Of a DNA stretch of 64,000 bases, positions 1 to 64,000 are shown piece after piece; positions within the stretch are counted from its first letter, which is position 1; the number at the start of each line of letters is the position of its first letter. The notes under the pieces were generated by a model. It was not told where the DNA came from. It did no database searches and worked only from the letters and a program-made list of their open reading frames with translations. The position numbers were made by a program, and so were the translations under genes. The DNA comes from Setoptus koraiensis (lineage: Eukaryota > Animalia > Arthropoda). Location of the stretch: NCBI GenBank assembly GCA_048013815.1, contig CM106586.1, positions 5,456,001 to 5,520,000 of the forward strand. The letters are read 5' to 3'.

Positions 1-139
1 ACTCGTGGACCAATACGTAAAAGGCGAGTTGCTGGTGGATGAATTCATCACTCACCGCCGTGAGTCACTCAACGATATCAACGAGGTGTTCAAGCTCTCA
101 GAGTCTGGACAATGTTTGCGTTGTATAATCAAAATGTAA
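1..139 (+). CDS. ADH5: 3' end of zinc-dependent alcohol dehydrogenase class III (S-(hydroxymethyl)glutathione dehydrogenase), partial
   Basis: The frame from base 2 reads LVDQYVKGELLVDEFITHRRESLNDINEVFKLSESGQCLRCIIKM then TAA (137-139). This matches the ADH-III C-terminal pattern LVxxYxxGxLxVDEFITH...INEAF. Only 45 codons are visible. Confidence 0.75.
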   Translation, partial: LVDQYVKGELLVDEFITHRRESLNDINEVFKLSESGQCLRCIIKM

Positions 140-403
140 AATTAATATAGCAAAAGCTATGAATCAATACATATAAGTAAATCAAATCAATCTTCAACTA
201 GAGAGTGAATCAAGTCACTTTGACTTATGTCTGGTTATAGTTTAATGTTTAACTAATCAGTCATTCTTAAGTGAATTTTATCCATATCGGTTATTCCTTG
301 AAATGTGTCGGTCCCATCAATCCTAGTACTACATAATACATAGTACTTAGCAAAGCATAAACAATCTACACGCGTGTTGAGGGCTTGTCTCAAAGTGTCT
401 CCT

Positions 404-3400
404 CTAATGGTTTCCATACTTAGAATTTATCAAAGGATTCTTGATAATCTTCTTCTGCGTGCTATCGTATATCTGTCTACAACAAAAAACAAGTTCTGGG
501 TTTACATCAGCTTTAGGTATTCTATCTTTTCGTGGATTTGTTAAAGGAGGAGCAACAAAGTAATCCATGGGCGAATTTGTCACGCCGACTTGCTCCATAC
601 GTGATCTTTTCCTATAGCGGCAATATTCGTTAAATGTTAAAACATAACACTTATCTTCGATGCACGCCACACTGTTAATGTCACGATGCCGTGAGGCAAA
701 GAGCTCGTCGGGTAAATGGTGGGGCTTCCTTCCCTCTTCCGTGTGTTCAGGTCTATAATACCAAAGTAGACTCATCATTATGCCTGCTAATAAAGAAAAT
801 AAGCATTGGTAATTGTTTAGTATTGAGCTGATTCACACCAAGTTTACAGTTTCAAGAACTTTAAATACTTACCGTCGTTAGGATCTTTCCAAAAATTGGT
901 AATCTTGGCGATAAACGGTAAGTCAGTTTTGCGAGCACCACTTCTCAGAAGAACACTATCCTTCGTCTTTATTATATCACCTTCTATATGCTTGATGGCC
1001 GGATAACAAAGTAGCTTCTGGATAGTAGATTCATTCTGAACGAATAGCATCAAAGATAAGATTAAAGAACTGATCGAAAACTATCCTTCAAGTATGTAGT
1101 AAAAAAAAATAAGTTGTAGAATTGACTTACGGTTAGATTGACAAATTTCTCTTCAGGTGTGCCTTGCAATGTCCATAATCCCTCCAAAGAGCGCTTCTTG
1201 AGAATTTTCTTCTGTGCCTTGCGAGTAGTCGGATCAGAACTCTCGGAAGGACTAGAAATATTGCTTGTGCCTGTTATCGCTTGCTGATTTTGGGATATAG
1301 GACTTCCAACAGAGGGGCTACTGTGAGACTTCGCAGACGAAGATGAGTCTTTGGATTGAGATTTGAGATGATTGACTGAAGATGAGGGTGAAGATGAAGA
1401 CGCGATCTGTGATGTCGCAACCATACTTGGAGTAACTGAACTAGAGTTTGTCGCCTCCGTTCTATCATTGAATGAAGCAACAGCCAAAAGACTAGTTTTT
1501 TCGGTGGCTCCAGAGCTAGGCGGAGCTGGTTTCCTAGCGGAGCTATTAGGCTCTCTATTAGCTCTCGGAGATGGAGTAGCGGCCGGCTTATTCGCACGAC
1601 GCTGTTCATGCTGAGATGTATCCTGAGATTTGCTAGATTTTTTGGTTACAGTAACTCCTTGCGATCTGTTTGAACGCTTCTTAGAAGATGATCCAGAATG
1701 AACACTGCCCGCTGCATGCGTTACTGGTACATCACTAATCAATGAAGATCCGTTGCCAACAGACCTTGTGGGGCTGGAGACGTTTACAGATGGTATCATC
1801 AAATTATGTGAGTTACAATAGGAATCCTGGACTTTATTTTGAGGATCAGTGCCCACAGAGAAGCCGACATCATTAGGACGAGGGTATAGAATAAGGTACG
1901 GTTGTTCGCTGATTCCTATCAAAGGAGGAACACCCAAGGTTTGCATAAATGAGTCTTGATAAGCTTGACTCTGGTTCATTGATGATGGAGGGTTAGGTCT
2001 TGATATCTGATAAGTTAAATTCTTACTAGAATTCCTAGGTATATGTGATGACCCCGCACCGTGCTGGTTCCCTGAGCTATCATAACTATAATATGGACTG
2101 TTGCTTCGCTGTCTTTCTAATGTATTTTGATAATGTGATTGACTCTGATTATTCATTGATGACCTCAGGTTACTTGGATCTGCAACAATTACTGAAGAAT
2201 CATTTGTGCTGTACGATTGATTATATAAGTTAGCAAATTGGTCGAATGATCGATTTGTGTCGCAGAACAGTTCACCAGCAACAGGTGAGGTTTTGATATG
2301 GAGGTTGTTTCTGTTACTCATGTGTTCAGGGGAGGGTTGAGGGTGAGCTTGATATGTCTCAGTCCAACCAGCCCTCTTATGTTCTTTGTTTGCTTGAATT
2401 AATGGTTGACTATATTGATTTGGTACTCTCTGGCTCTGAGCTGAAGAATTCTGATAAAAACCATAGAAGAAAGGGGAGGATGAAGACGGACTAAGCACGG
2501 AACTTGAGGGTGATTGCAAGGGTGTGACACTGGGAATGATGAATGCGTTTTGGTGCAATTGTGAACTTGAAGAGTTGGCTACATCAATCATTGGTATACT
2601 ATTACTATTTAAGGGCCCATCTACATAGGTTCTCTGTAGACTATGCATCTGTGGCTGCAAATGTTGGAGAGACCTGCTTAAAGAGGATGTAATGTTTGTT
2701 CCCATGGAAGTTGATGACTCCTGGGTACATGGATTCTGAATTTGTGTTGAACTACTATTATAAGCAGGACCTCGACCAGTATAAACACGACTAGAACTTG
2801 CTGGCATATTGGGAGCGATTTGCAGGGCATTCTGAATATGTTTGGGCGCTGTCTGAATCACCTGATCTTTAGCACGTCGGTGACAAACCTGACCCTCTCT
2901 ATTTTGCCCTCCAGAAGAAGTTCCTGATGCCTGATTGGTGAAAACTGCAGATGTATCATGTCCAGATGCGATTAAGGTAGATAACGGTTGACTTACAGTT
3001 GTCTGCAGTTCGACATGATAACTCTGACTTGTAGTTGCCTTGGTTCGATGGATTTTGATATGATGTTTCTCTTTTGAATGAATTGCTTTTTGCACTTGAA
3101 TGGTGGATGAATTTGAAGGGCTCGCACCTTTAGATCGAACGTCCTCGGTGGTATTTATTAGCACTTGTGTTACTTTGGGGACATGCACCGACGCATCGAT
3201 TGAGTCACAAATCCTCGATATCGGATCTATAATGAGGTCTGAATGAGTAGAATCTCGTTCGTCCAAAGTAATGTTCTTTGTGTCGCTTATGGAACGATTG
3301 TGCACTGAATCGAGAGTTCTATTTGCAACTTTTTTTTCTTGATTTTTTTCTAAATTTCGAATTTTAACTGATGGATCGATATCCTTTCTCGAGTATGTTC

Positions 3401-4658
3401 TGACTTCAACCATCTTCGAAGTTCCCTCGCTTGCAATGTGGTTCGGACTGCTTGTGGAGGTGTTGGACGTACATGAAATCTTCTCTGATTTTTTAAATGA
3501 ATTTATTAGAACCTTCTTGGGTGGATCAGGAGTTATAGATGTATTGCATGTTTTTACATTTTGTTGTTTCTTTTTTTCTTTCAAGTTCTTCAAGGCTGAC
3601 TCTTGCCTCAACAAAGCAGCTGGAGGACCATTACTAGAAACGATATAATCCGAGGTGCAGGTGGCGTGCATGAAGGCAGATGCATTTAGGTTTGCCTGGC
3701 GTTTGCACTTTTTTGTATCTATAATCTCAATATCATCGTGGGACGAGCGTTTGTTCTTCTGTATGCTAGATGCTGGGGTTACTTCTTTTCCTTTTTGAAG
3801 TCTCAGAGATGACTCAAGTTGATGCACGATAGAATTATTCGCTGACCTGACAGGTAGTGAACGAAGCTTCCTGACGTTTGTCTTAACATCTTCCGCTGAG
3901 TCTTCTTTTTTGCCGGGAGTTCTTGTCAGATCAGGAGTAGAAATACTTGGTTGTTGTTGTTTACAATTAGTATACCCGTCATCGTATAATAGATGAACTT
4001 TTGCTCTGGCATTCAAGCTCGCAACTCTCGAATGCCTACCACCAAGAGTTGATGTGGATGTTTTTGGGGCTGAATTTGGCCTTCGCCTATCTTTTGAGGA
4101 GACATTTTTCATGCATGTAGTTTCATGGTTGCCTTGATTTCTCGAAGATGTCCTCAGGTTTATATCAACATTACTAAGATCGTCTTTATTTACAGATGAA
4201 TTTGCGGAGGAAATAGATGAACGGGTCACACGAATCGATGGAGATTCGTCGGTAGAAGAGTCCGAAGTTGTGGGACCATTGTTGCTTTCTGCATGCTTTC
4301 TAGATGAATGAGATCGGCCGGTGTAGACCTTGTCATCTTGTTTCTGTTTTGTTGATAATGGTTCCGTTTTAATATTATTGGGTGTGATACTCTGAGGTCG
4401 GTTCCTGGGCCTTTGCAACTCGATTGTCTTGACAATAGCGATCGCCTTGGCCCGGCGAAGGGACCTTGAGGCATCTACAACATTCCGTGTTGGCTCTTTT
4501 GTCTGGAATCGTCGTTTTATATTAGATTTGCATATTGTTGTTGCTGGTTTAGTAGAGACCTTGTTAGATGATCCAGATGATTTTCGATCAATGACGCGTG
4601 GGCCTCCGCTCTGCCGTGAAAGAGCCTCTTCGGATGACCTGGCTCTCGTTTTGGCCAT
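404..4658 (-). CDS. BAHD1: BAH domain-containing chromatin protein, BAHD1-like (~1356 aa, 3 exons)
   Basis: Exons 4658-1131, 1035-873 and 783-404 join in frame through GT-AG introns (phases 0 and 1). The C-terminal BAH domain (DSVLLRSGARKTDLPFIAKITNFW...MMSLLWYYRPEH...ELFASRHRDINSVACIEDKCYVLTFNEYCR...PELVFCCRQIYD...IIKNP) closely follows vertebrate BAHD1. The RVASLNA motif is present in a long Ser/Gln-rich disordered N-terminus. Confidence 0.88.
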
Positions 4659-4810
4659 GGTAAATTTTGGAGGAACAGTCCTCCAAATTAAGACAATATG
4701 TTTGATATAATTTCTCTTTGATTATAGTTCTTGTGATATAACTTATAGGAATATGCAACTACATTTATATATGTATAATATATATTTATTTAACTGCATA
4801 TGTATCTATG

Positions 4811-4864
4811 TATATATATATATAGATTTATATATATATACCTATATATATATATATATATATA
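4811..4864. repeat. Interrupted (TA)n microsatellite cluster
   Basis: (TA)7, GATTTA, (TA)5, CC, (TA)11, directly upstream of BAHD1. The last tract with its flanks forms the palindrome ACC(TA)11GGT at 4840-4867. Confidence 0.9.
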
Positions 4865-5575
4865 GGTGTGTATGAATGTGTATAGATCTTTATACTCTTA
4901 TTTTTCACATTTGATAGGTTTCTTTAATATTGAGGTGCTACCGATGGAGCAATAGTGATAATAATAATTCAATATAATGATATCAATCTGATGTGTATAC
5001 ATAGAATAGTGCATAATAGTGGTGATAAAAACAATTTAATGCAGAGACTGCAGCTTATACACCATTTAAAATAACAAGGAATAGATGAAATGAAATTAGA
5101 CCAATTCTAGTGCAGTAGTCGCAAGCGCACACAGTTCTTTTATCCTTATTCTCTCTGGATGAAGAGAAACACGAAGGCTACAAAAGGTGGGAGTGAGAAG
5201 GAAAAAAAACATGAGCAGAGTGGGGGAGCAAAAGAGATAGGGAGATTTAGCGGGAGGCAAAAGGGAGAGAAAAAGCGCTTCTACACAACGCTGATCAGCA
5301 GATTTATAGGATGAACAGCAAAAGCGGCAACAACACAAATACACAGTTGATAGAATCGTGCTAACATTGATGCTCACAGCCCTACAAACAGAAAACAGTA
5401 TAAATAAATGTCAATGCCAAAGTCAGAGATAATAAGACAAAAAGAAAATCACTAATGTATAATTAATATTAAAGGCACTCTTAGAATCAAGGTCGTTTCC
5501 ACAAATATATATTATTACTATTTTCATTCATTCGATTCACATTAAGAAAATATGTAGAAATCACTTTTGGTCCCA

Positions 5576-7057
5576 CTACTTTCCTGTTGCTTTCTTACGA
5601 GCAACTTCATATCCTTCCATATCTATTGTGAGTCCCATTTCCTCACCTATCAATCTAGTCAGATCAACAGGGAAACCGTAGGTATCATACAATGTCCAAG
5701 CAACATTGCCAGGGATAACTTTGACATCGCCTTGCAAAGCATTGACAGCCTTCTCGAAGTATCTCTTGCCTCTAGTTAGTGTCTTGAGAAATTGTGTCTC
5801 CTCCTTATTGATCACATCCATAATGTGCTGGGTATCTTTTTTTACCTCGGGGAAAACATCGCCCAATAACTCAACGACCACATCAACTAACGAAGCAAAC
5901 ATACCAGGTTTGGCACCAAGTTTTTCCTGACAATAGCGAACAGCCCTACGCAGGATTCTTCTCAATACATATCCCTGTCCAGTGTTGCTAGGCATGCCAC
6001 CATCTGCTAGGGCAACAGTAAGTGTTCGAATGTGATCGGCGACAACGCGGTAAGCCATGTCGATACCGTCTACATCCTCTGGACCTATTTTGGCCGTATA
6101 TGGTCTACAAGATGTCCTTGTTTCAATAGCTTCAAATATTGGCGTAAAGACATCTGTGTCGTAATTAGAGGCTTTTTCTTGCATAACTGCAACCAATCTT
6201 TCAAATCCTGCACCGGTGTCGACATACTTCTTGGGGAGTGATTCCAGGGTTTGGTCGGGCTTCCTGTTATATTGAATAAATACTAGATTCCATATTTCTA
6301 TTACCTCAGGATCGTCTTGGTTCACTAAGGCCGCGGCGTCCCGCTGTCCAACCTTGTCGAAATGAAGTTCGGTACAGGGTCCACATGGTCCCGTGTCGCC
6401 CATCTCCCAAAAGTTGTCCTTCATACCAAAGGGCAAAACTCTCTCGGGTGGGACACCCAAGTCGAGCCACATTTGTTTACATTCTTCATCAGCTTCTAAT
6501 CCAGCTTTTTCATCACCACCGAAATAAGTGACATAAATACGTTCGGAGGGTAGCTTGTAGACTTGAGTTAGTAGCTCCCAAGCCCATGCACAAGCTTCCT
6601 TTTTGAAGTAGTCCCCAAATGACCAGTTGCCAAGCATTTCAAAGAATGTATGATGATAGGTATCTTTTCCCACATCATCCAGATCGTTATGCTTGCCACC
6701 AGCACGGATACATTTTTGCGAATTTGTGGCACGCTTGTAGGATGCCAATTCACTCTCAGGGTCTACTGTACCTAAGAATATTGGTTTAAACTAAATGTGA
6801 TATTGATGCAAAGCACATACAAAAATCGAGAAAAGTTAGATCGTGTCAGGTAGTTCTTAAATTACACCGGCAAAATGACAAATGGGGATAATTCGGGCGG
6901 TTGGTATTATATCTGTCTAACTTACTTGGTTCATGCCAGCATTGGCAAACAGTAGAGTTGGGTCATCTTTAGGGATGACAGGCGACGATGGGACGTGCTT
7001 ATGGTTTTTTTCGACGAAAAAATCAATGAATTGGCGTCTTATTGAAGTAGAATCCAT
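5576..7057 (-). CDS. AARS1: Cytosolic-type alanyl-tRNA synthetase, aminoacylation module only (448 aa, 2 exons)
   Basis: Exon 1 (7057-6926) reads [14 protein letters not shown]...[14 protein letters not shown], followed by a GTAAGT donor. Exon 2 (6790-5576) reads FKPIFLG...[19 protein letters not shown]...[15 protein letters not shown]...[14 protein letters not shown]...EIWNLVF...DTGAGFERL...[11 protein letters not shown]-like [14 protein letters not shown]...[12 protein letters not shown], then TAG after KKATGK. Confidence 0.93.
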
Positions 7058-7761
7058 TTCTTGTCTAATTGTCAATAATTAATTTGGATTAGAGATGATT
7101 CGAGTGTGGACTTTTTGTTAATCAATAAATAATATTGGGTGTTTATTGGTCAAGTCGGCCAGATGATTGAGGTTACGGCATTGATTAAATGGTGTGACGA
7201 GTGAATGGAGAGAGAAACGAAAAGAATATCCATATGCAAAGATACCATAGGGCTACCAACCGGGCTGGACCGGTTTTAAGTCACGCCCACTCGGGTATTC
7301 ACACACCTTCTGATAGGCTTGTGAACGTGGAATTATGATTCATGATAATGGACAGAAGCCATGTTTTACAGAGAGAGGAAAAAATGTGTATCATCAATTT
7401 CCGACCGGACACGGGCGGCACCATGCGCTCGGATATGCGATTGCCTCATTCACAAAGGCTTTGCCGATTTGGATGAAAATACCCTCTCCTGAAACACATA
7501 GCCACAAATGTATGGACGTTGTATAGAAATGTGCTCATTTGGGGCAACACAAACTGCACACGCATGCAACAGGAGATTTGCCGATTCCTATCCTCTCTGT
7601 TACACCATGAAAGGCGTAAAACACCGTTGGAATGCCTTAATATAATTGGATAATAAGACATACGATCCCTTGCTTTTGCTTCTGACCATTCTTATCTAAG
7701 TGGCTCGGTTTTTCAACACACAAGAACTCTACATTTTATTTAGCTAGTAATGAATTCGGTA

Positions 7762-9201
7762 TTATCCGATATTCTTGAATCTGTTGATGGTTTCGTCATC
7801 TAGACTGCCCTCTTTGGCCAGCATCTCCACCATATCAGCCCCTTTAGTTGCACCGGGATCAGATTGCATCTCCCTAGCGATGTTCTTCATTCTGTTTCTA
7901 AGCTCTGAATCATTGACAATCTCATCGATGGCCTGTAGGACCTCACGTTCCACGGGTCGAAACGGATCAAATCTTTTCCCGAATCCCTTATCTACTACCC
8001 TTTGGGCGTTGTCTATTTGATCGCCGAATGCTGGCATCACTATCATTGGACAACCAAAATAGAAGCATTCAGTAAGCGAATTGTTTCCTCCGTGTATGAT
8101 GGCCATATCCACTTGTGACAATGCCTCCAATTGAGGTAGAAACATTTTCCCCCACATATTTTCGGCCAATTCATACTGGTCCCCGTGGGAGCCTTTGGCA
8201 ACAATAAAAAAATGTTCGGATTTAGACAGAATGTCTACTAGACCCGTCATAAGGGCCACATCACCGCTTGCTAATGAGCCCATAGAGAAAAATATTAACT
8301 TCTTGCCTGATTTTCTTTTGGCCTCGATGATATTGTTCATGTCGCTTAATGTTACATCGCTTGTCTCGCAGCTACGTAATAATGAAGTGCATCTAATCCA
8401 ACGTTTCGGATAGACAAATCTCTCGTCGTAATCGACACACTTCGGAAACATGTACAAATTGAGATGGGGCGAATCGTGAGCCGTTGCAAAGGCGTCGCTC
8501 AATGGGGGGCATCCCATATTTTGCAGCCAAGCGTCCCAATCGGCACGCGATTGTTGTATTTTATCAGCAATGATACTCTTATGATTATTCCATTCTTGCT
8601 TGTGCTCTAGCCATATTTCTGGCTTATCATCAGTCGATTGTTTGTTTGGTATGGAGAAACCTGAAAATGCTGGTGGACTATCTTCATGGTTGTTCAATAA
8701 TGCTAGAGGATTTGCTGAGTAAACACGTACCCATGGCCTCTTGTTTGTAACTATGCAGGGTGGAATGAAGTAATTGTCAATAACAATGACGTGAGGATCA
8801 ATATTCTCGATGATTTCATTGTACTTATCATCGTAATGCTTGATTTCGTTAATCATGACTGAGTCAAACAAGTCGTTTGTACTTAGAAAAGCCTGGAGAG
8901 GAGGCATGCGAAAGTATTTGCGACATTTTTCCATTATTACTGGCCATTTTGATGCACCCGTATACACTTGATCATTATTTTCCCGGTCAATCCAAGCCTC
9001 CGTATCCTCGATAATAAACACCTCGTGACCTTGTTGTTGCACTGTTGGCATCAACATTGGACCCAGTACCACGAATGTAGTTTCGAAGCCACGTTGCTTC
9101 AATATATCGGCTATTCCCAACAAGGAATTTAAGTGACCTGGAGAATTCAGTGATGTAAAGAGCGCTCTAGGCTTCCTCTCTTTTTCAATTTTCGCCTCCA
9201 T
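7762..9201 (-). CDS. UDP-glycosyltransferase (GT1), cytosolic mite/bacterial type, 479 aa, intronless
   Basis: Catalytic His in NSPGHLN near the N-terminus, FFSMGS, and the UDP-sugar signature FLPQLEALSQVDMAIIHGGNNSLTECFYFGCPMIVMPAFGDQIDNA. There is no signal peptide and no C-terminal TM anchor. SPHLNLYMFP..DY resembles spider-mite UGTs. Confidence 0.92.
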   Translation of the reverse strand: MEAKIEKERKPRALFTSLNSPGHLNSLLGIADILKQRGFETTFVVLGPMLMPTVQQQGHEVFIIEDTEAWIDRENNDQVYTGASKWPVIMEKCRKYFRMPPLQAFLSTNDLFDSVMINEIKHYDDKYNEIIENIDPHVIVIDNYFIPPCIVTNKRPWVRVYSANPLALLNNHEDSPPAFSGFSIPNKQSTDDKPEIWLEHKQEWNNHKSIIADKIQQSRADWDAWLQNMGCPPLSDAFATAHDSPHLNLYMFPKCVDYDERFVYPKRWIRCTSLLRSCETSDVTLSDMNNIIEAKRKSGKKLIFFSMGSLASGDVALMTGLVDILSKSEHFFIVAKGSHGDQYELAENMWGKMFLPQLEALSQVDMAIIHGGNNSLTECFYFGCPMIVMPAFGDQIDNAQRVVDKGFGKRFDPFRPVEREVLQAIDEIVNDSELRNRMKNIAREMQSDPGATKGADMVEMLAKEGSLDDETINRFKNIG

Positions 9202-9808
9202 GTTTGATGAGGTGTTTGGTAGTATACGGTAGAAGACGAACTAATCAATTCTTTGATTAGGTTTGAATTTGTTACTCTAAGCAGATACCTCAGACATTGT
9301 TAGGCACTTGTTTTGGTGCAATGATGGTGCTTTTTTTAAGTCTACCCTGTTGATTTGCACGTAGATTGCATCTTCAAAGTATTGATTGTGGCAAGATAAT
9401 CGTTGTTACTTGTGATGAATTAGACAAATGCTCGATAACAATTGCATGCTGCACATGTTGCTCACTTTCGACAATCATCGAGCTAATCTTAAGTTAACAA
9501 TCAGAAAAGAAAATCTTACAACCATAGAATGAAGCAACTTGTCGATGGTGGGTGTTGGCCTTGACATTCTTCATTCGTCATCATGATATGTGGAAGTGTT
9601 AGAGATATGCAACCACCTCCACAGTGATTAGCAAAAGTTGTCTTTATCTCAATGATTACAATGAATCAGTAGCTCTACTAACGATAGTTTCTGCCTATAA
9701 ACCTTCAATATCGTTCGGCCAAATTTCTTTATTTACTTTCGTTGTCTTACTTGACCAGTATGATCGCTTTTTCATTTGATTAATCAAATAAAGAGGACCA
9801 ATCCACAT

Positions 9809-10963
9809 CTAGAATTGTTTGAATTTAACAGTGACTTGGTGTTTTTCCTCATGATCTATCACTTGCAACTCATTCTTCCTTAAGAAATCACATATTTCCT
9901 CGATATAATACAATGATTCTAGATAAAAACCGCGTTCTATAGTTTCTAGAATTGTCTGCTCCGAGAGACTTATGAATTTCGACAGGATAGTGTCTGATAG
10001 ATTCTTCTTATAAATGGCAAATACAGCAAGATCGTAAATTGTCTCTACAGGTATACATAATGAAAGAACATAGGCTTTATAAGAAGATTGTAGGTCATCT
10101 GAAGTTAGATTGCCCTCGGACTTCATTTTGTTGTAGATATTGGAGGCAAGAATGCTTTTCCCCGATTCTGTGACAGTGTCAATTGATTTCAGTTCTGCCT
10201 TGGCCCAACCTGATTTTCCGTTTGTCAAAGCGCGTATAAAATTTTGAGTAAACCTATCTGGAACTACAATACCTAATGCATTGCTAGCGATTTTTTCCAT
10301 CATACCACCATGGTTATCCTGGATCTGAAGTAAATCTTCCTCTACTCTATCGTCCATATCAAACAGGCATTCCTTCACTCTCGATTCAACCAGATCATTG
10401 ACAACATCAAAATATGTCTCAGTTTTTATTTTTCTTGCATCGGCAATAAAATGCAACCTAGAGTTGCACTTGAGGACATCAAATAATAACTGAAGATTTT
10501 TTGAGAGGCATATCTCCCTAATATCCCTGGTCTCATGTTCTGCCACCAGTAGGTTATCCAAGATAGGCAAGCACTCATCGTTAACCATCTTCGAAGTATT
10601 CATATACATGTCAAATAATCTTGTGTCTATTACAGAGTTCACTTTCTTTTGCGCACTAATACTCCAAGTTCTATTGCTGCCCGTTTGGCGAGACTTCTTT
10701 ATACAAAAGTCCACAACTACCAGCTCTCGCATATGCAGGCGTATCCTATAATTGTTTTGTTTGAACTTTTCCACCATATCTACGCATTCTGTGTAGCTTG
10801 GCATAGGTATCCTATTGGACGAGTCGGAAAAAGACTGTTTTTCGCTAACAAATAGCTGCAGTAAAGGGCGATTCGTCCAATCGCCTGCATCACAATGGAC
10901 ATCCACACAGCATAACACCAACAGAGTGCACATAAACGGCCATTTAAGACAAGGTTTCGGCAT
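9809..10963 (-). CDS. Uncharacterised, predicted secreted protein, 384 aa, single exon
   Basis: 1155-bp ATG-to-stop ORF with ordinary globular composition. The N-terminus MPKPCLKWPFMCTLLVLCCVDVHC looks like a signal peptide. I recognise no domain. Confidence 0.72.
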   Translation of the reverse strand: MPKPCLKWPFMCTLLVLCCVDVHCDAGDWTNRPLLQLFVSEKQSFSDSSNRIPMPSYTECVDMVEKFKQNNYRIRLHMRELVVVDFCIKKSRQTGSNRTWSISAQKKVNSVIDTRLFDMYMNTSKMVNDECLPILDNLLVAEHETRDIREICLSKNLQLLFDVLKCNSRLHFIADARKIKTETYFDVVNDLVESRVKECLFDMDDRVEEDLLQIQDNHGGMMEKIASNALGIVVPDRFTQNFIRALTNGKSGWAKAELKSIDTVTESGKSILASNIYNKMKSEGNLTSDDLQSSYKAYVLSLCIPVETIYDLAVFAIYKKNLSDTILSKFISLSEQTILETIERGFYLESLYYIEEICDFLRKNELQVIDHEEKHQVTVKFKQF

Positions 10964-12374
10964 GACGACAGCTACATTGAGTTTCTAAAATCGATTTGTT
11001 GGAACCACCGGAGATCACAGCTTTCGAGTGATCTTGGATCTCAATTGAAGTGGAATCTCAGTTGCAATCGCAAATTTTATGCACTGAACATATTCGCACA
11101 CATTTCTATTTTTAGGGTTAATACTACTATAACTAGAATTTCATGGAAGGATATTGTTCGTCGTGCAGCGACCAATAGTAGTATAAACACTAAAACATCA
11201 ATAAGCAATGCAGTTGTGGCATATAGCTACACCATTGTGCTTCGAAAGTCTCACCATAGTATTGACGAGTCGAATAATCTATATTAATTGTGCAGTCTAT
11301 TGTTGAGATTGATCAAATCAATAAAAATCATATCATGACCTAGAATATTAAGGACCGATCCGGACGAGTCGATCCTTTCCAGAAGCAGCACCACCATTTT
11401 CATGTGGAAAAAAAATCTAATGACCTGACTGATGAGGCAGCTCGTCTTCCGGTTCCGCTTGCGACGCTTAGTCCGAGATTAACCGAGAAGTGTTGTTTCA
11501 AATCGAATTCTAGATTTTGCGTTCACACTGGCCTAAGAATCTATAATTGTCTTTTGGAACTTCGCTGGACTGCTTGTTTTTGAGGCTGTATTATAAAATA
11601 TAAACACTGTCAAGTGAATCGCCAAGAGAGTGAGTTCTGTTTTTTTATAGCATCTTTTGTGCGAGAACATAAGATGAAAAAAAGAATTTACAACTATTTT
11701 CCTCTCTCATGGTTAGGAAAGATGATTCAGACGAGACTCTGATCAGATGTTCTTTCAATTATCTTCTTCGAGAATAGACTTGAGAATCTTTCCTAAGCAC
11801 GAATTGAGGTATTGTAGAGAAATTTCGAGCAAAAAAAGTTACTCCGGAAGATGTCTGTTTAGTCAAAAGTAGGACCGTACATACAAGCTTACAAACACGA
11901 TTACAGTTACCATCATCCGATTGAACGGCTCTATTGCATAAAGTGATCACTGATCAACAATGAGGACTTCTGCTAGAGTTTGAAGACAGTTCATATCTCC
12001 TCTTTGTTCGATGAAACGTGAGATTAGTTTTATAGAACGGACTTTTTCAGCATTCTACGTTCAGCTGAAAAAATAAAATCTAGATCTGAAATATTTTCAC
12101 TCTATCATGATAGTATTTCAGTTGCACGCAAGGCTGGGAAGAAACCTTTGGAGAGTCACTACTCATCTTCGGAGACACAAGTGGAGAATCTATCAGAGAT
12201 GAAAAAAAAACTGACAGGAATCCTATAAAAGCTGGCACCCACAAAGTTCATATTGATTGAGATCATCACATTCAACATTTTTCCGCATATAAACTTTCAA
12301 AAGTTCATGAATACAGATTGCCGTTCCTACTATAGGACCCCAAAAAGTATCTGCAGGTAAGTGGTGGAATATAC

Positions 12375-12375
<1 letters not shown>

Positions 12376-12424
<49 letters not shown>
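12376..12424. repeat. Compound (AT)n(GT)7 microsatellite
   Basis: Uninterrupted TA/AT tract 12376-12410 runs directly into (GT)7 at 12411-12424. Confidence 0.95.
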
Positions 12425-13381
12425 ATGTTGATGACATGCAGACTATGTTCTTGTTTAACTTTCCGTGATTTGAAGGCTCCTGGGGTCTGAAGAAGCTTCG
12501 AAGTCATGTGAAGTATCATATCGACTAGATGTCAAGGTTCATGAGTAGATTGCTCTCCGTATATTCATCTCGTCAAAAGAACACTCTCGAATGTCATTCT
12601 TGATGTAGACGAAGAATATTGTTGAAGGTCGTCAATCTTCAACAAGAACCATCAGGGTCTATGATGTCTCTCTGAGCTTGTCAGGGTGATCCCTCCAGCC
12701 TCGCAAATCGATATATCAACAATCCAGCTGAGTTCAGATGCTGATTCGACAAATGACGGAAAACACGTATATGCTTATAATATGAACTGCTTCAGTTGGT
12801 GAACATCTAGAGATAGCCGATTTGCACAATACTTCATGTAGCAACAAGCAACTAGACTAGCAGTAAGCATGCTACCAATAACTCGGAAGAGAGTAGAAGA
12901 TAGAAATCGAGCTTACAATCGAGCTTGTTAGTTCACATGATCCGCTCAACTCATTAGAGTTTGTTAGAGTTAGCGTTCTAACTATAGCAGTATTGGAAAT
13001 TGTAAACGAGAGGGTTCTTGTTGTTTTGCTGAAAATATATTGTATCACATGTCTACCAGGCTCACGAGTACAATCAACAGTAAAAATAGCAACAAGAAAC
13101 GAAAGTTATCTCGAGGGGACCCATGTACTAACGGTGTATAGCAACCGCGCACAGTGAATGTTGAAATTAATTAAGTGTAACACTGCACATATATCTGGCG
13201 TATCGAAATTTCGTGCGCCTTGCCATTGTGGCAAGATCATAGATGCACTCACTTGTTATGTAAGCTTCTAGAAAATTGTTGTTGTTGACGTGCGCTTGCA
13301 CATGTTTGATAATGTTGCACAGTTGTCGTGCTGTTATGGTGCAGATAGCTCATTTCATCGCATCCTATTGGAAACATTCCC

Positions 13382-13384
<3 letters not shown>

Positions 13385-13414
<30 letters not shown>
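13385..13414. repeat. (AG)15 microsatellite
   Basis: Perfect AG dinucleotide run. Confidence 0.95.
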
Positions 13415-13419
<5 letters not shown>

Positions 13420-14670
13420 TGTGAGGACCAAGCTGAAATGCCAAAAAGCACCTTGTGCAGCTAACTAGCACAGAGCGTGACGCTGCGTTGCGTGTGCCGC
13501 TTTGCCATAGGTCTTTTATAAGTATTTTGTGTGCGGTCAACTAGTACACGATGATGCATGCAGTAAGTATTTGCGCATGAACTGTGCCTACGCACGAGGC
13601 ACTACATCTCCGCACGTCAAAGCAACACAACTCAACAGTAATGATCATCATGAGGTGGACGTCCGACGTCGCATGTGTTCGCTTTTTGTTCGCTTTGAAG
13701 CGCTCTCTACAACATTGCAGCGAACAGCCTGAGCTATTGGCTTTAGCTCGTTTTTGCTAAGAATCGGCCGCAAGAGGGCGCTCTTTGATTGCACGTTCGC
13801 GTCAATCGCCTACGCTCATGGAGACTCTGGCGACGGCACAGTTCGCGGTAAGACCTTACAGCAAGACCGATCAAAAGCGAACTCGCAGCTAAAAGCGAAC
13901 ACCGCTCTCTGATGATCATCATCAGGCGACTCATCTTTGAGATCTGCGCAAAATGTACATAAGCACACACACAAACACCTTTGAGAGTGAGCCAAAGCAG
14001 CGGCACACATTGCTAATGCACAACACATACACGCTTCTGATGTACAGAGAAATAGAGGACACACACGGACTCAAGCGCTGACATATACAAACATACAGAC
14101 GGGCTAGCTTTAAACATTATGCGTTCGTATGTCCGTATGTGTGTGAGTTGTGAATGTGTGCAAGCGTCTGTGTTTGTTAGTAAATCATTTTTTGCCTTGC
14201 TCGCTCGCTTGCATGCTCACTAACGCAACACTACAGCATACAGTATATATTGTTGTGTGTACGGTCATGTAGGTAATATACTATTGGATAGTCACAAAAA
14301 TTCGATAGAAACCAACTGAAATTGAGATGAATAATCAGCGAACAACAACGGCCAATTTGATAACACAAATCGCACATCATCAAATCGACAGAATATCCAT
14401 TCATCACTGCTGTATAATTTATCTATTTACACTCATAAATTAATCATCATTCGCAGCATCTTACTACTATTATTATCACTACTCTTTTTTTATCAACATT
14501 ATTATTATTTCCTTCGCACACAGACACAAATACACACTCTCATACGAATATATATACATATATATCTATATCTATCAATATTCAGAATTACTTGATTATA
14601 CATTAATATATAATAATAATTGGTAAACGTCACAATTGTCGCCCATCAGCATTTCACATTATCTTTGACA

Positions 14671-17600
14671 ATGCTGTCCATTGGCCAAGATGACACGAAC
14701 ACTCTCAAAGACGTTATACTTACGCTGTTGTCCAATTCCGAAGTCATTGATACCCTACTAGATCAGATATTGAGCCTTCCATCAATATCGCCATTCATTG
14801 AGTTGGGCCACCAGATAAAAGCAGGCGAACATTTTTGGCCAAAAGTGGACGCATTGGATCATGTGTCTTCTAGCAATAACAATCATATCTCAACAATAGT
14901 GAAAGACCTCGAGTTCATTTGGAGATCTCTTACCTTACCAATCGACCCATTCAGTCAGGATCACATCACAAAATTAACACGAATTGTCCAAGCTTGTCAG
15001 CTACTGGCGCTGAAATTAGTTGTGTCTAGCTTACAAAACAGCAATCATGATGCCATTGATTTGTACCAAACAACATTCGCATCTGCACCAAGCCAATGTA
15101 CTCCAGATCTGTCGGCAACCTGCAACAGTAGCAACAGTGACAGTAGTACAAAATCGCCATTGGAGAGAAAACAGCAACAACAGCAGAAGAATCATGTCGT
15201 AGAAAATTGTGTTGGAAATCAACCTAGTCCCATTTTGTTGGTTGAAATCGTTCATGCAAGTATCGAGCTATACAACAAGATAATGGCTATCATTAAGCAG
15301 TCCGTAAAAGGAGGCACACACATATGCCAAGATGCTCATATGACCACATGCTGGATGTTGCTAGAAGGCATACAAGAATATGTTAACAAAATGGATAAAA
15401 GTAACAATGAGAACGACCGTGGAGGTAACATCATAACTATGAGCCAGCCATTAGTGTTATTAGCATCTCAGGCAGTTCTACTCCTCAATCAACTCTTTGA
15501 TGATTTGTCAGCCAAGATGACTCTGGGCCTTCAAGTGCCCCCCCTTGCCACATCAAGCGATGCTGATGATATCGATATGGGTTCAGTTAAAAATGAGAAA
15601 ACTGATGATCAAGTATCTAGCACTAGTTCAACCAACACGACCTGGAAACGAATTGAAGTCATATTAACTAATGTCAACATGTGCGGTCTTTTGCTCGATT
15701 TGGCATCTCACTCTCAAGGAGCCTCAGCTGAAATTTATGCGTCCAATCTTAAAAATCATTCTCCTTTAACGCAGACATCGGCAAAAAATATTTGTGATCA
15801 ATTAAATGTTACATCATCTATAGTTAGATCGGATCAGGATAGTAGTGATAATTGTGGTAAAAATAGAAATCGATCTTCAATCACTCTTGTACCTGAAGAT
15901 GTATCCGTGATAGCATGCACTGAATCTATTGTTGATTTTTCTGATGATTCTTCTAGTCAAGATGAAGATAGTGAACCAATCTTGGGGCAATTATTCAAAG
16001 AACATCCAACAGACGAAACAAACCAAAAATTATCTAGTGATGAACAAACTGATGAACAAAATAAGAATAGTAGACTTACAAGAAGTGCAATCACAATAAA
16101 CGACATCGCAATCGCTACTGGAAGTTCCATTAACGAGCCTCATAAACATCTTGAGCTAGCAACCAATATACTAGATTTTATAAATCAACATTTCCTTCAT
16201 TCAGAAGCAGGGAGCCTACGAACTTATTTAAAATCTAGCTTTGACGACAAACATATATTTATGCTAGCTGAAATGTTAAAAAACGTTGATCGAAGTTATG
16301 ACGACTCACTATACTATGCTGAGTATTCGCGATCTCTGTGTACCTTTATACAGAATTTAATAGCAACGCATATATTATCTGAGGATGGTGACACAGTATC
16401 ATGTTCCAATTTACTAACATACTTGGGAGTGAATCCTCGTCAACAAGAAACGTCGTGGCCATTTTACATACCTCCCAAAACACTATCGGTCCTAGCTCAA
16501 GTTATGCTACTCGACCAGCACCGTAAAAAAGACGATATGAGATCTGATTTTGGCTCATCAATTTTGTTTATCTGGCAAAATCTTCTCGATCACCTGTCGC
16601 TTGTCATAATGAGCCCCAGTTCCATGGATGACACTCAGAGTATCATAAGTAAAAAAAATGACATCAATATAGAACACGCTCAACTACTTCTATTCCTATT
16701 TCACAATTTGAAAATACTACAACGTAAGACCGTTCTCCTAATGACTGCTAGTTGTGTAACAAAAGTAGCTCAAACTCTAGATGGTCCAATGAATAGTATG
16801 AAGGTCATGTATTTAGCAAGATTAGTACATTTTCTTGAATACATGCTGAAGTATCTCTATGAAGTACCTCAGTTCCTACAAGATCAAGTTGAGCATCTTT
16901 TATCCCGCGATTGCTGCCACTCTAATGTTTCATTGCGTTCATCAGGACAAGGAAACCAAAAATCTAGATCAACACCGAATCAAGATTCAAAACCATACTT
17001 CTACGACAAAGAACTCGAAGCTCACTACAAAGTTTTCTGCTCTCAACAGTCACAGTTGCAAACTGCCCCTTTGTCTGTGTCACCTCCCTCTATGCCGAAT
17101 TCTTTCATTTCAGGATCTACTGAATCAGCCACAGCTGGTAACTCTTCGAATACACGATCAAAACCACCGTCCTCATTGAGATCCACTCCCACGTCTGAAG
17201 GAATCAAGTACAACTTTAGCAATCACCAATCATCAATTAAATTTTATCACTTGATCAACGTTGAGCAAACATCTAACAAAGATGTTCCTCGTCTAGATGG
17301 AATGGCCATGAAATTTGTCCTAGTTGGCTTACCTGGAACTCTTTCTTACGAGGAATTTTATGATGCCCTGGTGAAGATTCTTGACGTTGGATTGCTGCTC
17401 GACAGCTTTACCCATAACTGTGCCCTCGATTGTGCAGTTCTATATTGTTTCTCAATGGCATGGAGACTTATTTTACAGATGCCTCCATCACCAAAATATA
17501 TCAGTATGATATCTAGTCCCGAACCTAGTTCCAATCGAGCCGTCATACTAATTGATCTTATCTGGTCTACCAGGATAGTGAATAGTAAATGGCTATACTT

Positions 17601-20600
17601 CTGGTTGAAAGACTCCGTTTCTAAAATGATACCTGAAACTTCCACTGCGGAAACCGAACTTATTTTAAGACGTTTGGTTGAAAATGCTCACTCTTTCGAT
17701 TACAACATCAAACTAATGAATCATCATGCAGGTCTGTTCGTCAAAGCTCTTCGTGATAGGATTACCACTGATGAATCAAAAGAGATCCGACCAATCAACT
17801 CTTTCAGCTCTAGATCCAGAATTCCTAAAGACCATCTTCCAAGACTATACGACAACTTTATTATGGAGTGCTTGATCGTTAAAATTCACTACTTGTTGAA
17901 GAATTCCCTGTGTTCTCGAGATCCAGCTAGCATTGGAACGACACTTGCCCATTTGTGCAACATCAAACTATTTGATAGCACAGAAGCCATAGAGGCTTTG
18001 GACAAAATCTGGATTTCCCTATTTGCAATAGCAGAGGCATGTTCCGATTGTATAAGATGGAATCTATTATACCAAGCTCAAACGCCAGACACAACTAGAC
18101 TCGCTTCTGATACTCATTTGGAAATATATAATCTTTTCCTTGAAATATCATCCCCTAAAGCGTCAAGTACCTTACCTTTCCAACTCACTGATACATTCTC
18201 ACTACCAGAACTGGTCTTGAAACCTTTTAAGCAATTTGAGCTCATTGAATGTGAACCTATGGATCCCTTAAATTATGATCTGGCATCCATCAAAAATCAC
18301 CATTTCGTTGACACCCGCACAAACTCAACTATTTTCTCACTCAATGCAACCAATACGAGCTTGAAGAATATGATGTGTTCTATTATCAAATTGATTGATT
18401 CATCTGTCGAGTACTCAGGCAAGCGTAGCAATGAAGAATTCGTTAACTTCTCAATAAGCTTACAATCAGATTGTGCTCTTGAAAGTATGTACTCATTTTC
18501 TAATCAAGCTAATCTAGAAAATGATGAGTCTTTAAACAGCAAGTTGTGCATCAAAGCGCTACATAGATGCCACGAAATACTCGTCAAACATCATCTCGAA
18601 GCCCCAGAGAAATTCCTGGAACAATCTATTATACTCATGGAAAACTTATTAAGAACCTCAGAAGGACAGACATGCCTTGAAAAGTTCTTTTGTGATTCCG
18701 ACAACATACACCTAGTTGACTTATTTAAGCCTGCTTCTAATCTAGAAACAGTGTCTGATTACTCCAGTTGGATATTGAGATTTTTTAGTAAGTTGTTTAG
18801 TCAAGCGGATCGTAACACAGATACTATCAGCTTAGTTCGACTCTGTTCTTCATTGACATGTATAAGCAAGAATTCAGATCTGATAAGTTGCTGGTTGCGT
18901 AAACTGTTCAAGATAGCGAAATCGCCCAATGTCGAGACCACTCGAGACATCAATATGTTCACCTTAGAACCTCAAGCTCAAGAAAATCTCACTGCAATCA
19001 TTGAATATCTAGTGAAAGAAAATTCCTTTGTAGACGATTCGGTTCCTGCAGTATTTCTCGAAGGACTTATACCTATAGCTGACCAGGCTCTGACGGCGGC
19101 AATCAGTATGACACCTGATCAAACAGCACCCAACTTCAATTTCGTGGACCTATCCATGCTTTTGACGTCCTTAGCCAACTCCGATCGTGGGCGGAATCAT
19201 ATAATTCTTCTCTCCCATGGCATAAAATGGCTAAAGAAATGTCGATCGTTCCTCTCGGAGCAGGGTATATTAGAAAAACTTTGTGAGTTGGCCAACAGTC
19301 CTCAAAGCGACCAGAATCAGCTCATTCTCGACGCGACATGCTGCTTGCTGGCATATCTCAACAACGTTCTAGACATGCTTAAATTCCTCACTTCCATGTC
19401 GAGTGTCAAAAGCCACGAAGAAATTCAGGATCTTGTAAATCTTAGCCAATTGGATACTGAGAACGACTGGGTTGATGACGGTCCTAGTTTCAATGTTGGG
19501 GATGATGACGAAGATTCGGCTGGAGAAGACAGCGATGATGAATCCTTGTGCAATAAGCTCTGTACTTTCACTATGACACAAAGAGAGTTCATGAGTCAGC
19601 ATTGGTACCATTGCCATTCTTGCAAAATGATTGACAGAGTTGGAGTATGCTCTATATGTGCCAGGGTTTGTCACAAAGATCACGATGTTACTTACGCAAA
19701 GTTTGGCGCTTTCTTTTGTGACTGCGGGGCTAGAGATGACAACAGTTGTCTAGCTCTCACGAAAAGGTCCTCAACAATTGAAGAGAACTATCAAGCTATT
19801 CCCAACTCCGGAGCAATGAATCAAATCAACGAAGCAAGCAATGATCACGATCAAGAATCACAAGCTTACAAACAGAGCGGCATCTCTAGTATGGGTGCGC
19901 AATCTTCAAAAGATCTCAATGATGAAATCAAGAGAGCAACCAACCGTCATCAGCAGATCGCGAAGCATTTAGATCCGTTCAAAAGCGATCTGATAACTAT
20001 ATTCTCTTCCTCAGATGTGTGCTCTACAGTGTTGGAATTATTGGATTGCCTCATTCCAGCCTATATACGATCAGCTTACAATGACTCACACATTGGAAGA
20101 TCAGTCAGAGCAAGATTAGCCATAGAGGAGCTACACTCCAAACCCAAAAACTTCATATCTAGTGAATCCCTGATGGTACCAACATTAGGTTCTCAAGAGG
20201 GAGCATTTGAAAACGTTAGGCTCAGTTTTACAGGAGAACATGCGCATACTATTCGACACCTCATGAGCAACAATATCATTCGACGAGTTGCTATGACGTC
20301 TCTATCTTCCCCCCAAGGAAAGAGACAACATCTTGTTGTGTGCCACGAAAAAGGAAAAATTACTTTATTACAGCTCAATGCTCTTCTACGTCAGGCGGAC
20401 TCATCCAAGAAAAAGCTAACTCTGACCAGATTAGCTTCCGCTCCAGTTCCATTCCTTGTTATTTCTGTCAACGCCAATCCTTTAAATGAGGATGTTCTAG
20501 CTGTTTGCGGACTTAAAGATTGCCACATTCTATCATTCAGTCCTGCTGGCCTCGTCACTGGTCACATCATCACTAATCTACAGCTATCATCGTCTGGAGC

Positions 20601-23600
20601 CAGCAACCATATCATCAAGTGCATGTGGATTCCAGGTAGCCAGACAGAGTTGGCCATAGTAACTGCGGACTTCATTAGAATCTACGATCTAGCCATAAGT
20701 TCCGAGAATCCTCAGTTCCACCTGGTCCTTCCATCAGGCAAAGCGAGAGATGTTACTTTTCTCGTTCCGGAATGCAGTAATCTTAGGTATATTCTTGTCA
20801 TAACATCATCAGGCCATATATATAGTCAAGCTTTAACGCCCGAAACAGGGAATGGCCCTTTTTATATAACATCAACGTTGGAAGTGAAACATGATTCTAT
20901 CAGAGAAGTTAACAACTTTATCAACGGTGGTGGTGTATCTATATACTATTCACATGCTTTTAAGATCCTGTTCTTCTCTTACACAAACGGAAAGAATTAC
21001 ATGGCTTCCATACCTAAAGCAAATTGTGTGCAGGAAGTATTCTTGATCGCAGTAGAGTTCAGTAATGGATCTGCTGGATTACCTAATTCTAATCAGAATG
21101 CTGCAGTCGATCCCACGTCTTCCGAAGTATCTGAAGCCATTGAACCTTCCACCTCGTCTGCTCGGTCTAACCAGGACTCAACCTCAGCCAATAGTAAATC
21201 TCCAGCAGTATTCGGAGCGTCTGGTCAGCCATTATGCCAATGGTCTGAGGTGACAGGTCATGTTGGTCTTGTTATGGCCATGTGTCAGGGATCGAACAAC
21301 CCTGTTATATTTATGATTAAGCCGGATTCCGTTTGCACCCAAGAAATACGCTACTTATCCATCAAATCCAAAATAACGGATGCCACTGCGATAAGACACA
21401 CGACTTCATCTGGCGAGATACGTACAACATTGATCCTCCTGTGCGAAGACGGAAGTCTGAGAATATACATGGCTTCGCAAGAAGCAACAGACTTCTGGTT
21501 GAAAATATCTCTAAGTTACTCCTCCCTACATAACATCTCCCAGGGTTCTTATTGTAACAAATCTAAGAAAAGAAAGTGCTCAAAGACCCCAAGTGGTAGA
21601 CTGTCGACCTCAGGACCCAATCCGACGTTCCCAATAGACTTCTTTGAACACTGTCAGGTAATGAATGATATAGAGTTCGGCGGATCTGACATACTGGCTA
21701 TATACAACGTACAACAAATCAAACATAGACTTAATACAGCCGGTATGCATATAACGTGCACTAAGCCAATGGGATTTTCTGTAGATATAATTAATAACGA
21801 CTGTAATACCGTTGTTTGTGGAGTGAGAGTTCTCGTAGGCAGTCAAGAGGTTAATCGCTCACCGTCTTCGATAGAAATATTCAATCGGTCATTGCAACTT
21901 AACCCAGCCACTAGTCGTTGGTACGACTTCCCATTCACCAGAGAGGAGTCAATACAAGCAGAGAAGAAGTTCACTATAACGTTCGGCCCATCAACTGATC
22001 CTCAGAGCATCTGCCAAGTTGATTCAATTAAAGTTCATGGAAAAAGTAAAGAGACATTTTCTTGGCCCGAGGAGAGTGAGGATATTTTGAAAACTCAGCC
22101 CTTACCACCTTGTGGACCAGGATTTTTCAACCACGGCGATCTTTACTCGGGCGCTCGAAGGCAAGTCGCTGCTTCAAATTGCTATCACAAGCTACTCACT
22201 AATTCATTAGAAGTTTTGGAGTGCTGCTTGAGCTTGGGTAAAGGATTCGACGCTGATCGCCAGAAACAAAAGAATATGGCTCTAGAACTCTCCACTAGTC
22301 TTCTTACTGTTCCATACCCACCTCAAGTTCTGAAAAGTATCAAGAGCTTGTTACTAGAATACTACTCAAATAGGTACACCTACAATCAGAATCGTGATGC
22401 TACTGCACTGAATTTCATCATCAAGAACGTAAAGTCGACAGACCAGGGTACTATGGATGGAGAGGTATTCTCAAGGGTAATCTCCATCATGAGATCCTTA
22501 GCTCAATCAAGACTATTCAATATAATCAAATTGAGCGAACAATTATCAACTAAGATTGGGTTATCTCCAGGATCCACCGTACTGGAAGCATCTTCTGACG
22601 CAGCTGATTCATCTTCCAAACAATGCCAAAACCTCATGATATATGTTTCAAACCTATTTTGGAAACTTTATGAATGCAGACCTTGTAATATGGCTCTCGC
22701 TTCAGTGGCCAATTACGGGATAACAAACTCAGATGACACACTACAGGCGCTCATTGAAGTCATTTATATGTCGACTCTCTGCAATAGCGCAAATGTTCCA
22801 ACTGCAACAAGAGTCTTGATCAAGTTTCTGTTGAGCGAAGACCGTAATATAAGTTTCATAACGCGGCAAACTTTGATAAGATTGTTCAGGACTCGTTCTC
22901 AGAGATCTACCAACTCAGTTCAACCGATTGGTGTCCCGGTTGCTCAGACTTCGCGAAGCAATTCACCTATTGGTCATGATGCGAAGGCCACTTCCAGCTC
23001 CTGTCCAACTAATAATCAATCGAGTGTCGATACCAACGTCTGTCAAACGATATCAGATAGACTGAGCTCAATTGCTGAGAATCAGCTTCTGAATCAATCT
23101 ATTTATAATACACCAAACCAATCGTCGTCTGTTTTGAATCCTTCTAGAGATCATGTCGATGTATCTCGTCAAGATAATGACGATGATATGGCCATTGCAA
23201 TAGCCTTGAGTTTGCAAGACGACTCCCAGAATAACTCAGTCACTGATAATGCCGCTACCGCAGCCCCCACTACATCTGGACGATCGGAGATCAATCTGTT
23301 ATCTGATAGAATGCCAAGCGCTGAGGAACTTCTCAGCGATACAACTGCATCGGGAGTTGCATCGGACGACGAGTTATCGACTTCGGCCCCGATAATAAGA
23401 ACTCCAGTTACAACCAGTCAAACAGAGGCCTCTCAGATACAAGACGAGGAAAACGTGAAAGTAGAAAAAGTAGCAAATGACGCCCAACCTTCCAAATTGA
23501 TCATAAAATCAAATGTAGCTCTCAAGCCATCGGAATCATCGAATGAGGAGGCCGACAAAATGCGCCAGTTGCATATAAGTCTTTTGGAACAATTGATAGA

Positions 23601-26600
23601 GCATCTGCCTGAAACGAGAGAAGCCGGTGGAGTCAGGTCAATATCATTATTGCATGCTATACTTGTACTAACGTTGGATTTAGATTGCGAAAATGAGCGA
23701 GACAAGTCTGTGCTCATGAATCTACTGATAACATTGCTGCAAGAGCTACTTTGGAATACTAGTAACTTCGACACTGTTGTTGTAAGGACACCAACGAACG
23801 AAGTCAAGTTGGTCATCATGAGAATGTTATCCATACTCATGTCTAAAGTAAGAACATCTACTGTGGCATCAGCAATGTCTTCATCATCTAAAGCGGAAAC
23901 CGATAGCTGTTGGTCTGCTTATTGTTCATCGGTTACTGCTATGTCTTTGATAAACACAGGTGTTCTTGAATTCAGCTTCAAAGTTCTGACAAGTCTTCAT
24001 GCTTATTGGCAACAAATGTCACCAACCATAGTTAATTCTCAAACCGTCAACTCTCATCTAGCTCCAGTTTCCAACGAAACTTTCAGTGCTATCAATCAAT
24101 CACTATTGCCCAAATCTAATACCAGCTCTATCATGCCAGACATGTCACCATTCTTCTTAAGACAACATTTGAAAGGTCCATGTTCTGATGTGTTCGAAGA
24201 CTATCAGCAGTTATTAACAGAGATGGTTTTAAGGCTTCCTTATCAAATCAAGAAAGTCTCCAACTCATCATCGAATAATCTGAAACCAGTAAATTTTGCA
24301 ACTGAATGGAACTCCATATTGTGTGATTACCTAATGATACCGATACCATCTTATCTCAGAAAGCAAGTAAGAAAATTATTGACATTTATCTGTGGTTCGA
24401 AAGAAAAATACCGACAGTTACGAGACTTCCATGCTCTAAGATCTCACTCCAGGGCTGTCAAAGTTATTTTTGGTTACACATGCGAGGAACGCTCTAGCAA
24501 TGACGACAATCAATCGGACATCGAATCATCCGAAAGTACAATCAACATTCATGAGCCTCTGACATCCGTCAGCCTCACATATGACGCCATGATAGATTTA
24601 GTAGAGCATTTCAAGGCCTGTTTAGAAATTGCTCAAAATCGATGCATTAATTGGCAGCTCTACTGTCAGGCAAAGGACAAAAGTTTGCTTCTGTTTCTGA
24701 TCCGTGTCAGTCTAACGATAGGGGATGATGTTTCACCCATGATATTGGAGCTACTACATCAAGCATTAAGTCCAAAGCAATTGACAGCTAGCGCTACATT
24801 GAATCCCCAATCAGCGACTCCGCTTATAGCATCGACATCCTCTAATGCTATTATCAGCGATCAAGCTCTTAGAGACTTAACATCAGAGTCCCTGAGTGCT
24901 CATTTGGCGCAGAAACTCATCACGTCGATACCTCGAGATTTGTTGTCCCAATTTATTCAATGCTTTTTGCTTGAATCAAATCTCACTTCTCTACGGTGGC
25001 AAGCTCATATCCTTTTATTTAGCCTATGGACCAACTTTCTACCGAACCAACAGCAAGACTTGGTCAAAGTTCTCTGGTCTTTATGGCAAAAGCTACCGAT
25101 GTATGGAAGGAAAGCTACACAATTCGTAGATTTTACAGGTTTTGCTACTCTCAAAAGTCCTCCATGCGAGCCAAGTTTCGAAGCTACCTTATGTCATGAG
25201 ACTCTTCAAGTTCTTCGTCAGCAAAATCAGATACTTATATACCATCCAAACACCAATATATACAACTCTCTACAAGGCCTTGTTGACTTTGACAGTTACT
25301 ATCTAGAAAGTGAACCATGTTCTGTATGCAACAGTCCAGAGGTTGGTTATGCGAATCTAAAACTGAACTCAATCAAAGTTGATTCGCGATTTACAACTAC
25401 CACTCAAATCATCAAACTCATTGGCAGTCACACTATATCGAGATTTTCGCTTCGCATAGCCGATATCAAACGTAGCAAGATGGTCAAGACTATCAATATC
25501 TACTACAACAACAGAACAGTGCAATCTGTTGTAGAGCTTAAAAACAAAACGGGTATTTGGAACAAAGCTAGAAAGTATAGCCTTTCACCTGGACAGACTG
25601 ATGTAAAGATCGACTTTTCCTTGCCTATTATAGCTTGCAACATGATGATTGAATTCTTGGAATTCTACGAAAATCTACAAGCATCATCTGAAACACTGCA
25701 ATGTCCGCGTTGTTCGACTTCTGTGTCAGCTAATCCTGGAGTTTGTAGTAATTGTGGTGAAAATGTATTTCAATGTCATAAATGTCGCGCTATCAATTAC
25801 GACGAAAAGGATCCATTTTTGTGTAACAGTTGTGGATTTTGTAAATATGCTAAATTTGATATTACACTTACAGCGAAACCTACATGTGCAGTCGATCCCA
25901 TCGAGAGTGAAGACGATAGGAAGAAGGCCGTTACGACCATCAACAATTTGCTTGAGAAAGCAGATCGTGTTTACAAGAATTTGATGCTGAACAAACCTAC
26001 TCTGGAGTTACTGCTTCTCAGGATTCAAGAACATGGATTAATGGATAACACACAAGACGAAAATGTTCAATCCTCTGTCCAGATACCAATCAATTCAACG
26101 AACGTGATGAATATTCCAAGCACTTTGTCTCAGACGATCTCTTCTTCATCTTCGACCTCTATAGTACCCCCAACCGCAGCATCTATTGTAGCTGGCACCG
26201 CGACGTCTGCTCCTCCACCATCATCTTTATCTTGCGTTAATAAGGCAATCCAGCAAGTCGCGCAAAAATACTGTATTGAATGTAGGTGCGCATTTGAGGA
26301 GCTGTCCAAGATAACTCACAAAGTATTGGCATCCCGTAAAGAGTTGGTGGACTATGACAATCGCCAACTTCGTCAATGTCTCTCTGCTGGTTCGTCAGTT
26401 CTATCATCGGCTGATCGACGCAAATCTAAGGTCTACTCATCTCTATCTAGTGGGTCCGGGCGCTGCTACGGATGTGCGTCCGCAACAGTCGAGCACTGTG
26501 TCACAATGCTCAAAGCTTTATCAACTCTACCTAGACTCAAGTTATATATTTGTAGCAGTGGCATCATAAACGAGCTTGTCGATTACAATCTAAGGAATGG

Positions 26601-29600
26601 CTCCACTCAAGTCAAGTATGAAGTTCGACAGCTACTATGCGCTCTAACACGAGATGACATCAACGCGACGACAACTCTTACCGATTTACTTATGAGCAAA
26701 ATCAACGCTATCAACAATCAAGCATTCGATATATCTTTTTGTGTCAGACATGAGATAGCTCTTTTGGCCGCAACTTTAGAAAAAGAAGATCAATGCTGGG
26801 AGCAAAGACTCAAGTGTTTGATCAAAATATTCGCTATCAGCTTGAATTCGCGCAATCCATCTGTCTTGGAATGCCTCACACTTCCATGTCTGAAACTTAT
26901 ACTATCCATCATCAAACCTGAAAGTGCCATCACGAGACGTAATAGAGACAAGACCCTAGACTCAATCGCTTCAGTTCGCTCAGACGGATTTCGATGCAGA
27001 GTTATTTTAGAGGACTGGCTTCAAGAGGAAAATTCTCACTCCTTCGAAAATTGGAGAAAACGAGCTACCAGACCAGCCAATGGCATCGCAACCACTCAGT
27101 TGGGTAAACAACTTAAACCTCTACCATCACTGTTAAGGCGTCCATCAAGGGCTCAATTCAGAGCCAACTATCTTGCGGAAAAATACGGAAATAGATGGAG
27201 GTTACGCGCAAGTAGGTTTGACCGAGAACCTGATCCAATAGTCCTCTCTCCACACATCTGGCTGAAGACTCTGTTGTTCAACAGGGTTTCTAGGACAGTC
27301 AGAATGATGGCGAAGTCTCTAATTGAAGCCTTATTTTCAGTACCATCAAGGAGAAAAGACATTATTGACTTATTGACCTTGTATTTAGACGAAATTGGAC
27401 CCGCTGGTGAGTGTGCCCAAGAGTTCTTCTCTCTGTTCCAGATGATAATCCACCAGGATCATTGGCGATACTACTTGGCATTAAAAGGAATGCTATTAAA
27501 ATTGGGCTCGCTTATGACTATAGAAATCGAACATCTCCAGGAATTAGAGGAAACGACTCTCAATTCCAATCTATCTCTGGGATACTCCCTCAAGATGTTG
27601 GTTGAGATGTTGACTACTTTCGTCGAGGTGCCAGTTATACAGGCTCACTACAAGTCCAAACTTGTTGGTTCAGTGCTGAATGGCTATCTGTCACTACGGA
27701 AACTTGTAGTTCAAAGAACAAAAGTTGTTGATGAAACGCAAGAGGCCTTGCTGGAACTACTCGAAGGTATGACGAGTGGAAACGAAAGTGAAACTGCTGC
27801 CTTTATTTCCGTTTGTGTAGATGCTATCAAGAAGTGCAGTCTAAGTGACATAAGGACGCCAGTTTTCATCTTCGAGAGGCTATGCTCCACCATACATCCA
27901 GAGGATAATGACTCGCTAGAGTTCTTCATCAACCTAGAGAAAGATCCTCAACAAGAAGACTTCTTGCAGGGGCGCATGTTAGGCAACCCTTACTCTTCAA
28001 ATGAGCCAGGTATGGGGCCATTAATGAAAGACATCAAAAACAAGATTTGCCAGGACTGTGAGCTGCTAGCTCTGCTAGATGATGATTCTAGTATGGAGTT
28101 GTTAGTGAACAACAAGATAATCTCTCTAGATCTACCAGTAAAAGACGTGCACAAAAGAATTTGGTGCCCAGACAATCACGAAACGGACGCCATGCGAGTC
28201 ATCTACAGGATGCGCGGTCTTTTGGGAGATGCCACAGAAGAATTTATTGAACATTTGGACTCAAGTAACACTCAAGACATCGATATAGAGCAGGTCTACA
28301 AAATGGCTAACGTAATGGGCACCTGTGGAGGTATAGAAATCATGCTTCAGAGACTGAACCATATTGATGATCTCTCACCACCATTCAGGCCGCTGTTGAA
28401 TGTTTTGTTGAAACTATTTGATTATTGCACTAAGGTTAAAAATAATCGTGTCAAGCTACTCCAACCAGAACTCAAATCCATCTCTATCATGTTGAGTACA
28501 CTTAAATTGACCTTCAATCAAAACCCATCACCAGTCTCATCGCCAGAACAAGTTACAATCATCGAGCAATTGCTAGTTATCATGGAGACGATCTTGCGTG
28601 AAGCCTCAAAATGTCCATCTAATTCACTTTTCAAGCAATTCAGCAGTGAAAATTGTGGCACTATTGACGATGTCCAGTTTCTCCTGAACGCAGCGCAACT
28701 AACTTGTCCACAAATTCCTCACCTAGCTCATAAGCTCATGCAAGTGGTTCCTTTTTTGACTCTCGGCGATCGTGACAAGATGCTCGCGTTAGTTAATCCT
28801 TTCAGATCTTCTTTGGACTTCGATAAATTCGATGTGGAGCATTCCTATAGTGATGTGCTAAATATTGACTTATTCTGTATAATGGTTGATGCAATTGAAA
28901 GAAACGAAAACGGAAACCAGTTGAAGGACTTGATTGTTCGTGAGCGAATAGTGGCCAACGCAATGAAGTATCTCACCACCCACGCACCGCCAATGAAAAG
29001 TTCCCTCCTAGCTACCAGTGAGGAATGGAAGGAATTTACATCAAGACCTGCGCTGAAGTATGTGTTGAGGATTTTGGGCGGGCTGAGTCAAGGGCACACA
29101 GCTACACAGATTCTAGTTTCTACTGATTGCATACCTGTAGTTCATGGTTTAGAGCAAGTGTCCTCTGACGCTCGAGTGGGAACTCTTGCTGAGAATCTAT
29201 TGGAAGCGATAAAACAACATCCAAGCGTTGCCGAGAAGATTGAATCAGTGAGACGTCAAACTAAGGATGAGAAGAAACGTCTTGCCATGGCAGTTCGCGA
29301 GCGACAACTGGGAGCCCTCGGTATGAAGGCAAATGAACATGGCCAGGTAACTGCCCGCAGCAAATTACTTGAGCAGTGTCAGGACTTAGTTGAAGAGACA
29401 GGCCTCATATGCAATATCTGTCGCGAAGGCTACAAATTTCAACCAACTAAAGTTCTCGCCATATACACCTATACTAAGCGATGTGTTTTGGACGAGTTCG
29501 AGTGCAAACCACGTAAGACATTTGGCTACACAACTGTGACTCATTTCAATATTGTACATGTTGACTGTCACATGTCAGCAGTCAGAAGTGCTCGAGCTCG

Positions 29601-30639
29601 CGACGAGTGGGAATCGGCCGCACTGCAGAACGCAAATACGAGGTGTAACGGTCTACTTCCGATATGGGGCCCACAAGTGCCTGAGTCCGCTTATGCCGGC
29701 TGTTTAGCTAGGCACAATAGCTATACTCAAGATAGTACTGGTCATCGCGATATTGGCTATCAGTCAGCTGTTCATGATATCAGATTGCAACTGTTGAGAT
29801 TTGCACAAGAAAGATCTTTCAGTGAAGATACTGGAGGTGGCGGACCCCAAAGTAATCTGCATCTTCTACCTTACATGATGCACATAGCATTGTATGTTAT
29901 CAATACGACAAAATCGTCAGCCCGAGAGTACAAGAAGATCATCAACTATTTGGAGATGAGTCCGGTAGAAATCATTGAGAATTGTTACGAAGTAAGTAAT
30001 TTGCTCATTTTATTATTCATATACTGCCTGTAGGTTGACATTATAAAGCTTGGTTACTAACTCATACTATTCCATTTTGCTCTTCAGGTCGATAGTGCTT
30101 ACTACTGGATTACATTGGCAGGTCTTGTTTTATCGCCAGTTTGGTGGAAAAAGAAACGCGTTCAATTCCTTCAGCGCCTCCTTATTTGCAATCATGTTCG
30201 ACGGGTCAATATTCGAGCACCAGCTCCGTTAAGTGACGCCAGGCCTCGCAGCTACACCTACTATAAATCTGCATTAATCTACTTCGCTTTCATCGAAGCA
30301 TGCTACAATATGCTATTCAAAGTAAGTTTTCAAGTGTCCTGATTTTGTCATCAACCTGACTCATCAAATACAGCTCATTATTAACATAAAATTTCTTTCT
30401 TTCAACACTCTCAGAACGCGTGCACTGAGGAAAAGTGGAATCAAGACTGGTCGTTTACATTAGCTGACTATATCAGGTTCAATGACCAAACCATAAGCGA
30501 CAACATAGAGACCTTACTTAATTTTTATCAAACTAGTTTACTGCCATGTTCTACATTTGAAAAGTTTTGTGAACTTTTGAGCCTTGACGAGATAGGTCGT
30601 CCAGATGAATTCATAACTACAACGTTACAATCAGTGTGA
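14671..30639 (+). CDS. UBR4: E3 ubiquitin-protein ligase UBR4 (p600/purity of essence), ~5260 aa
   Basis: Exons 14671-29991, 30088-30321 and 30415-30639, all phase 0 with GTAAGT donors and CAG acceptors. Motifs: UBR box ([21 protein letters not shown]...CSICARVCHKDH...FFCDCG), Cys-rich CPRC...[41 protein letters not shown] and the hemi-RING CNICREGY...HFNIVHVDCH. The 5' end is uncertain: a possible 30-nt first exon at 13818-13847 (METLATAQFA|GTAAGA) could splice in frame to 14650. Confidence 0.95.
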
Positions 30640-31723
30640 AATACAAAAATGTGATAATGGCAAATCAAAGCCTTTTGAATGATTGATTGATTCCTGTCTG
30701 AATAAATATATGTACATCAAATCTTACATGCAGCTTGCCAAGGTCTCTAAATGGTGTCAAAATTCTAGCTAACAATAATTTACAACTCGATTTTCTCGAC
30801 TCCGTGGATCGTCTATAGAGTTCGAAGAATATTACGCCAAAGCACATCAAATCTGTTCAATTGCACTAGCTGGTCCTCTAGAAAGATGTACATATAAAAC
30901 TGCTGAGTTTACTTTGTGAGATAACAACCCTGATGAAACATGATTGTGTAGTGGCCCAATAAGGCATTATATTCTGCTGCACCCTCCTTTTACGGCACAA
31001 CACGTTTCAACCTGTTTATTCGTCGTTGCATTTACTATCTTGAATTGGGCATACAAACAAAATTTTATTTCGCAATGGACTCAAAATTTACTTTTAGTTA
31101 TATTACTTGCTGAAATATGTTGAATGCCTTTCAGCGCCTTCTCTTGTTATCTGATGAAGTTTTTTAATGAAATCAGACTAGAATGTTTTTATCATCATCA
31201 TAACTATCACTGAACTTGAAGAAGTGAAATCCGGAGCTTTATTTCGACTCAATCTACATTAGACCCTTTGACCCTCCTAGTAATGACATTCTCCTGATGC
31301 AATCACCTACACTGTCACCTTCACATTAGGGACCCTCATCCATAGCGTGCATTCTAAGTCGCGACTTAAAACGCAACAGGCTGTACTGGGGGCTTCATCA
31401 GCACAAAATGTATGGATGTTCAAACCGAATTGGCCTCATATTTATACGAAGTAACTAACTTTCAAAACAGTATTTGTCCGCACGGACGAGATGGATTTTA
31501 TTACTATGTTGATTAGCAGCATGAGTTTGAATCATTATTAAATTGTTGATTATAACAATCAGCTCACTATTCAATCCAATAGGTGGGTGCCATGAGATTT
31601 TCAGCCTCTTTTTAACAAATTTTGCATCTTTCTCTGATCTCTTCAGCTTCTTTAAAAAATTTATTCTTGACTTGATTGATATCGGGCATCATATATTACA
31701 TCATTTTTCAAACATGTTAAAAA

Positions 31724-33010
31724 TTACTTTTTCGAATTCGATTTTTTATTTTTGAATTTTTTCCCTGCCCCCTTCCCTTTCACAATCAACTTTTTCTTCT
31801 TCAAGTCAACTTTCGGTACCTTGCAGCCGGAACGCTTCATGACATTGATTATTGGAGATAGAAACTTCTTATCATCTTCGGCATAAAAAGTTATAGCTTT
31901 ACCTTTTCTGCCTGCTCTACCAGTCCGTCCTATTCTATGAATATATGAAACAAATGTCTTCGGGCAGTCATAATTTATGACAAGGTTTACCCCTTTGAAG
32001 TCTATACCACGACACATCAATTCTGTGCAAACGAGAAACCAGATGTTACCACCACGAAATTTGGCGATGACTTCATCCCGTTCTTTTTGATTTCTATCCG
32101 AATGTATTACATCTATATTGATGTTATCATAGAGGAATTCCTCGTACAACTTTTTGGCTTTTTCAATTGTCTCTACAAACACAAGAACAGGTACATTTAC
32201 ACCTGAATTTATCAGTTCACGGAAAGCCAACAGTTTGCCTTCTTCATTTCCAACTTCTATCAATTCTTGTTCCACATTTGGAGTAGTCTTATTCTTTCCA
32301 CCAACTATGACAGTAACTAAGTCATTCATTTGCACTTGCGCCCATTGTTCGAGATGCTTGTCGAAAGTGGCTGAAAACATGGCACGACGGCATTTTTCGG
32401 ACTCCAGACAATGTTTGTATATAATCGATAGCTGGTCCTTGAAACCCATCTCAAAGAGACGATCACATTCATCAATCACAAGCCATTCTAGTTTGTCTAG
32501 TTTCATTAAAGGAGGGTCAGAATCTAGCAATATCGATAATCTGTTTGGCGTTGTAACGAGAATGTCATATTTCAACAAAGATTCGGGGTTGAACTTCTTA
32601 GCCGCCTCTTTCACATCCTTGATATGATGAATACGAAGATTTGTCCCATGTGAAATCCACAGTGCCTCTCGATGTATCTGCTTGGCCAGCTCTCTAGTTG
32701 GTGCCAAAATTAAAGCTCTAAATGATCCGCAACTTCTGGGCTTCTTCAGTTGGTGAATGATGGGCAGTAAAAATGCTAAAGTTTTACCAGATCCAGTTGG
32801 TGCTGAACAAATAACCTCGCGACCCTCCATCAAGAGAGGTATAACTTGTGCCTGGACAGGAGTTGGCGCAGTATAACCAGACTTTTTGATCGCATCCTTC
32901 AAGTGGTCAACAATCGAATATTTTGAATAGATTTGAGGGAAAGAATTTATAGCCGATGGGATATCAACGCCAGTGCATTGTATACTGTTATATTTCCTTG
33001 ATTTCCCCAT
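31724..33010 (-). CDS. DDX52: DEAD-box RNA helicase DDX52/Rok1-like, 428 aa, intronless
   Basis: Q-motif GYTAPTPVQ, APTGSGKT, PTRELA, DECD, SAT, CRGIDF and YIHRIGRTGRAG. The segments GVDIP..I.SF and VEQELI..GNEEGKLLAFR are typical of Rok1/DDX52. Lys-rich tail. Confidence 0.85.
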   Translation of the reverse strand: MGKSRKYNSIQCTGVDIPSAINSFPQIYSKYSIVDHLKDAIKKSGYTAPTPVQAQVIPLLMEGREVICSAPTGSGKTLAFLLPIIHQLKKPRSCGSFRALILAPTRELAKQIHREALWISHGTNLRIHHIKDVKEAAKKFNPESLLKYDILVTTPNRLSILLDSDPPLMKLDKLEWLVIDECDRLFEMGFKDQLSIIYKHCLESEKCRRAMFSATFDKHLEQWAQVQMNDLVTVIVGGKNKTTPNVEQELIEVGNEEGKLLAFRELINSGVNVPVLVFVETIEKAKKLYEEFLYDNINIDVIHSDRNQKERDEVIAKFRGGNIWFLVCTELMCRGIDFKGVNLVINYDCPKTFVSYIHRIGRTGRAGRKGKAITFYAEDDKKFLSPIINVMKRSGCKVPKVDLKKKKLIVKGKGAGKKFKNKKSNSKK

Positions 33011-33369
33011 TTTTGTTTTTTATTACATGTACACATTGATTATTCAAATAAGTTTATATAGCCGACCTGTTCTTTTTCAAGTCACCACAAACCACGTGAT
33101 AAACTGACATCAACATCTGTGAGCTGAAGAGAGCGACCTCTGATGCGAGATCATCACACCTGGTTGAGTTTTTCAAATCAAGCGCCTTCGCAGTCATAAG
33201 GGAGGTACACGGTCTTACTATTTGAAGCTCACACACGAAGTGAAAATATCCGAGTACGTCCACAATATTGTCTCGATAAATAGCTACATACGCACCTCAA
33301 TGGTATCAAAATCCTAATCAGATCCCAAATCAATCACAAATAGAAAATATTGAATATAATTAAACTACC

Positions 33370-33738
33370 ATGTCAAGTCAACACAGCCAAGAGGTCCAGC
33401 TCTTGCTTCAGGCTGAGAAGCGAGCATCTGAAAAGGTCGCCGAGGCCCGCAAACGAAAGGCTCGCAGATTGAAACAGGCCAAGGAAGAGGCTGTATCTGA
33501 GATTGATCAATTTAAAAGGGAGCGTCAGACTGCATTTCAGAAGTACGAAACTGAGCATATGGGCTCACGAGAGGATGTCGCTAAGCAAATTGATTCAGAG
33601 ACAAATAAGAAGTTATCTGAGATGGAGAAGCGTATTAATTCCACTAGAAACCAAGTTATTTCCAGACTAATAGAGGAGGTCGTCACCAATATCGACCCCA
33701 AACTACATCGCAATCGTACAGCTGTAACCGCCAATTAG
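33370..33738 (+). CDS. ATP6V1G1: V-type proton ATPase subunit G, 122 aa
   Basis: MSSQHSQEVQLLLQAEKRASEKVAEARKRKARRLKQAKEEA is the canonical V1 subunit G N-terminus, and the protein ends in DPKLHRN. Confidence 0.95.
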   Translation: MSSQHSQEVQLLLQAEKRASEKVAEARKRKARRLKQAKEEAVSEIDQFKRERQTAFQKYETEHMGSREDVAKQIDSETNKKLSEMEKRINSTRNQVISRLIEEVVTNIDPKLHRNRTAVTAN

Positions 33739-34033
33739 TGTTTGGTAAATATTAAACTACGTTCAAGTACACATATAAGTTGAATTTCATTATGGCGTTC
33801 TTTGTATTATTTGTAGGAGTGTGCACCAGCGTACCAGATTGTACCACTGCTTAACCAGTCAGAATTTCTACTATTCGAAGCACTTTTATTCAAGATATAT
33901 AGTCAAGAGTTTTTTTTTTGATCTCCCTTCAAGTGGAATAAATATAAAATAAAATTGAATTTAAAAATTTATTTGAATATATACACATAGGTGATTGGAC
34001 ACATTCATAGTTCATGTTTATGATTAGCCAGTT

Positions 34034-36277
34034 CTACTGTTCTTTCATCATTTCCTGGCTGTTGTACATGTTCACTACCTGGGACGCCGTTGTGGCATCT
34101 TCTGGTTTCTTGTCGTCCCTCACACGGATATATCGCGGAAAACGAAGAGATATACCCTTCTTATCTTCAAGCACCCCAACAGCAGCTCTATGGATTGGGG
34201 ATAACGACAAGTCAGCACATTTGATTTCCCAAACTTGTACAGCATCGAACCAGACATCAGGAGCTAGACCTTCGTCGTAGACATAATAAGGCTTGGGTTT
34301 ATTGATTTGATGATTATTCAAAAACGTTGCATGCGTGCTGAGATCCTCATCTTTAAAGCCTGTTCCTAATTTACATACGGTCTGGTACTGTTCATTTTCG
34401 TCGTCGTAACATGCTAGAAGAAATCCTCCGTAGTTCCCTGTCCTCTTACCCTTACCGTAGTAGCCTCCAATTACTACAGCATCAACAGTATCACCTAACC
34501 CTTCGAGATAATCTTTCTTCAATTTCAGCCAATTTTGAGATCGTTTGGCTATCTCATAAGTGGAATCCAAGGCCTTGACCATGAGACCCTCACATTGACC
34601 TTTGACAGATTCATCGAGTATTTCCTGGATTTCTTCAGTGGTATCTACATCCTTAGATTTGGCGAACATAAACTTACCAGGAGTTTCTATGAAACTTGAA
34701 TGAAGTAGGCTCCTACGCTCAGATAGAGGTAATTTTATGAGTGATTGGTCGTTCAAGTGTAGCAAGTCAAAGGCGAACAGACATACTTTAACTTTGATAT
34801 CATCACCCTCTGCGGTTTTACGCTTCCTTGTACTCAGGACTTGGAATGGAAGTATCCTCTTCTCTTGAACATCCCAAGCAACACACTCGCAATCTAGGAT
34901 GAATGCCTTAGTTTCTGGCTTTATGTAATCGGCAACCTCAGTAAGAACATCTGGATACTTTCCGGATGTATCCTCTTGGTTGCGACTATATATGAAACAT
35001 TTGCCGTCTGCTTGCCTATGTATCTGAGCCCTTTCACCATCGTACTTGTATTCACAAGTGAATTTGGCATCAGAGAATTTTTTTAAAACTTCTTGAACTC
35101 CTTTAGAAGGTTGCGCCAACATAGGTTTCAAAGGCACAGATATCACAGATTGACATAGCTCCTCGAGATTATCCACGCCTTGTTCTAGAAGATTTTTGAT
35201 AACTTTGTCGTAGTTCGGTAAACAATTGTAAGCGGTTTTTATGGCATGAGATGACTCCTCCAGTTCTTTTTTAAATTTTTCGCTCTCTCTGTCAATAGTT
35301 CGCTTGTCTTTGATGTGGTTCACTAACACAACTGATCGTGCGAGGGCAACGAGGAGAGATTGTTCGGCCAATCCAACTCTCAGTTTCCCTGATAGTGACC
35401 TAACAATGTAACGCGCTTCACAGTCTCGGCAGGAAACTATAAGTGATTGGACCTTTTCTACCTTTTTATTTTGAGTTGAGGCACCTGTCATTTCAGCGAT
35501 GCTTTTGAGTCTTTCGAAGACACTTCGAACAGTGAGTGGTGCCGGCTTAGAGAGTAAACCTTGATTTACACGACTAGCTTCAGAAACAAGACCCAAATCT
35601 CCAACTTTTACTAGGTCATTTTTAATATCTTGCATACGTCTTCCAGTTGCTTGACATATTGACTTCATTATGATGGATTCTCCTAGTCCTAATTCTATTC
35701 CCTTATATGCAGGAGCCAATTGATTGAGTATGAGATAAACACATTGGGTTAGGTCGTCTGGAGTTAGACATATGACAGATTGAAGGAAGTTTGATAATAT
35801 ATCAATCATTTTGAGTCTCGAAGAATTATCTTCTATATGCTGGAGGGTCTTAGCGAGGGCCAGATAAGGAACTTTTTGGTTAGGAGTCCAACAAGCATGA
35901 TTGTAAGGATCATAGTTATCAATGCTGGGATCATATTCGGTATCTTTCACGAGGGATTTTTGTTCCAAGTCTCCAAGGTCAATCCACAGCTTTATCTTAA
36001 CCTCTTGATCTTTAGGTGCACTAACGGATTTGGCTGGTGTTGAGCTGTTTTTTCCATTCAACAATTTGTTGGGGGATGATGGCTTGGGCTCGGAAATGGG
36101 CTTTGAAAACACTGGTGCAGCAGGTGTGACCTCAACGGCTGCTTGTTTTGCCTTCGGTTGATCTTCATGAGGACTACCAGATGCGGATCTTTTACCAAAA
36201 AATGAAGTTATTGACCGTTGAGACATTCTTTGGGGGGATATTCTCGATAGTAACCTGAACTGATGACATAGGTTCAT
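34034..36277 (-). CDS. LIG1: DNA ligase 1, intronless; two in-frame ATGs (36277 and 36226)
   Basis: PIP box QRSITSFF after the second Met, DNA-binding domain, active site EYKYDGERAQIH, EGLMVK, WLKLKKDY, and the OB-fold GISLRFPRYIRVRDDK. Confidence 0.95.
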   Translation of the reverse strand: MNLCHQFRLLSRISPQRMSQRSITSFFGKRSASGSPHEDQPKAKQAAVEVTPAAPVFSKPISEPKPSSPNKLLNGKNSSTPAKSVSAPKDQEVKIKLWIDLGDLEQKSLVKDTEYDPSIDNYDPYNHACWTPNQKVPYLALAKTLQHIEDNSSRLKMIDILSNFLQSVICLTPDDLTQCVYLILNQLAPAYKGIELGLGESIIMKSICQATGRRMQDIKNDLVKVGDLGLVSEASRVNQGLLSKPAPLTVRSVFERLKSIAEMTGASTQNKKVEKVQSLIVSCRDCEARYIVRSLSGKLRVGLAEQSLLVALARSVVLVNHIKDKRTIDRESEKFKKELEESSHAIKTAYNCLPNYDKVIKNLLEQGVDNLEELCQSVISVPLKPMLAQPSKGVQEVLKKFSDAKFTCEYKYDGERAQIHRQADGKCFIYSRNQEDTSGKYPDVLTEVADYIKPETKAFILDCECVAWDVQEKRILPFQVLSTRKRKTAEGDDIKVKVCLFAFDLLHLNDQSLIKLPLSERRSLLHSSFIETPGKFMFAKSKDVDTTEEIQEILDESVKGQCEGLMVKALDSTYEIAKRSQNWLKLKKDYLEGLGDTVDAVVIGGYYGKGKRTGNYGGFLLACYDDENEQYQTVCKLGTGFKDEDLSTHATFLNNHQINKPKPYYVYDEGLAPDVWFDAVQVWEIKCADLSLSPIHRAAVGVLEDKKGISLRFPRYIRVRDDKKPEDATTASQVVNMYNSQEMMKEQ

Positions 36278-37074
36278 CAAAGGTAACAAATATTTTTAAA
36301 TCTCTAGATCAGTAAAGCCGCAGTGTGATCATTTAATTATCCTCAACATAACATGAGAACAAAACATAAGTTAGTGTGAGTATTTACGGCAACATGGCGC
36401 CATTCGATTCATTGTTGCATTCATCTGTTCAATGAAGAAAGGGCACAATTCTCATTAGTTCATGATGCGGGCGCCATATTTGAAACTCACAAAAGTGAAT
36501 AGTTCTACAGTCGAAAACTTTTGCACTCTTATGCTGAATCCCTCATGTCCATCGATTGTTTGACTTATGTATCACTAATTTTTATTGGAGAGACCTCTGC
36601 TGACACAGCTTGATTTAACGATACTGGCTTGTTAAAAAAGCGTCGATCAAAAAAGGTAGAAAGGACTTTGTAGCCAATCATTGTGATATATCCGTTCGCG
36701 AAAAGTTTTCTTTTGAGAATGCCTACATAGTTATGATATGGCAAACGTACAAAGTATATGGAAATCAAGGGATTATATAAAACAACTTGTCACTTGTGTA
36801 ATCTAAATAGTTTCTAGAATGAATAGTTTTCTCCTGACCATGCTGCTCATATTTCCTCTGTCCTAGTTGTTTGTGTAGAAAACTACAAAAAGCTCATAGA
36901 GAGATATTCATCTAGATAATGATCAAGATAAACAAAGCTTATCAATGAGAATCGGGAATAATAACGACAAATATATGATTGATAATTATTGGTTCTCAAA
37001 TATTGTTTACACTTTGCAGTAGTGATGAGTAATAACTAATTTCGGTAAATTTATTTCAACAAGTCAGTTAATTA

Positions 37075-38349
37075 ATGAATACTATGACAGCTGTTGGATC
37101 TTTATGCGTTAAGTCGCATTCGTGGTGGTCTACCGGACTTCGACGAGCAGCCTCAGTGACTCCCTCGACGACAAATAGAAGATATTGTTCCACTCCGCAA
37201 TCGTCGACAATTAAAAGAACATGTCTGTATGATTATCATTCAGCTGTTGGTGCCAAATTCGAATTATTTGCTGGTTACTCGATGCCAATAGTGTACACTG
37301 GACAGACCATTACATTTGAACATATTCAAACTAGGACGAAAGCCTCAGTTTTCGATGTGTCCCATATGATGCAGACCGTTATCGAGGGCTCCGATAGAAT
37401 GGAGTTCATGGAATACATCAGCGTGGCTGATGTGAAGAATCTTAAAGAAAACACAAGTACATTATCTGTACTACCAAACAAGAGAGGTGGCATCATTGAC
37501 GATTGCATCATAAGCAATTGTAAGAATCATCTATTCGTAGTATCGAATGCTGGCAATGCTGACAAAGTGTGGTCGTGGTTTAATGAAAACAGATCGAGCG
37601 AAAAGTTTTCCAACTCAGATATTCATATAAGGCGTCTTGAAAATCAAGGTTTGATAGCTTTACAGGGTCCCAGAGCATCAAAAGTGTTACAGAGTCACGT
37701 GTATGAGAACTTGTTCAATTTGGAATTCATGATGACAGTGTCTACTCATATTGATGGCGTAGGAAATTGTCGAATAAATCGGTGCGGGTACACCGGAGAA
37801 GACGGATTTGAGATATCAGTGGCACCGGAAAATGCTATCGCACTTATGGAACTACTCACAACGAATGTCGATGTTAAGCCGGCCGGTTTGGGTGCTCGTG
37901 ACACATTACGGCTGGAAGCAGGACTCTGTTTACATGGAAATGACATAGATGAAGAAACGACACCTGTTGAGGCAGGTTTAGCTTGGACGGTACACAAAGG
38001 ACGTAGGCAAGAAAATAGAGAGTTTGTTGGCTCCGAAACTATACTGAAGCAATTGTCTGCAGAGAGTAGACCACAGCGTAGACGGACAGGTCTGATTGCA
38101 GTCACTACTGGCTCGCCAGCTAGACATGGAAGTCGAGTTTTCAATGATGATGGAGAAATTGGTGTAGTCACGAGCGGCACCTATGCACCTTCACTAGAGA
38201 GAAATATCGCAATGGCTTATCTCCCTTCAGAGATAGCAAATAAATATGGACACAGAGTTATGTGCCAGGTTCGCAATAAAAAATATGAGTATCAAGTCGC
38301 TAAAATGCCTTTTATTCCGACCAGGTATCATATGAAGAAGAGGGCCTAG
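37075..38349 (+). CDS. AMT: Aminomethyltransferase (glycine cleavage system T protein), mitochondrial, 424 aa, intronless
   Basis: Arg/Ser-rich presequence, then FAGYSMP, FDVSHM, GGIIDD, ALQGP, RCGYTGEDGFEI, GLGARDTLRLEAGLCLHG and GVVTSG..APSL..NIAMAY. Confidence 0.95.
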   Translation: MNTMTAVGSLCVKSHSWWSTGLRRAASVTPSTTNRRYCSTPQSSTIKRTCLYDYHSAVGAKFELFAGYSMPIVYTGQTITFEHIQTRTKASVFDVSHMMQTVIEGSDRMEFMEYISVADVKNLKENTSTLSVLPNKRGGIIDDCIISNCKNHLFVVSNAGNADKVWSWFNENRSSEKFSNSDIHIRRLENQGLIALQGPRASKVLQSHVYENLFNLEFMMTVSTHIDGVGNCRINRCGYTGEDGFEISVAPENAIALMELLTTNVDVKPAGLGARDTLRLEAGLCLHGNDIDEETTPVEAGLAWTVHKGRRQENREFVGSETILKQLSAESRPQRRRTGLIAVTTGSPARHGSRVFNDDGEIGVVTSGTYAPSLERNIAMAYLPSEIANKYGHRVMCQVRNKKYEYQVAKMPFIPTRYHMKKRA

Positions 38350-38483
38350 TTGTTATCAGTATCTTATCAGGATAAGAAAATAAAAAACTGCACATGTTCA
38401 AATTGAGCTTATTGTAGACCAAAAATGTAATACCAGTAATATATATGTGTGAAAACTTGCGGAAAAATATCTCTTTAGAGAGT

Positions 38484-40171
38484 TCAGTGCTTCGCACGAC
38501 GAAGATTCTCGCATGTGTGTATAAATTTAACCACCTCATCAGCAAAAGAGCTTGGATCCTCGAGAGCGTAAAAGTGTCCACCATCGCTTGGCGCACTATT
38601 GTAAACCAAATCGCCCAAGAGCGGCCTCAAGAACGATATCGGTGTCTTCAGCATACCGTTTCCGGTGACTGTAACACCGGTCGGAACACCCCTGACTGGT
38701 ATCTTGTCGTGGAAATTAGCAAAAGTCTCCTTGTATAATCTCTGGCTATAATTGATGTTCTGATTGAACCAGTAAATGGAGACAATTGTTAAAAGATCGT
38801 CTAAAGAATATTTTTTGGTAATACTCCCGTCTGATTGTAATCTGTAGTCATCTTTTGTCCATGTAGAATACTTCTCCAAAATATAGGCTACTAAGCCCGC
38901 GGGACTATCGTTCAAACCTGTGGCGACAGTATCTGGTTTGGTTGACTGTATATGCATATAACCCGTCTCGCGTAGTATCCAGAAAAAGTCGGTCGGAATT
39001 CTGAAAAGCCAAGGCTTTTCCAGCTCTGGATTATCTAGCATTATAGAGGGTGCCAACTTAGCTAGAAGTAGCCTGACAAGGAATCGACCGTTGAAATCGT
39101 AGAATGGGGTAGTTGTGTGGTAACCTAACACTCTATCGGGGAACATGGATGTCATGAGCCTGTTCCAATTGGAAAGGTAATCAGATCAAACAGAGCGAAA
39201 GTCAGAAAAATGTGATTAAAGTCGACCTCATCGATCCTGAAGCTGACGTTATCATTTTAGTTACCTGGTTATCAGACTGCCCCAATCACTTCCATGTGCG
39301 TAATATTTATCAAACTTCAATCTTAGCATCAGCTTGTTGAATATCCTAGCGCATTCAGCTACATTGAAGCCCGCTTTATGGGGCTCCTCGGAAAATCCGA
39401 ACCCTGGAATGGATGGAATGATAAGCTCGTATGCAAGATCATCTGCGTTATAGTTGTTGAATTTCTGAATGCCATTGAGGTATTCGTAGAAATTAGAGGG
39501 CCATCCATTTACAAGTATCACGGGAACAATCTTTTGGTTCGGTTTGACTTTTGGTTTAACATGAACAAAGTGAATTATCAGACCTTCTATTTGTGTCTGA
39601 AAATGATCGAAACTTTTAATCTTTTTCTCCTGGCGGCGCCAATCAAACTTGTTGGCCCAGTGATTTATGACTGTTTTGAGATAGTCGGCACGAAACCCGT
39701 ACTCGAAATTCTTGACATCCTCAAGCGGCTCATTGAATCTGGTTTTGTTCAATCGATCGCGTAGATCTGATGGTAGATTTGATTGTTAGCAAGATAAAAG
39801 TTGATATTATTTTTGTGGTGAGAATGCATATCAGTGACAGTGACTCAATACTGACCTTGAATGTCATTATCTGAAACCTCTTTGAATTCATACGGCTTAA
39901 TGGCAGTGTCATCGGGTTTGGCAGCTGCTTAGTGGGGCGACATTTTCAATACAAACAAATGATTAGATAATAACAAAAGATAGGTGCCTGGAGAGTAAAT
40001 AAGATCATATGATCATTTATGCTTACCGCCGCGACCATAGTAGCCATCTTTGTAGAGCTTCTTTGGGACTTCTATGGTACCAAATGAATAGGTATTTATG
40101 TAATAGTATATAAAGACACCCAAAACCACGGGGACGAGAGATATTAGTAGAAGGCACGAGCAGCAAGACAT
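38484..40171 (-). CDS. Microsomal/juvenile-hormone-type epoxide hydrolase (4 exons)
   Basis: Exons 40171-40027 (N-terminal TM anchor), 39924-39856, 39766-39265 and 39159-38484 join in frame through GT-AG introns. Motifs: EHN domain FEYGF..DYL, IHFVH, NGWP, PSIPGFGFS, nucleophile GSDWG, ETGYMHIQSTKPDT, DSPAGLVAYILEKYSTWT and GGHFYALE. Confidence 0.9.
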
Positions 40172-40560
40172 GGTGGTCCAGGCTGGAATTAACTACTAGT
40201 CGTGGGAGACAAAAAATTTGTGATCTTTACTGGTGACAGATACGGTTGACAACTCGAACATGAATGATTGAAGAATGATCGTGATGTTGCTCGGTGCCCA
40301 AGTCAACAGTTTTGAGTTTGTAAGTACAGCCTTATGTACCAGAATTGTTCTTGGCTGAAGCTTGTGGATGGAAAAAAACGTTGTTTATCAATTGATATAA
40401 CAACAATTTCTCTCCGATACATTTCAGGTACATTCTAGGTACAAACTTATTTTAATACGTATTGTTGTATTTGATTAGAGGCAGAGAAAATGCCCTCGGA
40501 AATATACAATCAAGTTCTGCTGCGGCATTCATTTGGGCAAACGGTTGAGAGTGCATTTGA

Positions 40561-40597
40561 GAGCGACACGGCATGCCCATGGTGTGCCGTGTCGCTC
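40561..40597. repeat. Short GC-rich inverted repeat (hairpin)
   Basis: GAGCGACACGGCA (40561-40573) is the exact reverse complement of TGCCGTGTCGCTC (40585-40597). The 11-nt spacer TGCC-CAT-GGTG can add four more pairs, two of them G:U. Confidence 0.85.
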
Positions 40598-41718
40598 AAT
40601 ACCTCTGATAGTGCCCCTTCATGACCATGTGCAGTGTCAATTTATTTTGAGGTATAGGGCGAGTGACAAGTTTAGCTCCGTGGGCGTGGAGCGAAAATGC
40701 TTTATCTATTCTACGAGCATGCATTCTATTCTATTGTTGCGAGCACCATTAGATGAAGTTACCATTGTTTTATACTTCTATTTATCTACTCTATGCTCTA
40801 TATATATCCGACACCCTCTGACATCGATTACCCTGGATACCATACTAATGGGACACCCTACAAACACGAGACGTCTGTCCTGTTCCAAAAGTGCCGTGCG
40901 CGTTCACGAACAGTGTCCTTCTCTTTACAATTGTTAGTACAACCTCAATCTTGTTGTTCGCTGGTAAACACCAAAAACTGTTTTCTTCGGGTAATTCTTC
41001 TAATTAATTCACCCGTTAATTTAACAATTTGAACTTGATTGGGCCCCTCATCGAAGGGAATCAGTTACAGCAAAAGTGCCATGCGCAGATGGCTTACATT
41101 TATTTGAGCGGTTTGCCAACAAGCATGGCATTTCCGCGGACAACTTGTTGCTCGCATAGAGCGGTGCGCGTGCAGTGAGCGGGTTGGGAGAAGGTTGGGA
41201 GGGGGTAGGCTAAAAACAGGAAAATTCATATATATAGTTATACACCTGTGCAGTGAGATACCTCCTTGTATTCATTCACTAGCTGGCGTTCACTACATCG
41301 CGTCTACCTCACATTTTATCCACCTTTATAACATTCCATTTCCTCCCACTCACGCCCGCTCACATGGTGATGAGAATAAAGGCGTCCGCACACAAGTGCA
41401 ATGCAAACACTACACTGTGATCCTCCCACGCCCACATAAGTTGTCAATCTCCTATATTCAGTACTCTCGCTGTACCCTTTATGCTCGCTTCGTGTCGCCC
41501 TGTCCCGATATCACAATACAGTATCGCCGCGATACTGTGTCGGCTTATCGCGATTCGCGATATAAAGATAAATTACAGAGAGCGCTTCAAAGCAGCCGCT
41601 GAGCGGCGCCGCGAGCGCGCAAAATGTAACGCCAGTCGATGTAGTATTCACAAATAAACCGATTCACTAGCGAATCTCGCACATATTGATTCACTCCACT
41701 TGATATTCACTTCGTGTA

Positions 41719-41948
41719 TATAAAGGGTGGTCGCGGCTAGTTCGTTTTTTGAACTATTAAGGCTACGCTAGCGCTTCCACAGTGCATTTTTCGTGTGCTC
41801 ACTGTGCCAACATTGTGTCGCCTTATCTTCGGTTGTCCTCGGTGAGAATTGCACAGAAAGTCGAAATCAGCTGCACGAAAAATGCACTGTGGAGGCTAGC
41901 GTAGCCTTAATAGTTCAAAAAACGAACTAGCCGCGACCACCCTTTATA
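41719..41948. mobile_element. Fold-back element / candidate non-autonomous MITE with ~75-bp terminal inverted repeats and TA flanks
   Basis: Arm 41718-41795 is the reverse complement of arm 41874-41949 except for one 2-nt difference (GCTTCC versus CTCC), around a 78-nt spacer. The core 41721-41946 is flanked by TA on both sides (41719-20 and 41947-48). There is no ORF. The inverted repeat is certain; the MITE status is inferred. Confidence 0.6.
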
Positions 41949-43299
41949 TCTATATTCACGCACAAATCAGTTCTCTTGTGCTAACGATTTGACACAATAA
42001 TCACATAGCGAACATAGAATATCTTCATCGGCTCATGATTTATCATTTTAAGTTTGTTGGGCAGATCAATCAGGTTACAAACGTTACAACGTACAGAAAA
42101 ACGGCGTCCACTATGATTCTAATCGATACGTGTGGGCGCTACGTTATGTCATGTATTCCACAGAGGTGAGACACTGTGCTGGCTGCGGCAACCTGAAGGG
42201 TGTTCAATTGAGAGACGCCATGCTTGAACTGCCAAGACTGTGCCGCCATCCACAGTGCATTTTTGTTTTCGACTATTGTCAATTGCCGGCAGACTGTAGT
42301 CTACAGTGTAGAGGCCACGACGACGTGCGGATTAGCCTGAAATGATATCAAATGTGCCTGGTAGACGGGATATTTGCGGGACGGCCTGTGGTGAGTGGTG
42401 GCATAGTGGATTTCATAATTAGCGATATAGGACGACGGCGAGGAGTGTGAGCGAGTTACGAGTTACTTTGACTGTGTGAGACACCCATCAAAGTGGTAGA
42501 AGATAAGGGAGCACAATTGATTTGTTACACGAGAAGGCAAATCGGTGTGCGTCATATTTATTTTGGCTCTCTTCATTGGGCCTTCTCGCCTGGTAACTAA
42601 CGCAATACGGCGAGTATTTTCGCCTATCCACACCACTGGAAGTGACAGTCTTAATCTTGTTTGTTTTCGTCTGAAGCGCCAAACTGATTAGCAAAGTAGA
42701 TTAGTTGCTGCATTGGCTGTTGCAGCAGTACAGATGCAGCAGCAACAGCAGCAGCAACAGCATTAACAGTGGTTACCAAACTGCCTGGCCGACAGACTGA
42801 AAGTGGTGATTGCGAACTGCGCCACTGTCGCGTGTTGCAACTTGCAGCCACCACTACTGCTGACTAGCTAACAAATAATTATAAATTGTAAATTGTACAT
42901 ATCTGGCGCACAGTTGTGCACAAATGTCAGTTGCTGTTCGCTTGCGCGCCCTTGGCCCAAGCTGCCGAAACTGCCGAAATTGGCGAAATTGCCAAAACCA
43001 GAATGGCGCGCACTTGCACAATGTGTGGAATGTGCGCGATTGGCGCAGCGCTGCGAGGAGGGCAATATTGAACGTGCGTACAGATACATTGTGCAAAGCT
43101 AAGCAATTGACGAGGAGAAAGAACTAGACGACCAGTCTTTCCTGGTTGATCATTGAGGTCGATTGCGCTACAAGCGCCATCGACTAATGTGACGTAGCCA
43201 GACGATAATCTATTAAGCTATTATAATAACAAGTCCCGTCCTGATAGTAATAGTTTTGAGTAGTTGCTGTTGTTATGATATTCGGTTTGAATAAACACA

Positions 43300-43307
43300 T
43301 ATAAAAG
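43300..43307 (+). promoter_or_regulatory. TATA box upstream of PHYHD1
   Basis: TATAAAAG 200 bp before the ATG, with Inr-like CCAGTC (43322) and TCACTG (43333) downstream. Confidence 0.45.
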
Positions 43308-43499
43308 AGTGCCGAGGCTGCCCAGTCTGATATCACTGTCACACAATTATCAACAATTAATATTCAATAATCAACTACTGTAATAATTTCATTATTCACG
43401 TCCAAGACAACACGTACAGTCAGTAATATTGTTTTACATACATACATTCATACTCAATCGTCGTCACAAACAGGCAATAAGGCTCAACAATCAGTCACA

Positions 43500-44375
43500 A
43501 TGGTCAAAAACTTTGATGAAATCGCCGCAAAGGCCGCCCAAGATTTCGAGACAAATGGTTACGCTGTCATCGAGGACTTCATCACAGAGGATGAAATTTC
43601 CACAATGAAAAAAGAGGCAGACAAATTAGTTCAAGAGGCATGCTCAAATCCCGACCATTTGGTTACATTCAACTATGACACCGTATACAAGAACGATTAT
43701 TATAACAAATCACAAGATAAGGCCAGTTTCTTCTATGAGCCAAACGCCATCAAAGATGGAAAATTGGTTGTTCCTGCCGGCATTGCATTAAACAAAATTG
43801 GTCACGCTCTACACGCTGTCAACGACACCTTTAAGAAGTTTACTTGCAATGACGCAAGAGTACAAAAACTATTTGAGAAATTAAACTTTGAAGATCCAAC
43901 AGTTGTACAAGGTATGCTTATCTTCAAGAACCCTAAAGTAGGCAGTGAATTTATTCCACATCAAGACGCCCAGTATCTAACATCGGACCCAGTTAAATTG
44001 GCCGGCTTTTGGTACGCCCTGGACGATGCCTCAATAGAAAATGGTTGCCTCTGGTTTATACCTGGCTCACACAAGTGGCCATTAGCTAGACGCTTCGTTA
44101 GAACTGGCGACGAAAATGGCGGTGACCTATTCAAGTGGACTAAACCCATGCCAGATTATAATGATGATCAATTTGTGCCGGCTCCAGTGAAAAAGGGAAG
44201 CCTGGTCATTTTGCACGGTCTTGTTGTACACAAGAGCGCACCAAACACTTCGGACAAATCCCGCCAAGCCTACGCCTTCCATGCTTATGACAAAGCCAAT
44301 TCCGAATGGCAACAAGACTGTTGGTTGACCCAACAACCAACATTCTTGCCACTTGCCAAGCCAGTCAAGTCATGA
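43500..44375 (+). CDS. PHYHD1: Phytanoyl-CoA dioxygenase domain-containing protein 1 (Fe/2OG dioxygenase), 291 aa, intronless
   Basis: GYAVIEDF, ALNKIGHALH, QGMLIFKNPKVGSEFIPHQD (HxD), GFWYALDDASIENGCLWFIPGSH, and distal His/Arg in HKSAPNTSDKSRQAY. Confidence 0.92.
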   Translation: MVKNFDEIAAKAAQDFETNGYAVIEDFITEDEISTMKKEADKLVQEACSNPDHLVTFNYDTVYKNDYYNKSQDKASFFYEPNAIKDGKLVVPAGIALNKIGHALHAVNDTFKKFTCNDARVQKLFEKLNFEDPTVVQGMLIFKNPKVGSEFIPHQDAQYLTSDPVKLAGFWYALDDASIENGCLWFIPGSHKWPLARRFVRTGDENGGDLFKWTKPMPDYNDDQFVPAPVKKGSLVILHGLVVHKSAPNTSDKSRQAYAFHAYDKANSEWQQDCWLTQQPTFLPLAKPVKS

Positions 44376-45176
44376 GCAACAGCTAGCAACTAGTACAGTC
44401 AATAACCTCTCCAACTAGTGATGATATACACCTCAATCATCAGTTGTTGGTGGCATAAATATACAAGTTTTATGTGAGATTTTCTTATTATAGTTGTTGT
44501 TCTGAATAAATAAATTAGTCATATAGATATAATTAGATACAAGATAAAAACAATTAGAAACTCGAGATAAGAAAACTTGATCAAACCTTATAGATAAGGA
44601 CGTGTGTCGGTAAGAGTAAAAGTTCTGCAATTGGCTCCCGCTAATCTAATTAGCGGTTCAAATGATACCGTTGTTGTATAGTTGGCTGTGCTGGACGACG
44701 ATAAAGTCGGTTTCTCTCTGTCTTTTGATTACTTTTGACCCGCGCGCTTTCGTGGTCGATTGTATCATGGCGACCAAAACCCTGATACAATCTACAGTAA
44801 AACACGGTTATAGTAGGGTAGTATTGATTGTTGTCATATGTGCTGACCAGTTAGCGACACTTTCACTATACCACCATATATCGAACTGTCCTACTGGTCA
44901 AGGGACAAGCTTGAGCCCAGGCAAGGGTAATAATAATTACTATTGGCCTGGGCAAGGGTATTAATTAGCATGTTAGGCCTGATTAGAATCAGCTCGCAGC
45001 ACGAGCCCCTGTCGACTTTACAACAAGCGGTGTAGTACAACAACTTCATCATCATCATTGGCGGTTATCGTCAGTCATCATTGTGGGGTAGGTGCCACCA
45101 TGTTAGCGACGTAGTGACCACTGACCACAACCTCGATACGCTAATGATTAACTGGTATCAGCGGGAGCAACAGTCG

Positions 45177-45192
45177 GTCAGTCAGTCAGTCA
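45177..45192 (+). promoter_or_regulatory. Tandem (GTCA)4 giving overlapping TCAGTC initiator motifs; probable twist TSS
   Basis: Three overlapping arthropod Inr-consensus TCAGTC motifs about 100 bp upstream of the bHLH ATG. Confidence 0.35.
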
Positions 45193-45290
45193 CTATTTGA
45201 CAGTCGACAATATACACTCACAAACACAAATCTTGTTGAGTTTTAAAGTTACAAATTTTGCGAAAACCAACTGCTTTGTAAAGGACTCGT

Positions 45291-46028
45291 ATGGAACTCG
45301 AAATGCAGCAGGCAGGAGTAGGAGAACAATTCTGGCAATATAGTCCAACGGACTGTATTTCAGACTATTGGTACTCGCCCACGGGCCAGGAGGAACCCGA
45401 CACGTATTCACAACAGTATCAACAACCCAACAAAAGACGAAGAATTGGCGATTCTTATTCGCCCCCAACGACAATTCCCACCTCTCAACACCAACACCAA
45501 TATCAGCACCAACATCAGCATCAACATCAACACCAACATCAAATGATACAACAGCACCAACTGCAACCACAACCACAATATCAGAACATCTATTCATATG
45601 GACCACAACAATATCCTAGGCGGCCATCCGTGTCGCCTGGACAACAACAGCATTCTAGGCGACAATCTGCATCGCCGGATCAAAGAACATTGGCCAATGT
45701 CAGAGAGCGCGAACGCACTCAATTATTGAATCAAGCCTTCAAGAGGTTGCAGTCAAAGATACCAAAGGAACCCTCGGATAAGATGTGCAAGAGAAACACT
45801 CTCAAACTGGCTCAAAAGTATATTGAGTTCCTGAGAAAGTTGCTGAAAAATAATGATGACTACGACCGCCATCATTTGAGCCAAGCACCATCAGATAAAA
45901 CGAACAATTTAATGCTGGCCCCCTCTACTAGTGCTACTACAGGTGCCGGTCCCGACACTTTCAATTCCTATATTGGCGAGGCGTTTAAGGACTATCGCAA
46001 GAACCACGCACAAAAAGGGTCTAGCTAA
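45291..46028 (+). CDS. twist: Twist-family bHLH transcription factor, 245 aa, with a (QH)n tract
   Basis: QRTLANVRERERTQLLNQAFKRLQSKIPKEPSDKMCKRNTLKLAQKYIEFL aligns with Twist [51 protein letters not shown]. The PSDK loop lacks the extra Arg of paraxis/scleraxis. Confidence 0.7.
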   Translation: MELEMQQAGVGEQFWQYSPTDCISDYWYSPTGQEEPDTYSQQYQQPNKRRRIGDSYSPPTTIPTSQHQHQYQHQHQHQHQHQHQMIQQHQLQPQPQYQNIYSYGPQQYPRRPSVSPGQQQHSRRQSASPDQRTLANVRERERTQLLNQAFKRLQSKIPKEPSDKMCKRNTLKLAQKYIEFLRKLLKNNDDYDRHHLSQAPSDKTNNLMLAPSTSATTGAGPDTFNSYIGEAFKDYRKNHAQKGSS

Positions 46029-46846
46029 ATCAATATATAGCAGAAAACGATGTAATTGCGATGATTGTGTGAAAAATAAAATTGAATATTAACAAAAAAT
46101 AAACTATTAATATATTATTGATTAAAATATCAACTGATTAATTCATTGGCCGTTGTTGAAAGCAGAAAGGTCATCAATTCATTAGGTCATTAGCCATGAT
46201 GCTCTTTAAATAAGTTTTTTCCTTCTATCCTTGGTGTGAATCTGTGTTATATTTGTAAATAACAATTGATTTTTCAATTACAATGTCACCATCCTTTATC
46301 TAATCATATCTGCCATCTTGCCAAACTAATTACCGATACCACAAATGCCATCGATGACACAGTTGGTAATAACCAAACCACCTCGTTGATTTATAGCAGT
46401 GTTGCATGGCGTGCCTTTGCCTTACTCATCACCAAGAACACATTGATTGATTTATTCATACATATGAATACATTGCAGATAATCTACTCTCCCAATGTAT
46501 TGCTGCAATTGATATTAATTGTCATTGTGTAACTATAGCAATATCACTATCAGCACCATATAAAAAGTAGAACTGATAAAGGTACAATCGGATGAATGCT
46601 GGCACCACCATCTTTCCGACGTTGTCGATAGAGAATATGCTTATATCACAACAGTGTTGATGATTGGTCTGATAACACTAGCAATAATAATAGCGACTGC
46701 TATTTTTGTTATTGTGAGGAGAGCCGAATCCAGCATAACGTCCCAATAGACAAACTAACTCAATCAATCGCTGAAATCATATACACTGAATGCTCCTTGG
46801 ATATGTCCTTTTAATCGCCGTTTATCATTACTCTGGCTGACCAAAT

Positions 46847-49800
46847 ATGGAATATCGGCTATCGCAAGCCCCCAAGAAATTAGACTATTACCAACAAAGT
46901 AAACATCCAGAGGTAGACCAGGAGAAATTCTCCCCAGATAGAATAGATCTCAGTCAATATGATAAAATTCGCGTGGTTGGTAAAGGTAGAGAGCATTCTT
47001 TTTAACGGTTTTATCTATTCTATACAATATACAAAATAACAAATTTCATTATCACCCGTTTAATATCACAATTGATTTAGGCGCTTTTGGGATCGCAACT
47101 GTTTGTCGAAAGCGACGCGATTGTTCACTCGTAGTCTTGAAAGAGATTGACCTCAAGAAGCTACCAACCGAAGGAGAGCGCCTATTCGCAATCAACGAGG
47201 CCAACATCATGTCTATGATTGATCATGTCAACATTATACGCTATTATAACACGTATCAATTTGATTCCAAGCTCATTATTGAAATGGAGTACGCAAACAA
47301 TGGGACGCTTTCAGATTATTTATCTATTCAAACACAATTGTTAGAAGAACAAGAAATACTAATAATCTTTAGACAAATATCTATTGGGTTGGAATATTTG
47401 CACAGCAACAACATAATACATCAAGATCTCAAAACGGCCAACATTTTCTTAAGCGCTGACGGTTTAGTGAAAATTGGTGACTTTGGTATAGCACGTCTAC
47501 TTCCATTAAACAACTTGACAACGTCAACAACAGCAACAACACACGAGCAACAATCCTATCATACAAGATCAGACCAGACATCAGCGACAACAGAAATGGC
47601 AAAACAAAGGGTTGAAACAAAGGACGCCGACAATGCCGACAACAATAAACATATACGAGACACTAATCACTATCCAGACTATGACGGAGCTAGGGTTAAG
47701 TCCACCTTCGTCAACCAACTTTACGCCACCTATGCTGGGACACCAGCATACTGTAGCCCAGAAAAGGTAAGCATGGAAGATTAATTTATCTCAGTTTGGG
47801 GGTCTAAGCACGAATATCACAAGGTGCCTATAGTAACTAATAACTCTTACTAATCAACGTTAGTGCCTAGGAGAGCCTATAGATAGGAAATCGGATATCT
47901 GGTCGCTGGGATGTATCCTATACGAATTGATAACTCTCAAACAAACGTTCGAAGGATCTAGTTTACCAGCCATGATCAATAAAATAACTAAGGTAGTGGG
48001 ACCACAGTGTTGATGATACTCAACTTGTATCCGGTATTTGGATCGATCATTAACTGTGTACTTCTTTCTCATGCGACAGATCCAATACCCGCCAATTAAA
48101 AGGAGCATTTCAACAGGTTTGCGAACGATATTGGAGCAAATGCTGACCAAAGACCCAATGAAGAGACCGCAAGCCAGCGAGATAGTGGCGTTCATCAAAC
48201 AGATATTGTATAAAATTCAAGTGGACCGTTACCGTATAAACAATCTTAGATCTAACTATCGTTTGGATTTTTCTACAGTCGTTGCTGCACTGGCTGCGAA
48301 TGACTCCAATGAACTGTGAGTTATAGTTGTAATATTTTTAAAAATAACGAATATTCACCGAAAATAGAGATTAACTTGCAATAATTTTTTTTTCAGAGAC
48401 CAAGTACGGCGCCCACATTCGTTGGTGTATCAAGTTAGGCTAGACCAGGAACATATCACAGTGGACAGACTGAATCTTCCAAAGACGAAACGCTTTAAAG
48501 AGGTCAGTTTTGCAATACTTGAATATTAAGATTTATCATAGAATCGCAACGTTTGTTCTGGTTCTCTAAAACTTATGACGTTGTTTTCATTCCTAGATCG
48601 CCAAAGGCTCAAATCATTATTTGGCGCTTACTCACGATAATATAGTTTACGGTTGGGGTGATCGCACAAAAGGTGACTATCTCGCTTGATTCAGTTGCTG
48701 AGCAAAAATATCTGGGATAGACAAGTGAACAATACAATTACAATATATTGAACTGTTGATTGAAACCAAACATTCGCAGGTCAGTTGGGTGTGTGCAGTT
48801 TACTTACGGCAAAGAGGCATTCCTCTTCAGACATAAATGTCAAATCTTCGAGTGCCACGACTTCACGATCTACTCTGGCCTATAGGACTTCAAACGTAAG
48901 CTGTGACTCTAAAACCGCCATCAGTGGGCAGCTACATTTGAGAGGGGACAATAATAAATCTGTGATAGACAATCGATTTAGAGACGCTCTTCCAGCAATC
49001 AGACCATTTATACTCAACGATTTGAGCGGGCGCAAAATAACTCAGGTGGCCGCCGGTAATGAGTTTAGTGTGTTCCTTAGTAGAACTGGATTAGTTTTAA
49101 GCTGTGGTTCCGGTTCCGCGGGTTGCTTGGGTCACGGTGATCTTGAAGATTGTAGCACGCCAACGCTAGTTAAGAGCCTAATGAGCACCGACGTGATATC
49201 CATCAGCTGTGGCATAGAGCACGTGGTGGCAGTTTGTGGCGATGGCAAAGGTAAGTGCACAGCGTAAAGGATTGTAAAATAAATCGCGCGAAAATATTAG
49301 ATTATTTCCATAACTTATCTATAATTCCACGAAAATTAAAATCTACAGCCAGCAATAGTTCGATCACTTGTTGCCTTTGCGCTCACAATCTGTTGTTCCC
49401 ACATTTCATTTTTATTAGGAATTCATTTTAAATTAAACATTACATACAAATGATTGCTTGCAATAATTTAATCAAGGCCATTCAAATCAATTCTGTTGTG
49501 TATACGACCATCCTGTACATGATCATATATTCTAGCACTAGCATGGGGAAACAACAAGGACGGAAGGCTTGGGATAGACAATTCTAACTGCAACGTGATT
49601 TATGTTTGCAGCCCGCGACCTGTTATCATGCCACACAATGTATTCATCAAGAAGGCCATTTGTGGAGATCAATCCACCATATTTATTGACAGTGAAAGCA
49701 ATTGTTGGGCTTGTGGCACAAATACATTCAATAAATTGGGCCTGGACGAAAGAAAAAGGTTTAAGGGTGCACGTATTGTCGAGCGACAGGCTATTCCGGC

Positions 49801-52800
49801 CCCGTTAACCGCATTAGGATCAAAGCAAAAAGCTGTCTCGTGTAGCATTGGTAAACATCATTCAGGTGTACTTCTTGACGATGGAAAGCTACTAATATTG
49901 GGCAAAGACATAGATCTGAAATACAGCACTTATGAGCGCTACAAAGCAGGTAAACATTTTTATCCTAAGACTATTAGCTCTTTGCTCGACATGAGCACCT
50001 CCAACCATGGACGCTCACATTTTACTAACCAGAGTCGATCTGATGCTAGTCAAAATAATGGGACATTGTCTCATTCTACTACGACCAATAAATCTGCGCG
50101 GGTACCTATAAAACAATCTTTGATTGATACAACTGCTGATACGAATCAAGATCAGCAGTCACATAAGTCTGGGGTAGAAACCACTGCAAAACAAAGAAGA
50201 ATCTACAAGGAATATATCAAAAAGTCACGCTCAACAAAGAAAATTCTCAATAGCTCTGTAGTCAAAGTAGCATGCACTTCAAAATTCACTCTTGCCTTAA
50301 CCAGTGATAACAGAGTGTATTTTTGGGGTACTCGATCTCATAGCTATCAGCCTACTACGTTCGAAGCATTCAGTAATAAATTGATGCAGCAACGACTACA
50401 GCAAAGTGATCTCAAATCATATGAAACAATAACAAATACAACTTTTCCTTCATCATCGAATAGTAATGTGCCTAGTAACACAATGAGATCTATCGAAACT
50501 CAACTAGTGGCTTCTTGCACTGATGACTGTATCATGAAGATTGGTGCTACCAATGATTCTTTGATGGCCACGATTGAAAAAATTGGCTCTGACCAACCAA
50601 TAATACAAGTGCAAGACCCCAAGTTGATAGCTAAATCATTCTCAGACTTGTGGATACTAGATTACAATTGTGATGAAGATAGTGTCAATCAAGACAAAAA
50701 ACATGTACATTCTAGCTCTAAATTATGTAACTATATTACTAAGAAGCGTCACGATGTCATACTAGAGCCACAATCAATTGTTGGACTATACGTGCCCTCC
50801 GTATTCAAACAGAATGGTCACACTATATGTATGTCGGACATATTCTGCTTTGATGAAGACAAATTTTTCATCATATTTGATTCTACTGTAGCACCCCACT
50901 CTAATCACCACCTTCATGGTCAGAAACAACACTCTCATTCGCCTGGATCGTCAAAGAAACAGGACAACTTTCAGAATGGTCAAAATCGGCGGTCGATATT
51001 GAGAAATATGTCTAAGTCGATGAATCAAGAAGCAATTAATGGGAAACAACAATTAAACAAAACTACAGTAGATAAGAATAAAATAGACAAAATTCATCGC
51101 AGACAAGCAATTGTTACAGCTGGATTCTCCAAGGATCCATCGAAGGATAAAAAAAGTAAAATTGGTGAAGATTTGAATTCCACAGTATCGAAGTCTTCTA
51201 CGGCTACCTTATTGTTAAACACAAATAAAAACGTGGTTCCTCCAAAAATTATTTACAACAACGAGCATGATATCAGTCCCAGCGAAGAAACATTATGCCA
51301 TAGTAAACCAATCATCCAGTTGAATAATGATAGTATTGAAGAGGACTTTGAATATCAGCAAGCTTCATTTGATATGGGGCTTGATGATGAGGAAAATATG
51401 ATGAAGAATGATGATTTATTAACACCTCCAAGATGCCCTAGCCTCTCTAGCAGCATCGACAAAACTGGATCAACAGTCTTGAGTTGTCTAGGCAGTAGAC
51501 CAGATTCCCCGGTTTCACTCAATACTCTCAACAGTAACATTGGGAGTAAATCTGTGTCTAGTACTAATACTACAGACAACACTATTGTATCAGATGATCA
51601 TCAGAGCTTAGCCTATGAAGAGCCATTCTCTTTATCTAATATTGCTCATATGACATCAACAAGATACGAATTCATAAAATCAGCCTCATCTTCTGACTTA
51701 TCCTCGCCACAAACACATCAATCATCAGATAACTTAGCTATGATTAGGGGCATATATAACAACATGAATGACAACTACAATGCACAATCTAAGTCACTGA
51801 TGAAACGTCGCTCGCTCGTCTTGAGTCACAGTTATATTGACCAATTGAATGGCAATATTTTTGCAGCGAATCGTTCCTCGGAACATAACGACAAGAATAT
51901 GTCAAAACTATGGAATCATTGTAACAGTCAAACTGAAAAAGGTGATTTTGTGTCGCGGAGTAAACGGATTCGGCGTCGGACTACCACTAATTCATCTTAT
52001 ATAAATCGGGATGAGGTATCAAATGAAACGGAAACCTATGACGATCAGAATTATGACGATGAGCATACGATTGATGAAGACTCGATACCAGAGTGGGTTC
52101 GCAACGAATTGGATCAGAATATAGAGTCAAAAATGAAGCAGAATCTACTGGAACATGTATCTATTTCCTCTAGCACAGAACATCAGACTCTGAGCTCTAG
52201 CACCCATGGTATTGCCAACTTCCAAAGGTTTAGATCAAAGGGGATGACCGATTTAGACTCAATAGAAGACCTACATGAACGATTGGGTCAGAGTTTTAGC
52301 CTCGACGAATCAACTTTGATTGCCTCTCAATGTTGCATAGAGAATAGCAATGAGAGGTTACGTCAAGCCAAATCTAGCTCCAGTAGACAAGTGACTGTAG
52401 GAGAAGCAAAGCCATCTTCCGAATCGTCGCCTTTGAGCATTTTAAAAGAAGTAAATCATCTGCCAGGATGGACCAAGTTGAAGCGCAATCATTCCAAGCC
52501 CTCGTCCGACTATGCTATAGTAGAATCAAGTAGTTATTCAACTCATGCACAGTCAGCAACATACATCAGAAACTCACGAGGAGCTGTAAAAAAAAACTCA
52601 CTTTCACGGGTGGACTTGTTGGATGCTCGATGCATATCGAGTGGAGCTGTTGATATTATGTCACAACAGAGTAAAGGATTCGCTGAAGCTAGCACGAAAC
52701 CAAAAAGATTGTTGGACAATCATGTAGGCATGTCCCAGAGCACTAGTAATCTCTCTGAGTGTGGGGCCATCAATCAGCAACAGGTGGAGCCTGTTCCATC

Positions 52801-52873
52801 GTTGAAAAAGTCAAGTTTACGTAGCTTTTCTTCGCTTTCTTTCCGGAAGTCTATGATCAAGTTGTTCTGCTGA
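46847..52873 (+). CDS. NEK8: NEK8-like Ser/Thr kinase with RCC1 repeats and a long low-complexity tail (~1726 aa, 8 exons)
   Basis: Exons 46847-46985, 47081-47766, 47864-47992, 48080-48315, 48397-48502, 48597-48672, 48780-49250 and 49536-52873 join in frame (5181 nt). Kinase motifs: YDKIRVVGKGAFG, VLKE, HQDLK, DFG, SPE, KSDIWSLGC. RCC1 repeats: VYGWGDRTKGQLG, VAAGNEFS, GCLGHG, LAWGNNKDGRLG. Confidence 0.8.
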
Positions 52874-54042
52874 TCGAAGAGACGACAAATCTATAATATT
52901 CATTAGATTTATGTCTCATCAACCACTTGACTAGCAATAAGTGTAGGTCAAGGATATTGTGATTTTGTTTTCATTTGTTAAGTTTACCCGTATGATTGGA
53001 TAATGTAATAATAATACCAAATATAATCTGGATGTTGAACGATCGAGATTCGTCGGCAGATCTATTTGGCGACTTATAAAGGCAAGGAACAAAGCGGCGT
53101 GAGAAGATTCATTGTTGATATAATATAATTAATCTCTTGCATGCCGAGCGATCATAGTTCAACTATTTCTCTATTCCTTTTTTTGTCCACTCCTCATCAG
53201 TTCTCATAAGTTGGCGGCTTGTGAGCTTCTGGTCAGCACAAATACAAATGTTGATGAACATACGAGACTAACAAGTAAGTGCAAGAGAGTAGCAACTACA
53301 ACAGTCTATGACAATGAGATTTTAGGTTCGCATTGTAATTGTACTTCCTCTACATCCACGTTGATATATTGATGATTGTGATGATGGCGATGCCATGTAT
53401 GACTATGGTCATGATGATAATCCCATCACTATAACATGTTTGAGTTGTGAGAGTCAAGAGCGGAATGATAAATAGCCAAGTTGGGTTGTTGTTGTAGGTT
53501 GAGGTAGTGGAGTCGTTATTGCTGCTGATCATCCATAGCTAGCTAATTTGATGGATGAAATGATCAGAACAACACACTAACTAAACACGCTACCAACACA
53601 TATACAAACATATGCAACAGCAACAGCACCGGCAGCAACAGCAACAGCAATTCCGACAACAACGACAATGGCTTGTCAGCCTAGACCAATAAAGTAGCGA
53701 CAAACAGAAATTTTATTTCATGCGTTAATAAACATCCTCATCATTATCATCATCACCAGCACCGCCATCAGCAGTCAACGAACATTATGTTGATTGAATT
53801 AGTGGAATGGGACTGTATATCGATTGTAATGTATGTACAGTGTAGTAGTGGCGGTTGTAGTAGCATTAGTTTAGAGTATAATTGGCAGTACAATTACATA
53901 AATGAAATGTAATTGTTTTGTTTGGTTTGGTTTAATTTGCGTTATGCTTAGATGCAACGTGTTGCTTACATGGCGATGTTGCCCGCAATCCTCTAAGCTA
54001 GAGCCAAACGATTCGGCGATGGTTTCACACAACACAAAATGG

Positions 54043-54046
<4 letters not shown>

Positions 54047-54104
<58 letters not shown>
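54047..54104. repeat. (GA)29 microsatellite
   Basis: Perfect GA run. It is a homopurine mirror repeat and therefore triplex-capable. Confidence 0.95.
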
Positions 54105-54111
<7 letters not shown>

Positions 54112-54907
54112 GAGAACGACCTAAGTTAGCTCTAATTCATTGATGGTTGTTGTTTTAGTCATCATCATCATGAGAATTATTGGTGGTTTGTTGGTACTTT
54201 TAATTTTGAGCAGCAAACACTCAACTAACTAGGGACAATGAGCGTTATAAATGCATCAACATTGCTGCCATGACACAAAAGCGGTGGTGTTAGTCTCTCT
54301 CGCCGTCTCTTTCTCTCTATCCACTGGCACATCATGAGCAGTATCGTCAGCATGGTCAACTACCTGCAACCCAGGCATACTTGAGTGTGCCCGATGGATG
54401 GTTACATGGTTTTTGTCTAAAAACGAGACGCTAAATGTTACACAATCTAAAAAATGAACAAGTGCTTTCATATAGGTTTACACAGACGAACTGAGAGACA
54501 TGTGTTATTTTCATTTTTTCGATCTCTTTCAATCCAATCAAACGCAGACGATTCCGTATATATTAATAAGCTTTTATTCTTGCAACAATATGATGTTTTG
54601 TGCAATTGCCAGCTTCAAACAAAGAATCTGCGTACAAGAGCGCAAAGCATTAAATGACTGTCTATTTCCTCTTGATTATCCTTGGTGTTGTGCAATGGTC
54701 TGACTTATTCGCTCAGTCGGCTGACCACTCCGCCGACACACAAACACAATGGCCGCCACATGCATCGGCTGTCGATACTGACCGACCAATTACTATCAGT
54801 AGTACTAGAAAAACACACAAGCGCTGCAACAAAACAAGTTAGTTGCTTATATATTGCATGAGATCTGTGGTAATCCCAATCAAATTTTCTGCATAAACAT
54901 AAGAAAT

Positions 54908-54956
54908 TTTGTGTAAATGTCATCGTGTGTGATAGACATCACGATGACGGCACAAA
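54908..54956. ncRNA. Candidate pre-miRNA-like hairpin (unknown family)
   Basis: GTCATCGTG (54919-27) pairs perfectly with CACGATGAC (54940-48). The outer TTTGTGT/GCACAAA adds 7 bp across a 4x1 internal loop. Terminal loop 12 nt. Confidence 0.25.
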
Positions 54957-55734
54957 TAGGAGGACAGTTTGTAAGGCCGGCCAACAACAGTAAAACTGAA
55001 AAGTAGTCGCTGTTGTCGCATGTAAATCAATCAACAGCTCAGGGACATTTATGTTGCTTTTGTTGGACTGGCGCTGGCCCCGAAGCACAATTGAAATATA
55101 GTTTGCATGTAAATTATCTAATCACCATTGGCGATAAACGTCGGACTATGGTGGTATAGTAAAGTGTGGGTGTGCACTGGGCAACAAATCGCCATCTAAC
55201 TGCGTCTAGTTGATTGCAATTGCGACTGGCTGTTTATGTTTGTTTTGTCGTAGATTGATATTACGTCTTTTCCATTGTTGTGTGTCCGATAAAGAGAGGT
55301 TTTGTCAAGTGTTCCGAATGCCACAGCCCTGGTGTTCTGTTTGTTTGTTTGTTTGAACGAACAAAAGAAAGAAGAAAGACACCGTAAGCCGGTCAGCTAT
55401 AACCGGTGTGCTAACTAACTAGAATCAGCACAATGTTTTCTGTCCAACACAAATCAACAACTCTATGGCTATACATCACCCTCTTCGACAGATTTGAATG
55501 GAGCCCATGAATCCAAGCGACAAACAGACAGAGATAGATGTAGCAAAACAAAAAGTCAATGCATCATAGAGCAGAGAATCGTCCAAGGCATCCAGACAAC
55601 AATCAGCTCACAGACAGAAAGAATTATGGCTAAGTCACGTATCACTACGTGAGAATTGTTCGCTTGTCTAGAATTATATCATATTATCTATGTGGTGCTG
55701 GTGATATATAATGCTCGGTGGTGTTAGTGGTGTT

Positions 55735-55790
55735 AAATATGCAACTATTGCTATGGTGGCCGCAACTACAACCATAGTGATAGCATATTT
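55735..55790 (+). ncRNA. Candidate pre-miRNA-like hairpin
   Basis: AAATATGCAACTATTGCTATGGT pairs with ACCATAGTGATAGCATATTT over about 20 bp, with two G:U pairs and one small bulge, around a 13-nt loop. The strand is assumed from the neighbouring miR-12. Confidence 0.35.
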
Positions 55791-56381
55791 GTCGTGCTGT
55801 ACTCAGGGCCTCAGCGACAGTAGTTAGCACCGCAAAATTGAGAGCAAATACAGCCACAACTAACATAACATTGCCGCGTTGCTTTTATATAGGCTAAATA
55901 TACACTAGCTACACGGATAGCTAGCGAGTGGATAGATCATACAAATACACATGCACACTCATACATACATATATATATACTTACTCTCTCGTCCGACACA
56001 AATCAACGTGCTTGATAGACCGATCACAATAACTCTCTGATGCTCTCTTTTGCACTAGTGGCAACATGAAGTGAGAGTGAGATATAGTAGCAAAATGGCA
56101 GTCACTCGCCGGCACCCTCCTGCCAACCTAGTTGATCAGCACACATCTTACGTAACTATTACAACTACTACCTGCCATTGCTGTCGTTGCTGTTGTCAGG
56201 CAGCAGCTGCATCGACCTGCAGTTTGTCGATATGGTTCAATCGGCAGCAACACTATTTTATAGGTAGAGTAGCAGCGGCAACAAGCTTATGAGAGACGTC
56301 GAAAATTAGTTATATATTCTATACCTGCCAAGTGTGTGCCGGCGTGTGTGAATTTAAACACAACTATTACCAGAATAAAAC

Positions 56382-56427
56382 TACGAATAGCGATATATAT
56401 ATATATATATATATATCGCTATTCGTA
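56382..56427. repeat. 46-bp perfect palindrome centred on (AT)12
   Basis: TACGAATAGCG-(AT)12-CGCTATTCGTA. The two 11-bp unique flanks are exact reverse complements. Confidence 0.95.
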
Positions 56428-57816
56428 TATATATATCCGACTGTTGGTATATATTGAACAGTGAGGCAAACGAGGAGGAGCAACAAGTGTTCATGTAGTC
56501 CTGCAATAGGCGTGCGCATTTCACATGCATACTGATGATATACATTACTGAGTGAATGTTTGATCTCTCTCCTCATACACCACCGGCACTACCATCACCT
56601 CCACCATCATCATCAATGCTAAAAAGTGACGACGACGACAACAACTAATGCCCAACTAACAACTACCAAACTACCTAACACACCAACTTGATAGACACAT
56701 CTCACTGACGATGATCATCTATCAGCGCCACCATATGCTGTCTGCCTCACTCGATCAATACCATTGCCACTAACCATACTACTACTATTATTATGGCAAC
56801 TAACTAATACCTTAGTTTAGGTAACAATATTATTATCATTGGAAGCCGCTCAATTTACCGGCCAACAAACACTGTTGGCCATAGCATGCAACACTAACTA
56901 CACTAGGCGGCAAATGCCAGCTAGCACCATCATCAGTCAATTAGAGATGTATTGATGTGGAGACTAAGAGAGTCATAGTGAGACTGAGGGAGAAACCGAC
57001 AGCAAGACTAGAAAAGACAACAAACAATTAGAAGATGATATTGATTCAATACTCCTCCTCTTACTCCTCCTACACCTCCTACCTATCTCGCAATTTTCTA
57101 GTTCTTAGTAATCGGCGCTTGCTAGCAACAACTATACGACAACCTCATGTTTAGCCTCAACTGCACAGTATAGATGCATTATATAACTATGGCCGCTGTA
57201 TTACTAACCACCCACAATTTTCAGTTATAGACTCAAGACCAATAGCTAGAGAGACGTATCACTTTACTTGTGACTATGAGTCTAAGTATTTCTTTCACTA
57301 TTCACTATTACACAACATAACTTTATGCATTCGTTTACACAAATATTATCACACATATGCACAAACAAAATACAGTCAAGACAGACAAGGAAAAAGTATA
57401 AGCATCAAGGTGGTGAATACATCATAGTGAATCCAAGTCGGATATAATAATTCTCATACAAGATGTTTTTATGTGTTTAGGTACTTAGATAATAGATTCT
57501 CTTTCTATTTCTCTTGTGTACCGAGAATTGTCCATACCATTATCTAAGTTTCCAGTTAGCAAAATATATTTAGCTGAATGCATTTTCATAATTAGCCTCA
57601 CTACCAGTCGAAAGTCCGAACGAACAACATCAAATGTTTGTCGTCAAATGTAACCACTCTGTAATAATAAACCTTTTGTGTGAGTGTTTTTATTTACAAG
57701 TGCAAAGAATCGTAAGTTGCAAGAAGTTATGTAAATACCAAACTGTCAAATGAAAATTAAGCAAAACAGAATTTCCATCACCATCAACGATGGTGCATCA
57801 ACCCATGAGTGATTCG

Positions 57817-57888
57817 GATGCTGAGTATTACATCAGGTACTGAGTTTTCCGCCATTGATAGAATCAGTATCATGTGTAAATGCTCGTC
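57817..57888 (+). ncRNA. mir-12: microRNA miR-12 precursor (mature 5p 57822-57843)
   Basis: TGAGTATTACATCAGGTACTGA matches arthropod miR-12-5p as I recall it (UGAGUAUUACAUCAGGUACUG...). It pairs with TCAGTATCATGTGTAAATGCTCG (57864-57886) around a ~20-nt loop, giving a canonical pre-miRNA geometry. Confidence 0.87.
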
Positions 57889-57975
57889 AACTGAACTCAC
57901 ACGTATCAACAAGCGCAAGACGAAAAAAAAAACAAAGACGAGCATGTAATCATGAGCTTGTCTAGTCATATAGTA

Positions 57976-57997
57976 TTTATTGTGATTTTGTAATAAA
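57976..57997. terminator. Convergent polyadenylation signals (spn-E on -, putative pri-miR-12 on +)
   Basis: TTTATT at 57976-57981 (AATAAA on the - strand, 55 bp past the spn-E stop) and AATAAA at 57992-57997 on the + strand. Confidence 0.4.
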
Positions 57998-58036
57998 GTT
58001 CTTACTCAGAAGATATTCTATATAATGATGTCTAAA

Positions 58037-61000
58037 TTATAAGCCTCGTGTCTGTTTGGCCCGGAATTGCTCAAATACCTCAAACTCTTGTAGGCGCGAT
58101 AGGTGTTTGTCGGACTCCAGATGATATCTGAAGTCCACCAGACTTACATAACATCTGCCTTGGCCGCTATCGCAAAGCAAACACATCACTCCAGAAATTG
58201 TCAATTTTTCTTTCTTTGTAATCAGATTCTCGATTTGTATGAGATTGTGCCCTATTCTTCTGTATATCTCATCATCATCACCTACAGGCGTAGGTATTGG
58301 TGGCAGGAATTTCGAAGGTTCGATTCCTCCGCGATATACCGGCGGCGGTTCGTCATTTTTGGCCCATGATGCAAATTCTTGGTGACGATATTCCTTGATG
58401 GGAAGACGTCTTTTTCTTATCAGATTCATGATAGAGTTTCTCACTCCTTGCTGCAGGTTTCCAGTGGGCTCATTCGAGTTCTGAATATGTAGATTGGATA
58501 TCAATTCAGTCATAGCTTTACGACACATGTTTATATTATCAACATCGCGCCTAGTAATCAAACAGTCGAAATCAATCTCTATGTCGTTCTCGGAATCGAT
58601 TGGTGCTCCTGATTCATCGCAACCTAGACCAAAAAGTGCCCCGGACAAACAACCTAAGTGGGGGTTAGTCCTGAATTGATAATAAGGCGCAAAGAGCAAT
58701 GAAATTATGGTGGGCAGTCCGTGTATCTTCGGCATTAGCGTTGTGTCTCGGGCTACGAGTCTACCGTGTGCAGATATGGAGACAGAACCGGCGATCATAA
58801 GCTGGTAGCTTTTATCTAGATAGTCAGCATCAACAGCCACACAATTAATAGAATCTCTTTCAATATGAGCAGGCATCTTGCAAGCCTTTGCGGAGAGTCC
58901 TTGGAACTGAAGTGTTATAGGACTAAGAGGTCCCTTCAATTGAGTATAGGAGGTTTTGAACAAGGATGTTGGATCATCCTCATTGGTAATCTCACAATCC
59001 ATATTTCGAATTTTGCCGAAATTTCTTCCACGGAATTTATTTTGCACTTCCAATCTCCTTAATTCTTGGAAATCATTATCGTCGAATGCGGCGTTATGCT
59101 CAATTTCACAAAAAGCCTCATTGTCATGGACTAATGGGTCTTCTATCTCAGGATGAATGACATAGTCGTCTCGAACCTTGTGATCTCTCAAAGAGACTTC
59201 GGGTTCTTCGATGGCGACTCCTTCACCCATTGTGATCAATCTTTGACGTAGAGATGTGGAATCGCACATCGAGTCTCTGATGCTAGTGCCAATGAGGTCC
59301 ATTCGCACAATTTTGTCACAATAACTGTAAACTCGGGCTTCAAATCTTCGATCCAATTCGGACGACAGAAGTTTGTCTTTGAAGTCGATTAGAGCATTTT
59401 CCGACCATCCTCCCCACGTTGTGGCCCACGGTGCAGGTTTAATACCGTAAATCTTACACTCAATCGCTAAGATCGGAATGGCGCAAATTCTCTCCAGTCT
59501 GTTGTAAGAACGGTCGAAGTCCTCTGGTATAACATAGATATCATTCTCAGATATCATGCAAGTCAAACCGAAGTCATAGAAGTATACTTGAACTTTTCTT
59601 TTGTCGCCGGTGGGAGCAGATCTTACTTCAATTCTATGGTAGCCCTCCATTACACTTCTAGATCCAGGACGCTTTCCCAGATACTTTGGATGATGTGTAA
59701 AAGCAATGGTTCCAATCATTTGGCTTATATCGCGCGAGCTCGTTGCCAGCTCAAAAATAGTATCATTAATAACATCGCTCAAGTCATCCTCATATTGGGT
59801 CACTCTCTGGTTCTCTAATCGAGCAAAAAAATGACAGCACTCCACTATATTCATAATTCTCAAAAAGAAGTGGTTATTGTTAATTGGAACCCAGTTGAAT
59901 TTTTTCGGTTTTATACATTGATTGTGGTCGACGAGTTTAATTCTTGTAGATGTGAGGGTAGAACTTCTCGCTTTCATATCCCTCCACCTATCATCGTAAT
60001 ACTCGATTCTTTTTCTTGCTTCGGCTGGATTGAATTCCCTGATTGAGACACCATAAGACATTCCTAGCTTGAGGGCCAAATACACAGAATTGTGAACAAA
60101 CCTTCTGGTTTTGTTCGTGGAGGCATTTTCCTCTTCTAGAGCTGCATCACAATTGTTGAAGACCACGACAGCTCTGCTACCAGCAAAAAGAATCTCTACG
60201 TCGTCGCTTATAGATTCGAGCTCCCTGACAATTTGGTTCTTGTAAATAGGTCCTTGCTCCTTTGGAATATATTCTAAATATATAGATCTAGTTGGATCTG
60301 AGTCGTGGAGCGTGCGTGTAACCAAATCTTGATCTATCTGCTTACTGACGAAGAAATTTGGATAAAAAGCTGCACTGAATGCAAACTTCAACATAAGTTC
60401 ATCTTCATCAATGTCCCTACTTCTATTGGGTTGGTCCTCTACAAAAATATTTAGTCTTGTAAGTCGATTCCTCAACTCGTCGTAGAGAAGGTCAACTTCC
60501 TGAAGTTTTTTCAAATCGAGACGCTTATTGTCACACCAGTTTCTTAAGTATGTCTTAGATTTTGTTGCATGTCGGGTGTATTCTTTATATGCCTCTAAGT
60601 AAACGAACAAATCACTAAATGCGCCTCTAGACCAAGATAAACGCATCCTGAAGTCACCTAATTCATCTGAATAAGAACTACGTATGATTCCTCTGCCTGA
60701 TAAGCAGGATGCCAATATAAGGCAGTCATCAAGACAATCAAATATGTGCCCCATCACGACTAACTTGCTCAGACGAACGTCGATAGGGAGGGTACATATG
60801 ACGCTGCCGAGTTCTGTGATGTCACCATTTTCTCTATCTAGCTTACCGTTGAAGTTGACCGTCAGGGCGCCTATCTGTTTCAATTCAATAATCGCAGATC
60901 TGATCTCTTTTAGAGGCGGAGGATCTAACATAAGACCAAGTTGTTCTATCGGTGGAGCGATGTTTGACTTCTTGGTTCGCAAAACTGTTTGCTCTAGAGG

Positions 61001-62725
61001 TGCTGATAAAAGTTCCGGTTCAGCGTAGGCAGGAATGCTACTCTGGTAGAAGTATTCTGGAACCAACCTGAACACTCTTCCGGACATGACACGTCCAGCT
61101 CGACCAGCCCGTTGTGTACACCTATCTTTTGAAGCCCACAGTAACTGCAACATGGGGAATCTTGTTCGGGAGTCTTTAACCACAGTCTTGGAAAGACAAA
61201 AATCTATCACATAAGCAATGTCAGGTAGAGTGATGGAGCTCTCTGCTATATTCGTTGAAAGTATAACTTTACGTTTGCCACTGATAGAAGATTCGAAGAC
61301 TCTATTCTGCTCCTCTGAAGGTAAACTGGAATGTAGTAATCTGATGTCTAGTTCTGATATGTTCTTGCGCAATAGTTTATCCAGTGAATTAATCTCGTTA
61401 AGGCCAGGTAAGAAGACTAATACTGCTTGAGGATTTGTATCGCGGTCATCCATTTTCCGAAATTGTATATTAATTAAGTAAGCTGCTGCAGCTACACAAT
61501 AATCCATGAATTCGGGTTCATTAATATCGAAATGAGGCGGGCTGCCCAGTGTTTGATTTTTGTCCCAAGATTTGAGGCTGTCAAGATAGAAGACAGTATT
61601 AGTATTCGGATTGGGTGTTGAAACTTTGATTCCTAGAGTCTGATTGGAATTCATGTGACCGAATGCAAGTTTGAAACGGAAGTAGGATTGTATCTTCTCT
61701 AGTTCCATGGTGGCTGACATTATAATAAGAGTGAAAGTTATCGGCTCAATCTTCATATACCATCTAATCAGCATAAGCAAAATATCAGTATCAATGTCTC
61801 TCTCGTGAACTTCGTCAACAATTATGTGAGAATAGTTTTTGAGTGATTTCTCACTTATGATTCTCTCAACCAGGACTCCAGTGGTACAATAAGTGAGCAT
61901 CGTGTCAACGGATAGGTTTGCAGCGTCTAAACCGACTTGATACCCAACTAGCGATCCAAGTTCCCAACCGTTTTCTTCGCAAACTCTCCTAGCTACACTA
62001 CGGGCCGCTATTTTTCTTGGTTGCGTACAAAAGATATTAACAGGTTGCTTTCTGGTTACGATTGCATCTTCCAGAATAAATTGAGGTACTTGAGTAGTCT
62101 TTCCACAGCCTGTATTACCTTGGATAATTACAACGTTGTATGCTTTGACAGCGCCCCTAATTTTATCTCTGTAATTTGAAATAGCTAATCTTTCATGAAC
62201 TTTGTTACTCTTTCGAGTTTCATTGAAATATTTGTTCCTGATTTCCGTAACATCAAATTCTCCATCGTAACCAAAGTCTCTTATCTCGGGCACAGCAGCT
62301 ACGGTGCTTACACCCTCAATATTCGATATCATTTCATTAGTGGGCCTCTTATCGACGAAAAAATCCAGACCACGCATCTGCGCCATTCTTCTGACGTGAT
62401 CATCATCTTCATCTTCATCGTCGGTAACTTTATCGGATGGCTCTGGGTTGTATCGATGATTGAAGGATGTTGATGGTTTGTTTGGGTCATCAGACGTTCC
62501 AGCAAAGCGTTCTCTATACGCATCTGCATATTTGGTATCTTCATGCGGAATGGGACATCCTTTCGATCTATTTGGCTGTCCCCAGCCGGCATTGTCCGGA
62601 TTAACCTTTATTACACTCTCAATGGGAGAGTGTTTCTGGGAGACTTTTCTGAGAGCCGCATACATTTGTTGCACCTTGGGGTCTAATGGCTTTGGCTTCA
62701 AAATGTCTGGCAGATCGTCAGCCAT
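58037..62725 (-). CDS. spn-E: Spindle-E/TDRD9 DExH RNA helicase with Tudor domain, 1562 aa, intronless
   Basis: The first ATG is at 62725; the ORF track starts at an upstream TTG. Motifs: GNTGCGKTTQVPQF, CTQPRKIAARSVA, GYQVGL, DEVHER, MSAT, STNIAESSITLPD, QRAGRAGRV, HA2 region, FYPNFF, Tudor-like VQVYFYDFG, and C-terminal C-x2-C...H-x5-H. Confidence 0.9.
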   Translation of the reverse strand: MADDLPDILKPKPLDPKVQQMYAALRKVSQKHSPIESVIKVNPDNAGWGQPNRSKGCPIPHEDTKYADAYRERFAGTSDDPNKPSTSFNHRYNPEPSDKVTDDEDEDDDHVRRMAQMRGLDFFVDKRPTNEMISNIEGVSTVAAVPEIRDFGYDGEFDVTEIRNKYFNETRKSNKVHERLAISNYRDKIRGAVKAYNVVIIQGNTGCGKTTQVPQFILEDAIVTRKQPVNIFCTQPRKIAARSVARRVCEENGWELGSLVGYQVGLDAANLSVDTMLTYCTTGVLVERIISEKSLKNYSHIIVDEVHERDIDTDILLMLIRWYMKIEPITFTLIIMSATMELEKIQSYFRFKLAFGHMNSNQTLGIKVSTPNPNTNTVFYLDSLKSWDKNQTLGSPPHFDINEPEFMDYCVAAAAYLINIQFRKMDDRDTNPQAVLVFLPGLNEINSLDKLLRKNISELDIRLLHSSLPSEEQNRVFESSISGKRKVILSTNIAESSITLPDIAYVIDFCLSKTVVKDSRTRFPMLQLLWASKDRCTQRAGRAGRVMSGRVFRLVPEYFYQSSIPAYAEPELLSAPLEQTVLRTKKSNIAPPIEQLGLMLDPPPLKEIRSAIIELKQIGALTVNFNGKLDRENGDITELGSVICTLPIDVRLSKLVVMGHIFDCLDDCLILASCLSGRGIIRSSYSDELGDFRMRLSWSRGAFSDLFVYLEAYKEYTRHATKSKTYLRNWCDNKRLDLKKLQEVDLLYDELRNRLTRLNIFVEDQPNRSRDIDEDELMLKFAFSAAFYPNFFVSKQIDQDLVTRTLHDSDPTRSIYLEYIPKEQGPIYKNQIVRELESISDDVEILFAGSRAVVVFNNCDAALEEENASTNKTRRFVHNSVYLALKLGMSYGVSIREFNPAEARKRIEYYDDRWRDMKARSSTLTSTRIKLVDHNQCIKPKKFNWVPINNNHFFLRIMNIVECCHFFARLENQRVTQYEDDLSDVINDTIFELATSSRDISQMIGTIAFTHHPKYLGKRPGSRSVMEGYHRIEVRSAPTGDKRKVQVYFYDFGLTCMISENDIYVIPEDFDRSYNRLERICAIPILAIECKIYGIKPAPWATTWGGWSENALIDFKDKLLSSELDRRFEARVYSYCDKIVRMDLIGTSIRDSMCDSTSLRQRLITMGEGVAIEEPEVSLRDHKVRDDYVIHPEIEDPLVHDNEAFCEIEHNAAFDDNDFQELRRLEVQNKFRGRNFGKIRNMDCEITNEDDPTSLFKTSYTQLKGPLSPITLQFQGLSAKACKMPAHIERDSINCVAVDADYLDKSYQLMIAGSVSISAHGRLVARDTTLMPKIHGLPTIISLLFAPYYQFRTNPHLGCLSGALFGLGCDESGAPIDSENDIEIDFDCLITRRDVDNINMCRKAMTELISNLHIQNSNEPTGNLQQGVRNSIMNLIRKRRLPIKEYRHQEFASWAKNDEPPPVYRGGIEPSKFLPPIPTPVGDDDEIYRRIGHNLIQIENLITKKEKLTISGVMCLLCDSGQGRCYVSLVDFRYHLESDKHLSRLQEFEVFEQFRAKQTRGL

Positions 62726-63349
62726 TTTACAATTTATTTTCACTATTGTTTTGCTGAATTGAAAATATATATAGATTGATATTGATTGATAATATAATAA
62801 TAATTGAAAATATCTCTGAATATGTGAACGCGCCTCCAATTCGCTCAGCCTACTGAAACGGACACGCTGCTCTCGATTGGTTTAGGCACGTGTAATCTTA
62901 CACGCCGTGTAGATGCACATGTATATACACGGATGCGCAGTCGACATAATCGAGGTGTTGTACTGTGCATGGCTAAGTCGTTGACCGAGTTATTGTCGGT
63001 GTACTTACGCTCGTTAGTGCTGCGGGCTGGGTTGGTTCACACAGTAAGCTAATGGACGAGCCAGCAACAACGCAACCAGAAAAGATGCTCGAGCGCTCGA
63101 GAGGCCTGAGTCAGAAAAAAAGCGCGAACTTGAGCGCGAACGTTGGTGAAGGCAATTTCACGAATCTCTTGTTACACAACCGCAGCAATGGTTACCATGG
63201 AATGTTGTAACAAGAGAATATGGCCGCCGCCTTCAATTATAGATTATGGTGTAGATTGTACAATATTATCTTATAATTGATCTTACAATTAATCGTTATG
63301 GAACATTTTACTTTGTTTTTTGTTTTGTTTTTTTACTTTATAGATATCA

Positions 63350-64000
63350 TCAACTCCTACGTGTTACTATACAACTCAAAACATACGAGCACAACAAACG
63401 AGATAATGTAACAAATACTAATAATGCCATTATGGCCACATAGAGGTCGTTTTCCTTCAAATTGAACTCATTTATCAGATATGGATCGAAATTGGAACAG
63501 TTCGTCGGGACCACTTTGCCAAAATTAGCTTGTTGATTCAACATATCGGTGATTTTGTTTGAAAAATGATGCACCATATCGGACATGTACTCTTTAGAGG
63601 CGTTGGAATAGTTGGCCGAATCAAATTCACTTTTTCCATGCGACATAAATATTTTAGCTAGATTGGTTATATTATTACTATTATGGCGATGATGATCAGT
63701 GACAGACTCGTTGGATGACGATGGAAATAACTGCGATGCAGTCATATTGAACAAGGCATTGGTTGATGGTTTATGCGAGATTTCATTGTAATCGTTAATA
63801 CCATTTTCATCTATACTATCGTCGTTGCAATCCAAATTACCAAGCATGGAATAGAATACGCTATGCAGCAACTCCGACTGATTCGTTTTAAATTCTTGAT
63901 AAGCCAACAAAAGTTCTTTGTCGCACTCGCATCTATTGAAGCCGTAAAGTGTAACAATAATAGCATCGAAGGCATATCTGAAATGAGATAAAAACGTCAA
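63350..64000 (-). CDS. ABC transporter G-family, C-terminal transmembrane part (partial, runs off the window)
   Basis: FLSHFRYAFDAIIVTLYGFNRC matches the ABCG1/4-type YLSYxRYxFEG...IYGxDR motif. The terminal TM helix LYVAIMALLVFVTLSRLLCSYVL precedes the stop. Confidence 0.75.
   Translation of the reverse strand: MTFLSHFRYAFDAIIVTLYGFNRCECDKELLLAYQEFKTNQSELLHSVFYSMLGNLDCNDDSIDENGINDYNEISHKPSTNALFNMTASQLFPSSSNESVTDHHRHNSNNITNLAKIFMSHGKSEFDSANYSNASKEYMSDMVHHFSNKITDMLNQQANFGKVVPTNCSNFDPYLINEFNLKENDLYVAIMALLVFVTLSRLLCSYVLSCIVTRRS

Follow-up and report, generated by a model that had tools for sequence, protein, structure and literature searches.

Alanyl-tRNA synthetase (AlaRS) is described as keeping a four-domain prototype throughout biology, consisting of a catalytic, a tRNA-recognition, an editing and a C-Ala domain. 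The exceptions that have been named are the mini-AlaRS of Tupanvirus (TuAlaRS), the split enzyme of Nanoarchaeum, and a nematode mitochondrial enzyme that is poor in C-Ala. TuAlaRS, a viral protein of 461 amino acids (aa) or more, derives from a eukaryotic cytosolic-type AlaRS and rescues a yeast ALA1 knockout (PMC10036535). It is without the Asn and Asp that read the G3:U70 pair (P321 and T416 stand at these positions), and has evolved unusually tight binding of the acceptor stem. In Nanoarchaeum equitans, a cellular organism with a streamlined genome, AlaRS is an alpha/beta enzyme rather than a single four-domain chain (PMC11392972); both pieces are known and are needed together, and the N-terminal piece is not an intact catalytic and recognition unit (PMC10036535). 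The mitochondrial AlaRS of C. elegans (PMC8887476) is an animal enzyme in which evolution has removed most of a C-terminal module but not the editing domain, and the loss of C-Ala has been linked to the non-L-shaped mitochondrial tRNA-Ala. In addition to these natural cases, AlaRS fragments have been made in the laboratory (e.g. 5knn_A, 4xem_A, and E. coli AlaRS N461 and 1-441), and free-standing proteins of the AlaX/AARSD1 type are known to clear Ser-tRNA-Ala and, where AlaRS is defective in editing, to rescue it.

Here we describe a chromosomal gene of an animal clade, located in a 64-kb stretch of mite DNA that was analyzed as a whole (the window), which encodes an AlaRS of 448 aa. Like TuAlaRS, the mite protein derives from a cytosolic-type enzyme, but it keeps the reading pair as N313 and D413, and shows no shift in charge compared with ordinary N-terminal halves (N-halves). 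Its N-terminal unit is complete, unlike that of N. equitans, whereas a second piece was not found in the searches made. In contrast to the C. elegans enzyme, the mite gene is of cytosolic type and is without both editing domain and C-Ala. The boundaries of the laboratory fragments are nearly those of the mite protein; these fragments were engineered, however, whereas the mite truncation is a natural gene under selection. AlaX and AARSD1 share homology with what the mite gene is missing, not with the gene itself, and would supply the missing function in trans. The searchable literature yielded no mini-AlaRS from a mite or any other animal, the split Nanoarchaeum enzyme being the only cellular precedent that it contains; AlaRS is not mentioned in the supplements of the Aculops lycopersici genome paper. 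What is new here is that a mini-AlaRS is encoded by a chromosomal gene of cytosolic type throughout an animal clade.

Results

The mini-AlaRS gene is encoded on the minus strand in two exons. Exon 1 (6926..7057), as read from the sequence, starts with the ATG at 7057 and holds codons 1-44, which end in AGMNQ, the last two codons (AAC CAA) standing directly before the GTAAGT of the single intron (6791..6925, minus strand; 135 nt, phase 0, GTAAGT .. TTTAG). Exon 2 (5576..6790, minus strand) holds codons 45-448 and the TAG stop at 5578-5576, and encodes the class II catalytic core together with the tRNA-recognition subdomain. The spliced product is 448 aa long, and the list of open reading frames (ORFs) contains no upstream in-frame ATG. 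Beyond the TAG, W-D-Q-K follows in frame before a TGA (5561..5563, minus strand), which is the fifth codon past the stop. The original prediction, a two-exon ORF of 448 aa with an intact cytosolic-type catalytic and tRNA-recognition half and no presequence, agrees with both our gene model and the residue mapping, as well as with the lack of an upstream start. Its second stop five codons on is the TGA read at 5563-5561, and the alternative splice that it considered, from the GT at 5598-5597 to the AG ending at 5382, does yield R-L-stop when read from the sequence.

Downstream of the gene lies an intergenic spacer of 917 nt (4659..5575, minus strand), in which tblastn detected no AlaRS-like coding in any frame. 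A TA-rich simple repeat is located inside the spacer at ~4795-4878. The next gene on the same strand (404..4658, minus strand; ORF list and Pfam BAH) has a 1198-codon first exon (long ORF 4658-1062) followed by short 3' exons, the last of which (778-407) carries a BAH domain (Pfam BAH, E 1.8e-11), so that the BAHD1 label given to it earlier is a reasonable one. This BAHD1-like gene fills the space where exons for a C-terminal half (C-half) of AlaRS would need to be. The upstream neighbor is an intronless UDP-glycosyltransferase gene of 479 aa (7762..9201, minus strand; Pfam UDPGT and EryCIII-like_C). Scans of the region for bacterial promoters and terminators and for tRNAs were irrelevant or empty.

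Both exons match the Pfam family tRNA-synt_2c (PF01411, cut-off 30.3 bits), exon 2 at 550.9 bits (E 4e-165) and exon 1 at 58.7 bits (E 5e-16, profile positions 2-40), and together they span positions 2-424 of the 552 in the profile. The product of exon 2 aligns end to end and without large gaps with 5knn_A (E 1e-196, chain residues 46-445 of 450), the solved catalytic fragment of a cytoplasmic AlaRS. The mite protein stops three residues beyond this alignment, i.e. beyond chain residue 445, which places its natural end within a few residues of the end that crystallographers chose for their construct. Pfam found neither an editing domain (tRNA_SAD, PF07973) nor a C-Ala domain (DHHA1, PF02272) in the chain. 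The mini-AlaRS comprises the whole unit for aminoacylation and tRNA recognition, and neither an editing domain nor C-Ala is encoded in cis. The original prediction had placed the cut exactly at a domain boundary, and this holds for the end of the structural tRNA-recognition unit; the Pfam family model, however, continues for 128 positions past the cut, into the segment leading to the editing domain.

When the mite protein is aligned with the AlaS of E. coli MG1655, its R73, N212, D235 and G237 correspond to R69, N212, D235 and G237, the active-site residues for Ala-AMP formation. All four are invariant in the eight eriophyoid sequences described below, and so are N313 and D413, the equivalents of N303/D400 in E. 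coli and N317/D416 in human, the Asn and Asp by which the G3:U70 identity pair of tRNA-Ala is read (PMC10036535, PMC8583063). Three substitutions, R190K, H233Y and R316Q, are fixed in all eight sequences at positions that are 83-95% conserved elsewhere; H233Y lies two residues ahead of the catalytic Asp, and R316Q three residues past the reading Asn. A rise in positive charge, as might accompany a new mode of tRNA binding, was not seen, the net charge being -14 in the window protein and -13.9 on average in eriophyoids, compared with -12.2 (SD 4.6) in the N-halves of other AlaRS. Changes at L219 and V204 are known to abolish Ser misactivation in Methylomonas AlaRS; the equivalent mite residues, L229 and V214, are unchanged, and the known high-fidelity substitution (the equivalent of Methylomonas L219M) is absent.

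Orthologues were sought with a protein search whose view was limited to proteins of up to 1.75 times the query length. The best matches were a 97%-identical ORF from Logan, two clusters of 448-aa proteins at 82-83% identity, one of which includes a 447-aa UniRef entry from Aceria tosichella, and a 455-aa NCBI protein from Fragariocoptes setiger. Both F. setiger and A. tosichella are eriophyoid mites, and the window most likely derives from a gall or rust mite of this group as well. The UniRef entry presumably stems from a published transcriptome, from which we infer that the gene is expressed in Aceria. Orthologous DNA was available from the F. setiger genome (L001), the 97%-identical relative in Logan (L002), two further Logan assemblies (L003 and L004), a single species that is represented in ENA, JGI and Logan (L005-L007), and another JGI metagenome (L008). 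The two-exon structure of the window recurs in L002, with an intron of 128 nt at the identical position, and the two also have in common the gene order UDPGT, AlaRS, long ORF (1206 aa in L002). The orthologues in L001, L003, L004, L006 and L008 are intronless.

The coding sequences of all seven lineages with DNA, including the window, are open and end at one alignment column, in ..AR(K/R)KA(T/R)GK, and the A. tosichella protein stops at that same position too. The seven loci use different stop codons from lineage to lineage (TAG, TAA or TGA), and the peptides that read-through would add are 4-34 residues long and mutually unrelated. The downstream neighbors also vary, from the BAH gene in the window to convergent genes 113-150 nt away in L004, L005-L007 (a protein kinase) and L008; in L002, ~5 kb past the long ORF carry ADH genes on the opposite strand, with no AlaRS homology. 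A further protein of 448 aa, P0169, is 68% identical; its end lies one residue away from that of the eriophyoid proteins, and 189 nt downstream of it there is a convergent EnY2 gene.

By the Nei-Gojobori method, the window and L002 differ with dN 0.013 and dS 0.63 (dN/dS 0.020), which supplies the comparison with an orthologue that had been proposed as a check. In all other pairs the synonymous sites are saturated (pS 0.78-0.93), with dN of 0.05-0.15. Window and L002 are 89.5% identical in exon 2 and 74% identical in the spacer after the stop. Purifying selection on the mini-AlaRS has been strong and dates back to a time before the sampled eriophyoid lineages parted. No sign of a pseudogene, i.e. 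relaxed selection, a broken frame or a lineage-specific stop, was present, in accordance with the original prediction, and the stop position is kept in seven other lineages, six of them with DNA. Independent sequencing runs contain 96-100% of the sampled 31-mers over the region, and there are independent assemblies as well as runs with all sampled 31-mers across 5300-6790, which excludes the assembly error at 5575 that had been named as a possible objection. Support by 31-mers, the shared stop and the low dN/dS taken together therefore exclude an assembly error, a recent nonsense mutation and a pseudogene. On the RNA side, one probable RNA run gave two short contigs only, both inside exon 2, and three raw RNA runs that share their species label with the holder of the DNA had zero reads over 5.9 kb, a label that possibly refers to another organism (e.g. 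the host plant).

In a maximum-likelihood tree of 49 AlaRS N-halves, the eight eriophyoid sequences formed a single clade (SH-aLRT 100) with a long stem, inside the metazoan cytosolic AlaRS. The mini-AlaRS is therefore a truncation of the ordinary animal enzyme that took place in the eriophyoid lineage, rather than a gene transferred from a virus. P0169 fell outside the eriophyoid clade, and its grouping with the eriophyoids was not rejected by the AU test (p 0.255). Among other acariform mites, Halotydeus destructor has a full-length AlaRS of 976 aa, and a fragment from Sarcoptes retains the C-half. Eriophyoids as a group have few, tiny chromosomes and streamlined genomes (PMC7738191).

The missing half was searched for at several levels. 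Eight full-length eukaryotic AlaRS, obtained from an exhaustive representative search, were compared by tblastn with both strands of the whole window (E up to 10), and only their residues 1 to ~450 matched, at 7063-5588. Twelve C-halves gave nothing at E 0.1 in the window and in 115 kb around eight orthologous loci. These results uphold the earlier statement that nothing AlaRS-like lies downstream, and they exclude hidden downstream exons, which would have spoken against a truncated gene, over 5.5 kb in the window and over ~10 kb beyond the stop in the syntenic relative L002. A metagenome scan with an alignment of 12 C-halves had more than 599 matches, and the best 80 of these included nothing from JGI 3300027033 or 3300061473, two metagenomes known to contain eriophyoid contigs. 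With the Halotydeus C-half as the query of a protein search, no match among the best 120 was named as eriophyoid, and with a nematode C-half none of the best 120 was a tylenchid stand-alone C-half, other animals filling both lists. An ESM Atlas search returned bacterial fragment clusters only.

Several candidates were rejected on inspection. Matches of 438-467 aa that looked like stand-alone C-halves are in fact the last exons of ordinary multi-exon AlaRS genes, those of 490-540 aa start at arbitrary positions, and in P0296, the top match, a frameshift has split an intronless full-length gene, of which this is the second ORF, on a contig whose name marks 3x coverage. Cluster representatives of 456-541 aa, considered as eriophyoid paralogues, are by name fungi, nematodes, a sea spider and metagenome fragments.

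Discussion

We are highly confident that the mini-AlaRS is a real and functional gene that was truncated in its lineage. As to its role, we lean towards a cytosolic-type alanine-charging enzyme that an old truncation cut down to its aminoacylation and tRNA-recognition domains, the C-half having been lost, with or without trans-editors to make up for it. Such an enzyme would charge tRNA-Ala via the acceptor stem alone, which is plausible because human C-Ala is reported to be dispensable for aminoacylation and N-terminal fragments of such size are active. AlaXp proteins and DTD deacylate Ser- and Gly-tRNA-Ala in trans, and the clearance of mischarged tRNA would probably fall to free-standing factors of this kind (an AlaX/AARSD1-type deacylase, with DTD for Gly) or would be largely abandoned, so that proofreading would either reside in separate proteins or be much reduced. 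Outright loss of the C-half is favored over a split enzyme only moderately.

An editing and C-Ala half encoded by a separate gene, and acting in a non-covalent complex or as a free trans-editor in the manner of the N. equitans alpha/beta enzyme, would agree with a cut that is clean at a domain boundary, with the heavy selection that AlaRS editing is normally under, and with the fact that a working split enzyme is known (PMC11392972). We nevertheless regard such an arrangement as less likely, as no C-half was found in cis, neither in the window nor in the 115 kb around eight loci with varied neighbors, and as gene fission, which is less common than truncation, depends on the gain of both a promoter and a start codon; that no eriophyoid C-half appeared among the best 120 matches of two protein searches or the best 80 metagenome loci is weak evidence in the same direction. 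A full-length AlaRS encoded elsewhere could do the charging, leaving the short copy as a specialized paralogue with an acyl-adenylate or lactyl-transfer role, or as extra charging capacity. Lactyltransferase activity has been reported for the AlaRS catalytic domain (PMC12143591), similar short AlaRS genes exist in nematodes, and a full-length eriophyoid AlaRS would have been beyond the reach of a search limited to 1.75 times the query length. Yet the gene is a slowly evolving, orthologue-like copy of cytosolic type, whose dN/dS of 0.02 and retained tRNA-reading residues fit the charging of tRNA, and the Aceria and F. setiger entries found by the N-half query are the truncated form, all of which makes a paralogue of this sort rather improbable.

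Still less credit can be given to an incomplete gene model, in which long-range splicing from ~5598 would join missing exons far downstream, past the BAH gene or the edge of the window. The donor-like GTAAGA at 5598 would provide a starting point, but the BAH gene occupies 4658 to ~404 on the same strand, the corresponding ~5 kb beyond the long-ORF gene in L002 hold opposite-strand ADH genes without AlaRS homology, and in four other lineages a convergent gene begins 113-189 nt past the stop; moreover, every lineage conserves the protein sequence that is encoded between the putative donor and the stop, and eriophyoid introns are few and short. An artefact or a recent pseudogene, whether through misassembly or through a young nonsense mutation at 5578-5576, is scarcely credible when 96-100% of the sampled 31-mers recur in independent runs, dN/dS is 0.020, and seven other lineages share the position of the stop, the six with DNA using TAG, TAA or TGA.

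Loss of the C-half from the cytosolic gene, the reading that we prefer, can be taken further. Animals usually carry two AlaRS genes. Eriophyoid genomes may contain no AlaRS editing domain or C-Ala anywhere, both the cytosolic and the mitochondrial AlaRS being bare aminoacylation domains, with trans-editing alone (AlaX/AARSD1, DTD) or a tolerated rise in Ser/Gly-for-Ala errors. We put this forward tentatively, as a serious possibility that falls short of an expectation. Complete loss of AlaRS-type editing would be surprising because even mild AlaRS editing defects are severely harmful in mice. If no editing domain is encoded anywhere, R190K, H233Y and R316Q might offset its absence.

The gene breaks the rule that in cellular AlaRS the proofreading and C-terminal domains are part of one chain. 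Few mistranslation lesions known in animals do as much harm as defects in AlaRS editing, and an animal clade with the charging half only turns what had been an engineered curiosity into a natural experiment, one that bears on how much AlaRS proofreading a metazoan needs, on whether free-standing AlaX or DTD can carry the entire editing load, and on whether the catalytic domain can evolve better rejection of Ser. It also bears on the limits of genome streamlining in trimming the core translation machinery. From an agricultural perspective, the AlaRS of these pest mites differs structurally from both the host and the mammalian enzymes.

The same state may have arisen independently in plant-parasitic nematodes of the tylenchid group. 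Ditylenchus destructor and Meloidogyne graminicola have short AlaRS models, of 497 and 480 aa, in which homology to AlaRS ends at residue 448-455, and no C-half exons were found within 8 kb in either species, where unrelated genes follow. AlaRS of similar lengths are also annotated in Aphelenchoides, Acrobeloides, Panagrolaimus and Panagrellus.

Residues fixed in the eriophyoid AlaRS, and a shifted start

All eight eriophyoid AlaRS sequences that we compared share three fixed substitutions, R190K, H233Y and R316Q, at positions where R190, H233 and R316 are conserved at 83–95% among 41 other AlaRS. H233Y lies two residues N-terminal of the catalytic Asp235, and R316Q three residues C-terminal of Asn313, the reader of G3:U70; the codons for residues 190, 233 and 316 of the window protein all fall within 5576-6790. 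One of the eriophyoid orthologues, from a Logan assembly (L004:245-1672), carries a Trp where the start Met usually stands, and its ORF starts 28 codons upstream of the usual Met with a non-basic extension, giving a product of 475 aa whose C-terminal stop is at the position shared by the other orthologues.

Further short AlaRS genes and an apparent split

A further 448-aa AlaRS, P0169, is encoded by an intronless gene at 4347-5693 of a 9218-nt contig (Logan SRR29058810), and an EnY2 gene in convergent orientation lies 189 nt 3' of this gene. The protein shares 68% identity with the window AlaRS, ends one residue off the eriophyoid stop position and has the ancestral R190, H233 and R316 all present. 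P0169 may be either a deep relative or the outcome of an independent truncation (AU test on its grouping with the eriophyoid clade, p 0.255).

Ditylenchus destructor and Meloidogyne graminicola are plant-parasitic tylenchid nematodes. AlaRS homology ends at residue 448-455 in the multi-exon, cytosolic-type genes of these two species (L094:8001-10600 and L095:8001-10122, respectively); exons for the C-half, i.e. the editing domain and C-Ala, were not found within 8 kb of AlaRS at either locus, and the genes 3' of AlaRS at both are unrelated to it. Annotated AlaRS models of 458-500 aa also occur in Aphelenchoides, Acrobeloides, Panagrolaimus and Panagrellus, and the short nematode AlaRS may represent convergent truncation.

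A metagenome contig with 3x coverage according to its name (L096:3065-5957) contains an intronless full-length AlaRS that reads as two ORFs with a 44-nt overlap. We rejected it as a split AlaRS, the two-ORF layout being most likely a sequencing frameshift, and it serves as an example of how a spurious "split AlaRS" comes about.

RNA-seq reads and genomic neighbourhood

Three large RNA-seq runs (X17, X20 and X22), sharing a species label with DNA runs that contain the window sequence, yielded zero reads from two adjacent genes (window 1401-7300). This label may be that of another organism, e.g. the host plant. The spacer between AlaRS and the BAH-domain gene holds a TA-rich simple repeat (4795-4878), which as a repeat was left out of the read comparison. 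Upstream of AlaRS, an intronless gene on the minus strand (7762-9201) encodes a 479-aa UDP-glycosyltransferase with matches to the EryCIII-like and Glyco_tran_28 C-terminal models; its syntenic counterpart in the close relative lies at L002:7561-9003.
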